A stretch of 63,764 nucleotides of DNA, filler included, from Licmophora abbreviata (taxonomy: Eukaryota): NCBI GenBank assembly GCA_900291995.1. It is 9 parts of 9 records of this genome, joined end to end, with 100 filler letters (N's around TTAATTAATTAA, not from the genome) between each part and the next. Parts side by side here need not be neighbours in the genome. Positions count along the whole stretch, not along the records: positions 36,721 to 51,593 come from OLMU01001211.1; 8 more parts are not named here. One strand, given 5' to 3'. The translations under genes and the position numbers were made by a program. The notes beneath the pieces are model-generated. The model was given only the letters and a program-made list of their open reading frames with translations, did not search any database and was not told where the DNA came from. Shown here piece by piece: positions 1 to 63,764 of the stretch; position 1 is the stretch's first letter, and the number at the start of each line of letters is the position of its first letter.

Positions 1-61
1 TGTACAAGGCCTTCGGAGTGAGCAGTGAGAGCGTCAAAGAGGGAAGAAGACGACAGAAGCA

Positions 62-3000
62 ATGTCGAGGTCACCAGGGCCGAATCCTAAACGTAAACTC
101 GAGACTCCCTCTCCCTCTCGCTTGTCGACAGAAGTAACAGCTGAACAGTTCGAATCTGGAACGGCTCCCGACCAACCCGTTCTGACGCAGCCTACCCCGA
201 AAAGCATGACCAGGGACATGCCCGCGTTCTCCCCAACAAAGGCTTCCACTACGACCCCTCACCAAGCGTCTATAGGCGTCGCTGGTCGAGCAGCGCTTGG
301 AAGTGCAAGGCAACGATCCACCAAAGCTGTGCAGTCTCTCTCGTCTTTTCAGACTGATTCAAGAGCCAGTGCCAGACTGAAAACGTGTGATCTTTCCAAA
401 ATATCCATGATTTGCACGGTGGCCCACCGGGGAATGGAAATATTCTTTGCTTCTGTCCCGACAAAACGAACTGTTCTGGGAGTTTGTTCTCGTACCAGAG
501 TTGTACTACAGACACTGGCACTTCCCAGCAACGACGAAAAAGGTTACCATCGTGTCTCTTCTGTCCAATCCGCAAACGGGAATGGTATCGGTGGCCATGT
601 CCGACGGCATGGTACAGACCTATCGGCCATTTGCCACCACCGCTGGCCCATCGGCGGACCCCTCGGCGTTGGTGCGACCCTATGGCAAGTTCCGATGGAT
701 TCCTGGTCCTCTGATAAGCTGCCGCGAAGTTTTCTATCATGACGGTGATGATCGACTTGATTTATTTTCACCGTCGTCTTTTGATATTTCATCGTCGGGG
801 GATAGCAAATTGCTCGTGTCACATCGCGATCAGCTGGCCGTCTTTGACGTGTCTCAAGACGGACCTCCCGCTGATGCAGAGCTGCTATGGACAACGCGTA
901 TGGATGCTCCTGTTTCATCTGCAAAGCTTTCGGGAGACGGACGCGCGATTGTGCTCGTGGTTGAGGGAGAAGGTATTGGGAACCGAAATCCCTTTGGCAC
1001 ACGCACCTTTTTGAGAGACTCGGAGGACGGCAGTCGCTTGGCGGAGGCGGCGCCGATTCCGACACCAGCAGAAGTCCAGCGACAAACCTCGTCTGGGTCT
1101 GCCGTTGGCATTGTGTACAAACCTGGGCCGTTCCTGATCCACCCCACTCCTGTTTCGAGGATTTCCTTTCGCGGGACAGGCAATATTACGTCCAATGTGA
1201 AACCAGACGAGGATGAAGGCAACGACCTACTGCTGACATACTGCGAGGAGGATTCAAGTGCTCGAATTTTTAGTCAGAATAGTTGGAAGCAGTTGATGCA
1301 TTGGAACACGCCACCGAGTAGTCGTGCAGACTGGGTGCGAGGCATTTCTGCGTTCAATTTGGGCGACCTGGAAGCAAGAAGGAAACAGGGATCAGGCTCC
1401 TCGCCAAATAGTCGGCACTCGAGTATGGGCTCCATAGAGGAATCTGCTGACATCAATGCTGGCTTGCCGGGAGCTCGTGGGATGCCGTCGGTCCCGCCTT
1501 CTGCAAGCCCGACATCTGCTGCTGGAGCCTGGATTGCAGAGCTGACTTTTCGGAATTCATTCCCCGCCCTGCGACTGTCACGACTAAGCTACATGAAACG
1601 TGGCGCCGACGAGAGTCATCCTGCTCACTTTGAGAGCGTTGCAGCGATTCTCCCAACCTCTTCCCTGGAGGCGGAAAGTGTTTTAGAGGCGGGCGATCTA
1701 GGTCTGTCGGTAGAGGGAATCTGGCCAGCATGGCTTCCATGGTCGTCAGGAGACGCAGCCGGCGAGACGGAGGGCGCCCCGGGTGGCTCAGCGATGGCTT
1801 TGCTGGGTCTTTCTTCGGGAGCACTACCGTCGCAGGGTATGTTCGGCGAAAGCCACCAAAGCGGGACGCATGGACCTCCGAGTGAACTGCGTGTCGTCGC
1901 GTCGCACCCGCACACAGAGAAAGTCGTTGTTATGGAGTTTCCTCTGTGGGGCGACCTTGACTTCGGAGCTATGGAATTGGGAAATCCTCTGCGATACCTT
2001 CTTGCCCTCTCAGAAGCTAGTGATGTGCAGAGAGAACAGGGCGCAGAGGAGTCTGCAACGGACGCACCGGTAGTGTCTGTCGAATATGAGTCGGACATGC
2101 TGTGTGCTCAAATACAGCGTCGAGGGACGTCGGTAGCACTGACATGGCGCAGACATGCAGCCACATCCGTCGTACCGGCATCGCCCGCTGTATTTCATGC
2201 GGCAATGTCCGTCTCCGAATCGATTCACTCATCTGAAAGCTATGATATCCCTGACGTCAACACGTGCGGAAATGGACCGGAAATGTTTCAGGACTTGAGT
2301 GTTGTCCCCGTACCGATCTCTCTACCTTCGCTGCGATTACCCAGAAACCTCGTCTCACACGGCAGGGAGAAACTTGTGTCCGTACATTGGTGGAAGGATC
2401 GACGTATAGGTGGCTCACCGTACCTCTTCGCTATTACATCTTCTGGGGCGATTGTTATCTATGAGTTATCTCCACCGCGAAGTGCGTTGGAACCTTCAAT
2501 GCCGAACTTTGATCCTTTTCAGATGTCTCGCACTAGCAGCGCTATTTCATTTGACACTGGAGACGTTGCAAGCGATGAAAGTGGCGAAGATGGCGTGCGA
2601 CAAGACTATGAAGTGAATATCACACCCCACCCAGATTTTGGCATCGGCCTCCGCCTGGAAGCCCAGCATGACGGGAAGCCGGCAATTGCAGGTTCTTTCA
2701 AGAAACATCCATTGAATGGCGGGATTTTACCTGCGGAGAGGACAGGAATGATTGTTCTAGGTGACGAAGTGCTGAGTGTCAATGGCGTCGGTCTGGAGGG
2801 CATCCCATTTGACGAGATTATTGCTACTGTCCGTAAAGTTGGATCGGAGACGAAGAAAGGCGAACCATTGTGTCTACAGTTCCGGGCATCTTTGGAGAGT
2901 AGATTGCACATGGCGAAAACTGCGGTATTGTCAGAAAGTCAAAGGTCGGAAGGGAGCAATCGACGAACAATGGAACAGATACTGGGTGTAGCCCCACGAA

Positions 3001-6000
3001 GACATTCATCTACCGGAGGCTCTGATATTGTCAAGGTCGATTCTGATGATGCAGACAGTCACGTATCAATGCTGGTTGGGGCCCATAGCGAAATGCAGCA
3101 GGAGCTCAGTCGAGTCCTTGCGGTAATTCAGAAAGCTGTGCCGATATCCGAACCAGCGACGCTCCTGACGATACTTCCTCCACAGGAAGGGGATGATTCG
3201 AACGCCGGAAGGTCCAAGACGGCTGTCCTTGTCATAGGGAACGGCACCTCTCTGTCAGTGAGACAGATCGACTTCATGGCGGACGGACAACCAGACAGCG
3301 CTAGCTGCAGTGAGGCTGGCTCGCTTGACTTGGGTACCGGTACCGGTACGACTTCCGTCAAGTCTCCACTTGATGACCAGATGGGCATTGTCAGTATGGA
3401 TGTCGCCGACGACCCCGGATGTGCATGTCTACTTATCGGTCATCTTTGTGGGACGACAAGCCTGGTTTTAATGGACTGGGGGGACCCTAAGTTACAAAGC
3501 AGGTCGACACATACGGGGCTCACAGTGAAGCTTCGACACTTCCCTGTCGTCGAGCACGGCCCTTCACTGGACATGTCCAGCTGTGTAGTGCGAGCATCGT
3601 CCATGGAGCTCATTGGATTCATGCCCGGCAACATGCAGCTGAGTCACTCAGTCAGTTTATGGGCTGCACGGCCATCTCCTTTTGCTCCTAAGCAAGAAAT
3701 CACAAGTGACCATGTTATGGAAGCAAACCACCCTGAGTATGTTATGACCGAGATTTCTGTCGAGTCATTCTGCCGACAGGAGGGCGAAGAATTGGTCGAT
3801 TTTCGTTTCGTCCGAACTGGCACCTTGGATGCCTTTCCGTTGGTTGTGACAATGACACAGACCACGGCAATCGTCCATAGAAGAGCGGGAGATAGCTTTG
3901 AGTGGACCCCAGTTGTAGCTTTGCGATATCCAGAGTGCGACAATCCTTCAACCTGGAGGGATCAAGTTTTGCGTGATCGCACGAGCCCCTGCGTGTCGTT
4001 TCCGCACTTGATTCCCGCCGTCCTCAGCCTTGTGTCAGCTATCGATGAGTATTGTCACCTTAAATCAGACTGGCACCCTGAGGCTGTCCTGGCATTCGCT
4101 TGCACGGAGGCTCATGGTGTTGGAACAGCAATGCAGGGAAATCTGAAGGGGATATACTCCTGGCTCGCTCGTTGGATGGACCCCGACGATAACGCCAGGC
4201 CAGACGGCAACGAAAAGTTTCCAATTGGAGTTACTCCGCTAGGATTGATTGGGGGGGGCACTCTTTTCATGGAAGGCGACGACCTGAAAGAGAAGGCGCG
4301 AAATGGTCTAGCGGAAAGCTCTGCTGGTTTCATGCTACGCTCACCTACGCAGGAGCAAAGCGAACTTGTCAGGAAAGGCGACGAATTGCGTAGAGAACTT
4401 CAACGGGCACTTTGCCCGTCGCAGCGCGGAACAAGTGAAGGAGAAGGTCCAGATAACTCGAGACTGCTTCTTCCTCCTCCTCTATCAAGATTGAATAACA
4501 ATGAACTACGTCTCCTATGGGCCATAGGCGAGATGCTTGCCGCCCCGCCGAAATTCGGATCACTAGACGCTGAAGCTCAGTTGACTCTTTTCTGCTTGAG
4601 GTTGGTTCAGATATTGATGACTGCAAAAGACGACGACGAGAACGATGAATCTAATCATCCGTCCACGACCAGCAGCACCCATGATATGATTCAGTCGTCT
4701 TTTCGTGTCCACTCAAAGCCTGTTCTTCAGCCCGAAGACGCTCCTCGAGTATCTTTGATGGCTTCGGCTGGCTGTGTGTCCGCAATCGCAAGTTCTTCCC
4801 AAGGACGACTGCTTCGGTCATATCGGGCTACCCGTACAAACGAGAAGTTCGACTGGAACTCAGCTCGGCAATTTCGAATCCCACTCTGGCTTAGATCAAC
4901 TGAGCAGCTACAAAAGATCTCGGAAGAGATTGGACAGTCAGTGTACAGACAAACAAGAGATATTATGGAAAGCGCACTTTTCTTCATCATTGTTCGCAAT
5001 TCGCGGACAATGCGAAATCTGGCTGCAACTGATGCTTCAGACAGCGGTAGGAAATTCTTGAAATTCATTTCCGCGTATGATTTTGCAAGCGAGCGTGGTC
5101 GAAAGGCCGCAGAGAAGAACGCATACAGCCTACTGAGGAAGCGCAAATACCGAGCGGCGGCGTCGTTCTTCCTCCTCCCGGAGCCACCCATGCTAAAAAC
5201 TGCGCTTGAGGTAATGGTGACCCAGATGCAGGACTTCGAGTTGGCTTTCATGACTGCACGTCTATTGGAGAATGCGACCAAAACAGTTGGTGGATTGAGC
5301 ACTTTTGGTTCAGTAGGAGTGGGAGGAATGATGGGAGGAGGAGCAGGGTTTGCTTCAGCTGACGAGGGCGTTTCCACTGAAGTGGTCGATGATAGAGTTA
5401 CGTTTGACAAGTGGAAACCAGACATTGGGCAAGGCGCACAAGATCTTATTCGAAGTCGAGGTATACCTGAGGCTTCGACGGATCCCTGTCTCAGAGCCCT
5501 CCTTTTTATTTGGCTAGGGCAAACGGAAAGAGGGGCTCGTTGTCTTTCAGGACTGGCGAGCAGCGACCAAAGTGACGCAATAGTTCCTCTTGGCTTCAGG
5601 CGGACCCAGACGACACCTGTCCCATCTTCGATAGAAATCAGAGGTCCTCACCATGATTTCAGAAAGCCCACGGGTCACGAAAAGTCCATTACGGCGAGCA
5701 ATCAGGTGATTTCTATGGCCAGCGCCGTAATCAACTTTGCAGCTTGTCCTTTTTTGGTTACTTCTTTGGAGGCCAGTGCCCGAACTCGCTGGGCCGCAAC
5801 GCTCTTCGTTTCCCGCGCTTTGAGTCGACGTGGTTTAGACTTACAGGCGGCTCGCTCCATATTGCAGAACACAGACAAGGCCAATACCAACAAGGTGGAG
5901 CTTGTGAAGCGAAACCAGAAGCCACAGCCGCAAGGCTCTCCTGCTGGAAGAGTTGAAGCCGCTTCTTCGATTTTCGACGCGTTCGATGTTCCTCAACAGA

Positions 6001-9000
6001 AAAAGCAAACGACGACAACAGAAAATGCCCCTCCTTCAATATTTGACTCTTTTGATGTGCCTCAGAGGCTTCGGAAACCATCGGCAGTACCTACAGCCCC
6101 AGAGTCGTCAATTTTTGCCGACTTCGATGCACGACCCGCACAAAACAAATCGCACGGAAGTGGATCGGTAGCATCGTCGTCAATTTTTGACTCGTTTGCG
6201 ACAGCTCCTCAAACCCTGAAGCCAACCTTAGCGACAAAGAGCAACGGCGAAGCTTCTTCCTCAATATTCGACTCGTTTGACATTGCCCCACCGAAAAGCA
6301 ACTTGGCAGTGCCAAAACATAGTGAATCGGACCCTACAAGGACGTCTGCGTCTGCTACCCAAGAAACCACCGACCAGTCAATGGTTACCGAGAAGGTGGA
6401 CAGTGACGCCGAGGAACTCTCGATACCAGAGCTCTGGAAAGAGTGGCGCAAAAGAATTCTGGTCTGGTCGGTTGCGCGACGACTGATAAGAGAGCTGGCG
6501 CGAGTCATCTCACGTTTTCGCGGCGACGCAATAGACGCCCCGATTAGTATTTTTCGGAAGCACACACACCCACTTTTGCCGTCGAATGTCGGTGAGATAC
6601 TTCATGATCACTGTGACGGCGACGACGTCCTAACCGACGCAAAGAGTTGTATCAACGAAATCTGTACGTCATGCAAGGTGGACAAGAATGTCGTCACATC
6701 AGCAGCGCTTCGTATTCTGTCTGCAGACTTGTCGCCAAAGCGAATCGTCTTCGCTGCCCTGCTGTGTTCCGCCACTAATAGGGACACTGACGCCGAAATG
6801 ATTGTACGACAAGCAGCAGCTGCTCAGACTGAACGGTGCGAAGCATTTTCCATCGCTAACGACGAACTTGTCGACAACAGAAGGACATCGCATTGTGTCG
6901 CCAGCCAGCACTTGCGACGAACTGCAGCAAGGGTGAGCTGGCAGCTCGAATTGTGCCTCTGGCTTCACCGTGGAGGAGCCCTGACCTTATCGCCTGTCGC
7001 CATTAAAGAGTCCACTGTGGCTGTCCGTATCGGTTTGATGATCTCCAGCTGGGGGCGTTCGCCCGAGTGTCTCGAATCGATGTTGAGGTGTGAACCAGAC
7101 TGCCCCATGGACGACCAAGCTGGTCGTCAGCTCTGGAGCAGCATGAAACTCATTTCTGGGGTTGAGGAAAAGACCAAGAGAGTAGAAAGGGTGAGCAGTG
7201 GAGGGTGGGAATTTCTTGTCGAGTGCAGGCGAGATGACGCTACCGAAATGCTCAGAACTCGGCCGTGTGGGACATTCCTGATTCGTCCACATTCCGAGAG
7301 GACTGGTGTATTCACCTTGAGTTTTAAGACAAATCTCGTCCCGACGGACAGCACTGCAACTGAAAAGAAAGACGAGGATGGGAGCGATGGCCTGGAAGAA
7401 AAAACCGAGGACGAGAGTGATGCATCGAAGCCAACGCCTTCAAAGCCCGTTCGGAAGGATGATGTGGTGCAGCATGCCATTATTCGCCTTTCTGACGTTG
7501 GATTCCGATGCGGCTCTTTCGGTCCATTTACTTCGTTAATGAATCTCCTCGAAGCGGTTTCGTCGTCGCTGCCCTTTGATCTTTTGTTCAACGCGCCTCC
7601 CACACAGGCCCTGATCAAAGACGAGGGCAGCCAGCCTTCTCCGAACGCTGTATATCTCAGGAAGTTTGCTCTGACAGCACACTCCGAACGGTTTCGATGG
7701 AATGGCGAGGGTCGTGACCCAGGCAGCACCCAGCATTCGAATAATACCGGATCGAAGACTGAGCCCGTTGCTGATAGCAGCCAGAATGCTGATACTGAAC
7801 TCGCACGCCGTCGACGGTTTGGTATGTTTCTGCAACTCGTGGTGCTTTCCGAAATTCGCAAACAACTGTGTTCTGTGGTCGCCGCAGAGCTCAAGGAGGT
7901 TACCAGTCAAGATCAGCAGCGACCTCTTGGAGAAGAGTATACGATGGACGTGAATCAGAGTCGGGCGACGGAAAGTTGTTCGGAGGGCACAGAGTCGGGG
8001 GGAGCCGAACAGGCATACGCGGTCGCCTCGAGACTTTTGAGGCCTCTCTTGAACTGGTGCCGAGCTTTGGAGACTCGAATAACGTCAGAGCTGGCACCAG
8101 ACATCCTCGAGTTGTTGCACTCGGCAGCCGACGAACCGTTATTTGATGTGTCCTCACGTATCGAAAAAGGGATGTTAGCGAATGACAAGTCTCATGGAGG
8201 CGACGCAGTGATTCGTCGCATGATCCAACGAGACTCGGGTGTGGAATTCCGAACGGTTCGTGTCGGGGAAGCAGGAGAAAGTGCTATGATTGTTCTCTTC
8301 AGCAAGACAGAAGCCACGAATTGGCTCGTCAAGAAGGGTCTAGAAAAAAGCGAAGAAGACGCTATGGGTCGCCTGGAATGGATGGAAAGGCGACGGGTGA
8401 TAGAACCGATCGAGTCAAAGGACATGGCTGTGAAGCCAATCGGTGGCAACGGATTCGACGCCGATCAAGAGAAAGTTAGATATCGGTTCGTTGATCCTTG
8501 GGAAGTCGAGGTTCTTGCAAACCGAGACGCGGAAACGATGGGAGCATCTCTCGGTCGCGAGCACTTTTACGAATTTAGCATCACCAGTGTCGCGAGATCG
8601 TGCGAAGATGTGTTCAGGGCTATTGGCGGAGTCCACCTCCTTGGCTTGTGGGCATACGCCAAAGGAGGACTGCGTCTCACGAAGGCAATTGCTTCCGTGC
8701 ACGCTCCGTGGGAAAGGGATGCTGGTGGCGATTTGCAAATGTCTGAGGGCACAGTTACTGAGCCTCCACCTTTTTCCAACAGCATCCGGCAACACCTGTA
8801 TCGAAACGCTCTATTCCGTCGCCTCAAGACTCCTCAACGTTTTCTCGCTCTCGTTCAAGTAGAACTGCTTGATCTGAAGAATCTGACTTCGCCGGGTGGA
8901 TCCCCTTCTCTATCGGTGTACGCATTGTTGCGTCTGAAGAGGCCCGGTTCCTCGGCTCCTCTCACACACAAGGCTAGGACACTGGACAGTGCTGCCACTC

Positions 9001-9515
9001 AACCAAAGAAGATTGGCAAGAGCTCCGGCCCCAACGCACCCGCTTCCTGGGGCAGTGTCGTTCGGTTCCGTTTTCCACTCCCTGAAGATGTCAATTGCGA
9101 TGGCGTCAGCGTGGATGGAAATAGGGAAGCGTTGTTTCGAGGCCCACCCAGCGTGTTGCAGATATCAGTGTACGAAAAGAAGTTCATGAGTGACCTTGAG
9201 CTCGGTGATGCTGACATTAAGCTCGACGGACTCACCCATGGTGGTCAAATGGAAGAATGGGTCCCCCTTCGATCTCTGAAACAAGGACACAGTGGTACTG
9301 GCGGCATTAGTTGGTTCGCCCGCATTCGGTTGACTCTACGTTTTGAGCTCATGTGTCTGGAATCGGATAGTATGGATTTGGGAGATCGACCTCATAGCGT
9401 AGGCCTTCGGAGAATCCAGGAGCTCAGCAAACTCGGTGGGGCGTATGAAGACGCCGTCAAGAGGAGTTCAAGTACAACGGATCTCTTTAGCTACATTGAG
9501 AGCAACTTCTTTTGA
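62..9515 (+). CDS. Rav1/DMXL (rabconnectin-3 alpha, RAVE subunit)-like giant protein with WD40, PDZ, Rav1p_C, SH2, DEP and C2 domains; 1-nt frameshift at 537-541
   Basis: ORF 62.. joins ORF 447..9515 if one A is removed from the A5 run (VVLQTLALPSNDEK|VTIVSLLSNPQTGMVSVA, similar to the DMXL N-terminus). Rav1p_C signature KAAEKNAYSLLRKRKYRAAASFFLL and FDWNSARQFRIPLWLRS. PDZ: FGIGL...VLGDEVLSVNG. SH2: GTFLIRPHS. C2: LQISVYEKKFMSDLELGDADI...EEWVPL. Confidence 0.85.
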
Positions 9516-10116
9516 GAGTAGGACGCGCACAAATGGATCCAATCAGTAGGGAAAGTGGAATGAATGTAAATAGACGGTATGAACACACGAATTGTTCGAG
9601 TAGCGGTAGAAGAAAGAATCATGTAGTTACATGCCTCAATGCATCGTCATGGTGTTGCACAGACCTCCTTTTCGCAGTAGTCAGGCTTAGCGTCAGTACG
9701 TCAGTCGTCCTTCGTTGAAGACGGACGAACAACATAGACTGACGACGGACGTACTGACGCCCATCATCGTCGACGTCCGGCGATCGAGCACTAAACTGGC
9801 GGACTCGTAAAATAGAGGGCGTGTCCTTAGAGCTTATTCTTTTCGCAATTACAGTCGCTCCCCGCAAGCAGTGCCAGGTAAGGTGCCTTTGTGTGACAAG
9901 AGTAAAGGAGGGCGAAAACGAGGGTCCGACGAGGCTTCTTGTGTATTGGAAAGAGTATAGCTTGACTTCTGACGTTTGGGCCTGACTTCGCGTAGAATCC
10001 TACCGCATCGTAGTACAAATTGGGTGTTGATCTTGCGAACTTTCTCAACTCACAATCATCATCTACTGCATTGAACTGTCACAGTTCATCCACAGAAACA
10101 AGCATCACAGCTTACC

Positions 10117-11033
10117 ATGGAATCAGATGGAACGACCAGTGCGTCTTCTTTCTCTCAGACGTCTAGATCAAGGCTTTCTACGCCTCCTTCTCGCCGTACC
10201 ACCAGCCACTCCGCAACAACAACGGCCACGCCACTCCGCCACTACTTTTCACGACGCTCCTCGACACGGATCCAAACCAACGACCTGCCCCTGGAACACG
10301 GTGCCGTAGGACACTACTCGCCTTGGGGTATATTCTATGGAGGGCTGTTTCTGACCGTCCCGCTCGCGTATATTTACATTTTACTCATTCTTTTGCGAGA
10401 AGTCTGCATGAGCTTTCCCGAGACGGTATACGAGCCCATTCAGCACTATGTCCCGATTCTCGCCAAGGTCGTGTCCACCATGGAGCAGAGCTCCGCCATT
10501 GTCGAATGCTGGTGTGTCATTGAAGCTCTCTTTTATGTGGCAATGAAACTGCACATTGTCTATCTGCAACGCCTCGATCCTCTCGAACGATCTCTTCTCA
10601 GTGCTCCCATGCTAGACGCGCACGAGCGGCAAGTTTTGTGGGATCGCATGATGGCGGTGGAGCAGGATGATCCTGTCACGTTCATATCCGAGTGGTTCTT
10701 TAATCAACCACTGGAAAACATATCGATTCATGATATTCGGAACTTTATCACCTGGTCCATGTTTGAAGGGAGGAACCCGGAGCATTTGACAGTCGAAGAA
10801 ATGGCGCAGCTCGACGATTTTATAGAAGAATTGGAGTGGTGTATAAGTCTACACTTGTATGGTGGGTCAGATAATAACAGCAACGGCAACAAGGAGGAAG
10901 GAACCGAAGAAACGGGACCGTTCCCTCTGGAGTCTGGACTCATGTTGACTCCTGAGAGGACTGCTTCAGCAATGATGAAGAAAGGACGACGGAGGCCTGT
11001 GCAGTGTACGTCCATCTCTATACATACAGTGCA
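10117..11033 (+). CDS. Membrane-anchored protein, probably the N-terminal part of an alpha/beta-hydrolase family protein (3' part lost in gap)
   Basis: ATG ORF with two hydrophobic segments followed by ERQVLWDRMM...FISEWFF..PLENI...IRNFITWSMF. Probable splice donor GTACGT near 11006, just before the gap. Confidence 0.55.
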
Positions 11034-11133
11034 NNNNNNNNNNNNNNNNNNNNNNNNNNNNNNNNNNNNNNNNNNNNTTAATTAATTAANNNNNNNNNNN
11101 NNNNNNNNNNNNNNNNNNNNNNNNNNNNNNNNN
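11034..11133. other. Artificial assembly spacer
   Basis: N44 + TTAATTAATTAA (stops in all six frames) + N44. Confidence 0.98.
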
Positions 11134-11174
11134 CGTCTCTTACAACACATTTCTCCTTCTTCCTGCATCACAGC

Positions 11175-11690
11175 ATGCGAGTGCGGTGTTTCGATAAGAC
11201 AAGCAAGCTGGTTCCTTGGCCTCCCGCGATCGAGTTTCATCCCGAGTGGCAGGACCAAATGGAGCGTTTCTTGACGGTTATGAACCGCCTCGTGTCCACC
11301 CTAGGCTCGGTTTTGAAGCCTAGGGAAGGTGATCCTACAGTTTCGACGACCCCAATAAACACCGACGATTCATCAGATGACGACGATTTCGTCACGGCAG
11401 TCTCATCGTCATCAGAGCCACCATCGATACGACAGTGGAATGCTGAAGTACTTGGCGGCACTGCGTATCCACCTCATTCTCTCCCAAGCCCTCAATGTCA
11501 CCAAGGGCCTATCCCCATCGTGCAATGGTGGCCGCGAAGCGGTAGCTCGGCGCCCGGAAACGTGTACATCTTCTTGCAAGGACGCGCCATCAGCACGCGC
11601 ATCAAGACGACGGATAGCTCGTTGCCCTTTCGACGACCGAGGAGTGTTCCTGTCACATTGGTGTTTGATGCCGGTTTTCGAAATGCATGA
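11175..11690 (+). CDS. Hypothetical protein, probably the terminal exon of a gene starting in the gap
   Basis: Pyrimidine tract ending in CACAG (acceptor-like) at about 11173, followed by a 171-aa ORF. No family recognised. Confidence 0.4.
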   Translation: MRVRCFDKTSKLVPWPPAIEFHPEWQDQMERFLTVMNRLVSTLGSVLKPREGDPTVSTTPINTDDSSDDDDFVTAVSSSSEPPSIRQWNAEVLGGTAYPPHSLPSPQCHQGPIPIVQWWPRSGSSAPGNVYIFLQGRAISTRIKTTDSSLPFRRPRSVPVTLVFDAGFRNA

Positions 11691-12268
11691 TGAAGTGGGA
11701 GGCAAAGAACGTCTACAGAACGACACTGTGCCTTCCGCCAGCAAACGTCCCAACTTGTGTGTGTTTTCAGTTTAGCCCGACACATTGTCGTGCGTAAACC
11801 ATTCATCGCCCTCTTCGCTTGCGCTCGTTGCCGTGTGTTATACCATATGCTAGATTAAGTTTCAACGCCGAAGAGCGTGTGGCAAGTGAGATTGATTCTA
11901 GCTTTTGCATACCTTTGCGACGCCAGATGGTTCACAATCGGGCGATTAGACCGCGACAACAACCAACAATTGCTAACTCTAGTCTAGAAGATTTGATACG
12001 AGCTGGGAGCCGAAACAGCTCACTTAGTGAACATTGGTGTCTTTTAGGAAGCGGATAGACCAAGAGGCATGAAACAGAAGCTCATTGACTGCACGGGGAT
12101 GGCTTCGACAACGACGACACGAGCTCGGTCTATCATACGTGTATCCCACTTGCGTTTTCCGGTCGCCGAGCAGACGGACGGAACAACAGAACGCAATTCG
12201 ATTTTGGTTTGAAGTCGAGCTATCTCAGCATCAGTGTGCTGAGACGACGGGATGAGCGTCCATCGACG

Positions 12269-13281
12269 ATGACGACAGAAGGGGAGAGCCTGGAGAAGAC
12301 GCTTTCACCTCGGCGTGGAGGGGTGGACGAGCAGCTGAAGCAAAGCGGCTTCCGTATTCCCACCAGAGTCGACGAGCAACGATTTGTGCATGGTACACAC
12401 GGAGAAACTTCTTGGCAGGCCAGGGTTCTCGCATTCCTGCATCAGAAGTGGGTACAGCATTCTCTATTAGCTTTACTCGTCTTGGATGTATTGATCCTCT
12501 TTACAGAGCTCTTTCTTTCGGCGCTGGTAAGCTTTGACGGTCGAGCGAAGTGGGCTGTCGTACCGATATACTGATGCCGTTATGCACCCGGAACTTCTCA
12601 CTCACTCGAATCTTCCCTCTCGTCTCTGATACACAGTACCCTATCTGCGACTTGGTAGTGCGAGATGCAATCTCCTGTTGTCCCCCACCTGAGGACGTTC
12701 GGTGGCTGGCCTCGGATGAGCCCTTGTGTGAGGTGCCCCTGGTGGATACAGACTATGAGGCAGCCTGCGACGACCACAAGTGGCACACAGTACATGCCAT
12801 CGAGGAGGTTTTCTTCATCTTGACGTTCATCATTCTTTCGACATTCATGCTAGAGCTGACGCTGTACATGGCAGCGTTGGGCTCCTCCTTCTTCCATCAC
12901 TTCTTTTACGTACTGGACCTCATCGTCGTTTCGCTGGGTTTGGCTTTCGAAATTGTGTTTCATGTTGTTCATAGGGACGACCTAGCAGCGTATACCGGAT
13001 TGATTGTCATTTCACGATGCTGGAGGTTCGTCAGGATTGGGCATGGTCTTATGGAAGTAACAGCTGAGCTCGTCACGGAAAGATATGAAAAGGTAGTCCA
13101 GCTGGCAGAAGAGCTGGAAAAGGCGTTGGAGGAACACGAACGGAAGACGGGGCATGACACCTCTGCCATCAATGGCAATGGGGAGTCTGCGTCGGGGTAT
13201 GAGTCAGAGAGCTTGAGAGAGATTCAGCGGAAGAACAAGGCCCTGATAGAGGCCATCCAAAAAGCCAGTCCTGACGAATAG
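12269..13281 (+). CDS. HVCN1: Voltage-gated proton channel Hv1 (exons 12269-12526, 12637-13281)
   Basis: S1 selectivity Asp in LLVLDVLILFTE; S4 RxWRxxR signature SRCWRFVRIGHG; four TM helices; C-terminal coiled coil. GTAAGC...CACAG intron 12527-12636 restores the frame. Confidence 0.9.
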
Positions 13282-13754
13282 CTCATTGCGCCTCTAGACT
13301 AAATCCAGTGAACGACCTTCATTTTCCGTGTTTCAAAAGGAAAGGGACCAACGCTCGGAAAAAGAAAGACTCGACGATACCCAATGTAGTGAGTAAGACC
13401 GTGCTTATTGCTCTGGACGGGTGTCAATCGACTATTCTTATATCAAGGTCGATGACGGCTGAATGACCAGAAGGCAAGAGCGTCGGTCAGGAGAACGAAT
13501 CTTATCGGCCCTCACATTTCGACAAGCCTTGTTGCCAAGCTTGTCTCGTTTACGCCTCATGCATATTGGTTGTAGGACAAATTCGTCCCAATCACGAAGG
13601 TTTTACATGACAAGAACTACATCTAGGTAACCAAGTGGTCAAAAACAACATCTCGTTCATAACGCTCGGTGCTCTCGTCAATAAATGACAGAAAGCTGAA
13701 TCAATCTGGAGGTCTTCTGTCGCGTCTGAGCTCTCTTCACCTTTTGCTCGCCAG

Positions 13755-15548
13755 CTAGCCTTCCTTCTCTTCCTCATAGTAGAACTCTGAATCCAGCTGG
13801 AAAGCCTTCTGCGGCGTTTGGGCTTTCATCATCTCCATCTTTTGCCTCCTCTTATCCTCCCCAAATGCGAATCTGTTCTGTTCAGCAGTGCGGTCGATGT
13901 CCAGTCCATCCATAACCTCTTGCACGTCACAATCCTCCCCTGTATAAGAAGATTCCCACATGGGCACCCAATACTCTTGCATGATCTTCTTCGTCTGTTC
14001 TTCATGATCTACCACGACGCCCCACTCCGAAAGATCACAGATGTAAACGTTTTGACTCCCTATAAAGTGAGCAGCAACGTTAGCGTTGGATTCTTGTGAG
14101 AGCGAGAAACATACATGCACTTGGAACTTGCCTATGTACGTAGCGACGTCGTCCACAATAAAATGTTTGGCATGCATGCCCAACGTGGTACCGTCCTTCC
14201 AAGCATTCCCGTTCTTATGGCGAATAAAGCAGACTCGAAGATTTTCCGCCACCTTTTGTCGCAAATGTGCATCATCTGCATCGGGAAACTGCTCTCGAAT
14301 CGTCTTGATGATTTCGGCGGCCACATCGACACATGACCACCCGTTCCCATAACACGCTTCCGTTGCTGCAAGACCACCGGGTATGCTACCAGGATTGCTC
14401 AACGCAATCTCCACGTCCACACCCTTGGTCCAAATCACACGACCCAAAGCCGATAAGTAGACCTTGGGCCAGACACAGCCCGGTAATGTAATTTTGGTTC
14501 CAGGAATACAGACTGGTCCAAGATCTTGCAACGCCATACGAATAATCGTCTTGGCCGAATCCAGCATCGCCGTAAAAGCATCATCTGAGGGCCGCTGCCC
14601 AAAGGGTGTAATCGTTCCATAACGTCCCATACTTATCATGGGCACTTCATTCTCGAGAGGATCCCGCATTGGCACATGTTTCTTGCGGTACCGAGGGGGG
14701 AACTCCAAGGCCTGTCCTTCGGGGAATTCTGAAACTGTCACGCGCGACTTGGCCACCATGGGTAGATGATCCGGAAGTTTATCAATGCACTGCCCAAGAC
14801 ACGTACTTTGGATGCCTTCCAAGAAGTCCCACTGCTCATTTGCAAACAAGTGTGCATCGTGAGAAACTCGGCCTGCAAGCTCGAAGGAGAGATCGTGGAC
14901 GGGATTGTGGATGCAGTAGTGCTTGTACCACAGATTATGCCCGCCGGTATGGAGGTACTGTCCGTCGACGGCAATGATCTTGGCGTGATTCCACGAGACA
15001 CCCTTGCGCCAAGCTCCGACCCACAAGTGGATGGATCCATTGCGTGGGACGCCGTCGACCAATGCTCGAATGACGGCGGTACAATTCACTGGCATACCGA
15101 TGATATTTCCAAACATCATTCGAATAACAACAGGCTTCTTCTTGCTGCTGCTACCGGTGGCGTTAGTGGACTCCCATTTTGCAGCAATATTCTTCAAAGC
15201 CTGATTAAACTGTTCGAGAAACATGCCGTCCGGAGGACCGAGACTCATGACATCGCACCAGATTTCTGTGCGACTCATGATTTCGCACAGTTTTTCTGGA
15301 AACCAGTCGTCATGTTGCTCCGGTGGGTCGCTGTCGCTTTTCCAAGCAAAAGACGGAGCAGGAGTTTGATCGACTTCCCCCACAACGAGGCCTGAAGTGA
15401 CATTCCACAGAGTGTGGTGGTGACGATTGTGCCTTTTCCGAAGCGTTTCGTATGCAGCAGTGCCGACGTGAGAGAGATTAACGGCGTCATCGTCTTCCAC
15501 TTCGTCTCCCGAACTTTCGTAATCATATCCACAACAGCAGCACGCCAT
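13755..15548 (-). CDS. Phospholipase D with two HKD motifs (Streptomyces/oomycete PLD-like type); intron 14060-14131
   Basis: WNHAKIIAVDG...TGGHN and GMHAKHFIVDDVATYIG|SQN. Likely start MACCCCG at 15548. Confidence 0.9.
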   Translation of the reverse strand: MACCCCGYDYESSGDEVEDDDAVNLSHVGTAAYETLRKRHNRHHHTLWNVTSGLVVGEVDQTPAPSFAWKSDSDPPEQHDDWFPEKLCEIMSRTEIWCDVMSLGPPDGMFLEQFNQALKNIAAKWESTNATGSSSKKKPVVIRMMFGNIIGMPVNCTAVIRALVDGVPRNGSIHLWVGAWRKGVSWNHAKIIAVDGQYLHTGGHNLWYKHYCIHNPVHDLSFELAGRVSHDAHLFANEQWDFLEGIQSTCLGQCIDKLPDHLPMVAKSRVTVSEFPEGQALEFPPRYRKKHVPMRDPLENEVPMISMGRYGTITPFGQRPSDDAFTAMLDSAKTIIRMALQDLGPVCIPGTKITLPGCVWPKVYLSALGRVIWTKGVDVEIALSNPGSIPGGLAATEACYGNGWSCVDVAAEIIKTIREQFPDADDAHLRQKVAENLRVCFIRHKNGNAWKDGTTLGMHAKHFIVDDVATYIGKFQVHVCFSLSQESNANVAAHFIGSQNVYICDLSEWGVVVDHEEQTKKIMQEYWVPMWESSYTGEDCDVQEVMDGLDIDRTAEQNRFAFGEDKRRQKMEMMKAQTPQKAFQLDSEFYYEEEKEG

Positions 15549-15757
15549 GATTGTAGACGATGATGCTATTGAGACAACGACAAGAGTCTGCACCCAGGGA
15601 GTGATCAGCGATGACCAAGAGACCCAGACAAAGCAATAAATGAAGTCTAACTTCGAACTCGCTGTGAACTGCAGTTCAACGCGCGGAGAAGTGAGGAACT
15701 GCAAAAGACACCGATCGCCAAACTGAGAGGCGGGCTCGCCCGGGCTGGCGCGCAAAC

Positions 15758-15769
15758 TTTCCCGCCAAA
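15758..15769 (+). promoter_or_regulatory. E2F-like site TTTCCCGCCAAA upstream of PLD
   Basis: Matches the TTTSSCGC consensus about 210 nt upstream of the PLD start. TGGCGCGCAAA lies adjacent, and the same 12-mer recurs inverted at 60019-60030. Confidence 0.35.
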
Positions 15770-16103
15770 TTTAGTGCGGGCGCGAAGGAATGTGCGCGAG
15801 ACAAGAACTGGTATCATATCTCAGCGTATCACGATTCAGAGTTTGCCTGTCCGTGACGCTATTGATGCAAACGGCTCAGGCAAGAAGGATGGTACCAGTA
15901 AGAAGATGACTGGTAAATTGCTGCCTTGAGGAGACAAAGCCCCTCGCACTGCCAGCATAACGACTACATTTTGAGGATTTCCAGTCAATCTAGTACTCGC
16001 CTGCTGTTTATATTTTGTAATTTACAGGCGATTTCCTTTCGAGGAATTTCTACATTACTGCTGTTTTCAAGGCCACGAGAACATACCGGTACCTTAGAGC
16101 TTA

Positions 16104-17072
16104 TCAGTCAGACCCTGGACTTGTTAAAGATTTGCTGTAAAAACTGAACCCCAGAAATCTATTGGCAGGCTTTCCTTCTGGATAGCGCCCGTAGGAGAAG
16201 TGCTCGTCACCAAAGAACAGACGATCGCCTTTCTGCCATCCGTGGCCTTGCAGTCGTTCGTCTAGCTCGTCTACGGTTGGTCCCTGCGGTGCATTCGTGG
16301 AGAAATTGAGAATCAGACACGAACCTTTGCTCGAAAGTAGAGACAATTCGTCCATGAGTTGCTCGACCGCAGAGCGTTCCAAGTACATAATGAGACCTTC
16401 CAAAATCCAACAAGTTGGAATGACAGACTGAAATCCAGAATCGGCATGTATGCCCGACACCAAATCGGCAATTGAGTCTTTGGAAAAGTCCATAACGATG
16501 GATTTGCGAGGGCAGAATGGCTCGGGTAGCTCTCCATTTTGCTTCAACTTCTCCAAGATGTTCGTCTTGTAGGCAAAAAGCGATACCGTGTCAATTTCAT
16601 AGTACATCGAGGCTTTCTGAAGCACTTCTAGCCAGTAGACACGAGTATCCGCCCCAGCACCTAAATTCAGAACCTGTTGTTTCGTTTCGTCCTTCAGCCA
16701 GGTTGCCAGCTGATCATTGATCAACCGTGTGCGGGCTGCCGTATACATGACATGACCCTCGTATTCAAAGCCAATATCGGCACCCGGTGGATCAAACACA
16801 GCGTGATGCAAGCCAAAGGCGAAGCAGTCACTCAATCGCTTTCCATAGGGTTCCACGAAGTGCTGCGCCAGGCAGTCCTCAAAGAGTTTATCGTCACGTT
16901 GTGACTCGATCCAACGCTCGTAGGCCACCCACATGGCGGTTTTCCCGGCAAAGTCGACTCCATCGTCTCCCACCTTTTGGAGTTCTGCCAATTCGGCTGA
17001 CATGGCTTGTACCTTTTCTTCGTCGGTAGTGAGGCCCTCATAAATCGGGCGATGAATAGTGGAGAACTTCAT
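16104..17072 (-). CDS. SAM-dependent methyltransferase, LCM (leucine carboxyl methyltransferase)-like family
   Basis: RTRLINDQL, QQVLNLGAGADTRVYWL, YYEIDT and WILEGLIMYL motifs. Confidence 0.85.
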   Translation of the reverse strand: MKFSTIHRPIYEGLTTDEEKVQAMSAELAELQKVGDDGVDFAGKTAMWVAYERWIESQRDDKLFEDCLAQHFVEPYGKRLSDCFAFGLHHAVFDPPGADIGFEYEGHVMYTAARTRLINDQLATWLKDETKQQVLNLGAGADTRVYWLEVLQKASMYYEIDTVSLFAYKTNILEKLKQNGELPEPFCPRKSIVMDFSKDSIADLVSGIHADSGFQSVIPTCWILEGLIMYLERSAVEQLMDELSLLSSKGSCLILNFSTNAPQGPTVDELDERLQGHGWQKGDRLFFGDEHFSYGRYPEGKPANRFLGFSFYSKSLTSPGSD

Positions 17073-17390
17073 GCTACTACGAATAAACAGCAAGCTACTT
17101 GCTTGATCTACGTTATATGCGTTCCTCCTTGTGTTGCTTTTCATGGAACGACGAGTTGAAAACGATGTTTTCGCGTTTCGTTTGCAATGACATGACGTGC
17201 TGTACCGTTGTACCTGTATGTGATGGGCGCCGGGGATTTCAGACTGGCGTGCTTCGAAGTCAATGACCACCCTTTTCGTATGCGTCCTATCAAAACTAGT
17301 TAGCATTCATTCAAAAGCAAAATATATTTGTGTCAACACATTCATCTCTCATTTTTACGCTCTCTGTGTGCCCCAAGCGCCCTCCTTACC

Positions 17391-18125
17391 ATGAGCACTT
17401 CATCTCCAACGCCAGCTGCTACTAGTAGCCCGGAAGGTATACCACATTCCTTGACACTCCATATCGCCGTAGGCACCGAGAATCCTTCGAAACTGCGCAG
17501 CGTTCGGAACGCATTCGACCGCGTCCTGAAGAGACACCCGCACACTACTCACTTGCACATTCAAGGTGTGTCTGTAAAGTCAGGTGTACCGCATCAGCCA
17601 TTTGGAGACAAGGAAACCAAGCAGGGTGCCATGAATCGAGCGAAGCATGCGTTTGCAGCGTATGAGCAGAAATTTGATGCCCCACCGCATTTCAGCATTG
17701 GACTGGAGGGTGGACTGGATTTGGATGATGGTGATCGGGAGGATGAAAGGAACGAACTGTGGTGCATGGCTTGGATGGCAGTGTACGGAAAAAGGTCAAA
17801 GGAGATATTGCAATTTACAGCGTCATCCGATTCGTTGCTATTTGAAGAAGGCGGCGCCTTGGGGAATACGATTTGGGGACTCGCAAAGACGGCTTGTTTC
17901 GCGTTGCCTTCCAAGATCGTAGATCTAGTCACGGTGGAGGGTATGGAACTAGGGGATGCGGACGACCAAGTGTTTTCACGTGTCAAGTCCAAGCACGGAT
18001 CGGGGACTATTGGCTTGCTGACCGACGGCTTGATTGACCGATCAGCTTACTATGAACATGCGCTGGTACTGGCACTGATACCTTGGGTTCGACCTGACTT
18101 GTATCCGAAAGGAAGTCGAGTGTAA
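17391..18125 (+). CDS. Non-canonical purine NTPase (inosine/xanthosine triphosphatase), YjjX-like
   Basis: VGTENPSK, SGVPHQPFG..ET..GAMNRA, IGLEGG, ELGDADD, GTIGLLTDGLIDR. Confidence 0.88.
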   Translation: MSTSSPTPAATSSPEGIPHSLTLHIAVGTENPSKLRSVRNAFDRVLKRHPHTTHLHIQGVSVKSGVPHQPFGDKETKQGAMNRAKHAFAAYEQKFDAPPHFSIGLEGGLDLDDGDREDERNELWCMAWMAVYGKRSKEILQFTASSDSLLFEEGGALGNTIWGLAKTACFALPSKIVDLVTVEGMELGDADDQVFSRVKSKHGSGTIGLLTDGLIDRSAYYEHALVLALIPWVRPDLYPKGSRV

Positions 18126-18908
18126 TCTTCTCTCTGGCAGAGTGTTAATGTAACAAGACTTTGATGATGTAGACGCTGACTGACACTTACCGGTTCAAGG
18201 CGCAGCAGTTTCTTATGTCCTCGAAGACGTAAACTTAAAACTGCTCTCTTGTTCCCATTCTTTTCAAATTTTGTTTTGCCTTTGCGAGAGCTCGAGATAG
18301 GGCTAGGGTTATACATACTACGAGGTATGTAAATTTTACACTGGGTCTTGCCATAGTCCGTCCAAGACCAAAAACGCCACCGCCGCCCCCTCTCGGGTTA
18401 CACACACAGTCAGCCAACAGCAAATGTCCTCGAATCTACCGGTCTCACCTCGACGAGGCACTGTCGATCTACCACTTTGTGAACTTCCTGCTGCGAGTTT
18501 CGTTAGACTGTTTTATATTATAGAATATTCATAGCATTCGATTTTTACAGGGTGAGTCGAGTCGAGTCGCATGCTGTGTGGTTCTGAAGACGAGCGCGGA
18601 GTGCACCGATCGGCGACTAGGACACGTCATGGTCACCGTGAATGAATCTTGGGCATGCCAACGCTAAAGGCTGCATTCATGGAGATGGAGCTGGGCATGG
18701 AGGAGAGTTGGCAACACACTGCTGACTAGCCAGCTAGGAGGGTCAGTTGCGCTCGTCGTTGTGGATCGGCTCCACGAGGGTTTCCGTTGGACTGATCGGT
18801 TTTTTTGAATTTTGAACATGGCCGCTAGTTCCCGATGAAAACTTACCCCCTCTTCTGTTATATCGCCAATCCTGACAGCATTGTCACTTCAAAGATAAAG
18901 AAAACAGA

Positions 18909-20219
18909 ATGAGAGTCGGTGGTCGAAGACGGTCCCAGAATGTGGGCGAGCTTTCGGAGGTTCCTCCAACAGCAGTGGATACACCGCCCAGAACAACAGA
19001 GCTTGCTCCTGTCACACCACCGCGCCGGGCCATGTGCGTGCGCGTCGTGTCCTTGGGCGTTGGTCAGTTTGCGGAGGATGGAACTGTCTCGTCGTTTATT
19101 CCTCGACCGCTCCCGGAAAAGTTGTCTGTCAGGACCGCCAACAGTACAAATTCCCTCAGGTCCTTGGACGATGCATCAGTGGTGCTGTTGCTCAAGAGGC
19201 CTCACGAGAATCCACTTGCAAAGTCTATGCCGATGCAGAAGTCACCCCCTATGGTGGATGATCGTCCTCCAGAGCAGCGTTTGAAACGAAGTACCAGCAT
19301 GTATCTTCGCGTCGCCGATTTGGAGTTGTCGCACAAGTCTCTCCACGAGAATCCGAATCCTCACTATCACACCCCGTCGCAAAATCCACCTCCCGGCGTC
19401 GATCACGATCCCCTCGAAAAGTGGGTCGCCTTAGACGACGGCACAGGCTCACACGCTCCCATTGCACCCTATGCGATTGAAGCACTGGCACAGTTTGGCT
19501 TCAAGACAGCCATGGATCGGAACATGTGGGACGCTGAACGCAAGACGGAAAAACTGATAAAGGCAGGAAAGTTTGACGGATGGCATGCCAGTGCTTGGCA
19601 GCAGGAAGGAGAGCTGAAGCTTCCACCAAGAGGTTTTGCAGAAGAAAATGAAGTCATGGTGTGGTCAGGATCGTTTCAGCATGGCTTATATGGAAGTGAC
19701 TTGCCGGCTGTGCGTGCCGCCGGCGTTGTGAACATGAGCGCGAAGGCCTTGTGTGAATTGCTGATTGATAGCACTCGTGTCAAGGAGTACAACAAATTCA
19801 GTCAGGGACGGGAAGACTTGCTCGTACTCCAAGACACTCTACACGAAGACGGTCCGTTCGGAAAAAGTGTCACAAAGGTGATGAAAAGCTCGACCAAACC
19901 GCCGCTGGTGCGCAAAGTAATCCAGCTTGTCAGTATTTTGAATGCCAGAGAACTCGATGACGGGAGTGGATACCTCTTGGTTACACGAGCCGTGACTCAG
20001 GCCAAATCAGAATCGCACCGAGCATTGGATGCCAACATTATGCAAAGCGAAATCATGATGGGCGTTAACGTGTTCCGTACTGTTGCAGGCGACGCAGATC
20101 GATGCCTCATGATTACTGTGAACCATATTCGTCCACCCATGGTGCCCATGATGATTGCAAGAAAGATGGGACTGGCAGCGGCGGCAAATTTCATCAATGA
20201 CATGCGGGCCTTGTGCTAA
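18909..20219 (+). CDS. START/SRPBCC lipid-binding domain protein
   Basis: C-terminal half PAVRAAGVVNMSAKALCELLIDSTRVKEYN...YLLVTRAV...ITVNHI with a terminal helix; low-complexity N-terminus. Confidence 0.7.
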   Translation: MRVGGRRRSQNVGELSEVPPTAVDTPPRTTELAPVTPPRRAMCVRVVSLGVGQFAEDGTVSSFIPRPLPEKLSVRTANSTNSLRSLDDASVVLLLKRPHENPLAKSMPMQKSPPMVDDRPPEQRLKRSTSMYLRVADLELSHKSLHENPNPHYHTPSQNPPPGVDHDPLEKWVALDDGTGSHAPIAPYAIEALAQFGFKTAMDRNMWDAERKTEKLIKAGKFDGWHASAWQQEGELKLPPRGFAEENEVMVWSGSFQHGLYGSDLPAVRAAGVVNMSAKALCELLIDSTRVKEYNKFSQGREDLLVLQDTLHEDGPFGKSVTKVMKSSTKPPLVRKVIQLVSILNARELDDGSGYLLVTRAVTQAKSESHRALDANIMQSEIMMGVNVFRTVAGDADRCLMITVNHIRPPMVPMMIARKMGLAAAANFINDMRALC

Positions 20220-20409
20220 AGATGAATATGATCCACGGACGGGGAACGAGGAGCGTTTTGACGATAGAAATCTTGAATAGAAGGGGATACCAGGTACCCT
20301 CTACAGACAACTACTTAGAACTGTTGTTAACGTCACCTCTAGACGAGGCTTTAGGCTTATATGAGTATATAATTTGTGTTAGAGGTGTGCGGGTTGTTGG
20401 ATGTCGTCT

Positions 20410-21747
20410 TCAGATGGAATGATGTGTGAGAAACTCTGCAGTCTTGTCAACGACGAGCCGGTGTTGTCTGTGCCTTGGCAGGCGGCTGGTGCCATCGTAC
20501 ACTGGGTTGGGTGGGTATGTCGAGAAGCCATCGTGTGTGACACCATTCGCAATCTTGATGTGAGCATATGCGGGAAGGTCTCGAAAGAAGGCTTCCAGTT
20601 GTTCGAGAGAGTATCGGCACATCTGGTCACGAGACCCTTGAACGACCAACGTGGGCAAATCGTGGTGACCGGCTAGCGAGGTACGTTCGTCGGGGAACGG
20701 TCCAGAAGCCCACATGACAAGACAGGCGGGCTTGAGTATAGAGGAAAGTCGCATAGCAGCAAAGGAACCCAGAGAATGCCCTCCGAGACACCACTTTAAC
20801 TTGGATGTAGAGAGGTTGAGGCGTTCTTCAACTTCCCGCATGAGGCGCTGGGCTTCGTGTCGATTCGCCCCCATGGCAGGTTCGGCCATACGAAGTGGTT
20901 CCGCGGATGCAACCACTACAATTAGGTTGCATCTGTCTGCTAGTAAACCCGCTATTTCGCTGTATGCTTCGTGCGGAACCATGGCTCCGGGGTAAAAGAG
21001 CATGGCCGATTCCGGATGAGCAGTGTTGCATGGCAGGTACACATCGGCTCGGTCGAGTCGAAAAGCTTGACCAGAGGCACACCGAGCCTGCAAGGCCCAC
21101 TTTGCATCATCGAGCAATGGCTTTCTAAGATCTGCGTACTCCTTGCACCTTGAGACGACAACACCGAAATCTACGACAGTCTCTCGGGCCGCCTGGATCG
21201 CCCAGGGCGATAGTATCGTGGATGCCAGCAAGCGACCATTCAAGACTGTCTGAAGCAACCCCATAACTACTACCGGAAGTAGTAGTGCCAGAATATGACG
21301 CAGAAAGTTTTCCACCGAAAAGTCTGTGTACGGAGATCGCCCCACCAGCTGGACTAGCCCCCACAGTGTCCCAGGATGCAACCACCGAAGACGATCACGC
21401 AATTCCGAACCTCTCGGACGCTCTTGGGAGTTATCCGACAAGATCGGAGCATGTTCTGCTGTCTGACGAGATTCACGGTCAGTACTGTTCAGCCCTATCG
21501 CTCTCTTGCGAATCTTCTCCAACATTGCTCGGCAACGCAAGATGCTCGTCCTCATCATGGTGGACTGTGAGTTCACATCGAGTATCGCGCGAGGGTCGTC
21601 ATCTTCCCGCGCTCTCAACTCCGGGTCTGTCTGTCGTGCGCTCATGCGCGTTTCCAATCGAACTCGGGTCGGCTTGTGACACGTGGAAGGACGACCGATG
21701 AAGAGGCGGCGGTTCCGCTTTGCTTCAACTTCGTTTGATACAATCAT
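20410..21747 (-). CDS. Alpha/beta hydrolase with N-terminal hydrophobic segments (start uncertain)
   Basis: LFYPGAMVPHEAY, nucleophile elbow GGHSLG, VQGSRD, THDGF. Confidence 0.8.
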   Translation of the reverse strand: MIVSNEVEAKRNRRLFIGRPSTCHKPTRVRLETRMSARQTDPELRAREDDDPRAILDVNSQSTMMRTSILRCRAMLEKIRKRAIGLNSTDRESRQTAEHAPILSDNSQERPRGSELRDRLRWLHPGTLWGLVQLVGRSPYTDFSVENFLRHILALLLPVVVMGLLQTVLNGRLLASTILSPWAIQAARETVVDFGVVVSRCKEYADLRKPLLDDAKWALQARCASGQAFRLDRADVYLPCNTAHPESAMLFYPGAMVPHEAYSEIAGLLADRCNLIVVVASAEPLRMAEPAMGANRHEAQRLMREVEERLNLSTSKLKWCLGGHSLGSFAAMRLSSILKPACLVMWASGPFPDERTSLAGHHDLPTLVVQGSRDQMCRYSLEQLEAFFRDLPAYAHIKIANGVTHDGFSTYPPNPVYDGTSRLPRHRQHRLVVDKTAEFLTHHSI

Positions 21748-21810
21748 GACGATGATGGCAGAGTCGTGAGCAGGTCCTCCTTTCTTGAATCAATCGTCAC
21801 CGTATCCACA

Positions 21811-23974
21811 ATGTCAGACGACATCCCCTTCTATCTCATGCCCGTAGCGGCCGTGTTCGGGACGTACGCGCTGTTGGGAGGCTTGCGCGTCCTGTACTTG
21901 ATCTACAAGAACCTAACAGCCAGCAAGAACTCTACTACTCACTCGACCCCATCGCTCTCGTCTCGCTCTTTTTGGTTCTCCGTGCTGACTGTCCTTGCTT
22001 GCGTGCTTGCATATGGTCGTATCGTGGCCTCCGTCAATCACGCCTTGGCCAGCTCGTCCCGCCCGATGCACTTTGACCCGTACGAACTCTTGGAACTGCC
22101 GTCGGGCGTCACCAACACGACGCAGATCAAACAAGCCTATCGTCGCCTGTCCAAACTGTACCACCCCGACAAACAGCAGAGTACTTCTTCCAATGATGGC
22201 AAGGACTTGTTTCAACAGATTCACTTGGCCTACAAGGCTCTCACAGACGAGACAGCCAAGCGCAACTACCAACAGCATGGTCATCCGGACGGACCCCTCG
22301 CATCGCCCACTATGGATTTTGCCTTGCCAGAATGGCTATTACACCCTCAGGGAACCGTCGCTTTAGTACTGATCTTCTTATATCTTGGAATGTTTGTCTT
22401 TTTGATAATCGCTGTCCTTCGATGGGTCAAACAGGATAGCAAGGACGGGGACGAAGCTGACTCGTCGGACTTCACGGACAGTGTCAATGTCAAGGACATG
22501 GCGTACATGGCCAAGCATCTTAGGCCCACGTCCACTCATTTCGACATACTCATGACGATTGCAACGTGTCCTGAAAACATCCGATTGGCCAACAAGGCAC
22601 TTGCCAAAATTGAAGAAATCAAGACGGAGCGAACGAAACAAGTGCAGGATGCCACCAAAATGACGACGACTGATACCACGCTCGATTTGGATGATCTGGG
22701 CGATGATGGATGGGCTGCCGATGATGATGGCGATACTGATGCGGCTCAAAAGGAAAAAGAGGAGGAAGAACGAAAGCAAAAAGATCGAGAACAGCTACAA
22801 ACGGCGCTGGGGAAGAACATCTTGTTGGAAGGAGTTGATCAAGGCGTGATTGGACAAAAGTGGGTCGAGGCGACATTGGCACAAGCCAAACAGTGGCCTC
22901 CGAGCGACCTGGGATTCTTGGAAAAGATGACGTTTGACTACAAGGGAAAGGCTATGTCGGTGGTGGACCATCCCGCGATTCGGAGAAATTTGTGCATGAC
23001 TATGGGACGGCTCAATGCGATTCTTCTCAATGGACATGTTGACTTGTGTGAGTGCAAAGCCGAGAGAATCAATCAGCTTGTGATGAGCAGAGTTTTTGTT
23101 TATCTAATTGAATGCTCGATGCGCTCCTGTCTCTTTTACTTTCTACGTGGCAGTGGAGGCCGGGTCGAAGGGATTGATCGATCAGACCTATTTCAGGGCA
23201 TCCCGGGAGTACCGGCAACGCGTTGGGATGCTTCTGGAGGCCGCCTTACGCGTGGCCGTTTCCGCCAAGTCTTATCGCTTAGCAAAGACGATTGTAGAAA
23301 CAGTAGCCATGTTCAAGATCGGCGTCCCGTCGGCTACCGATCCGAAAAAGGTGGAATGGTTTACGAACGTAATGAAGAAGCAATATCTTGGCGACGCCGG
23401 TGTGCCCAGGTTGGAGATTCACGACATGAGCTTTTTTACTCCAGGAGAGGATGAAATCGCTAATGGCGACCTTTGCACCGTTGAAATGGAGGTGGAACGT
23501 CTTCACGCGGAGAGCTTCACAAAAAATAAGCTGGAGATTTGTCAAAAGCAAGGGATCCCTCCACAGGTGGCATTACAGGCATATAAAGAAGGATGGTGGA
23601 TTTTGCTGAGAGCAGAAAAAGTGGATGGCTCTCCGGACGAAAGGTCGAGTGATTCGTTCAAGGAGAATCATTTGCTCCAGTTTGTCTCCCCGAATGACTT
23701 GGCGGAGCTGTCGGACGAGAAACCAGAGAATCAACTCCTCACGGCATGGCCCATGATGGTACAGAACGTAAGTCATAAGCAAGGCAAGGTCAAGGTACAG
23801 TTCAAGGTCCCGGACACTCCAGGAATGTATCATATCCATGTCGACATTAAGAGTCAAGAATTCCTGGGAGCGGACAAGGTTCTCAGGCAGGTCTTGCTGG
23901 TAAAGGATGTTGACGAGCTAAGACGGCGTCAAGACGAGGAAGAAGAGAATGAGGAAACGAAGAAAGAGCAATAG
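21811..23974 (+). CDS. SEC63: ER translocon J-domain protein Sec63-like (exons 21811-23047, 23154-23974)
   Basis: Three TM helices flanking a J domain (FDPYELL...YHPDK...AYKALTD, GHPDGP, ALPEWL). C-terminal Ig-like part KEGWW...VQFKVP..PG.Y...SQEFLGAD. GTGAGT...CAG intron 23048-23153. Confidence 0.85.
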
Positions 23975-24264
23975 GAGAGGGATACTTTCACGGCTCTAGA
24001 AAGTCAGTTTCATTGGCTCATTGCGAAATAATGTTGACCTAGACTATTGCATCGTTGCGGGGCCACGACCTTTCGTCCTCTCTTCTCAACTTTCACCAAA
24101 CCACGAGCTCTCATCTTTCATGCGAGCTCCAGTAGCCGTGAGAAAAATGCGGGAAGATTGGATTGGAAGATTGATGATTGGCAGCAAAGGCACAACGGCG
24201 CCGGCGAAGAAAAGTAAGCTGCGGCCGGAAGAATCTATGCAACGAGCGGACTTATCAAGCCACC

Positions 24265-25185
24265 ATGCTGTATTCTCGTATCTCTAGAGCGACGTTGTCG
24301 CGCTCTCGTACTCTCGCACGTCGCTGGTTGAGTGAAGATGTCAAGAAGGAAGCAACAACGAAATCCGAAACCACATCCAAGGGCTGGTGGGACAGCGCTG
24401 AGTTTTGGGGCGGCATGGGCGCCCTGGCCGGATGGGGAATGTCAGGTGCTGCCATTTACGATGCGACCTTGCAAGGTCCTGAAGTCATTTCTATGAACAT
24501 GACGTGTGTTTTGATTCTTTACAGCTCTCTGTTTGCTCGTTGGGCCTTCATCGTCAAGCCGCAGAACTTGCTCTTGGCCTCGTGTCACATTGCCAATGTT
24601 GCGGCGCAGATCAATCAGCTGCGACGTGCCCTACAGCACAAGATGGAATCTGGACAAGAGGAGGAAGTTTATGAGATCGGAAGGAAGGCCGCCGTCGCCG
24701 GAGCCGTGGGGGCAGGATTGATTGGGGCGGGTCCTGTTATGCAGAGGACGCTCGTCAATGCCAATCTAGGCGTCGTGTCAACTGTGGCCGGTGCTGATGC
24801 TGGGCCCTTTACCGTGCACTTTTGGGCCCCCATGTCCAAGTGGATGATTTCAGGAGCATCCTTTGCTGACCTCAATCGTCCAACAGACAAAGTCAGCCTT
24901 CCACAGGTACGGCCTGTTTTGTGTGGGTCGCAGGAAATATCGAAACTACGTGCCATGCAGCCAGCGCTTCAGGTCAACTCACCCCCGCTTTCCTATTTTA
25001 TCTTATAGTACACGGCATTGACATTGACAGGATTCTTCTTTACGCGGTATGCTCTTCTCGTGACGCCTGTCAACTACACCTTATGTAGTGTCAACGTGGC
25101 ATTGTTTGGAAGTTCGGCGTGGCATCTCGGTAGAAAAGTCAAAGCTGATTTTATCGACGAGAAACCAGTTGTGAAGGAAGAGTGA
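24265..25185 (+). CDS. Mitochondrial pyruvate carrier, tandem MPC1-MPC2 fusion (exons 24265-24906, 25009-25185)
   Basis: MPC1-like half: FWG..WG..AAIYD..PEVIS.NMT..L..YS.LF.RWAF.VKPQNLLL..CH.AN..AQ. MPC2-like half: AGPFTVHFWAPMSKW....ADLNRP.DKVS..Q..AL..TG....RY.L.VTP.NY.L.SVN. GTACGG...TTATAG intron. Confidence 0.92.
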
Positions 25186-25469
25186 CCGTAAGCATAAGTG
25201 TTTGGAGCTAAGTAAGACCAGCTAGACACACTTCAACACCAGTTACTCAATGATGCCTGTCGTAGGAGTGATCGCTGGCTGTTGTCTTTACAACACCGCC
25301 ATATCTACATCACTCTAGCTAGTAGAGTAGGGCTGTCTTGCACAGGTGTCCGTCGAGCTCAGTCCAAGGATGCGATGATTACCAGAAGCAAAGCTGTTGC
25401 TGGACTTGAATCATAGCTCTGGATGAAGGGACACTGTGAGAGCTCAACTCCTTTTCGAAATCCTCTCCG

Positions 25470-25569
25470 NNNNNNNNNNNNNNNNNNNNNNNNNNNNNNN
25501 NNNNNNNNNNNNNTTAATTAATTAANNNNNNNNNNNNNNNNNNNNNNNNNNNNNNNNNNNNNNNNNNNN
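25470..25569. other. Artificial assembly spacer
   Basis: N44-TTAATTAATTAA-N44. Confidence 0.98.
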
Positions 25570-25851
25570 GAAGCGTACATCATTGCAATACATACATGTC
25601 TCAATGTTGTATTCACGACTGATTTTTCAACGGAGAACTGACCGACTCGCTCGACTCGATTTCGTCGTACGTACCGTCAGGTACAAAGCGTCCGTAGAAA
25701 AGTCCAGTCAGCCGACCTCGCCCAGTCTTGTCAAGCATACTTCTCCCTCCACAGAAAGGAACCGCGGGACACAATCGCTCTTGCGGCTCTATTGGAACTC
25801 CCCCCCTTGCCTTGTTTCGCTCTTCTGCCTCTCCTTTCATTCTTGTCCGCC

Positions 25852-27270
25852 ATGGAACTTCGTGTGGGAAAGAAATACCGCCTTGGGCGCAAAATCGGGA
25901 GCGGTTCTTTTGGAGACATTTATTTGGGGACAAACATGACCACTGGCGAAGAAGTCGCCATCAAGCTCGAATCCGTCAAGACGAAACACCCCCAGCTGCT
26001 CTACGAGAGCAAGATATACCGAATTCTTCACGGAGGACGTAAGTTATCACGTGAAATGCAGAGAAAAAAGGTGACATGTTGAAGGCCCGTGACCGCTCGT
26101 CCTTGTCCCGTAAAACATGTACTGGGCTCTACGTGGAAGCCAGCCAGCCGCCGGCCCTCGTCAGAAGGCCAATGCTTGCAGCTGTGACACTAACGCACGG
26201 TCGTCTCCCTTTGTTTCGTATCTTCTCTTTCAGTGGGCATTCCGAATGTGCGGTGGTATGGAATTGAAGGAGATTACAATGTCATGGTCTTGGACCTTCT
26301 CGGCCCTTCACTGGAGGACCTCTTCAATTACTGCGGACGCCGGTTTCAGCTCAAAACTGTCTTGATGTTGGCAGATCAGCTTTTGGGACGATTGGAGTAC
26401 GTTCATACAAAGTCTTTCATTCATCGCGATGTCAAACCTGATAACTTTCTGATTGGTCTCGGCAAGCGTCAGTCGGTGATTCACGTTATTGATTTCGGTT
26501 TGGCCAAAAAGTATCGTGACCCCCGCTCCCACCAGCACATTCCCTACCGTGAGAACAAGAACCTAACTGGCACGGCTCGGTATGCCTCCATCAATACTCA
26601 CATTGGCATTGAGCAGAGTCGCCGTGACGATCTCGAGTCCTTGGGATACGTACTCATGTACTTTATTCGTGGCTCCCTTCCCTGGCAGGGACTTAAAGCC
26701 AATACGAAGAAGCAGAAGTACGAGCGTATCATGGACCGCAAAATGTCCACTAGCACTGAACAGCTCTGCAAGGGCTACGCGACTGAATTCAGATCGTACT
26801 TTGAGTACTGTCGATCGCTGCGTTTCGAAGATCGACCGGACTATGCCTACCTCAAACGTCTCTTCAAGGAACTCTTCTATCGCAAGGGCTTTCAGTACGA
26901 CAATATGTTTGACTGGACTGTCTTGAACTTGCAACAAGAGCGTTCTCGGGTTCCACCGGAACGACCAATCATGTCATCACAACAGCAGGGTGGAGACACG
27001 CAGAGAACGGGCGACGAAGCAGCTGGAAAAAGCCGTGACGATGGTCATCGCAAGCAGGCTGCTGACGAACGAGACCGAAGTCGGTCGGGAAACGACCATC
27101 AGTCGTTCCAGAATCGTGACCATGCAAGCCAGCGGAGTGGATCGCGTGGATATCAGCGAGCGCAAGGATACCAGCCGTCGGGTAGTCAACACAACCAGTC
27201 TGGACACGGCTCCCAATCGGGTGGCGACAAGCCAGTAGGATACCGGACAAGATCATCGGGTGGTCAGTGA
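25852..27270 (+). CDS. CK1: Casein kinase 1 (exons 25852-26038, 26234-27270)
   Basis: [73 protein letters not shown]...TTTCAG intron. Confidence 0.97.
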
Positions 27271-27531
27271 GAAGGAAAAGAATTGAAAGGAAGTTGAAAT
27301 CTGAAGCTGACAAAAAGGATGCGTAAAGACCTACTCAGAGAGACAAGGATGAAACTCGTCGAAAGAGGACGCGCCGAGAGTGGAGGCAGGGGCATTATAA
27401 GTATCGACAAGATGCTGAGGTGGCATTTAGTTCGTTTTCAGTGTCTGGCTAATGTAGCCCCAGTGTGGAGGAATGGCGTCGTGTATTTGAAATTACGTAA
27501 CCGAACTAGCGATAGTGGTACATCAGTGCGT

Positions 27532-29899
27532 TTATATTATGATTCCTTCGTCACTTGCTGCTACAGAAGAATTCTCCAATGTGTCTGCGGCCTCGAACAC
27601 GTCGATAGCCAAATGTTCGGCTTGCTCCTCGGCGCTCACCAAATTAGCAACAGCAGGGAGAGATGGTGATCGAAACACAGGTCGAAGGCGAGACCGATGA
27701 GGCTCATGCATGGTCACTGCAAGCCTCTCTTGATCCGCCAGCTTGTCCATACTTGTAGACCGCTTGAGAGAAAGGAGATTGAAGAAACCTTTCTTAGCAA
27801 ACTTTCTTTCGGCAGCCCCGTGCTGTGGGCTAGGTGGCCCGTCAGTCTTTGCGCTTTCGCCATCCCATTCCGCTTTTCCTTCACGGAGTTTTGCCTCGGC
27901 TTCTTCTTTGAGTCGAAGTTCACGTTCCAACTCCAATAGCTTGCGCTCCTTACGTTCATGCCGCTTCTCTCGTCGTTCTTCACTCTCCTTCCGAAGTATC
28001 TCCTCTTGGAGCAGCGTCTCCTGCCACTGAGCGTACATGGTATGTCCCAGGTAGCTCATGGAGTTCAGCTCAAGCGTCTTCATAAGCCGGAGAAAGTGGA
28101 ACTCCACCTGAGATGGTTTGCTGTGGAGCGAGAAACCAAGCGCCTATATACGACAGCAGAGGAACGGAAACCATTATAAGAGCAAAGAAATAAGGACTTT
28201 AAAGGGCATGCGAAAGCTTCGTCGGTACGTACCGCGAATACACCCCACTCCGCCGCAAAGACATTCTTCAAGGAGAGCTGCCAATCGTGAGCAAAGAATT
28301 CCAAAAGAGAAGCAAAAATTGTGTCGCTCTGCTTGGTGGGCCGAATGAAAGTACTGATTCGAGTCTTCATACCAGCAGTCTCGTCGTCTTCTCTTCGCAT
28401 CACAAGTTTGACGTTCGCCTCGTTGATCTTGGCGGCGAGCAGCAGGCAGGCGGCAAACGTCAGCCTACGATTCGACTTGTCTACACGACAGTCCAAACAC
28501 AATCTCTCAAAATAGACACATGCTTGAGCAACTGTTCCGACTTCCAGACCGGCTTCCACAGCGGCGATGAGTGCCTGTTGTTTGACATTGCGAATCTTGG
28601 AAAGCGTGAGAGAAGGTGGCATACGAATCAAGTCTTTGGGTTCAGCAGTCATGGAGGATGCTGTGGAAGACAGAGACCCCTGACGAGGACGCCGCTCCTC
28701 TCGGCTACCGTCATCTTGGGCCTCGGTTGGATCCATAAGTGTGTAAACTCCATCCAGGACCTTGGCCCCAATGAACTTCCACTGAGCCTTAGGCGGTTCC
28801 CATCCATCAAAACGCTCTTTGAATTGCTTGTTGAGCTCTGCCTTCAGATCGCTAGGCTGAACAAACAGGATGGTAGAAGATACGAGTGGACCGGTAACTC
28901 GATCGCCAATCATGACATGCCGGTGACGTCCCTGCACCATTTCCGGATCATCGAGAAATCCTGGCAGGTAGGCATCCGCTTCCTCGGACGATGCAGTCGA
29001 TAGGTCGTCATCTGCAGCATCATCAGGATGGAGATGATCGTCAGCTTGCTCCTCCAGACTCTTTAACAACAATCGATTGAATGCATTGCTTCTCACAGCT
29101 TCTCTTCTCTCCAGCAAGGCCCGATAGGACGTCCCGCGCCAGTCGCGTTCCGGGAATACGAACTGAGAACCACCGCCGCCCAAGGCCTCCAGTTTCTGTC
29201 GTCTCCTCGCCGCTTCTTCCTTTTTAGGCTCATATCGTACTACCGAAAAGACTCCCATAGGATAACTTCCCCCCGCCGAAAAGAAGACACGCCATTCAAC
29301 AGGGGCGTACTACCAGAGTCCAGCCCATGCGCCACACGTATTTCAAATTCGCGCACAGCCGCCTGTCGTGCAATCGAACGCTGCCGCGTTCGACCCTCAA
29401 TCATCCCCGTCACAGGAATCGTGACCTTGACAGCTTCATCCCCATCCAACCGCCGTCCTGGTGCCGCTAGATGGTGCGCAGCCTTCAATAGAGCATTGTG
29501 GCTCTTGGCTTCCGGGCGTTCCAGTTCCTCTCCGTGCAGTGTCGCAGTGCGCAGAAGGTCACCACCATCCCGTATGGACACCTCCGTCGACCCCACAACA
29601 TACTTTTCCCACCACCGTCCCGTCGCAGTATGATAACGATCGTGTCGTTCGTCGCCTTGCTGTTGCTGCATCCATCCAGCCTGGACAATGGAGGGCTCGT
29701 GGTGCATGGGAATATGGAGCAAGAAGTCGAGTGCGGCAATGTCGCGTGTCACCCATTTCGTCGCGTCTTGTTGTTGATCTTGTTGTTGTTGATCTTGTTG
29801 TTTTCCTGCTACTCTTCCTAGAGTACGATACAGCCGGGCACGAGATACGAATGGAGTCGCGTTGCTCGCCGTGAAGCCGCCGTGGGAGGACGACGCCAT
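27532..29899 (-). CDS. CABLES-like cyclin-box protein; frameshift at about 29292, intron 28144-28232
   Basis: FLDDPEMVQGRHRHV, ELNKQFKERF, SLTLSKIRNVK, TVAQACVYFERL, K.NRRLTFAACLLLAAK and AAEWGVFA|ALGFSLH match CABLES motifs; AALDFLLHIP near the N-terminus. Confidence 0.85.
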
Positions 29900-30024
29900 G
29901 GTGACAGGAAAAAAAAGTGCCAAACGGCATCCTTCCGTCCCTCCGTCCATCCGAAAACGACACCCCTGCGGTGAAGTTGTGAATCAAATCAAATCTCAAA
30001 TCTCGCCACTTGGATCCTCCCATG

Positions 30025-30057
<33 letters not shown>

Positions 30058-30069
30058 ACGACGACGACG
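30025..30069 (+). repeat. (ACA/ACG)15 trinucleotide microsatellite
   Basis: acaacaaca...acgacgacg, lying between two divergent genes. Confidence 0.9.
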
Positions 30070-30162
30070 ATGGCACCGCCTCTTGTCTTGTGCGCCTCCC
30101 CCCAAAGCGCACAGACATGTATGCCTCCCCTAACGAGACAACGAAGGAGACGACAGCGTAGC

Positions 30163-32210
30163 ATGCGGAGAATGGTGCCATCATCGATGTGCCTCGTGGC
30201 ATCATCCCTCATGGTTTTAACACTACTACAGAGGACCGGAGCACGACGGACTGATGTGAATAATTGTCATGGTGATACAGCAGTACTGCCTCGTCGGACC
30301 TTGTTTGTAAGGGGTGGTACGAAGGATGACGAGGATGCTGAAATTGACGCGTACATTGAAGAGCTCATCTCGAACGTCGAAGACGAGTCTGGCGACAGCG
30401 AGACAGAGAAAGAGGCTTTGCAAGCAATCCATACAGATACAAAAGACGATGTAGTAGTAGACGACGACGAAGAAGAATCCGAGGCAGAGGAGGAGGAAGC
30501 CGCAGTGTCGACTGAAAAGCAAACACGCCCGGTCGACGGTTCTGATGACGAGCAGAATGACGAGATAGTCGCCAAAGTGGAACCGAGAGACTTTACAGAA
30601 AACATAGAGGCAGGAGATGAAGCCTCTGGCGAGGAGGAGCAGGATGCACCTGTGACTGACCAGCTCGTTCTAGCCACCCCGTCATTGAAAAAGAGCAAGC
30701 GGACAACAAAGAATGCCTCTATCAGTGACACGGAAGATACGAGAACACGTGCAAATCAATCGATAGAGAAACCGGTAGCTGCACCTGTGGTCATTCCCAA
30801 CGCCGTGTATCGCTTCTTGTTGGGACGAGGTCGCATCGGACACATCATTATCATGGTGTGCATTTGGATCACAGAGTTTGTCCAGACGTACGTTCCTCCT
30901 CTTGCGACCGTTCTGGGAATGATTGCATCACGGGTCTTTCCACCAATGAAGGCACGAGCCTATGACGATCGTGCCAGAGGTCCTCTCCCCAAAGTCAATG
31001 CGCAATACACGGGCTTTGTGTCATCGGACGGAACGACGGGTCGGACCAAACAAAGAAAGAAGCAAGCTCGTTTGGCGGACCAAGATGCACTGGAGAAGCT
31101 ACGACGCATCGGAAGTGTACGAGAAGCCAAGTACCGACATGTCAGTATCGATTTCATGAAACGGTACGTCCATGTGTAGATGATGCGGTTCGCTGCCGCT
31201 CGGTGACTGCAAGTATTCCTTCTGATGTGTCAAATGGTTACTCGGCTCGATCCTCTGTATCATCTCTGCCCCCCCACACAGGCACCATATCGGACCATAC
31301 AGAGAGACCAAGCCCACGTACATCGTTGAGGAAGCGCCCAGGCGCTCAAGAAAGAATGCACTTGCTGTGGCGGCTCCATCTAGAGTGGAGGAGGAGAGCG
31401 ATATCGATTGGGTCGTCGAAGCCCTTACGATGGACGACGCACCTCTGGCGGACGAGAAACAGACGTCGCCAGTGGAAACCACTGTCTCACTAGGCATGGG
31501 ACCTGAGGGTCCATCGATGACGGTGGGCGTCGAGTTTGCGATCGGAAAATCCAAGAAAAAACGGCGGAAAACCGCGCTTGAGGCAGTCACAGAAGTCTCT
31601 TCAGCCACACACAAGAAAGCCCGAGTTGCAGGCCCACGAGCGAGCGATCGGGATGGAGGTGGCGGTGTCATGGGTCGTCTCCGAGCAGCAGGTGCCAATA
31701 GTCTTGTGTCACGGTCTCTCTTGGGCGCATATCCCGGCGACGCACTCCCTCCAAGTGAGGCGGCGAGTGCAGATGGAATGATAGCCCTGGCCGAAAAGTA
31801 CGGCTATGGCGAGTGGTCGGAGAGCGAGGACGACGAGCGCGAGGAACTCTTCGAGCCGCGACGTACAGTTCGCAAGAAGAGAAAGAAGAGAACGACGAGC
31901 ACAAGGACAGGCAGAGCGAGAAGCGAGAAATCCTCTTCTAGTTTCTCCATTGGATTTGATATCTCGCCAAGTACCCCGTCGGATTCCTCCTCTTCAAGAA
32001 GGCGCTCCAGCCTGCCGACACGAACAGAATCATCGTCATCCCGATTGACGTCACTCGAAAGCAGAAAGAAAGCGACCGCTGGTTGACTCAGAAGACATTC
32101 TTGGTGATAGGTCATCTTCTCGGCATCGAGAGGTCCGGGTCCGGGCACCGATGGAGCGGCTGAACGAAGCTCGTTCAAAACTACCGAACAAGGACGGAGA
32201 AGACACCTAG
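30163..32210 (+). CDS. Hypothetical membrane protein (signal-like N-terminus, acidic region, TM segment); intron 31164-31281; possible frameshift at about 32070
   Basis: ORFs 30010..31179 and 31367..32086 are joined in frame by a GTACGT...CACAG intron. The C-terminus may continue KRPLVDSEDILG...GEDT* to 32210. Confidence 0.6.
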
Positions 32211-32426
32211 CCAGAGGCGAACGAATGTAATATTTACTCTAAACAGGGTATCTATAGGTCGTATATGAATTGAATTGGGTGGATGCAGTCGCCAGTGCCT
32301 AGCGAATGCACGGCGCCGTGCTTGTATCATACATCATTCGAAAAATGAATGTGCAACGTGCACACAGACGATGTAGTGTACAATAAAGGAAAGCTTGTGC
32401 AGAAGCACCTGTGTCCCTCACTTCAT

Positions 32427-33098
32427 CTAACGAACATATCGCTCAATGAACTTGTTCGTGATAGACACGGGAGGGCATCCATGGTTCATGCCAAACGCCC
32501 ACTCATGGGCTTGTTGGACTTTGCGGCGGCGCTCGGCGAGTCTCAGTTCTTGTTCCGTGTACCCAACGGCGCGAAGGCGAAGACGACGCTCGTGGACATC
32601 CAACGAGCCCAGATCGACCGAATGACATCGACCCCTCTCCTCTCCCATCTGCTGATGACGATCGATGTCGTAGACTTGACTTTGTTGGTTGAAGGCCCAA
32701 TCGAGGGCAAGAGGAAAGCCGCCTTCTGTACTGGGATTGTCACCCAAAATACGGCGGTATTCACGCACTTGGACGTTCAAGAAGGAGACCGATTTCTTCT
32801 CCGTCTTGGGCTTGTCTACCGTAATTTCAACTTGTTCCTCGTGAACCGAGAGGGGATCGACGAATTCTGAAGAGAGGTCGGTGAAGGAATCGTCTTCAGA
32901 GAGGGAGACGACAGTTGGAGATTCCTCAACCAAAGGAGGAAAGGCAAGTAGTTTTGACGCAGGCACTGGACTGCCCAGCTTCCCGGCCCGAGCCTTTCCT
33001 CGCCATCCGAGCTTGAGACGTTTGATTTGAAGCAACTTCATGAGAGGGCGTTTATGCGGAGTAGTAGTGGTCACTGAAGGTAAAGTTTCGTCCATCAT
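32427..33098 (-). CDS. Diatom-type hypothetical protein with a KSVSF (RVxF-like) + GDNPS motif
   Basis: KKSVSFLNVQVREYRRILGDNPSTEGGFPLALDW...ERRLRLRAVGYTEQEL. Confidence 0.7.
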   Translation of the reverse strand: MMDETLPSVTTTTPHKRPLMKLLQIKRLKLGWRGKARAGKLGSPVPASKLLAFPPLVEESPTVVSLSEDDSFTDLSSEFVDPLSVHEEQVEITVDKPKTEKKSVSFLNVQVREYRRILGDNPSTEGGFPLALDWAFNQQSQVYDIDRHQQMGEERGRCHSVDLGSLDVHERRLRLRAVGYTEQELRLAERRRKVQQAHEWAFGMNHGCPPVSITNKFIERYVR

Positions 33099-33852
33099 GG
33101 TGATGTTTGTGACAACAAGATCGCATCAAGGCGAAAATCGATGAACATCTCAAGAAGCTTCGCATTCGGAAAGAGCATATGTTCTTTCTCATCGTCCGCA
33201 TTGATGTTGACACATCCCATGGTATGAATCGTATGTAGAAATCTCAAATAACATTCCTTGGACGATAGAATTTAGTAGCTTTCTGAAACTCCAATTATGC
33301 TCCGGCTCGGTGACTGCCAAAATCCTATTTCAGTGATGCCTGATGTCAGAGAAAAGAATAAGTAGAATATCACATGCGACAACTTTTGCCTGATTCATCT
33401 CTCTCTTCCAAGATACTGAAGTTGATCATCGGAAATTCCACGCTTCTGTAGATTCTTACGAGGCATCCCTAGGACAACAGGGAATGAGAATAATCTTCCC
33501 AGACCGTCAGTTTGAAAAGGAATTCCTGACGTACGTGTCTAGCTTGATCTACGCGATTTTTACCTTCACCATACCATGACCGCCACAAATTGAGGGTGGG
33601 AGGGGTTGCCGATGACAGGTCAAGTCATAAGACAGACAAACAAGCACACAGATGAAAAGTGCTCGAACAAAGTTTTATCACAGACATTATGCCTCCCCAG
33701 GCTTATCAAGACTCTTATTAATGGATACGTGGACGATCAACGCCGTGCAAAGAAGCGCGGGAAGGCGGTTGTTGCAAAAAATGAATGAGCTACAAACCAC
33801 GAATACATCGTTTGACACGACTGTCATCCTCTTCCAATCGATGAAGTAAGAC

Positions 33853-34701
33853 ATGAATTCTCTGGAAGACGCGTTGTGGATGGAGGTTCAACCGAAGGTT
33901 CAAACACTTTCTCGCACCCCAACGGTTGAGTTCTCGCTCGCTAGTACGGATGAGCTGGAAGAAGCCTGGGATCCGTTCTGGGTGAATGAGGACGATGATC
34001 AATCCGGTACTGACAACAACAACGACTCTTCGGCTGCCTCTCTCCACTCTGACGATGATTTCAATGCAGAAGACTGGAGTGATTCCGATAGCTCCAATAG
34101 TAACCTCGACGAAAGCACGCACTGCCAGGCTTCTGACTTTTTAAACAAGTTTCAAAAGTCTTGTCAGGTGGATGCCGACGAAAACACTACAACAACAACG
34201 GTGGACGACGACACGTCCCTTGTATCACGAGACTCTGTATCATCGCGATCGAGCATAACCTCCAGGGGCTTCCGCTGGGACAAAGCAAAGCTCGTCACCA
34301 TGCTCAGCACACGGTCTCTTGGAGTGGCGCCGACGATTGATGAACAGTCTGTCCTTATTGCTCCAGCAGATCCGCGGTCTCGACGAACACAGAGTTTCGT
34401 GGATCCTAGAGAGGTAGAGCGTCTGCAGAAACTATCTGCTGAGGAGTTGGCACGTAGGTTCATTCAAATGCAGCAGACGAATGCGCTAAAAAGGCAACAG
34501 GAAGCACTCGAACGTGTCAGTAGACACAGCTCATCGTCATCTTCCTCGCGAGGTAAAAGCAAGAGCAGCGACGAACGTCGGCACCAGAGATCCAGGAGTA
34601 GCAAAGATCGTAAATCCAAGAAGCGATCGTCTCGGAAGGCTTCGAGAAAGGCTACAGCAGAGGAAGAGGGAATGGCTAAGTGTGCCTCATCTCATATATA
34701 G
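33853..34701 (+). CDS. Hypothetical low-complexity protein (acidic N-terminus, Ser/Arg/Lys-rich C-terminus)
   Basis: 282-aa ATG ORF, divergent from the upstream gene. Confidence 0.55.
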   Translation: MNSLEDALWMEVQPKVQTLSRTPTVEFSLASTDELEEAWDPFWVNEDDDQSGTDNNNDSSAASLHSDDDFNAEDWSDSDSSNSNLDESTHCQASDFLNKFQKSCQVDADENTTTTTVDDDTSLVSRDSVSSRSSITSRGFRWDKAKLVTMLSTRSLGVAPTIDEQSVLIAPADPRSRRTQSFVDPREVERLQKLSAEELARRFIQMQQTNALKRQQEALERVSRHSSSSSSSRGKSKSSDERRHQRSRSSKDRKSKKRSSRKASRKATAEEEGMAKCASSHI

Positions 34702-34800
34702 TTGAGTCAAGCAGATCCTATTTTAAAAAAGAGCTATCTTGATTGGGGATATCGAACTAATAGCCGTACGTACTTCCCTCGCTCGCTACCGTGCCTGTAG

Positions 34801-36809
34801 CTAGCCCTGCGTCGTAACAGCTTGATCTGCTGTTTCCTCTGTCTGTCTGGGGAGCTGGACAGCCATGAGACGATCCAGCTCTCCTTCGCGAATCCATCCG
34901 TCTGGGATCCGCAATGTCAGTCCACTGCGACCATTAAAGCTATTCCATTGGAGCCTCAGGCACAATACAGCCGTGCCGCGAGGGATTGTGCGAAGAAGCC
35001 TTCCTTCGTCGTCCCAGACGTAGGCCCCGTTCGTCGCAGTTACCCTGTATAAGGAAGGAAATGCCATAGAATCATCTGAATAAGTCGTCGGCACAGATAT
35101 AGGATTTTCCGGTGCTTCATCTTCCAATCGATGACGTTCATCAGAGGACACTTGCGGCTCCGCTGGAGCTGGTGGCGCTACTTCTTGTTGCTCTGGTTCT
35201 TCCTGTGGCTCTCTCTCGGCAGCAGCTTGGCGCAGAGCTGCCACTGCCTGTCGACGTTGTTCTTCCTCGCGCTGCTGCCGTTCTCGCGCATCCATGGCCG
35301 TTATATCACCACGACATGTCGGACACGACTGCTGCTGCACAAGCCACTCCCTTAGACAGCTCTTGTGAAAGACGTGCCCACACCCCGGCAGCTTCTTACA
35401 GGACTGGACAGTCATTTCATCTCGACAGATGATGCAGACCCGCCCAGCTTCCTCCAGCGCCTCATCACTCTCTACGGACTCGAATCGATTCATACTTGCC
35501 ATGAGCCTTCGATACTTGGCAAATGCCAACAGCCGACTCTTGAGATTCATGAAAGAAACGTATACTTCTCGAAAGAGGTTAAACGGGAGACCATAGTACG
35601 TCAGTACGATGGCAAAGAAGGTTACGTAAAAGAGAAACTTGGCCCCCTGTGCTTGCACTTCGACCGCCTGAACACCAGACGAAAAGACAAAAGCGACGCA
35701 GTTGAGAAGTTATAGCACGACATGATTAGCAAGACCATGTACAATACTTTCTTGCAGCCGTCAAGCCTCGACACTCACAAATGTCAAACTGGCCTTGTGA
35801 TCCTTCCAGGCATGAAGCCACGAGTGAACCCAACTTCGGTTGGGCGCATGGTCATGCAGGTAGTGTAAAAAGCCATCAAGTACATGCAAGGACCACAACA
35901 ACAAACAACTCGTGGCAGACACCAACAGGATCGCCGTTTCGAAAGCAAACAGAATGTACACACTGGGACCTTGCTCCGCAATGAGCTGTCCACATGCCAT
36001 GACGGCAAAAATGTCCAGCGCAATGAGTACTTGCAGTAGGAAGCAGAGCATGAGGTGCCTTCCCGTCACGTGGGGGTAGCCCTTGAGGAGCCCGTATGGA
36101 ATCGGCGCAATGGCTTCCTGGGTCATTCGTAAATGCTGCTCTCGCATCTCCGCCACCCAGTGCAAGCACTTGGCCAGAATCAAGAGTAGAAAGACTAGAA
36201 ACGTCGAGACTTCCAGTTCCGTTCGAAACATAGTCAATGCTAGACAGGTCTCAGTCACGTTCCACCGGAAAAACTCCCCGAGTCCCTCGGCTTCTGCTAG
36301 GCGAAGGCCATGCAAAACGTCTTGGTAAAGATGCGAAAGGTCCACACACATGAAGCAATAAGAGCATTCCCCATGACGAGATATGCCCACTTGGAGGAGG
36401 CCAAATACTGCAAGGCCAAGTACCACTGCTGCCGTGTACGCAAGGCATAGTATAGCAACGCCAAGGCCGCGAAGAAGGATGTGGGCACGTACGGAAGGCG
36501 CCTCCGCGAGTAATAAGGTGGGGGAGCGCCCGCACCTGGATCATTGTCATCATGGTTGTTTTCATGACCCATATTCTCGTCATGTACATCGTCGTCACCG
36601 TGCCGATTCAGAACTAACAANNNNNNNNNNNNNNNNNNNNNNNNNNNNNNNNNNNNNNNNNNNNTTAATTAATTAANNNNNNNNNNNNNNNNNNNNNNNN
36701 NNNNNNNNNNNNNNNNNNNNATCATGGCCTCTTCTTGAGCCTCGCGCTCCCGACGGGGCTCGTTTTCATCACCATCTGGAGCGACTGGTGGATCTTCGGG
36801 ACCTGCCAT
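34801..36809 (-). CDS. HRD1: ERAD E3 ubiquitin ligase HRD1/synoviolin; spans the spacer; frameshift 36314-36317; intron 35668-35778
   Basis: TM region RQQWYLAL.YL..SK...VMGN, LR.AE.E.L...TETCLALTMFR, K.LHW, ILFAFE, YGLPFNLFREVY. RING-H2 CIICRDEM..KKLPGCGHVFHKSCLREWLVQQQSCPTCR. Likely first codons MAGPEDPP... at 36809-36721. Confidence 0.92.
36621..36720. other. Artificial assembly spacer (inside HRD1)
   Basis: N44-TTAATTAATTAA-N44. Confidence 0.98.
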
Positions 36810-37370
36810 TGCCTATGCTCGGTCGAATTAGAGAGGGGGAGCGTTCGGCTCGGTCATGTGTCCCGTTCCACACAGGATGGTGCCATGGTTGATTTGAGTT
36901 TCTGCCAATCGGTGCACAGACAGAAGTCCGCCGACGACAGATCAGATCTTACATACTGGTCGGTCACCAGACTCCGCACGACTTTTTGAGTGCATGCCTT
37001 ACGCACACACACAAAATGAAAAAATTTGGACTTATCCGACTCCACAAGTACATGTATCAATACAAGATTCAAAACCTCATTCTCTCTACCAGAAAAACTG
37101 ATATCGTATTTATGTATTTCACCATGAACATTATATAAACAGGAAAGCCATAAGTAAGTCTAGCCGGCCGCTGTTTGAAATCCCATGAAAATTTGGCTGC
37201 GCCCGCACGGCAAACGGGATAGGCGCCAACTCTCTCTGCGTTTCGGTTCACCAAGTCTCTCTCGTGTCGGTCACTCTCCACACGATGGGAGAGGCAAGTG
37301 ACGAACGGCAGATTCCACGGCCTTGTCTTTTCTAAATCACCTTACTCTGCTTCGACAGTGTCTTGCCATC

Positions 37371-38960
37371 ATGGCGCACGGTGATTCTCGTTCAGATTCC
37401 ACGCTAGTACTGCCAGAGGACAGAATTGACCCAGTTCTCGTCACACCCTCCAAGAGCGGCTCCTCCACTGGAATTTCGCGTCGGACACCCACGCAGTCGC
37501 CCTCACAGAGGGATCCACCCCATTCCTCGACTGTTCCCATTTCTCCCCTTTTGTCGCCTCACAAGAGACGGAGACGGCGATCGTCCTCTATGACACTGCT
37601 GAACAGCAGTCAGTTCTCGAAAACTTGCGGCAAAAATCCAGTGCTTCTTTGCGTGATTGCATGGATACTAGTCTTGATAATTGGCGTGGGTATCTTGAGA
37701 TGGACGACTTTAGACCATCCCTCGCAGACCCCTTCTCTTCCATCGATACGACGACGAGTGAATATACCCACATCGAACGCTCACCACGTCTTTGCAGCCA
37801 ATACTACGGCGGCTGTACACAACGAAACTTCGTGGTCTGGCGGTGACGTCGTTCACGTGATTCACACAAGGTACGTGTGTGTGCACATACATCGAAGTTT
37901 CCTCGCCTCGCAAGCACACAGTCTCACCCCTTCTTTGGATCTCAGACTCATGCAGACTCAGCCGGACCTGGTGGAACTCGGCCTGGCCCGCTTGCAAATT
38001 TTCAAATCCATCTGCTTGCCGACCATGCAGGGCCAGACCTCCCAGAACTTCTTGTGGGTTATTCGAACGGATCCCCTATTGAATGAAACATTGAAGCAAG
38101 AGCTGTTGGGCGCATTGAGGCCCCTGACGAATGTTGTCGTACTTGCCTGCAATGAAAATCCGGATCACTTTCCTAGCTCCGAGACCCTATCGACTATATC
38201 GCCTGACCACGTCTGGACCAACAATTACGACCAATTGTTGGAACATCATGTCGCAGCACAGTCAAGGATGGTCTTGGAGAGTCGGCTGGACGCAGATGAT
38301 GGCTTGCACTTGGAGTTTGTTCGGTATATGCAGCAGCAAGCAGAACGCTATTTACGGTCGGATCCCACACGATGGGTGGTGTGGTGTGCATATAGTCACC
38401 TGGAGTGGCATTACAGCTCACCCTTTCACGAAAACGACCCTGAGATACCTGAAGGATACCTTGTAGGAATCAAAGCGGAAGAGTGTGTGACTCCAGGCAT
38501 TACCATGACGTACAACACGCACGTACAGGGCCTTCCCCATTCGTCGAATCATCAGCATTTGCATAAGACGATTCCGCCCTGTATGGATATCAATGCTACT
38601 AACTGCTTGAGACGACTGGAGCACTTGATGCCGACGGCGATTCGGGCACGGACTCCGACGAGTGCAGGCATGAGCAATGTTTTGTTTGGGCCATATGGAC
38701 ATCGTTCTTCCTACAAGCGAACGAGACCACAGCTGGAGCTGCAATCAACGGTGTGGAATGGCGTCCATAATATATTTGGACTGGACCGACCGGACGCGGC
38801 GCGTATGAGAGAGTATCTCGGTAGCAAAGTTATGGAAATTGCTGCTGACAATTGGAAAGGACAGTGTACTCGAGGTCACTCGTGCAAGAAATCAGCCAAG
38901 GAAATGCTGCAGAAACTCATGGAGCATCCTTGGATAACTCAGCACGTGGCGAAATTTTAA
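37371..38960 (+). CDS. Type II membrane putative glycosyltransferase (putative rhamnosyl transferase-like); in-frame intron 37871-37945
   Basis: Single N-terminal TM helix; IHTR|LMQ.QP, RLQIFKSICLPTMQGQTSQNFLWVI and SRLDADDGL (DxD). Confidence 0.75.
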   Translation: MAHGDSRSDSTLVLPEDRIDPVLVTPSKSGSSTGISRRTPTQSPSQRDPPHSSTVPISPLLSPHKRRRRRSSSMTLLNSSQFSKTCGKNPVLLCVIAWILVLIIGVGILRWTTLDHPSQTPSLPSIRRRVNIPTSNAHHVFAANTTAAVHNETSWSGGDVVHVIHTRYVCVHIHRSFLASQAHSLTPSLDLRLMQTQPDLVELGLARLQIFKSICLPTMQGQTSQNFLWVIRTDPLLNETLKQELLGALRPLTNVVVLACNENPDHFPSSETLSTISPDHVWTNNYDQLLEHHVAAQSRMVLESRLDADDGLHLEFVRYMQQQAERYLRSDPTRWVVWCAYSHLEWHYSSPFHENDPEIPEGYLVGIKAEECVTPGITMTYNTHVQGLPHSSNHQHLHKTIPPCMDINATNCLRRLEHLMPTAIRARTPTSAGMSNVLFGPYGHRSSYKRTRPQLELQSTVWNGVHNIFGLDRPDAARMREYLGSKVMEIAADNWKGQCTRGHSCKKSAKEMLQKLMEHPWITQHVAKF

Positions 38961-39115
38961 AACAAAGCTATGAACTATCTATAAATACCGCTGACTTCTT
39001 TCCTTGCCAAGAGCTTGAATGGGACGGTGCGTTAGCAAATTGCAGCCGCAATTAGGAGGCTACCAGGGACTCACTGCCAGAAAGATGGCTCGTGGGCCTT
39101 TTTATTCTGCGCTGA

Positions 39116-40078
39116 CTAGTGCTTGGCGAACAAGTACTCGTGGCATGCACGAGCACCCGCTGGAGTACCCACTTGACACGCACCGGGATAGTTCATCTCT
39201 CCAAGCTCCTTCATACATCCTTGTTGGTACTTGTCGTCGCAGCCACCGATAAACGACGTCTGTAATCGAAAGCCAGCTTCCTCGAGCAACTTCAGCAACA
39301 TTCCAAAATAGTACAGAGTTTCAGTATCGTTTAACCAAGCATTGGAAACATGAAACTCTCCTGTTACTTGATCGACGTGATGAAGAAAGTTTGGATCCTC
39401 GAGGAGAATGTCCCTCGACAATGCATACTCGCAACCTTCACAATCAAATTTGAGAACGTTGAGCTTTTCTATCTTCAAATAACGCTTCGTCGATGGCATA
39501 CTTGCTGTCCACCATTTCGTCTCTGTCTCTTGCTGCTCGTCGTTCGGATTCAGCAAGCTGGCAGCAACGTTATGAAACGTGACTCCAGGATGAAGTTGAG
39601 AGGGGTGCACGACTGTAGGATCAGCGGCGTACCCGTGACAGCCCCAGTCCTCGGCCAGCTGTACATCGAATGAATACGCATTTTCAATTCCAAACGAGAG
39701 GAAGGAGCACTCCTCATCCGGCTCGAGCTCAAACTGGCATATGGCGTGATTCCCATACGTCTGATCACCAACACTCAGCACCTCGCAGTGACCTTGCTCC
39801 TCCCAAGCATCGATAGGCTGTCTGTTGAGTGTGTCCGAAAGAGACTTCACATACGGAAGAATACTCTCTAGAGCCTCGTCTTGCTGAGCCGGGATCATTT
39901 CACTCCAGATATTGGTCGAAAGTGAAGCCGGGTCTAACCGCGCCATCTGGCCACCCTCCATGCCGGTCATCCGTTGAAGGCCCCGAAGTTCAGAGTACGA
40001 GTAGAGTCCGAGGGCCAACAGCAATAGCGAAGCAATGTCTCGTGCCCAGGGGCGCCCCCTCTGTCTACGAATTGCCAT
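39116..40078 (-). CDS. Signal-anchored methyltransferase, METTL24/FkbM-like (Methyltransf_22)
   Basis: CSFLSFGIENAYSFD, GC.GYAADPT, LKFDCEGCEY, VDQVTGEFH. Confidence 0.8.
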   Translation of the reverse strand: MAIRRQRGRPWARDIASLLLLALGLYSYSELRGLQRMTGMEGGQMARLDPASLSTNIWSEMIPAQQDEALESILPYVKSLSDTLNRQPIDAWEEQGHCEVLSVGDQTYGNHAICQFELEPDEECSFLSFGIENAYSFDVQLAEDWGCHGYAADPTVVHPSQLHPGVTFHNVAASLLNPNDEQQETETKWWTASMPSTKRYLKIEKLNVLKFDCEGCEYALSRDILLEDPNFLHHVDQVTGEFHVSNAWLNDTETLYYFGMLLKLLEEAGFRLQTSFIGGCDDKYQQGCMKELGEMNYPGACQVGTPAGARACHEYLFAKH

Positions 40079-40471
40079 CTTTGCGCGCTATTGTGGTCAA
40101 TCTTGAGACCGCTTCAACGCCGGCATCGAGGTTACCGCGATGTGCGTGATGCGTTGGGGGAAAATGTACAAAAAACAAGGCCGGGAGTCTTACAGATTTG
40201 TTACCATAAGTATAAAACGTGAAATGAGAGTAGGGCATATTGGACATATGTATGTGATAGACATATCTATCGAGACTCCCCCCAAAACTGAAAACGCGCG
40301 AAGTTAAGTCGCCGACGGCGACAAAAACGGGCGGCACGCAGATCCAAAAACTTTGTGGTGACGGATGCGTGCCCGGATCGAAATTCTGACTCTCCACCGG
40401 GCACCGGGCAAAGCGCCAACTTGTCTCACAATTTGCCTCAAACATCGACATCTCCTCCAACCATTTAGGCC

Positions 40472-41944
40472 ATGTCAACCCAAGGAGAAGGCGTCACCCC
40501 CGAAGCTCCGTCGGACGACCACAAGGAAGCCGAAGAGAGGAAGGGCATTGTCATCAAAACTATCACCGCTTATTGCACTGAAAACTGTGAGTTTGAAGAG
40601 CTTCGTTCCATCGGTGCCGCCCTCAAGGACGGAAATAAGCTCATTTGTAAGACAGTGTCTGGGGGTAGTACGAATTTTGCTTTCAAGGTCCGTCTTGAAG
40701 AATCCAAGCCAGGCGTACCGGCTCTTTTCGTCAAGATGGCCTTCTCGTACGCCCTCTGGGATCCGGAGCGAAGCGCGGAGTACGATTTGATTCGCACACA
40801 GAACGAGTTTGACCTCATGAAGTCATTTGCTGAGATGATGGGCGGTATCGACAAGGCCCCTATCCCTACTCCCTACTTATGCCTCGACGTTGACGACATG
40901 AAGTTGCTCATCACAGAATGGTCTGATGCCGACGAGCAGTGGGCCAATCAGTTCATTGACGGCAAGGTTGATCCACGCATTACTCCTCAGGCAGCAGACG
41001 CATTTGCTACTTTGAACCTAGCTCCGGTGACGGATCCCATGTTCAATGACAATGTGCGTCCTTGCATGCGCGGGTTGTTTCAGACATGCAAGACGATCTT
41101 TGGCCAGATGATTGGTGCCGAGGGTGGACCCACGGACGAGTTCGTTGCGATGGGACGAGAGATGGGACAAGAGGGCTTTGATGCTCTAATCGAAGGCATG
41201 GACAAGCAGTACATGAAGCGTGAAGTTCTAAGTCACAGTGATTCCAAGCAATTCAATCTTTTGGTAGAGAAAAAGCCGAGCGTGTCCGAGCTCAAGGACT
41301 TTGGACCGAATGGCAAATTTGTTATCTGCGACTGGGAAATGGCCTACGTGGGTCCTGCTGGACGTGACCCTGGTATCGTTCAAGCCTGGCCTCTTGCATG
41401 CGCATTCAGTCACGCTGCTCTGGGGCACAAGACCGAGGTCGGAGAATGTCTCGACTTCAATACCAAATTCTGGGACCTGTACGCAAAGGTTCTTGCTGAA
41501 AAGGGAGACAAGGACGAAGAGTATCTCCGCAAGGTATTTCTCGATAGTATCGGATGGATCGCATTGTATCTCTGCATTCCGTTCTATATCCTCGGCCTGG
41601 ATATTGATCACCTCCCTACTAGTTCGTTTCCGACAAAGCAGGCCGCGACAAAGGGTGCAATGGGAGCGCTTGGACTCAAGTTCTTGCAGATCTCCTTCGG
41701 TGAGGAAGAACCTGACATGACATTGGAGGAACTTCGGGCATGGTATAAAGAGACGGTTGACGGCTCGATTGAGAAGCTCTTGCTGGCTGCAAGTAAGGAG
41801 CGTCAACGACCTCGTCGTGCCTCGATGCTCCGTGAGACGGGACGTCGGGTGAGTGATGCGTTCGCGTACGACCAGCTCGCGCAACGTCTGTCAGATACAA
41901 CAGATTCCAATGAGATGGCTGCTGCCATTCGAGATGCACAGTAG
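40472..41944 (+). CDS. APH/choline-kinase-fold phosphotransferase, methylthioribose kinase-like
   Basis: GGSTNFAFKV, LFVKMA, LSHSDSKQFNLLV, ICDWEMAYVGPAGRDPG. Confidence 0.75.
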   Translation: MSTQGEGVTPEAPSDDHKEAEERKGIVIKTITAYCTENCEFEELRSIGAALKDGNKLICKTVSGGSTNFAFKVRLEESKPGVPALFVKMAFSYALWDPERSAEYDLIRTQNEFDLMKSFAEMMGGIDKAPIPTPYLCLDVDDMKLLITEWSDADEQWANQFIDGKVDPRITPQAADAFATLNLAPVTDPMFNDNVRPCMRGLFQTCKTIFGQMIGAEGGPTDEFVAMGREMGQEGFDALIEGMDKQYMKREVLSHSDSKQFNLLVEKKPSVSELKDFGPNGKFVICDWEMAYVGPAGRDPGIVQAWPLACAFSHAALGHKTEVGECLDFNTKFWDLYAKVLAEKGDKDEEYLRKVFLDSIGWIALYLCIPFYILGLDIDHLPTSSFPTKQAATKGAMGALGLKFLQISFGEEEPDMTLEELRAWYKETVDGSIEKLLLAASKERQRPRRASMLRETGRRVSDAFAYDQLAQRLSDTTDSNEMAAAIRDAQ

Positions 41945-42508
41945 CTGTGGCCATTCATTATTGCAGGTACCTGTACCGGTACCAGGTCTTTCAATTTACT
42001 GTACCAGGTACCAGATAGCTAGGAGGGCGCATACCCTGTGCCGGTACCAAGTACTCGTGCCTCGTCTTTGAATTTGAAAGCGAAACCACCTAGTCGAGCC
42101 TGGTGGTGCAGCAAATCATAAGCTCTATAGAGCACCCGAAGAGATTACGAAGCCTTCCACAAGTACACCACAATGTGAGCCTCTAGCAACATACAATTTG
42201 ATCTGGTCGTACCGGTATTATCTAGGTATGAAACGATCATCTCGACGTCGAACGGAAATACTCCGCCCGGGAAAGACTCATCCGACTCAAACTATCTGTG
42301 ATTAAAACATACATTCTTGAATAAATCTGAATACTGACGTGGCCAATGGCCTTTCCAGAACTCATTTGTACCAGGCTCTACATGAATGTACGTGGTTTGC
42401 GATGCTCACAATTCACGATTTCAAATTCTCAAGTCTTGTTCCGAACGCATCTCGGAATTCCGTTGAGCACAGTGATGTACGCCCAAGAACAAGCATGATA
42501 CTGTTAGT

Positions 42509-43684
42509 ATGACGGGCGAAAACAATGGTGCTTCAAGGCCCCAGGCCACCTCACCCGTCTCTATGTCCGACCGTCCTGTCTCGATTCGATCAAGAGAAGC
42601 CCTTTTGCTGCTTCCGCCTCCCTTGATTCCCTCGATTCGCTTTCCGAATCTCCCTAGTTCAAGCGTTCTGAGCGAGAAGTCTAGGCATATCCAAGAGACC
42701 CGCGTGTCATCCAATTTGACAGAAAAGATAGTGGGGGATATTCTAGTGGGCTGTGGTGTCACGTTTAGTGTTACACCGTTTCTTACGGTGGTAGACAAGG
42801 CGATTGTTCAAAGAGCAGCTGGAACGCACACTATCCTGCACAGCAGTTTCGAGAGTATTCGGGGGATAGCAAGAAGCCCGCTCGCCTTTGTCAAGAGTCC
42901 TATGTTTCTCATCATGTGGGGAACGTATGCGGTCACGTACTCGACAGCAAACTCGTTGAAGACGATTTTCGAGCACAAGGAGTACATGGAACGAAAGCGA
43001 AAAGAGCAGAACCGGAACCAGGCCGAATCTTCAACAGATTCGTGCACGAAGGAGCCTGTCGCGACCAGCCGTACAAGCAAGATGGGCATATTTGCCGGAA
43101 CTGCCTTCGTGAACTCAGCTGCGTCGTTGGTCAAGGATCGAACGTACGCGCGCATGTTTGGCGCGGGTACCCCAGCAAGTGTCCCGCTCATCTCCTATGG
43201 ACTATGGGCCATCAGAGATGGGGCCGTGGTGGGGTCATCGTTTCTGATGCCCGAAATGGTGTCCCACTCATTGCAAGACTATACGAGCATGGACCAGAAA
43301 GACGCCTTGCGTGCTTCACAGCTGGCCTGTCCAGTGGCCACGCAGGTTCTCGTTGGACCGATTCACTTGCTCGCGCTCGACTTCTACAACCGTCCGCTGG
43401 CCAACATGAACGCAGCCAGCGCAGCGTGGGAACGCCTTCAGCTACTCAAGAGTGGCGCTGGGGCGGTGATTGCAGCTCGTATTGCCCGTATTGCGCCGGG
43501 GTATGGTGCAGGAGGCGTGCTGAATACGCATTATAGAGACATGTGGAGAGAATACCTGATTCAGAAAGAGATTCTTCGAATCGAACTTGAACAAGACGAG
43601 GGTTCGCAGAAAGAACATGCCCATCGGCTCGTGGAACTCGTGGTGGAGCGAGCAAACACGGTGAATGACCAAGTGACAAAGTAG
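42509..43684 (+). CDS. Conserved hypothetical multi-pass membrane protein (possibly a divergent organellar carrier)
   Basis: PFLTVVDKAIV, YAVTYSTAN, KDRTYARMFG, VPLISYGLWAIRD, PIHLLALDFYNRP, ARIARIAPGYGAGGVLN. Confidence 0.6.
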   Translation: MTGENNGASRPQATSPVSMSDRPVSIRSREALLLLPPPLIPSIRFPNLPSSSVLSEKSRHIQETRVSSNLTEKIVGDILVGCGVTFSVTPFLTVVDKAIVQRAAGTHTILHSSFESIRGIARSPLAFVKSPMFLIMWGTYAVTYSTANSLKTIFEHKEYMERKRKEQNRNQAESSTDSCTKEPVATSRTSKMGIFAGTAFVNSAASLVKDRTYARMFGAGTPASVPLISYGLWAIRDGAVVGSSFLMPEMVSHSLQDYTSMDQKDALRASQLACPVATQVLVGPIHLLALDFYNRPLANMNAASAAWERLQLLKSGAGAVIAARIARIAPGYGAGGVLNTHYRDMWREYLIQKEILRIELEQDEGSQKEHAHRLVELVVERANTVNDQVTK

Positions 43685-43801
43685 GACGCTGAGTCGATTG
43701 TACAGCACTATTGGTTGGTAAGTCTGCGTGTTACTTGGTGTACAAACGAGGCAGACAACGATAGAGCACTGCACATACAGAATATTTTAGATAACTAAGT
43801 T

Positions 43802-46800
43802 TTACTCTTTTGTGTCGCTACCGCCCTCACGTTTGAAGGGCTTCACTTGATTCACTCCAATATTCTGCAATAGGCCTTGAATGTCATCTGCTTTCGCTCC
43901 AATGGCTTGTGTGACCGGAAACGCAGTTCGGTAGTCCCGTGGGTCAATCGGCGCATTCGTGGGAGGAGCTGACGCCGCCAGACCAAAGACTTGGGCCAGC
44001 TTCTCGTATGCGAGAAGCGTAATTCCAAACTGCGGAGACGACCGAAACACGCGCATACCCGACCCTTTGAAAAATGCCGAGATGCCCTCGTTTTCGTAAA
44101 TCTTGATGGAACAGTCCCTGATGCCAGTGTAGGCCAGCTCACCATCGCGTGTCACAACTTGCAAACGCGTCTTCAGCACGTCTGCAGGCGTGGTTAGGAA
44201 AGCCGCTGGCACCCCCGCAGCGGCACCAGCCACAAGGAGACTCATGGCTGATGCTCTGCCAGAACCCTCCCTCTCGACGAGGTACTCCTTGCACGCAGCA
44301 TAAGCTGGAAAATAAATAGCTGAGAAAGGAATGTCACGCAGCAGACAAGCAGCCGCGCCCTTGTATAGTCCAACAAGACCGAGCTCGGTTGCTATCTGAA
44401 GAGCCGACTGTGGCTTTGGCACTGGTTTTCCTTGCGCCTTCAATAGACGAGCCGTCTCTCCTTGCACTTGAAGGCGGATTTTGCTTATCTCCAGAGGGTT
44501 GGTGACCAACACTTGGCAAGCACCCGCACAACCACCACTCAGAAGCTCTAGCGACAGGTGAATAGAATCCTTGCCAGTGCTGGCATCGCTCACAGTGAAG
44601 GCTTTTCGCAAAATGTCATTCACGGTTAACTTGATGGCCTTTTCGGGAGCAACACCCACCAACTGAGGCAAAAGACCTCGGTACAAACCGACAAAGCCTT
44701 CGGCCCCTACAGTCTTTCGGAAACAGTCGAATGAATTTGCATACCTACATACGAGCGGAAAGAAAGATATAGTTGTTGGAAGTCGATTCGAATAATCATA
44801 AAAAGGCCACAAGGGTTGACGCGGGGTCAATGCACTTACATCCGACTCCCGTCTGCAGAAATACGCTGATTCTGCATTCGTGTTTTGACTAAATCAATCG
44901 GATACACAGTGGCCGCGCCGATGCCTCCTGCTACCGCAGCGAGACCGAAATTCTCAATCACTTCGACAAATCTCTCGGTGATGGATTTGGTTTTCTGTGC
45001 GGACGGGCCCTCTGAAATTCTACCATAACGGAAATCCTGTGGTGGAGCAAAAGTCAACTTGCCGTCTCTGCCTTCGACAGCCTCTAGTCGCTGAAGAAAG
45101 TCCACGCCAACAACGCTCGCTACATCCTCTGGAGTCACATAGCCATCTCGGTTGAGATCAAAAAGTTGAAAGATAATGTCAACTTGTCGTCGACCGAGCT
45201 TTCCTCCTAAGCCAATCACTCGATTTGCAACCTTGAAATCGTCGGGTGAGATCGGCCCGTTCTTGATTTCACATGCCGCTCGAATTAAATTAGAGATACC
45301 CGCAAGCTGCAGCAGCATCTCTTGAAAGGCGAGGAAATCCCCGTAGGCAAAGTACCGATCCCCAAGCTTTTTGGATCGCTGCTCCATGTGAGCAAGTATT
45401 GAAGCGGACGTGGACTTTGCAGCCTCGGATGCGCTCGACTGCTTCAGCTTCTCTGCCGTCACCGATACAATTGCAGCAGCCTCCGCCGCCTCAAATGGTG
45501 CCTTGCAGTAGATATTGTCCAGTCGATCCGCTACTCCATCCGGCAAACGCCAACCGCATGATGTCTTCAGAACTCGAACAAAATCGGTCGGGGCCAGGTA
45601 TCCCTCGGGTGTTCCTCGAATCTCTACATCATGCAGAAAGGCTTGTCGGCCCATTTCCCGCTGAAAATCCGAAAGAAACTGTGAAAAGCAGTGATGACGT
45701 ACACTCCTCGACCCATCCGCACCGAAATGGCGCTGCACGAATTCCGAATGAATATCAAAGTAGCGCCCGCCTTCATGCAGATCGAGAAAGTGCTAGAGAA
45801 GGAGAAGCGATAAAGTGCCGTGAGCAAAGCGTGAGGGTTCAATAGCTCTTCAAGCACTCGCTCGACACCGGAACAATCAAGTTGCTCCCACCTTGAAATC
45901 CTCGAGCGTAATCGTTCCCGTTCGGCTCTGATCCATCAACAGAAAGGCAATGTCTACTTCCGGATCAGGCCTCGCCATGAGAATATGAAAAAGACAAAAG
46001 TCCGGTAGACTGATCCGTTGGATGCCCTCGGTTTTCCGCAACAAGCTATACGTGTTGGCGAATCGCACTTGCGCAGCCGCGCCATTGGCCACGCCCTCTT
46101 GTTCTGAACAGCATCTGACAAAGTCATCCTGCGATGGTAAAAAAGACAGCAAGAGATTTAGCCAAATTGTCCAGCGCTCACATGCTTTTTTCTTCAAAAA
46201 ACTGGTCCTCACCATGGTCATGTAAGGGTCTCCCGAAGACGTTTCTCTCGATGCATACTTTACAAACATGCGAACCATGGGATCGCTCGCAAGGACATAG
46301 TCCCGAAAGACAGGCGCAGATACAACCCAGCAAGTAAGTGGCTCATCGCGATCTTCCGGCGACGCCACGATACTGGCACTGTGCTGTCGACGAAACAAGA
46401 AGCCGCCTTCGCCAAAGATGGTTCCAGGACCGAGAGAAGCCGAATTGAAATTCTCGTGCCAGACATCGGCACGACCCGAATGGACAGCGTAAATCAAACT
46501 GGCAATGCCACTCTTTGGAAGTTCAGTGATTCTTCTCGATGCAGGAGCCATATCCTTTTTCGCTTCGTCGGCAGTTTCTTGTAAAGGTGGAACAGCAGCC
46601 ACTTCTCCGTCGATGTCTAGCTCTGCCTCTTCTCCCGCCAATGATATCGACTCTGCAACATTCGATTCTTCAGTCGCCTCTTCTTCCTCAAGATCGAGGG
46701 CGTCATCGGCTTCGGCATTCTGCTGACTACTATCATCCTCCTCCATCCCTCCGTTGCGCATACTATCAATTTTCTCCTTGGCCGTAGTGAGCAGCCGATG

Positions 46801-47118
46801 CGCATCTTCCTTGTCCTTCCATGCGACAGGATTCTCCTCGTCCAGACATCCCTCGAGAATCACCAGCTCACCGGGTGCGAATGTCTTCAATGTCGCCACC
46901 TCTATGAATCGTTCAATCTGCTCTTCATCAAGACACGTAAAGAAGGGAGACTTGTGAAGAGCGAGTCGAATGAGAGCCCTGTCGTTGTCAGATTTGGCAG
47001 ACACAGTCTCCGAATGGTGATGTTTGCCCGTATCGAGCAGTTTGGTCGTCCAAGCGCGTTCTTGCTCCGATCGTTTCGCAGCTGCCTCTTTCTCTCTGTC
47101 GACTGCCTCGTCGCTCAT
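43802..47118 (-). CDS. Aralar/citrin (SLC25A12/13)-like mitochondrial aspartate/glutamate carrier with N-terminal cNMP-binding and EF-hand domains; introns 46129-46212, 45793-45891, 44745-44839
   Basis: Carrier repeats [90 protein letters not shown]-hands [13 protein letters not shown] and [12 protein letters not shown]. cNMP domain SPFF..L...F.PGE.VI.EG...IY.V.SG...LGPG.IFGEGG. Confidence 0.92.
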
Positions 47119-47537
47119 GCTATGTCAGTGTAGTGGGGAGTCAGTCAAGCTTTGGGAGAGGGGATGACCATCACGTGCATACATGCGAGAGAGGGGAGAT
47201 GAGTGACAGGGAGCAGATTGATTCCGAACCAAAACAGGAAAACGAGAAAAACGCGATCTTTCTGTTCGAGCTCGTTTACAAGCTATCTAGTGTTGGAGCT
47301 CGCACACCAAAACGCCATCCCTAATGTCCCTACCCGGCGTATCACGAAAGTCTTGTTGGACCGGCGGCGCTTCCAAAAGACGCTTCCAGCCGCAGTTCCG
47401 TTCTCCTTGGTTCCTTATCACTCCTGCTGTTCCCCAGAAGTCTCCGTCCCTCTGTTTTACTAGTTCGAATCATCGCAAGAGAGCGGTTTGGAAGAGAAAA
47501 AGAAGAACGAACAAGATTCTGCAGTGCGGGTGACGAC

Positions 47538-50500
47538 ATGCTCACCATCACGTCCGACCGCGCAGACACGACCTATCGACGCACGACAGAAGCACTGCAG
47601 TCGACCTTTCATCTGTCGACAGACCTCTCTGCGATCCCTTCACTCGTATCCTTACGTGATGTTCTCGTGGAAGAAGCTTCTAGTAGTACAACGCTGATGC
47701 AAGAGGATGCTTCTGCTACTACTAGCACCGACGAGTCATCGCGTCCGACAGGCGAAGACTTTCTCTCCTCCATGCTTCATTCCTCTCGCGCAGAGTTTCC
47801 ACCTTCATCTCCGCATGCGAGTCGTCAATTTCTGCATCGCGCACTCGAGCATCTGGAACAGCCCTCGACCACTTCTACTCCTACCACGGATGGCACTGCT
47901 GCTCCTATTGACCCGCCCCAGTCTCTCGAGCAATCCTTACTTCAACAGCTCACAGAACTCATTACCGACACTCCTTACGACTCCTATGCTCACGCCCAAC
48001 AGGCCTTACTTGATCTAGGTCATTCCATTCCTCGCCGTGTCTGTCAACACCCCTTCCGACGAAACGATATTGTCTGGGTCTGCCGTACATGTCAAGCCGA
48101 CGAAACCTGCGTGCTGTGCCACGCATGTTTCACACACTCGAACCACGAAGGCCACGACGTGGCCTTTTACCACGCCCAAGCCGGTGGCTGTTGCGATTGT
48201 GGTGACCCCGATGCATGGGACAGCAATGGATTCTGTCCGCGGCATGGGCCGCAACAACATACGAGTGCATCGTTGGCGCCGGAGACGGTGCAGCGTGTCG
48301 AAGGTTTGGTGCCGGCCGTGGCCGATTGGCTTGTTCGGTGCATTGCAGCGCAGCAGGTGGAAGCGCATCGGCGTGCGCAGCGTGTGACCAGCAGAGTGGC
48401 GTCCCGGGTCCCTGCGGCATCGAGTGTCGATGAAAGAAGAAATATTCATGGGGAAGTAGAAGTAGAGGAAGACGAAGATATGGCGCCACAAGATATTGCT
48501 GCATTGGAACAACTACAAGACGAAGAAGAAGACGAAGAAGAAGACGTGGAAATGCAGGATAACCAGGACCCAGAGAATCAAGCTGACTTTGACCCCGTCC
48601 TCGTGGACATGGGCCACGTCTTTGTACCGGCTGCCGCGTCAACCTCGAAGTCACGCCATGGCGTTGTTCGCAGCAACAGTGGCGAATCTCTGGCCCAGCA
48701 GCTCGGAACCTTGGGACGAGAACAGCACGGCTTGTACATTGTGTTGCACGCCGACGAAATTCACAGTCAGTCGCAACTGCAAGACGCGCTGCGAGCCTTG
48801 CTGTTGGGAAGTTCGACTGCATCGCATACATACTTTAGCGATTCTTTGTTGCAACGCATGGCACGTGTATTGCGGGTGCATGGACAGCTGGTGGTATGGG
48901 GAACGACGGAATTGCTGTCGGAATGCTCTCCGACGCAAGTGCACTGTTGGAAGGATGGAGATCGTTCAGCATCGGCGCGTGTTGGGGCTGTCTTGTTGCA
49001 GCGTGCTTTCAAGTTGGTACGGACACATGGACTGATCTGTTCCCTTGTGACACGAAACGAACTGCAATGGGAGCAACGCTCTGTGGCAGTCTTGCAGTGG
49101 CTCGGACTCGTGGCGCGCAGTTGCGACCCACTGTGCCAGACGGTGGCTTCTTGTTTGCTGTCTAACGAGCACCTGGTGCCACTGCTGCGTGCTGATTTTT
49201 GCTTGGGAGCATCGATTACCAAGGCATGGCACTCATTACTGCTAACACTTTTGGCGGTGCCAACCTTGAAACGACGTCTTGCGGCAGCTTACTGCGACAC
49301 GTACCGGCACGTGACGGCCGAATATGCGCGTGGTCGAGGTACACTCGAACGGAGTGGGTATACCCTGTCGGTCCAGTTTCTGAACCGCGTCACGTACGTG
49401 GTAGATTTGGTGTCGAGGCGAGATTTGCTGGGCAAATTGGGCAAGGCTTTGCTGGAAACATTGTCCGTAGCCACAGCCGATGAATCGTCAACACGGGGAC
49501 CGCTAAACCCGAATCACTTTGTCTTGACACACCGAAGATATTCTCCATGTATCTCGGATCTGAAGTGTGTCTTGAACGTTCAGGGTATTCCGCGATTATT
49601 CTTGTTGCCGTTGGGTAGCTTCTTGAAAGACTGGATGCAGGCATTGAGTCTGGCGCAGGAAATGGATGGACAAGTGTGGCGAACGCCAGCCCAAGGACAT
49701 GTAGAAGTCGAACAGCGAGGGTGGGTGGGTGCATTCAATGCAAGTATCAGCTTGGCGAGTTTGTATGATCGGCTGTTAAGCTGGGACGATAGCGATGCCT
49801 GCCCCGTAGATCCCGCCGACTCCATGGTAGCGCAGAAACTTCCGACTGCTGTCGATGTAGCGTTCCGAGTGTTGCTCGACGGAATTGGTGGATGGCAGGA
49901 AAAGGCTATGGCCTCCTACATTCCAGTGTCGGGCGATCCATCTGGTGCAGGAGGTCATCATGTTTGCACAGCGAGCTTGCCGTTCTCTACGTTGGCAGCC
50001 AAACACGGGACACCTTTGGCATTCAAAGCTTTGCCGATCTCACAGGCCACCCGATGGAGCTTTCATTTGCCTCTTCATCGATTCTTTGCTGCGTGTTTGC
50101 GCGAGGTGTGTCGACGAGCGGACCCATTGCATGGAATTGAAGCTCTGTTGGGTAAATTGGACAGAGAGCTAGATCCGGTCATATCGTTTGAGCTATTTCG
50201 TGGCTTGATGGAGTTTCCAATGCTCGTGTTGTCGCGTGCTGCGCAGATTCGAGCGAATCTTTGGAGGCGCAATGGCTCAGGAATGAGAGATCAGGTCTTG
50301 AACTACAGAGAGCCTCCTTTTTGTCGGACATTGCGGGATGCCGATATTCTTCTCTTGCAGTTCGCGGCTCTTCGGCTGCGATCTCCGGACGGACGTGACA
50401 TTGGGTGTTCTGTATTGGTACACCTGTTGCTTCACCGGCTTGGACTTTCCGATGCATATCTTGGACTCTCGCCAGCCCCGAATGCAAACCTTGGCCTGTA

Positions 50501-51593
50501 CAAACAAGAGGCGAAAGCTGGTTTATATCCACTCGAGGAGGTTAGATACCGTGGCGATTCTTCAGTTGAATCATCAATTCCATGGCCTTTCTCGCCTGTA
50601 GAGGATGCTGAAGCTGCGCTTGCGCTGGTAGAAGAGACTCTGCATCTTCTAATTGTGTTGATATCTGAGCTTCCTCCCTCTTCTCCTAGAAACAAAGCAG
50701 AACATACCAAACAGGCGAAGGAGCGGTTGCGACGGGAGGTTATTCATCGTCTGGCATCTGGCCCGAAGACTCACAGCGAACTCAACGAAGTACAACACGT
50801 TCTTTCCTACTGGGACACCACATTCTTGAACGAGGAAGGCCAGTTTCTGGACCCAGATGATGCTGGTAGTGCGGCCCTTGGTGAAGCTCTGGTGGACGTG
50901 GCAGATAGGAAATTCAGTAGTGCCAGACTTACTCCTGATCAATGGGAACTCCGTCGGTCGGCATGGGATGAGTACGACCCAGCATTCTACCACATCAATG
51001 TGACGGATCATCAGCGAGCTGCGGAAAGCCGACCAAAACCCGCGGTGACAACCACTTCGATCGGGCTCGAGCCTCACCCCTATGCACCGTTTCGTGGAAC
51101 TTCCTTTCACCCGGCATTTCGCCGCTTGCAACGCGACATGACATCTGACGCTACTGTGCTTTCAATCCTATATCGCACGCTTCACGTGCATTGTCGCGCT
51201 AGACGTTACTCGGAAGACAATTCTCCGCATCAGGATACCACAATGTTCCGGGGCTCGGTACGTTTTCTGCTTCATTGTTTGCTTCCCATTGATGAATTGC
51301 CTCTTGTGTTCATATTGCTACTGTCTTTTCACGCTCTTTCATCTTGTTTCAGTTGGCATACGACAGCCAGGCCATGAGCGAGACGGTTTTGGCTCGTGCA
51401 GTACACCTGTTTACCCTAGGGGCCCGCGTGTGGGAAGATACGAATTCAGTGGACGACAAGCTGTGGAGGGAGAAAGGGGGCGGCTCGACAGGTAGCATTT
51501 TTCACAAATTTGAGAGCCAGTTGCCGACCGCGAAGCAGTGGGTGGAGGGGGCTCTTCTGGCTGACCCATGTACAGTGATGGACTCAGAATGGT
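47538..51593 (+). CDS. UBR1/PRT6-type N-recognin E3 ligase (3' partial); intron 51258-51352
   Basis: UBR box CQHPF..VWVCRTCQ.DETCVLC.ACF..SNHEGHD...GGCCDCGDPDAW; ClpS-like YIVLHADEIHS; LSVQFL; SFHLPLHRF; LWRRNG; LRREVIHRLASGPKTHSEL. Confidence 0.93.
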
Positions 51594-51693
51594 NNNNNNN
51601 NNNNNNNNNNNNNNNNNNNNNNNNNNNNNNNNNNNNNTTAATTAATTAANNNNNNNNNNNNNNNNNNNNNNNNNNNNNNNNNNNNNNNNNNNN
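51594..51693. other. Artificial assembly spacer
   Basis: N44-TTAATTAATTAA-N44. Confidence 0.98.
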
Positions 51694-51995
51694 AAAATGT
51701 ATCCAATGTTCACGATGCTGTCAGTACAAGATTCCGGCATCAGAATCAACAGGCCCGCCAAGTCACCACGGAAGCGTACGCTGAACACCTTACTGGTCCC
51801 ACTGGAGAAGGTCTCGGCCCATGCAGAAACTTCCGTCACCCCAACTTGGAACTGCAGCGAGTCTGGCAGGAATGAGGTCACGTCGGCGTCGAGGATACCG
51901 GACAGGTCCGAGAGAAGCTCCTGCCGCCCACCTGAAGAAAGAGCACTGCCCCAAGGCTCAACTTTGAGCCTCTCTGTTGTAAAATGCCCCTCCAT
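51694..51995 (-). CDS. GNAT (RimJ/RimL-like) acetyltransferase, 3' partial
   Basis: FTTERLKV, IL..DVT.FLP, LAGLLIL, VNIGYI, running into the gap. Confidence 0.7.
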
Positions 51996-52372
51996 CGAGA
52001 AAGATAGTGGAGCATGTCATGCTTGCTTATTGTGCCATCCCATCATGACAATGTCACAGTTTCTTGCTTCAGCAAAGAAGCATCGGCTCCTCAGGATCGA
52101 CTCCACCGGCCATAATTATTTCTATCGCATGTGACCTGGATGCGACGCCGTCTTCTTTCACGTTCCCATGCTTCTTCCTTTTTCCTGTGAGCATGCGCGT
52201 GATACAGCCTACCGGCACCAGATACGCGGTACCCGTATATGCTGTTGCGTCACCCCGCCGCTCCCACCAACACTGCGACGTTGATCAACGCAAGTTTTCT
52301 TGTGGAGCAGTGATCCTCCAAGGCGTATCGCTGTTAATGCGCTAGAAACTACGCGAAGTCGATGCACTAAAA

Positions 52373-53914
52373 ATGCTGTATTCCTCTGTACTCGTTAAAG
52401 CAGCCGGGATGCTGCTCGTGGTGCTGCTCGTCCAGACTCAGGACAAGCATGCGGTGGAAGCAACGTTTCGAGGAAGAAGAAGAGGCAAAGGCAAAAAGGA
52501 AAAATCGTTGAAAATCCCAGATCATCGGCAGCGTATGAGAACAGTGGATGGTAGGATGAAGTGTCGCTTTTTCCCTGCGCGTAACCCAGATGTGATCCAT
52601 GTAGGCGGTACGACATATAGAAAAAGGCCCCTGCCTGGTTTCGCACCTCGACCAGTTACAACTGCTCCACCACAAACACCGAGAGTCACTGATCAACCGT
52701 CCACAAGCAGTCCAATAAATCCCGCTCCGACAAAGTCACCTTCTATCCCGCCAGTGTCCACGAGCGCTCCGACCAATCGGGATCCGCCAGAGTCACCTTC
52801 TGGCTCACCCACGATAAGAACTGATGAGCCGTCTACAAATGCACCGACTGGAATTTCCCGTGATAGCGGAGTCTACGGTTTGCAGCCGTCTTGCAAAATT
52901 AACAACACGACCAAGTACAACATTTGCCTTGACATTGCGTCCGTCAACGGCACGTACCAGCCATGGATGAATCACGTGGTGAAAGCAAAAGAGCGATGGG
53001 AGCAAATCATTGTTGCTGACATTCCAAGCCAGAACTCGTTTCCTTTACCTCGTGATCCTTTGCAGTTCGATCCATCCCTGGAATTTTTGTGCAGTGGCTA
53101 CCCACAGGTAATCGACGATATCTACATTTGTGCACAAGATGACAATCTTGATGGGCCAGGGCAGCTCCTGGGAGGAGCCATTGTATTGAATGCTCGAATC
53201 CTTTTTGGAACCATGAATCCCAAGACGGAGAATCCGTACATTCTTCCATTGACGGGATATTTGGTGTTCGACTCAGCGGACATTGAGCGTGTGTCACCGA
53301 GAGGCCTTGAAGTCTTAATATTACACGAGATTGCTCATGCTCTTGGAATTGGATCTGTTTGGGAAGCAAATGGAGTCTACACATCTGGATCAAATTCTTA
53401 CGCGAGCAACACAGTTGCAGAACGCGAATGGAAATCGATCGGTTGCTCCGGCCCTTTGCCAGTGGAGCTCGATGGTGGCAGTGGTACTATCGGGAGCCAT
53501 TGGGATGAGGAGTGTCTGGCAGTCGAGTTGATGACGGGTTTTCTTGATGAGACTGTCAGCAGTCCCATTTCAAGGATCACAATTGGCTCCTTGGAAGACC
53601 TCGGCTACTTAGTCGACTACACAACCGCCGAACCCTTCACTAGGGACGACTTACAGTCTTGCGACGAGTCCTGTCCAGAGAACCGTCGCCTAGGAGGATC
53701 TTCAGTCAAGAGGCAAAGACGACAATTGATCGAAAGTGAACTTGTATATATCAGAGACTATGCCAACGGGAGACTCTCGCACCTACGCCGGGCAGCACCA
53801 CCTGGCAGGGAGTACGACGAGCCGGAGGGGATTGTATATGTCGGCGTCATGGATGTCTTCTACATCGATGAGGATGGCGACCTGCACATTGTAACTGTCA
53901 ATCTTAGTTTCTAA
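52373..53914 (+). CDS. Secreted leishmanolysin-like (M8-type) zinc metalloprotease
   Basis: Signal peptide, Pro/Thr/Ser stalk, DGPGQLLGGA, LHEIAHALGIG, PVELDGG.GT.GSHWDE and Met-turn ELMTGF. Confidence 0.88.
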   Translation: MLYSSVLVKAAGMLLVVLLVQTQDKHAVEATFRGRRRGKGKKEKSLKIPDHRQRMRTVDGRMKCRFFPARNPDVIHVGGTTYRKRPLPGFAPRPVTTAPPQTPRVTDQPSTSSPINPAPTKSPSIPPVSTSAPTNRDPPESPSGSPTIRTDEPSTNAPTGISRDSGVYGLQPSCKINNTTKYNICLDIASVNGTYQPWMNHVVKAKERWEQIIVADIPSQNSFPLPRDPLQFDPSLEFLCSGYPQVIDDIYICAQDDNLDGPGQLLGGAIVLNARILFGTMNPKTENPYILPLTGYLVFDSADIERVSPRGLEVLILHEIAHALGIGSVWEANGVYTSGSNSYASNTVAEREWKSIGCSGPLPVELDGGSGTIGSHWDEECLAVELMTGFLDETVSSPISRITIGSLEDLGYLVDYTTAEPFTRDDLQSCDESCPENRRLGGSSVKRQRRQLIESELVYIRDYANGRLSHLRRAAPPGREYDEPEGIVYVGVMDVFYIDEDGDLHIVTVNLSF

Positions 53915-54095
53915 CAAGACTAAGACGCTTGGTCGTCTTTAGTGTACATGAAGACTAGTCTAACAAGTTCCTCCCGGTGTGCCATGCCTGTAGACTACCG
54001 GTTTCAGCTAATACAGGTAAGGACTTGATTGCAATGATTGTTTAACAGTTAAGGTGAATTTTGATATGAGTAATACGAGAAATGAGGTCCTTTGG

Positions 54096-54195
54096 NNNNN
54101 NNNNNNNNNNNNNNNNNNNNNNNNNNNNNNNNNNNNNNNTTAATTAATTAANNNNNNNNNNNNNNNNNNNNNNNNNNNNNNNNNNNNNNNNNNNN
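54096..54195. other. Artificial assembly spacer
   Basis: N44-TTAATTAATTAA-N44. Confidence 0.98.
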
Positions 54196-54388
54196 ATGGC
54201 CACCACATGACGCCGTTTTCTCATCGCATCGCACTGTGTACCCATCTCTGACACCAGGCGCCACAGAACTGCTCCCTGAGAACTGATTCTTGTAGTGTCA
54301 CTGAAACTGAAGTGTACAAGGAAAGCATCTCGCAAGTCGAAACGTCGGACCCCATTTTATAGTCTCAGGTCTGTTTCGTCCTCTCCCC

Positions 54389-55228
54389 GTGGTCACGCCG
54401 GTCCCAATGACAAGCAAAGCAATTGCGCCCAGTGCAGCTCAGCTGGCTGTGCTGAAAGCTTCAGAAGCGCTGATAACGCCTTCTATGACGAGTCAGAATG
54501 ACGCCGACGCCGAAAGCCATCGTCCTGATTTTGCTGAAGTAGTGAAGGATGACAGCCAGTCTCCACAGTATTTAGCATCAAACCAGCCGTCGGCAGAGCT
54601 ATCGGCGAGCCACCATGCAGAGGCACTGTCAGCCATAGAAAAAAGACACGAGCAAAAGGTTGACATAGTGAAAGCATCGTATGAAGAGCTCATAAGTCTG
54701 CTGAAGAAAGAGCATTCTCTAGCGATTGAAAAGCTCAAGAAGAACGCCCAAGACGAGAAGGAGGCCATTAAAAGTCAATCCAAGCAGGAAATGGATGTTT
54801 TGCGCTCACTCCTTACATCTGAAGCGCGAAGGATCTTCGAGCAAGACGAAGCAGGAAAGCTCCGAAATGCATTGGACGATGCAAACTCCGAAGAAGGATC
54901 TAAGCAGGCTCAATTGGAGCATGCTCAATCACAGAATATATATTGGCAACAACAACTCAAGGAAGCTCATCTGATAAACATTGAACTGGGAAAACTACTG
55001 GCGGACCAGCAAGAGGATCTGGATGCCGACCACAAGACGCGCCAGGAAGCCCTGCAAGCGCTCGTTGAGCACGACATGGAAGTTCGTGCAAGGCGGGTTC
55101 AACATGGTGTCAAACTGATGCGGACAGCGTTGCGACTTCGAGGTCAGTTGGAAGTGCCCATGGACGATTCAGTGAGAGCAGACGATGACGATGTCAGTGC
55201 TATTACTGATCACTCTGGCTACAGGTAA
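54389..55228 (+). CDS. Hypothetical coiled-coil protein
   Basis: 279-codon ORF rich in E/K/Q/A/L heptads; first ATG a few codons in. Confidence 0.55.
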   Translation: MVTPVPMTSKAIAPSAAQLAVLKASEALITPSMTSQNDADAESHRPDFAEVVKDDSQSPQYLASNQPSAELSASHHAEALSAIEKRHEQKVDIVKASYEELISLLKKEHSLAIEKLKKNAQDEKEAIKSQSKQEMDVLRSLLTSEARRIFEQDEAGKLRNALDDANSEEGSKQAQLEHAQSQNIYWQQQLKEAHLINIELGKLLADQQEDLDADHKTRQEALQALVEHDMEVRARRVQHGVKLMRTALRLRGQLEVPMDDSVRADDDDVSAITDHSGYR

Positions 55229-55539
55229 CGGTAGTCTCTGGCTAATGGGAGTATTGAGAAGAGTTGATAGACTGTACTAGGGAGCGTCCGTCCGGCACAC
55301 CGACTTCATTTTTGGACTGAATCGCGCGTATTTCGCGCGCCGAAAGTGAACGGCCATTGGTTGATACGTCTCTCCACCACCCGTCTACTCGGAACGACTT
55401 GAAACCGCGAAAACCTAAAAACAAAAATCACAAACACAACGCCGTTCATTGATGACTAACGCATGGATGCAACCTTTGCTCCGCCGCACCGTCCGCATTG
55501 ACACTCCCATCGACTTGCTTACGCCATACTGAATTAACC

Positions 55540-56979
55540 ATGCCGATTGATATTAACGAACTTCGCGAGTATCGCGGTGGAAATCCGGAAAAGTACCGCA
55601 CCTTCATGACGCAGCGGTTCAAGCCAGCCGAGCACGTGGACGAGGTGTTGCACGAGGACGAAAAGTGGAGGGAACTGACCGCGCAGATCGATTCGATGCG
55701 TCGCGATGTCAACAAGCTCCAGAAGGAAGTCATTGCACCGAAGAAGAAGGCGAAAGAACCGTGCGAAGCGGAAGTCACGCAGATGAAGGAAATGCAAGGA
55801 CGCATCAAGGAGCTCCAGGCGGAACTGCCAGAGATCGCGGCAAAGCGTGATACTCTCTTGAATCGAATTGGAAATATCGTTGACCCTGAAGTTCCCATCT
55901 CCCAGGATGAAGACGAAGACAATCTTGTGGTCGGAATCTATCCTCTGCCGGATGACCCTCCCACGCTGCCATGCCCGCAGGGCGAGATTCAATATTCCCT
56001 CCCTCCCACCAAGCCCATGACGCACGATGACTTGCTGTGGCGTATCGGCGGCTATGAGCCCCAACGTGGACAGCAGGTGGCAGGTCACCGTGCCTACTTT
56101 CTCACCAACGCCGGTGTCATGCTCAACCAGGCCATTATCAACTATAGTATTTCCTTTCTGAGCGCACGAGGATACAACGTTGTTCAGCCTCCGTTCTTTA
56201 TGAACAAGGATGTCATGGCTGGTATCGCACAGCTGGAAGATTTCGACGAGCAGCTCTACAAGGTCTCGGGGAAGACGGATGATCCGGAAGCGTCTTCGGA
56301 AAAGTACTTGATTGCAACGTCGGAGCAACCGATTTGTGCCTACCATAAAGGAGAGTGGATGGACCCCAAAACATTGCCTCTCCGATATGCAGGGATCTCG
56401 ACTTGCTTTCGTAAGGAAGCTGGGTCGCACGGAAAGGACATTCGTGGTATCTTTCGTGTGCATCAGTTCGAAAAGATTGAGCAGTTCTGTTACACGGTCG
56501 ACGATCTGGAAACCTCCCAGGCCGAACAGAAGCGCATGCTTCAGGCCGCCAAGGACTTTTACGAATCTCTTGGCATTCCCTATCGAGTTGTCTGCCTTGT
56601 CTCGGGCGAACTGAACGATGCAGCCATCAAAAAGTACGACTTGGAGGGCTGGTTTCCTGGACAGCAGACGTACCGTGAGCTGGTCAGCTGCAGCAACTGT
56701 ACAGACTACCAAGCCCGAGGTGTTGGCACCAGGTGCGGCTCCAAGAAGGCCGACAATAAAGGAGACTTGACGGCACGCGCGTCGTTTGTTCATATGCTCA
56801 ACTCGACACTCTGTGCTACTGGTCGAGGCATCTGTGCCATTTTGGAAAACTATCAAACTGAAGAAGGCGTCAACGTCCCGAAGGTGCTTCAGCCATACAT
56901 GGCCGGCACCGAGTTTTTGCCGTTCGTTCGAGGACCCATGGAGGCCACCAAGGGAGAAAAGAAGAGCAGGAAAAAGTAA
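55540..56979 (+). CDS. SARS: Seryl-tRNA synthetase, cytosolic type
   Basis: N-terminal coiled-coil arm, IGNIV, YLIATSEQPI, CFRKEAGSHGKD.RGIFRVHQFEKIEQF, ELVSCSNCTDYQ, VHMLNSTLCA. Confidence 0.97.
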   Translation: MPIDINELREYRGGNPEKYRTFMTQRFKPAEHVDEVLHEDEKWRELTAQIDSMRRDVNKLQKEVIAPKKKAKEPCEAEVTQMKEMQGRIKELQAELPEIAAKRDTLLNRIGNIVDPEVPISQDEDEDNLVVGIYPLPDDPPTLPCPQGEIQYSLPPTKPMTHDDLLWRIGGYEPQRGQQVAGHRAYFLTNAGVMLNQAIINYSISFLSARGYNVVQPPFFMNKDVMAGIAQLEDFDEQLYKVSGKTDDPEASSEKYLIATSEQPICAYHKGEWMDPKTLPLRYAGISTCFRKEAGSHGKDIRGIFRVHQFEKIEQFCYTVDDLETSQAEQKRMLQAAKDFYESLGIPYRVVCLVSGELNDAAIKKYDLEGWFPGQQTYRELVSCSNCTDYQARGVGTRCGSKKADNKGDLTARASFVHMLNSTLCATGRGICAILENYQTEEGVNVPKVLQPYMAGTEFLPFVRGPMEATKGEKKSRKK

Positions 56980-57088
56980 ACTTGAAATGGACACCTGAAC
57001 GACGCGCACATCCTACCAATACAAGGAACAAGTAACAAGACTAAAGAAAAACTCTATATGTGCCGATTCCGGTTGACGCCCCTTTTCA

Positions 57089-58387
57089 TTACTTCTTTTT
57101 CCCACCCTTGTTCTTCTTCCCCATCTCGGGATTCTTAGCCATACGGAACAGAGACGGAGTAACTTCCAGAATTTCGTCTGCAGCAAGATATTCGACGCAT
57201 GCATCGAGTGACAGTTCAATTGGCGCGGTGATGCCAGTGGTGATACCCTTTGTAGCCGAACGCATGTTGGTGAGTTGCTTCGTCTTGCAGACATTGACCT
57301 CCAAATCACCAGGACGTTGGTGAATTCCAACACTTTGAAAAGGGAACGGAGCAAACGGTGAGCATCCAGAGAATCAAGAAAAGTAAGCGACCCTCGTGGG
57401 TGGGATGTCATGTACTCACATCATTCCCTTATACACGTCATCTCCGGCCTTGCAAAACAGCTTTCCACGGTCTTGTGCCCCTTCCAGTCCAAACGATGTC
57501 ACAGGGCCGTCAGCAAATGCCAACAGCGATCCCTTATCACGGCCCTGAATTTCTCCTTGAATTCGAGGACGGTAAGAGTCGAACACACTATCGATAATGG
57601 CGGTTCCACGGGTAGCGGTGAGAAGCGAGGATCGAAGACCCAGCATACCGCGAGTTGGAACAAGGTACTTGACTGTGCTCAAACCCTCGCCTTCCTCGAG
57701 TCCCATATCTTGGAGCTCCCCCTTGCGCTGGTTGAGAAGATCGACTACACCGCCGACAAATTCTTCAGGGACACGAATCTCTACGGACTCCCAAGGCTCC
57801 TCCATCTTGCCAGTTTCTTCGTTTTCCTGGTAGATGACGCTGGGTGGTCCGACCTCGAGTTCAAAGCCTTCACGACGCATCGTCTCAATAAGAACAGTCA
57901 AGTGGAGTTGACCACGTCCGGATACCTCATATCGATCAGCCGATTCAGTCTCAGAAACCTGCAAAGCAACGTTGCGATCCAGCTCCTTGAATAGCCGATC
58001 GCGGATCATACGGCTCGTCAAGAACTTGCCCTCACGCCCAGCAAGAGGTGACTTGTTGACTCCAAGGGTCATTCGGACTGTTGGCTGTTCCACGGCAATT
58101 GGCGGAAGCGGATCAGCCGCATTGGCTCCGGCGTTTTCGTTGGTAATCAACGTATCTCCAATCTCAACGTCTTGGAGACCGGCAAACATAATAATTTCGC
58201 CTGCACTGGCGTCTTCTACTTCCTTTTGACCAAGATTGTCAAAGACAAAGAGATTTCCAAGACGTCCGGTCTTCTTAGCCTTGTCGGGCTGGGCCAGAGC
58301 AACTGCCTGCCCGGTTTTGACGGCACCATTGGTGATGCGCGCAATACCCATTTTACCCTTGAAAGGATCATACACAATATTGGAGAC
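57089..58387 (-). CDS. typA: BipA/TypA translational GTPase, C-terminal part; intron 57333-57419
   Basis: SPLAGREGKFLTSR.IRDRL, VSGRGQLHLTVLIETMRREGFEL, PTRGMLG, VYKGMI|VGIHQRPGDLEVNVCKTKQLTNMRS, EILEVTP..FRMAK. Confidence 0.95.
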
Positions 58388-58487
58388 NNNNNNNNNNNNN
58401 NNNNNNNNNNNNNNNNNNNNNNNNNNNNNNNTTAATTAATTAANNNNNNNNNNNNNNNNNNNNNNNNNNNNNNNNNNNNNNNNNNNN
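58388..58487. other. Artificial assembly spacer (inside BipA/TypA)
   Basis: N44-TTAATTAATTAA-N44. Confidence 0.98.
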
Positions 58488-58569
58488 AAGAGAGTGAATA
58501 CGATTCTCTTGTGTGTCTCCGGTGCAGCGATTTTATCTCCACACATTTTCCTGCCCTTCATTCACTCAC

Positions 58570-58750
58570 CGAATCTTTTGTTCTGTAGAAGCGGGCGCTT
58601 CGGCCACAGCGACATGGAGAGCGCTCCGTTCTTCGCATGGCCGCTACCCACAAACGCGGGCGAACACCATGATGAGGAAGGGGTAGTAAAGGCAGTAGCC
58701 GATGTCAGCAACAAGCTCAGCGCATACAGCAGCCTCATCGTTGCCATCAT
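58570..58750 (-). CDS. First exon with a bipartite plastid-targeting presequence, probably of BipA/TypA
   Basis: MRLLYALSLLLTSATA-FTT (ASAFAP-type cleavage). With a 1-nt correction at about 58610 it reads SMSAVAEAPASTEQKIR, then a GTGAGT donor at 58569. Same strand as the typA fragment. Confidence 0.7.
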
Positions 58751-59192
58751 GATTCGCGTCTACAGAAAGAACAACACAGGAAAAAAAAGTGACCACATTC
58801 GATCGGTGGTGGCTAAAACGCGTGGCGCTAAATTTTCGAACTCATTCTGACGCACTCAGATGTTCGGATTTGATTGGCGGAGGATGACGTGAAAAAATGG
58901 CGCGCCAGACATAGAAATGTTCAATGGCTGTGGGGCCTCGAATGAATGCCACCGGGAACGTATGGCCAGACAGACACTTTCGAAGAAGAAGAAGAAGAAG
59001 TTTCGAAGTTTTGCGCACTGTGTGTCCCTCGAATGCAACAGTTCAACAGCATCATAAATTAGATAGTATAAGGCAAAGTACAAGGTTCCGGGCCGTCTCT
59101 CGCGCTGTTCATTCTATAATCATTTTCTTCCAAGCTAACAGACTAAACAATAGGAGGAAAGAGTCGACTCACTCGTCCGCTCTCTAATAAAC

Positions 59193-59882
59193 CTAATGAA
59201 TACCATCCGAGTAGTAGCCGGCGAGTTCAGGCAAAGCACAGAAGCGGCGAATGTACGCAACGACCTTGGGGTACTCTTCCAGACACTTGGGATCCACATG
59301 ATCAATATGGCCCTTGGAAAAGGCTCGCAAGGTCGGTACTGCCAAACAATCGGCAATCGTCGGCTTGTCCGCACTCCCAATCCATTGTCCACCGTTGGCT
59401 TCAATCTTAGCCGAAATGTACTCCATGAACTTGGGCATTTCGTTTGCTACCCATCCCTGCCGCATTTCCTTGACCTTTTCCGCTCCTTCTGAAGTCTTCT
59501 GAAATCCCTCGGGATGACCAAAGGACTGAGGCCTCATACCGATGGACAGACAAGGCATCCAGCTCATCTGCATGTCTTCCACCAATCCCATCGCCTCTTC
59601 CACCTCAAACAATTTGTCAGTGGGATACAAGTAGCTGCATTCCGGATTCACGGTACCCGCCCATCGCAAATGAGCTCCCGACTGCGACTTGTAGGGCCCT
59701 CCATTGACGCTCACGACGGGCACCTGTCCGTAGGGTGTGCTTGGTTTCAAGGTTTTCCAGTCGGGAAAGGCGATCCGCTTGTCTTCAAACGGAACGTGTG
59801 CCAGCTTGAGGGCCAGACGGATGGGCTCTGCCCGACCCTCAATGGCAAAGTAAGTCAACTGAACGGAAGGAAGAGACGTCAT
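59193..59882 (-). CDS. Glutathione S-transferase, sigma-like
   Basis: LTYFAIEGRAEPIRLAL, FEDKRI, TPYGQVPV, SQSGAHLRWAG, PTIAD. Confidence 0.93.
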   Translation of the reverse strand: MTSLPSVQLTYFAIEGRAEPIRLALKLAHVPFEDKRIAFPDWKTLKPSTPYGQVPVVSVNGGPYKSQSGAHLRWAGTVNPECSYLYPTDKLFEVEEAMGLVEDMQMSWMPCLSIGMRPQSFGHPEGFQKTSEGAEKVKEMRQGWVANEMPKFMEYISAKIEANGGQWIGSADKPTIADCLAVPTLRAFSKGHIDHVDPKCLEEYPKVVAYIRRFCALPELAGYYSDGIH

Positions 59883-60018
59883 GGTTTGTCCTCCGAGTGA
59901 TATATGTGTGCGTGGTTGATTCATCAAACGACTTTTTGGAATCAATCGCGATCATCGATGAACTTCCACGAAGCCCAACACAAGCTATCCTATTTTTCTA
60001 CACGTTAGAGCTCGTGAT

Positions 60019-60030
60019 TTTGGCGGGAAA
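60019..60030 (-). promoter_or_regulatory. E2F-like site in the GST/DUF1415 divergent promoter
   Basis: TTTGGCGGGAAA is the reverse complement of the 12-mer at 15758. Confidence 0.35.
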
Positions 60031-60153
60031 ACTACTCGTAAACTTCTAAATCGGTTCCAAGACAAAGTTGAAACAGACAATGATCACAGTGTCAAAGTAC
60101 TACCGGTAGTTTAAAGCTGTTGTATGGATTGATCGATTGTACTATCAACTCAA

Positions 60154-60915
60154 ATGACTACCGCCCGGAGAGTCCTCCTGGTATCGGCAATCACAGTGTT
60201 TCACATCTACAAGTACCCTGTTACGAACGCATGGACTCGTCATCCTTCAGTTATCACTGCTGCGGCATCGCATCGTCGCCACATGGGCAGTGTTCCCCGA
60301 GTTCACTCGGGAAAGGATCTACCTTCATCAGTCCCGCCAAATAGAAGCAATCCGCGTGTGTGGACGGCATTCTCCACAAGCCACAACGAAACTGGTACGG
60401 ATGAAAATCACCGTTCAGCTAGAACGTGGACTCGCGTCGAGTCCAACGAGATTGACACCGCAATGTCACCTGCCGCCGCCTCATTTCGATGGTGCACAAA
60501 CTTTGTTATGCCCTTAAATCTGTGTCCGTGGGCCGCCTCCTCGATTTCAACTGAGAATGCCTTGTCAATTTACGCTGTGAATGATAGGGCATGCATGGCG
60601 GATGCAGTGGAATCGGCGGCACAAATACTCCGGGACAACGTTCGATCCAAAGAAATCGATCCCAACGTGGCGATTTCCTTTGTTGTACTTGATACAGATG
60701 CACAATGGGACTTTGCCTCGTTCAACGATTGGTTCAATGAACTTGAAGAGTCCTACTGGTCGGACGATGGAGAGCATGGTGACTTGGGCGACTTTGTGAC
60801 ACTGGCTCCATTCCATCCGGATTGGAAGTACGGAGACGATGCACCTGCGGAACTCGACCTGGAGAAGCGCAGTCCTTATCCGACTGTCACGATCGTATGC
60901 ACTGGTGTTATTGAT
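60154..60915 (+). pseudogene. DUF1415-family gene, apparently truncated near its C-terminus
   Basis: WCTNFVMPLNLCPWA, LAPFHPDW and KRSPYPTV motifs; similarity stops abruptly at a (TAA)4 run. Confidence 0.6.
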
Positions 60916-61257
60916 AATAATAATAACGCAATGATTAGTAGCTGTAAACTACTGCCAACAGGCTTTAACGTCGCCTCCATCCGCCGCCACTCCACCGGTT
61001 GTCACCGATGTCGGAGAACGACCAGGATCCACTGATCCTTTCACTGAAACGTAAAATGCAATGCAAATGTAACAAATACCTTGGGCTTCCACCCCTGTCG
61101 TCTGAAGTCGTATCCCGTGATACCCTGCTCCATCCATGTATCCGCCTACCTCCTCCTGAGTAAGGCCGGACTACCGGTTGTTGTCGGCCGCGTGGCGCTC
61201 AGCCTGGCGCTGCCTAAGGGCCCGAACGGTGGCCAACCATTGGACTTTATATTCCGT
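60915..61257 (-). mobile_element. Putative 3' end of a non-LTR retrotransposon
   Basis: The minus strand reads EYKVQWLATVRALRQRQAERH..* followed by about 245 nt with small hairpins and a (TTA)4 tail abutting the truncated gene; the rest runs into the gap. Confidence 0.45.
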
Positions 61258-61357
61258 NNNNNNNNNNNNNNNNNNNNNNNNNNNNNNNNNNNNNNNNNNN
61301 NTTAATTAATTAANNNNNNNNNNNNNNNNNNNNNNNNNNNNNNNNNNNNNNNNNNNN
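61258..61357. other. Artificial assembly spacer
   Basis: N44-TTAATTAATTAA-N44. Confidence 0.98.
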
Positions 61358-61633
61358 AGTCATGGAGGAAGATCCAGCTTTGGGAAGCCGGTTGTACACT
61401 ACCAGGTCCGGCTGAAAGTGCGGAGTCATGCACATGTTGGTCATATTGGTAGTGTGCCCTCCCACTGTCTTCACTCTTGAGGCCTTCTGGAGCACCTTTC
61501 CAACACCAGATTGGCTGTTCGAGTGATACTGGACTTCAAAGAATGCCCCAAATTGAAAGAAGTAGAGTGTAAATGCAAACGCCATGGCGAGAGCTAAAGT
61601 AGCTCTGAAGCCAGTTAGACGAGAGACTGACAT
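61358..61633 (-). CDS. Golgi-type carbohydrate sulfotransferase (HS2ST/UST-like), 3' partial
   Basis: N-terminal TM anchor and 5'-PSB motif VVYNRLPKAGSSSM. Confidence 0.8.
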
Positions 61634-62071
61634 GATCGTATCCTCACAACGCTAACTGGTAGCATGCAGTAACCATTTTGTGGGAAAAGGACTAACAAGA
61701 TTGTTTGACAGTTCGTGATTCGTTGTAAACACGAACGTCTATCTTGCGTCTATCACGAGCATCGTTGTCACCTCGCCACCCGACTCGGTGCTGCGACACG
61801 AGCCCGCCTGTCATCGTCAGGGACTTTCAAGCCTTCTGCCTGACGCGAGATGACTAACATGGTCGCACATCTACCCTGCATCTTGCTCTCAAGATTGACA
61901 TGGTACATACCGGTAGAACAAAGATATGATCCAAGTTCGTGGTGGTGTGATGGTTTCTTCTGTGCCACATCCAAACATCACCGTGCGATTTCGTGAGAGT
62001 ATCATACAAAGCTCCTCATTGACACTACGTATGTACATTGTACGAGTGTTGCAGTACCAGGTATCAAATAG

Positions 62072-62379
62072 GTATATCCTCAGCCCGGAGCTCGTAGTCA
62101 CGATACTCGTGACTACAAAATTCAATCGCAAAAAAATTCAGTCTTATGACCCATTTCCTGCATCCGGGACCATCCATGCGTCCTAATTGGTAGGTTATTC
62201 ACTAAAACATAAGGGTAACTGCGTAAAATTGCTTCACTAGAGTCTAACTGGTACTCGAGATCACATAGCCTCCGGATCTCATGTAGTCACGAGTATCGTT
62301 ACGTCGGAAAATGTAACCCGGTTTTACAAATATTTTAGACGTCACGATACTCGTGACTACATACGGCTTGAGGATATAC
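62072..62379. mobile_element. MITE-like element with terminal and internal inverted repeats
   Basis: GTATATCCTCA (62072-62082) / TGAGGATATAC (62369-62379); three copies of the GTCACGATACTCGTGAC-type palindrome inside. Confidence 0.6.
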
Positions 62380-62436
62380 AGCGAGTCGAGTCACGAGAGA
62401 CCGACCACGCCAACAAAAGCGAGCTCGAGAGATGTG

Positions 62437-62536
62437 NNNNNNNNNNNNNNNNNNNNNNNNNNNNNNNNNNNNNNNNNNNNTTAATTAATTAANNNNNNNN
62501 NNNNNNNNNNNNNNNNNNNNNNNNNNNNNNNNNNNN
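62437..62536. other. Artificial assembly spacer
   Basis: N44-TTAATTAATTAA-N44. Confidence 0.98.
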
Positions 62537-62784
62537 GTGCTCCTGAGTCCACTGAACTCACTCGCGACTGATTTCGTTTGAAACAGAAAGGCGCGCGCGG
62601 CATTGGAAAAGCGGGCTGGCTTCTGTACGACGGTCGGACAGACTGAGAATCCCAGCAGACGGCGTCGAAACGCACACACATCACTGTAACTCTTGCGGCA
62701 GACATCTGCACTCACACACACTCCAACAGAGAAGATCGTCCCGGCGGGTGACATCTCCCAGAAGGCAACAGTTTTAGTCATGGC

Positions 62785-63678
62785 ATGTCGCGAAGTGTAA
62801 AGAAACGCACGGGGCGTGTGATGTCATCCTTACTACTGCTTTGCTTTCTTTTTCTACGAGACCAAGCAGGTGGGGCGATGCTCATTTTTACGGATGCTTG
62901 GTCTTTGGAATCATGCGTGTCACGACGCAACGCACTCTGGACCGGAGCCTCGTCGATGGTGCCTCTCTACAACATTGATTCGGCGAAGGCTGCAACACCG
63001 CAAGCAGCAGTTCCTCGAGAAGCGAAGCTTCGTCTGAATTACGTCTACTCCAGTACGTGGACTGGTACAGCATTGTCTTTACGGACTCTGGGACAAGCAG
63101 TCGCGGACACGAATCTGCATGCCACATGGAAGATGGGTCGATGGCCGGACCCAATCCTCCGTCGACCTGCTTCCCCTGTTTCTAGCGACTACTTTGGTAC
63201 AGAAACCTTAAAGACGGCGTGTGCCGTTTTGCAAAAGACGGCCATCGAACACCACGCCGTCGGACTGGCCGCACAGCAGTGCGGTGTCGACGCACGCCTC
63301 GTCTATATAGAACAGCCAACGCGACGTGTCTTGGTCAATCCAAGAATCCTGCATCGCTCGGACGAGTCGCGGATGCGCGTGTGGCGCGAAGAGTGTCTTG
63401 TAGTGCCACCGACCTTTCGTGGGACCGTATTGCGCGATGCGTGCGTAACGGTAGAGTACGAGGACTGGGAGGGAAGTCGACAGTGCGTACGGCTGAATTC
63501 CGAAGCGGCGCGATGTCTTCAGCATGAATTGGATCATGATACGGGGATTCTGATACTGGATCATGTCAGTTTGGAAGAAATGGAGAATGACGACATGCGG
63601 GCCATGGAACGTCAGGGACATGACGATCGTATGCTACTGGCGTATGCGAGGAATGTGGAGGACAAGGTCGAGTGGTAG
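62785..63678 (+). CDS. Peptide deformylase with an organellar presequence
   Basis: WPDPILRRPA, AVGLAAQQCG, LVNPRI, EECL, ARCLQHELDH..GIL. Confidence 0.88.
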   Translation: MSRSVKKRTGRVMSSLLLLCFLFLRDQAGGAMLIFTDAWSLESCVSRRNALWTGASSMVPLYNIDSAKAATPQAAVPREAKLRLNYVYSSTWTGTALSLRTLGQAVADTNLHATWKMGRWPDPILRRPASPVSSDYFGTETLKTACAVLQKTAIEHHAVGLAAQQCGVDARLVYIEQPTRRVLVNPRILHRSDESRMRVWREECLVVPPTFRGTVLRDACVTVEYEDWEGSRQCVRLNSEAARCLQHELDHDTGILILDHVSLEEMENDDMRAMERQGHDDRMLLAYARNVEDKVEW

Positions 63679-63764
63679 TAACAGTGTATTTAAGCTACTG
63701 TAGCGTGATGTGACATGTTGGAGACGACGACGACAACAACTTCCCACCACTGGTTGGGAAAGTC

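Follow-up and report, generated by a model that had tools for sequence, protein, structure and literature searches.

Can a mitochondrial transporter receive a nucleotide-like signal through a domain built into its own N-terminus? A gene of the diatom Licmophora abbreviata (assembly GCA_900291995.1) raises this question because it places a cyclic-nucleotide-binding (CNB) domain ahead of the EF-hands of an aspartate/glutamate carrier (AGC). The human proteins, AGC1 aralar (SLC25A12) and AGC2 citrin (SLC25A13), share with the diatom protein an EF-hand architecture, a three-repeat carrier and a C-terminal tail, but they have no N-terminal CNB domain, whereas in the diatom protein this domain is fused into EF-hand 1. 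The gene lies within OLMU01001211.1 (positions 36,721 to 51,593 of the window, which is the whole 63,764-nucleotide stretch of DNA that was analysed). It is predicted from genomic sequence to comprise four exons that form one 1012-aa frame, with the following features.

46213..47118, minus strand: exon 1, encoding an acidic leader, the entire CNB domain and the first half of EF-hand 1 (aa 1-302)
46252..46995, minus strand: CNB domain of the PKA-R/PKG A-domain type (aa 42-289; AlphaFold, Foldseek)
46498..46848, minus strand: acidic, mostly disordered insert of 117 aa in the beta2-beta3 loop (composition, conservation, low pLDDT)
46369..46416, minus strand: phosphate-binding cassette (aa 235-250), with Glu237 kept, Arg244, and His246 at 46383-46381
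46129..46212, minus strand: intron 1, 84 bp, GT-AG, in frame and stop-free
45892..46128, minus strand: exon 2, encoding the remainder of EF-hand 1, EF-hand 2 (degenerate loop, 46038-46000) and EF-hand 3 (loop, 45933-45898)
45793..45891, minus strand: intron 2, 99 bp, GT-AG
44840..45792, minus strand: exon 3, encoding EF-hands 4-8 (EF-hand 8 loop, 45159-45124, canonical in appearance) and the start of the carrier
44745..44839, minus strand: intron 3, 95 bp, GT-AG
43802..44744, minus strand: exon 4, encoding the carrier repeats and the C-terminal tail (43996-43805)
44644-44639, 44338-44333 and 44044-44042, minus strand: AGC contact points in exon 4 (Glu-Lys, Arg-Asp and Arg, respectively)

The start codon is the first Met downstream of an in-frame stop in exon 1. 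Three in-frame splice solutions exist, which differ at intron 1 alone, and the junction used here was chosen because two relatives (P0073 and P0012) match across it. Pfam places EF-hands in exons 2-3 and Mito_carr in exons 3-4, and its cNMP_binding match in exon 1 (E 4e-6, 27.1 bits) falls just under the cut-off of 27.5. This model reproduces the initial annotation of the locus, which had described a cNMP-like domain, EF-hands and three carrier repeats joined in frame by three introns.

The junctions in L. abbreviata are read from genomic DNA alone, and one could argue that the model artificially unites two neighbouring genes, one for a CNB protein and one for a carrier. RNA mapping yielded eight short contigs from one of three runs, none of which spans a joint; one of them passes unspliced through intron 1, and this run may be DNA. 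We nevertheless consider an artefact extremely improbable. Exon 1 is common to the CNB domain and EF-hand 1, and the identical domain order recurs in several algal classes, including transcriptome-derived, full-length proteins of Attheya, Corethron and Tribonema that carry the whole architecture in one chain. The initial annotation had also raised the possibility that the cNMP exon belongs to a separate transcript. Because exon 1 holds half of EF-hand 1, this is ruled out unless that EF-hand is split as well.

On the 5′ side, a divergently oriented gene for a UBR-box N-recognin E3 ligase occupies 47538-51377 (plus strand). On the 3′ side, a convergent 391-aa frame with hydrophobic segments and no Pfam match (42509-43684, plus strand) ends 118 bases from the carrier stop. 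Beyond it is a 490-aa frame (40472-41944, plus strand) that also has no Pfam match and by eye resembles a phosphotransferase or kinase.

The carrier portion has the hallmarks of an SLC25 protein, with Px[DE]xx[KR] motifs intact in all three repeats (aa 679, 782 and 885), and the model of relative P0012 has the six-helix carrier fold and superimposes on AAC/UCP1 with TM scores of 0.72-0.79 (Foldseek). The substrate contacts of citrin are given as E404/K405, R492/D493 and R588 (PMC11539162, section 3.2), and all five residues are found here in their motif context, as placed by motif rather than by a full-length alignment to the human proteins. Furthermore, the EF region conforms to the eight-EF-hand architecture: for that of the close relative P0073, aralar and citrin are the top PDB matches (E 5e-17 and 7e-16). 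The Attheya protein, as modelled by AlphaFold, resembles 4P5W, 4P5X and 4P60 as well as carrier structures, with TM scores of 0.62-0.84 for the EF domain. Where aralar and citrin have a C-terminal amphipathic helix, the P0012 model shows helices at 1091-1097 and 1103-1117 after the carrier, with pLDDT values of only about 60-70. The acidic N-terminus has no evident presequence, which is compatible with carrier-type import. These results bear out the identification as an aspartate/glutamate carrier in the initial annotation.

A search of the assembly, which is incomplete, matched the EF exon at one place and recovered no second AGC-like carrier; the next carriers share 24-39% identity. As far as this assembly shows, the gene is, judged from sequence, the sole aralar/citrin-type carrier of the cell. 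Compared with the human proteins, the diatom EF domain carries an added helical pair, the EF-hand 8 loop looks canonical, and the loop of EF-hand 2, which binds Ca2+ in aralar and citrin, has decayed. The helical pair is Ala-rich (45330-45500, minus strand; P0012 aa 593-636) and is present in many diatom members and absent in Corethron, Tribonema and Nannochloropsis. A small set of diatom-like relatives (P0005-P0011) has an intact His-type cassette and carriers that fail the AGC patterns at contacts I and III, possibly reflecting either a change of substrate or poor gene models.

The initial annotation had allowed that the N-terminal domain might lack a cNMP fold, but structure prediction finds that fold with high confidence. 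Apart from the insert, the AlphaFold model of exon 1 has pLDDT values of about 90-97, and it aligns to PKG CNB-A with TM scores (normalized by target) of 0.88-0.91 and an rmsd of 1.3. The model contains an eight-stranded beta-roll, a helical subdomain and a phosphate-binding cassette, as predicted for a member of the CNB superfamily. AGC-fused CNB domains also cluster with the PKA-R/PKG-like A domains of the same genome. The fold held in common with CNB-A of PKG and of PKA regulatory subunits includes the N-terminal helices, and Gly-Glu and the cassette length are retained. In contrast, the diatom domain has a long acidic beta2-beta3 insert, its cassette has His for Arg209, Gly-Gly for Leu-Ala and an Arg at position -2, and it is a single domain on a transporter with no kinase.

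In alignments to aralar and in the models, the last CNB helix (alphaC) coincides with the entering helix of the first EF-hand. Among 116 sequences examined, a spacer of 13 residues separates the alphaB Phe from the EF-hand 1 Phe in 92 of the 98 measurable cases, and all 98 fall within 12-14 residues.

In aralar and citrin, EF-hand 2 is described as the sole Ca2+ site, and in the human structures Ca2+ binding sets EF-hands 1-2 in motion as a unit (PMC4250520). At EF-hand 2 the diatom sequence has K/E/I/D in place of citrin D66/T68/D70/E77 and Gln in place of the Gly at position 6. The loop is poorly conserved and variable in length, and the Ca2+-binding pattern is matched in 0/88 measurable diatom-like sequences and 0/15 others of the ochrophyte clade. 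The pattern is a demanding one: the vertebrate-type EF-hand 2 loop of P0178, with Thr at position 3, escapes it, and just 5/16 measurable sequences that have no CNB domain fit. Therefore, the case for decay draws on alignments and conservation and not on the pattern count alone. By these measures EF-hand 2 is degenerate in sequence throughout the ochrophyte clade.

Other loops could in principle bind Ca2+. The EF-hand 8 loop fits the pattern in 78/78 measurable diatom-like sequences (of 94), with Asp at position 12, and EF-hand 3 fits in 16/88. Because P0149 and Tieghemostelium share a Ca2+-type EF-hand 8 loop, this is probably an old site; in the human carriers, which form homodimers through EF-hands 4-8, EF-hand 8 lies within the static dimer interface (PMC4250520). 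Whether Ca2+ controls transport by citrin at all is contested. PMC11539162 reports that purified citrin is insensitive to Ca2+ in proteoliposomes (section 3.4), and that the citrin carrier domain functions without the N-terminal domain, which matters for import.

The cassette, [15 protein letters not shown], shows how the pocket departs from ordinary cyclic-nucleotide binders. Gly236-Glu237 provide the Gly-Glu pair, the position equivalent to Ala202 is Gly, and His246 occupies the Arg209 position, in the Arg column of the solved Plasmodium PKG domains, with Arg244 two positions upstream. The beta2-beta3 site, usually a short loop, holds the 117-aa insert (29% Asp/Glu, conservation 0.26, mostly low pLDDT). 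Both the acidic split of the domain, first put at about 110 residues, and the His for Arg replacement had been noted in the initial annotation.

These two peculiarities occur together. Across 116 sequences, His accompanies an insert of 52-219 residues in 86/86 measured cases and Arg accompanies a loop of 5-13 residues in 24/24; three were not measurable and three were missed by the motif pattern, among them P0046, which has Met. On the sequence tree this coupling is one event and not 86, and some of the sequences are near-duplicates. The coupling fits the link reported in PMC2246266 between Gly169 of the beta2-beta3 loop and Arg209 in cAMP binders. Arg is retained in the non-diatoms and in Corethron, and almost all other diatom-like members have His and the insert.

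Given these changes, the domain may have lost its ligand. KCNH channels and CNNM transporters provide examples of ligand-free CNB-homology modules. By analogy, the His-type domain could be a structural, docking or chaperone/import module that does not regulate transport, and the loss of Arg209 together with an insert that breaks the beta2-beta3 link would agree with this, as would the import role of the citrin N-terminal domain (PMC11539162). Decay of the domain is clearly possible, since two members of the CNB branch (P0170 and P0171) have degenerate CNB remnants immediately before EF-hand 1. However, the pattern of conservation makes a ligand-free module unlikely in our assessment. In 71 His-type sequences (a set that excludes the non-His P0055 and P0046), the cassette is the best-conserved block of the protein, with a score of 0.93; other parts of the barrel score 0.64-0.75, the carrier 0.65, the EF domain 0.63 and the EF-hand 2 loop 0.43. 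The conserved residues line the pocket: Gly236, Glu237, Arg244, His246 and Ser247 are kept in 69-71 of the 71. Furthermore, the cassette Glu is present in 82/87 His-type sequences, whereas the ribose-binding Glu position varies among 23 Arg-type ochrophyte sequences (five each with E, D, Q and V, and three with I). This variation also suggests that even Arg-type ochrophyte domains may not be ordinary cAMP binders. Cassette conservation would, as a counterpoint, also be compatible with a protein-binding or packing surface.

The initial annotation offered either dual cNMP/Ca2+ control or a ligand-altered sensor, and our results favor the latter while leaving the former weak. Under dual control, physiological cAMP or cGMP would occupy the His-type pocket and Ca2+ would act through EF-hand 8 or 3. 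Glu237 and Ser247 are retained, Arg244 may substitute for Arg209, and in PKA an Arg-to-Lys change costs only about ten-fold in affinity (PMC2246266). Among 26 other CNB domains scored in the genome, the Arg is present in 18 and His in none, and such a number of Arg-type proteins implies that cNMP signalling is in place. We nonetheless regard dual control as quite improbable, because the EF-hand 2 loop has decayed, purified citrin is insensitive to Ca2+, and both PKA and PKG bind cNMP less tightly once the Arg is gone. For example, R177Q in CNB-A of PKG I causes a more than 1e5-fold loss in cGMP affinity (10.1101/2022.04.28.489861). The static setting of EF-hand 8, with Asp at position 12, and the infrequent fit of EF-hand 3 also count against it.

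The reading we think somewhat probable is that the CNB domain still has a working pocket, whose ligand would be nucleotide-like or phosphorylated; this pocket would have replaced the Ca2+ input at EF-hand 2 and been re-tuned in diatoms. It is favored by the Gly at the Ala202 position, by a ribose-binding Glu that has become fixed, by Arg244 close to His246, and by the absence of such a His from the 26 other CNB domains scored in the genome. Precedents exist in which Arg209 is lost and the ligand is changed or unknown: the nucleoside-binding PKAR of trypanosomatids and CNB domains of the PDZ-GEF/RAPGEF type, with PDZ-GEF having Met or His at this position. In trypanosome PKAR, whose ligand was switched, an added Glu at the Ala202 position blocks the phosphate (PMC10959531). 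By contrast, the diatom domain has Gly at this position and an Arg nearby, so a phosphate would be possible.

A mechanism for such a re-tuned pocket can be outlined. The protein would be an inner-membrane exchanger of Asp for Glu plus H+, with a regulatory domain that faces the intermembrane space and begins with the CNB domain. Ligand binding would shift the alphaB/alphaC hinge, and the EF1-2 unit, which in the aralar structures responds to Ca2+, would move along, such that the CNB domain would have taken over from the Ca2+ input rather than supplementing it. In Arg-type relatives (Nannochloropsis, Tribonema and Corethron), binding of cAMP or cGMP is most likely. In the diatom His type, the pocket would have been re-tuned once, when His replaced Arg and the insert arose, and retained thereafter; its ligand is most likely a purine nucleotide or other phosphorylated metabolite, with charge supplied by Arg244 and with affinity for cAMP or cGMP that would be weak or pH-dependent. 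The most likely output is gating of Asp/Glu exchange, which would in turn govern how redox equivalents and nitrogen cross the inner membrane. Alternatively, the domain could control import or assembly: since transport by purified citrin is insensitive to Ca2+ and needs only the carrier domain, EF1-2 motion need not gate transport.

How widely the fusion occurs bears on the claim that mitochondrial transport was remodelled in this lineage, which proves too narrow. Our first search listed 72 longer relatives, the named ones being diatoms; among those listed, 72/72 have EF-hand domains, 71/72 a carrier domain and 61/72 a precomputed cNMP assignment. The fusion is also found in xanthophytes (Tribonema and Heterococcus), Nannochloropsis, a chrysophyte and Heterosigma, and further in four deeper-branching sequences and Ichthyophonus hoferi. 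A third protein search added Nannochloropsis-like sequences only, and thus the range observed is no proof of absence from oomycetes or brown algae. The initial annotation had also invoked a fused MPC gene from the same window. This gene (24265-25190, plus strand, one intron) encodes two MPC (PF03650) domains in tandem, with matches at about 24364-24666, 24793-24924 and 25009-25164. It lies on a different contig (C1209) of the window, in which contigs are joined with N spacers between them, and this rules out its link to the carrier as evidence, and it adds no support.

In a tree of the EF and carrier regions (66 hand-picked sequences, LG+G4, quick SH-aLRT), every CNB-bearing sequence falls in one branch (support 99), and a 28-sequence branch contains all named ochrophytes (support 100). 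The CNB domain is absent in Tieghemostelium, Ancoracysta and a vertebrate-like sequence. An AU test did not reject placement of Ichthyophonus with the vertebrate-like sequence (p 0.40), a grouping named after seeing the tree, and the CNB-only tree requires three changes. The history may therefore be that of a single ancient origin with losses or of repeated fusion. The Ichthyophonus protein (P0201, 674 aa, incomplete at its C-terminus) is a holozoan AGC-like sequence with a canonical Arg-type CNB domain and the same EF-hand 1 spacing, which may reflect inheritance, transfer, contamination or convergence. The cassettes of deep-branching members are close to canonical, and EF-hand 2 is intact in at least one of them (P0149). 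Sequence comparison would fit a two-step change, with decay of EF-hand 2 in the ochrophyte branch followed by Arg to His and the insert in diatom-like members after Corethron.

To our knowledge, no SLC25 carrier is under direct cyclic-nucleotide-binding regulation, and the fusion points to a putative, unstudied mode of control for a mitochondrial transporter. A broader proposition is that protists have a widespread class of AGCs in which a second messenger acts directly on the gate by way of the CNB domain and EF1-2, the messenger being cAMP or cGMP in Arg-type algae and, in diatoms, a new ligand read by the His/Arg pocket. This is doubtful at present. If true, it would place a mitochondrial carrier under cyclic-nucleotide control without a kinase, possibly an old state lost by animals and fungi, given the Ichthyophonus copy. 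Regardless, the role of the AGC N-terminal domain is disputed, as a Ca2+ gate or as an aid to import, and the fused proteins are natural test cases in which EF-hand 2 has been lost and a ligand switch sits on the same mobile helices. Matched Arg-type and His-type versions exist for comparison. The diatom AGC sits where mitochondrion and cytosol exchange redox equivalents and nitrogen, and a ligand would tie signalling to this flux.

A full-text search, with most subscription papers and supplements outside its scope, found no paper on an AGC-CNB fusion. Term searches found no mention of it in the text of the diatom carrier preprint 10.1101/2024.12.16.628690 (whose supplementary tables could list the architecture), PMC7016017 or PMC9546453, and no occurrence of "carrier" in PMC2246266; a literature search on diatom cAMP signalling yielded nothing usable. 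The domain combination is already visible in automatic annotation, in a JGI name and an ESM Atlas cluster of 59, and its distribution in sequence databases shows that the fusion is not peculiar to diatoms.

The ESM Atlas contains further clusters that combine cNMP and mitochondrial carrier domains (66 and 123 members, scores of 0.82 and 0.81), which serve as leads only; our search found no study of the oomycete or chlorophyte clusters. CNB-carrier fusions may thus be recurrent in protists. One cluster, of 955 aa, combines Peptidase_C92, cNMP and carrier domains and is commonest in oomycetes. Another, of 621 aa, combines cNMP and carrier domains and is commonest in chlorophytes, and in both the CNB domain is joined to an SLC25 carrier, as in the diatom AGC.
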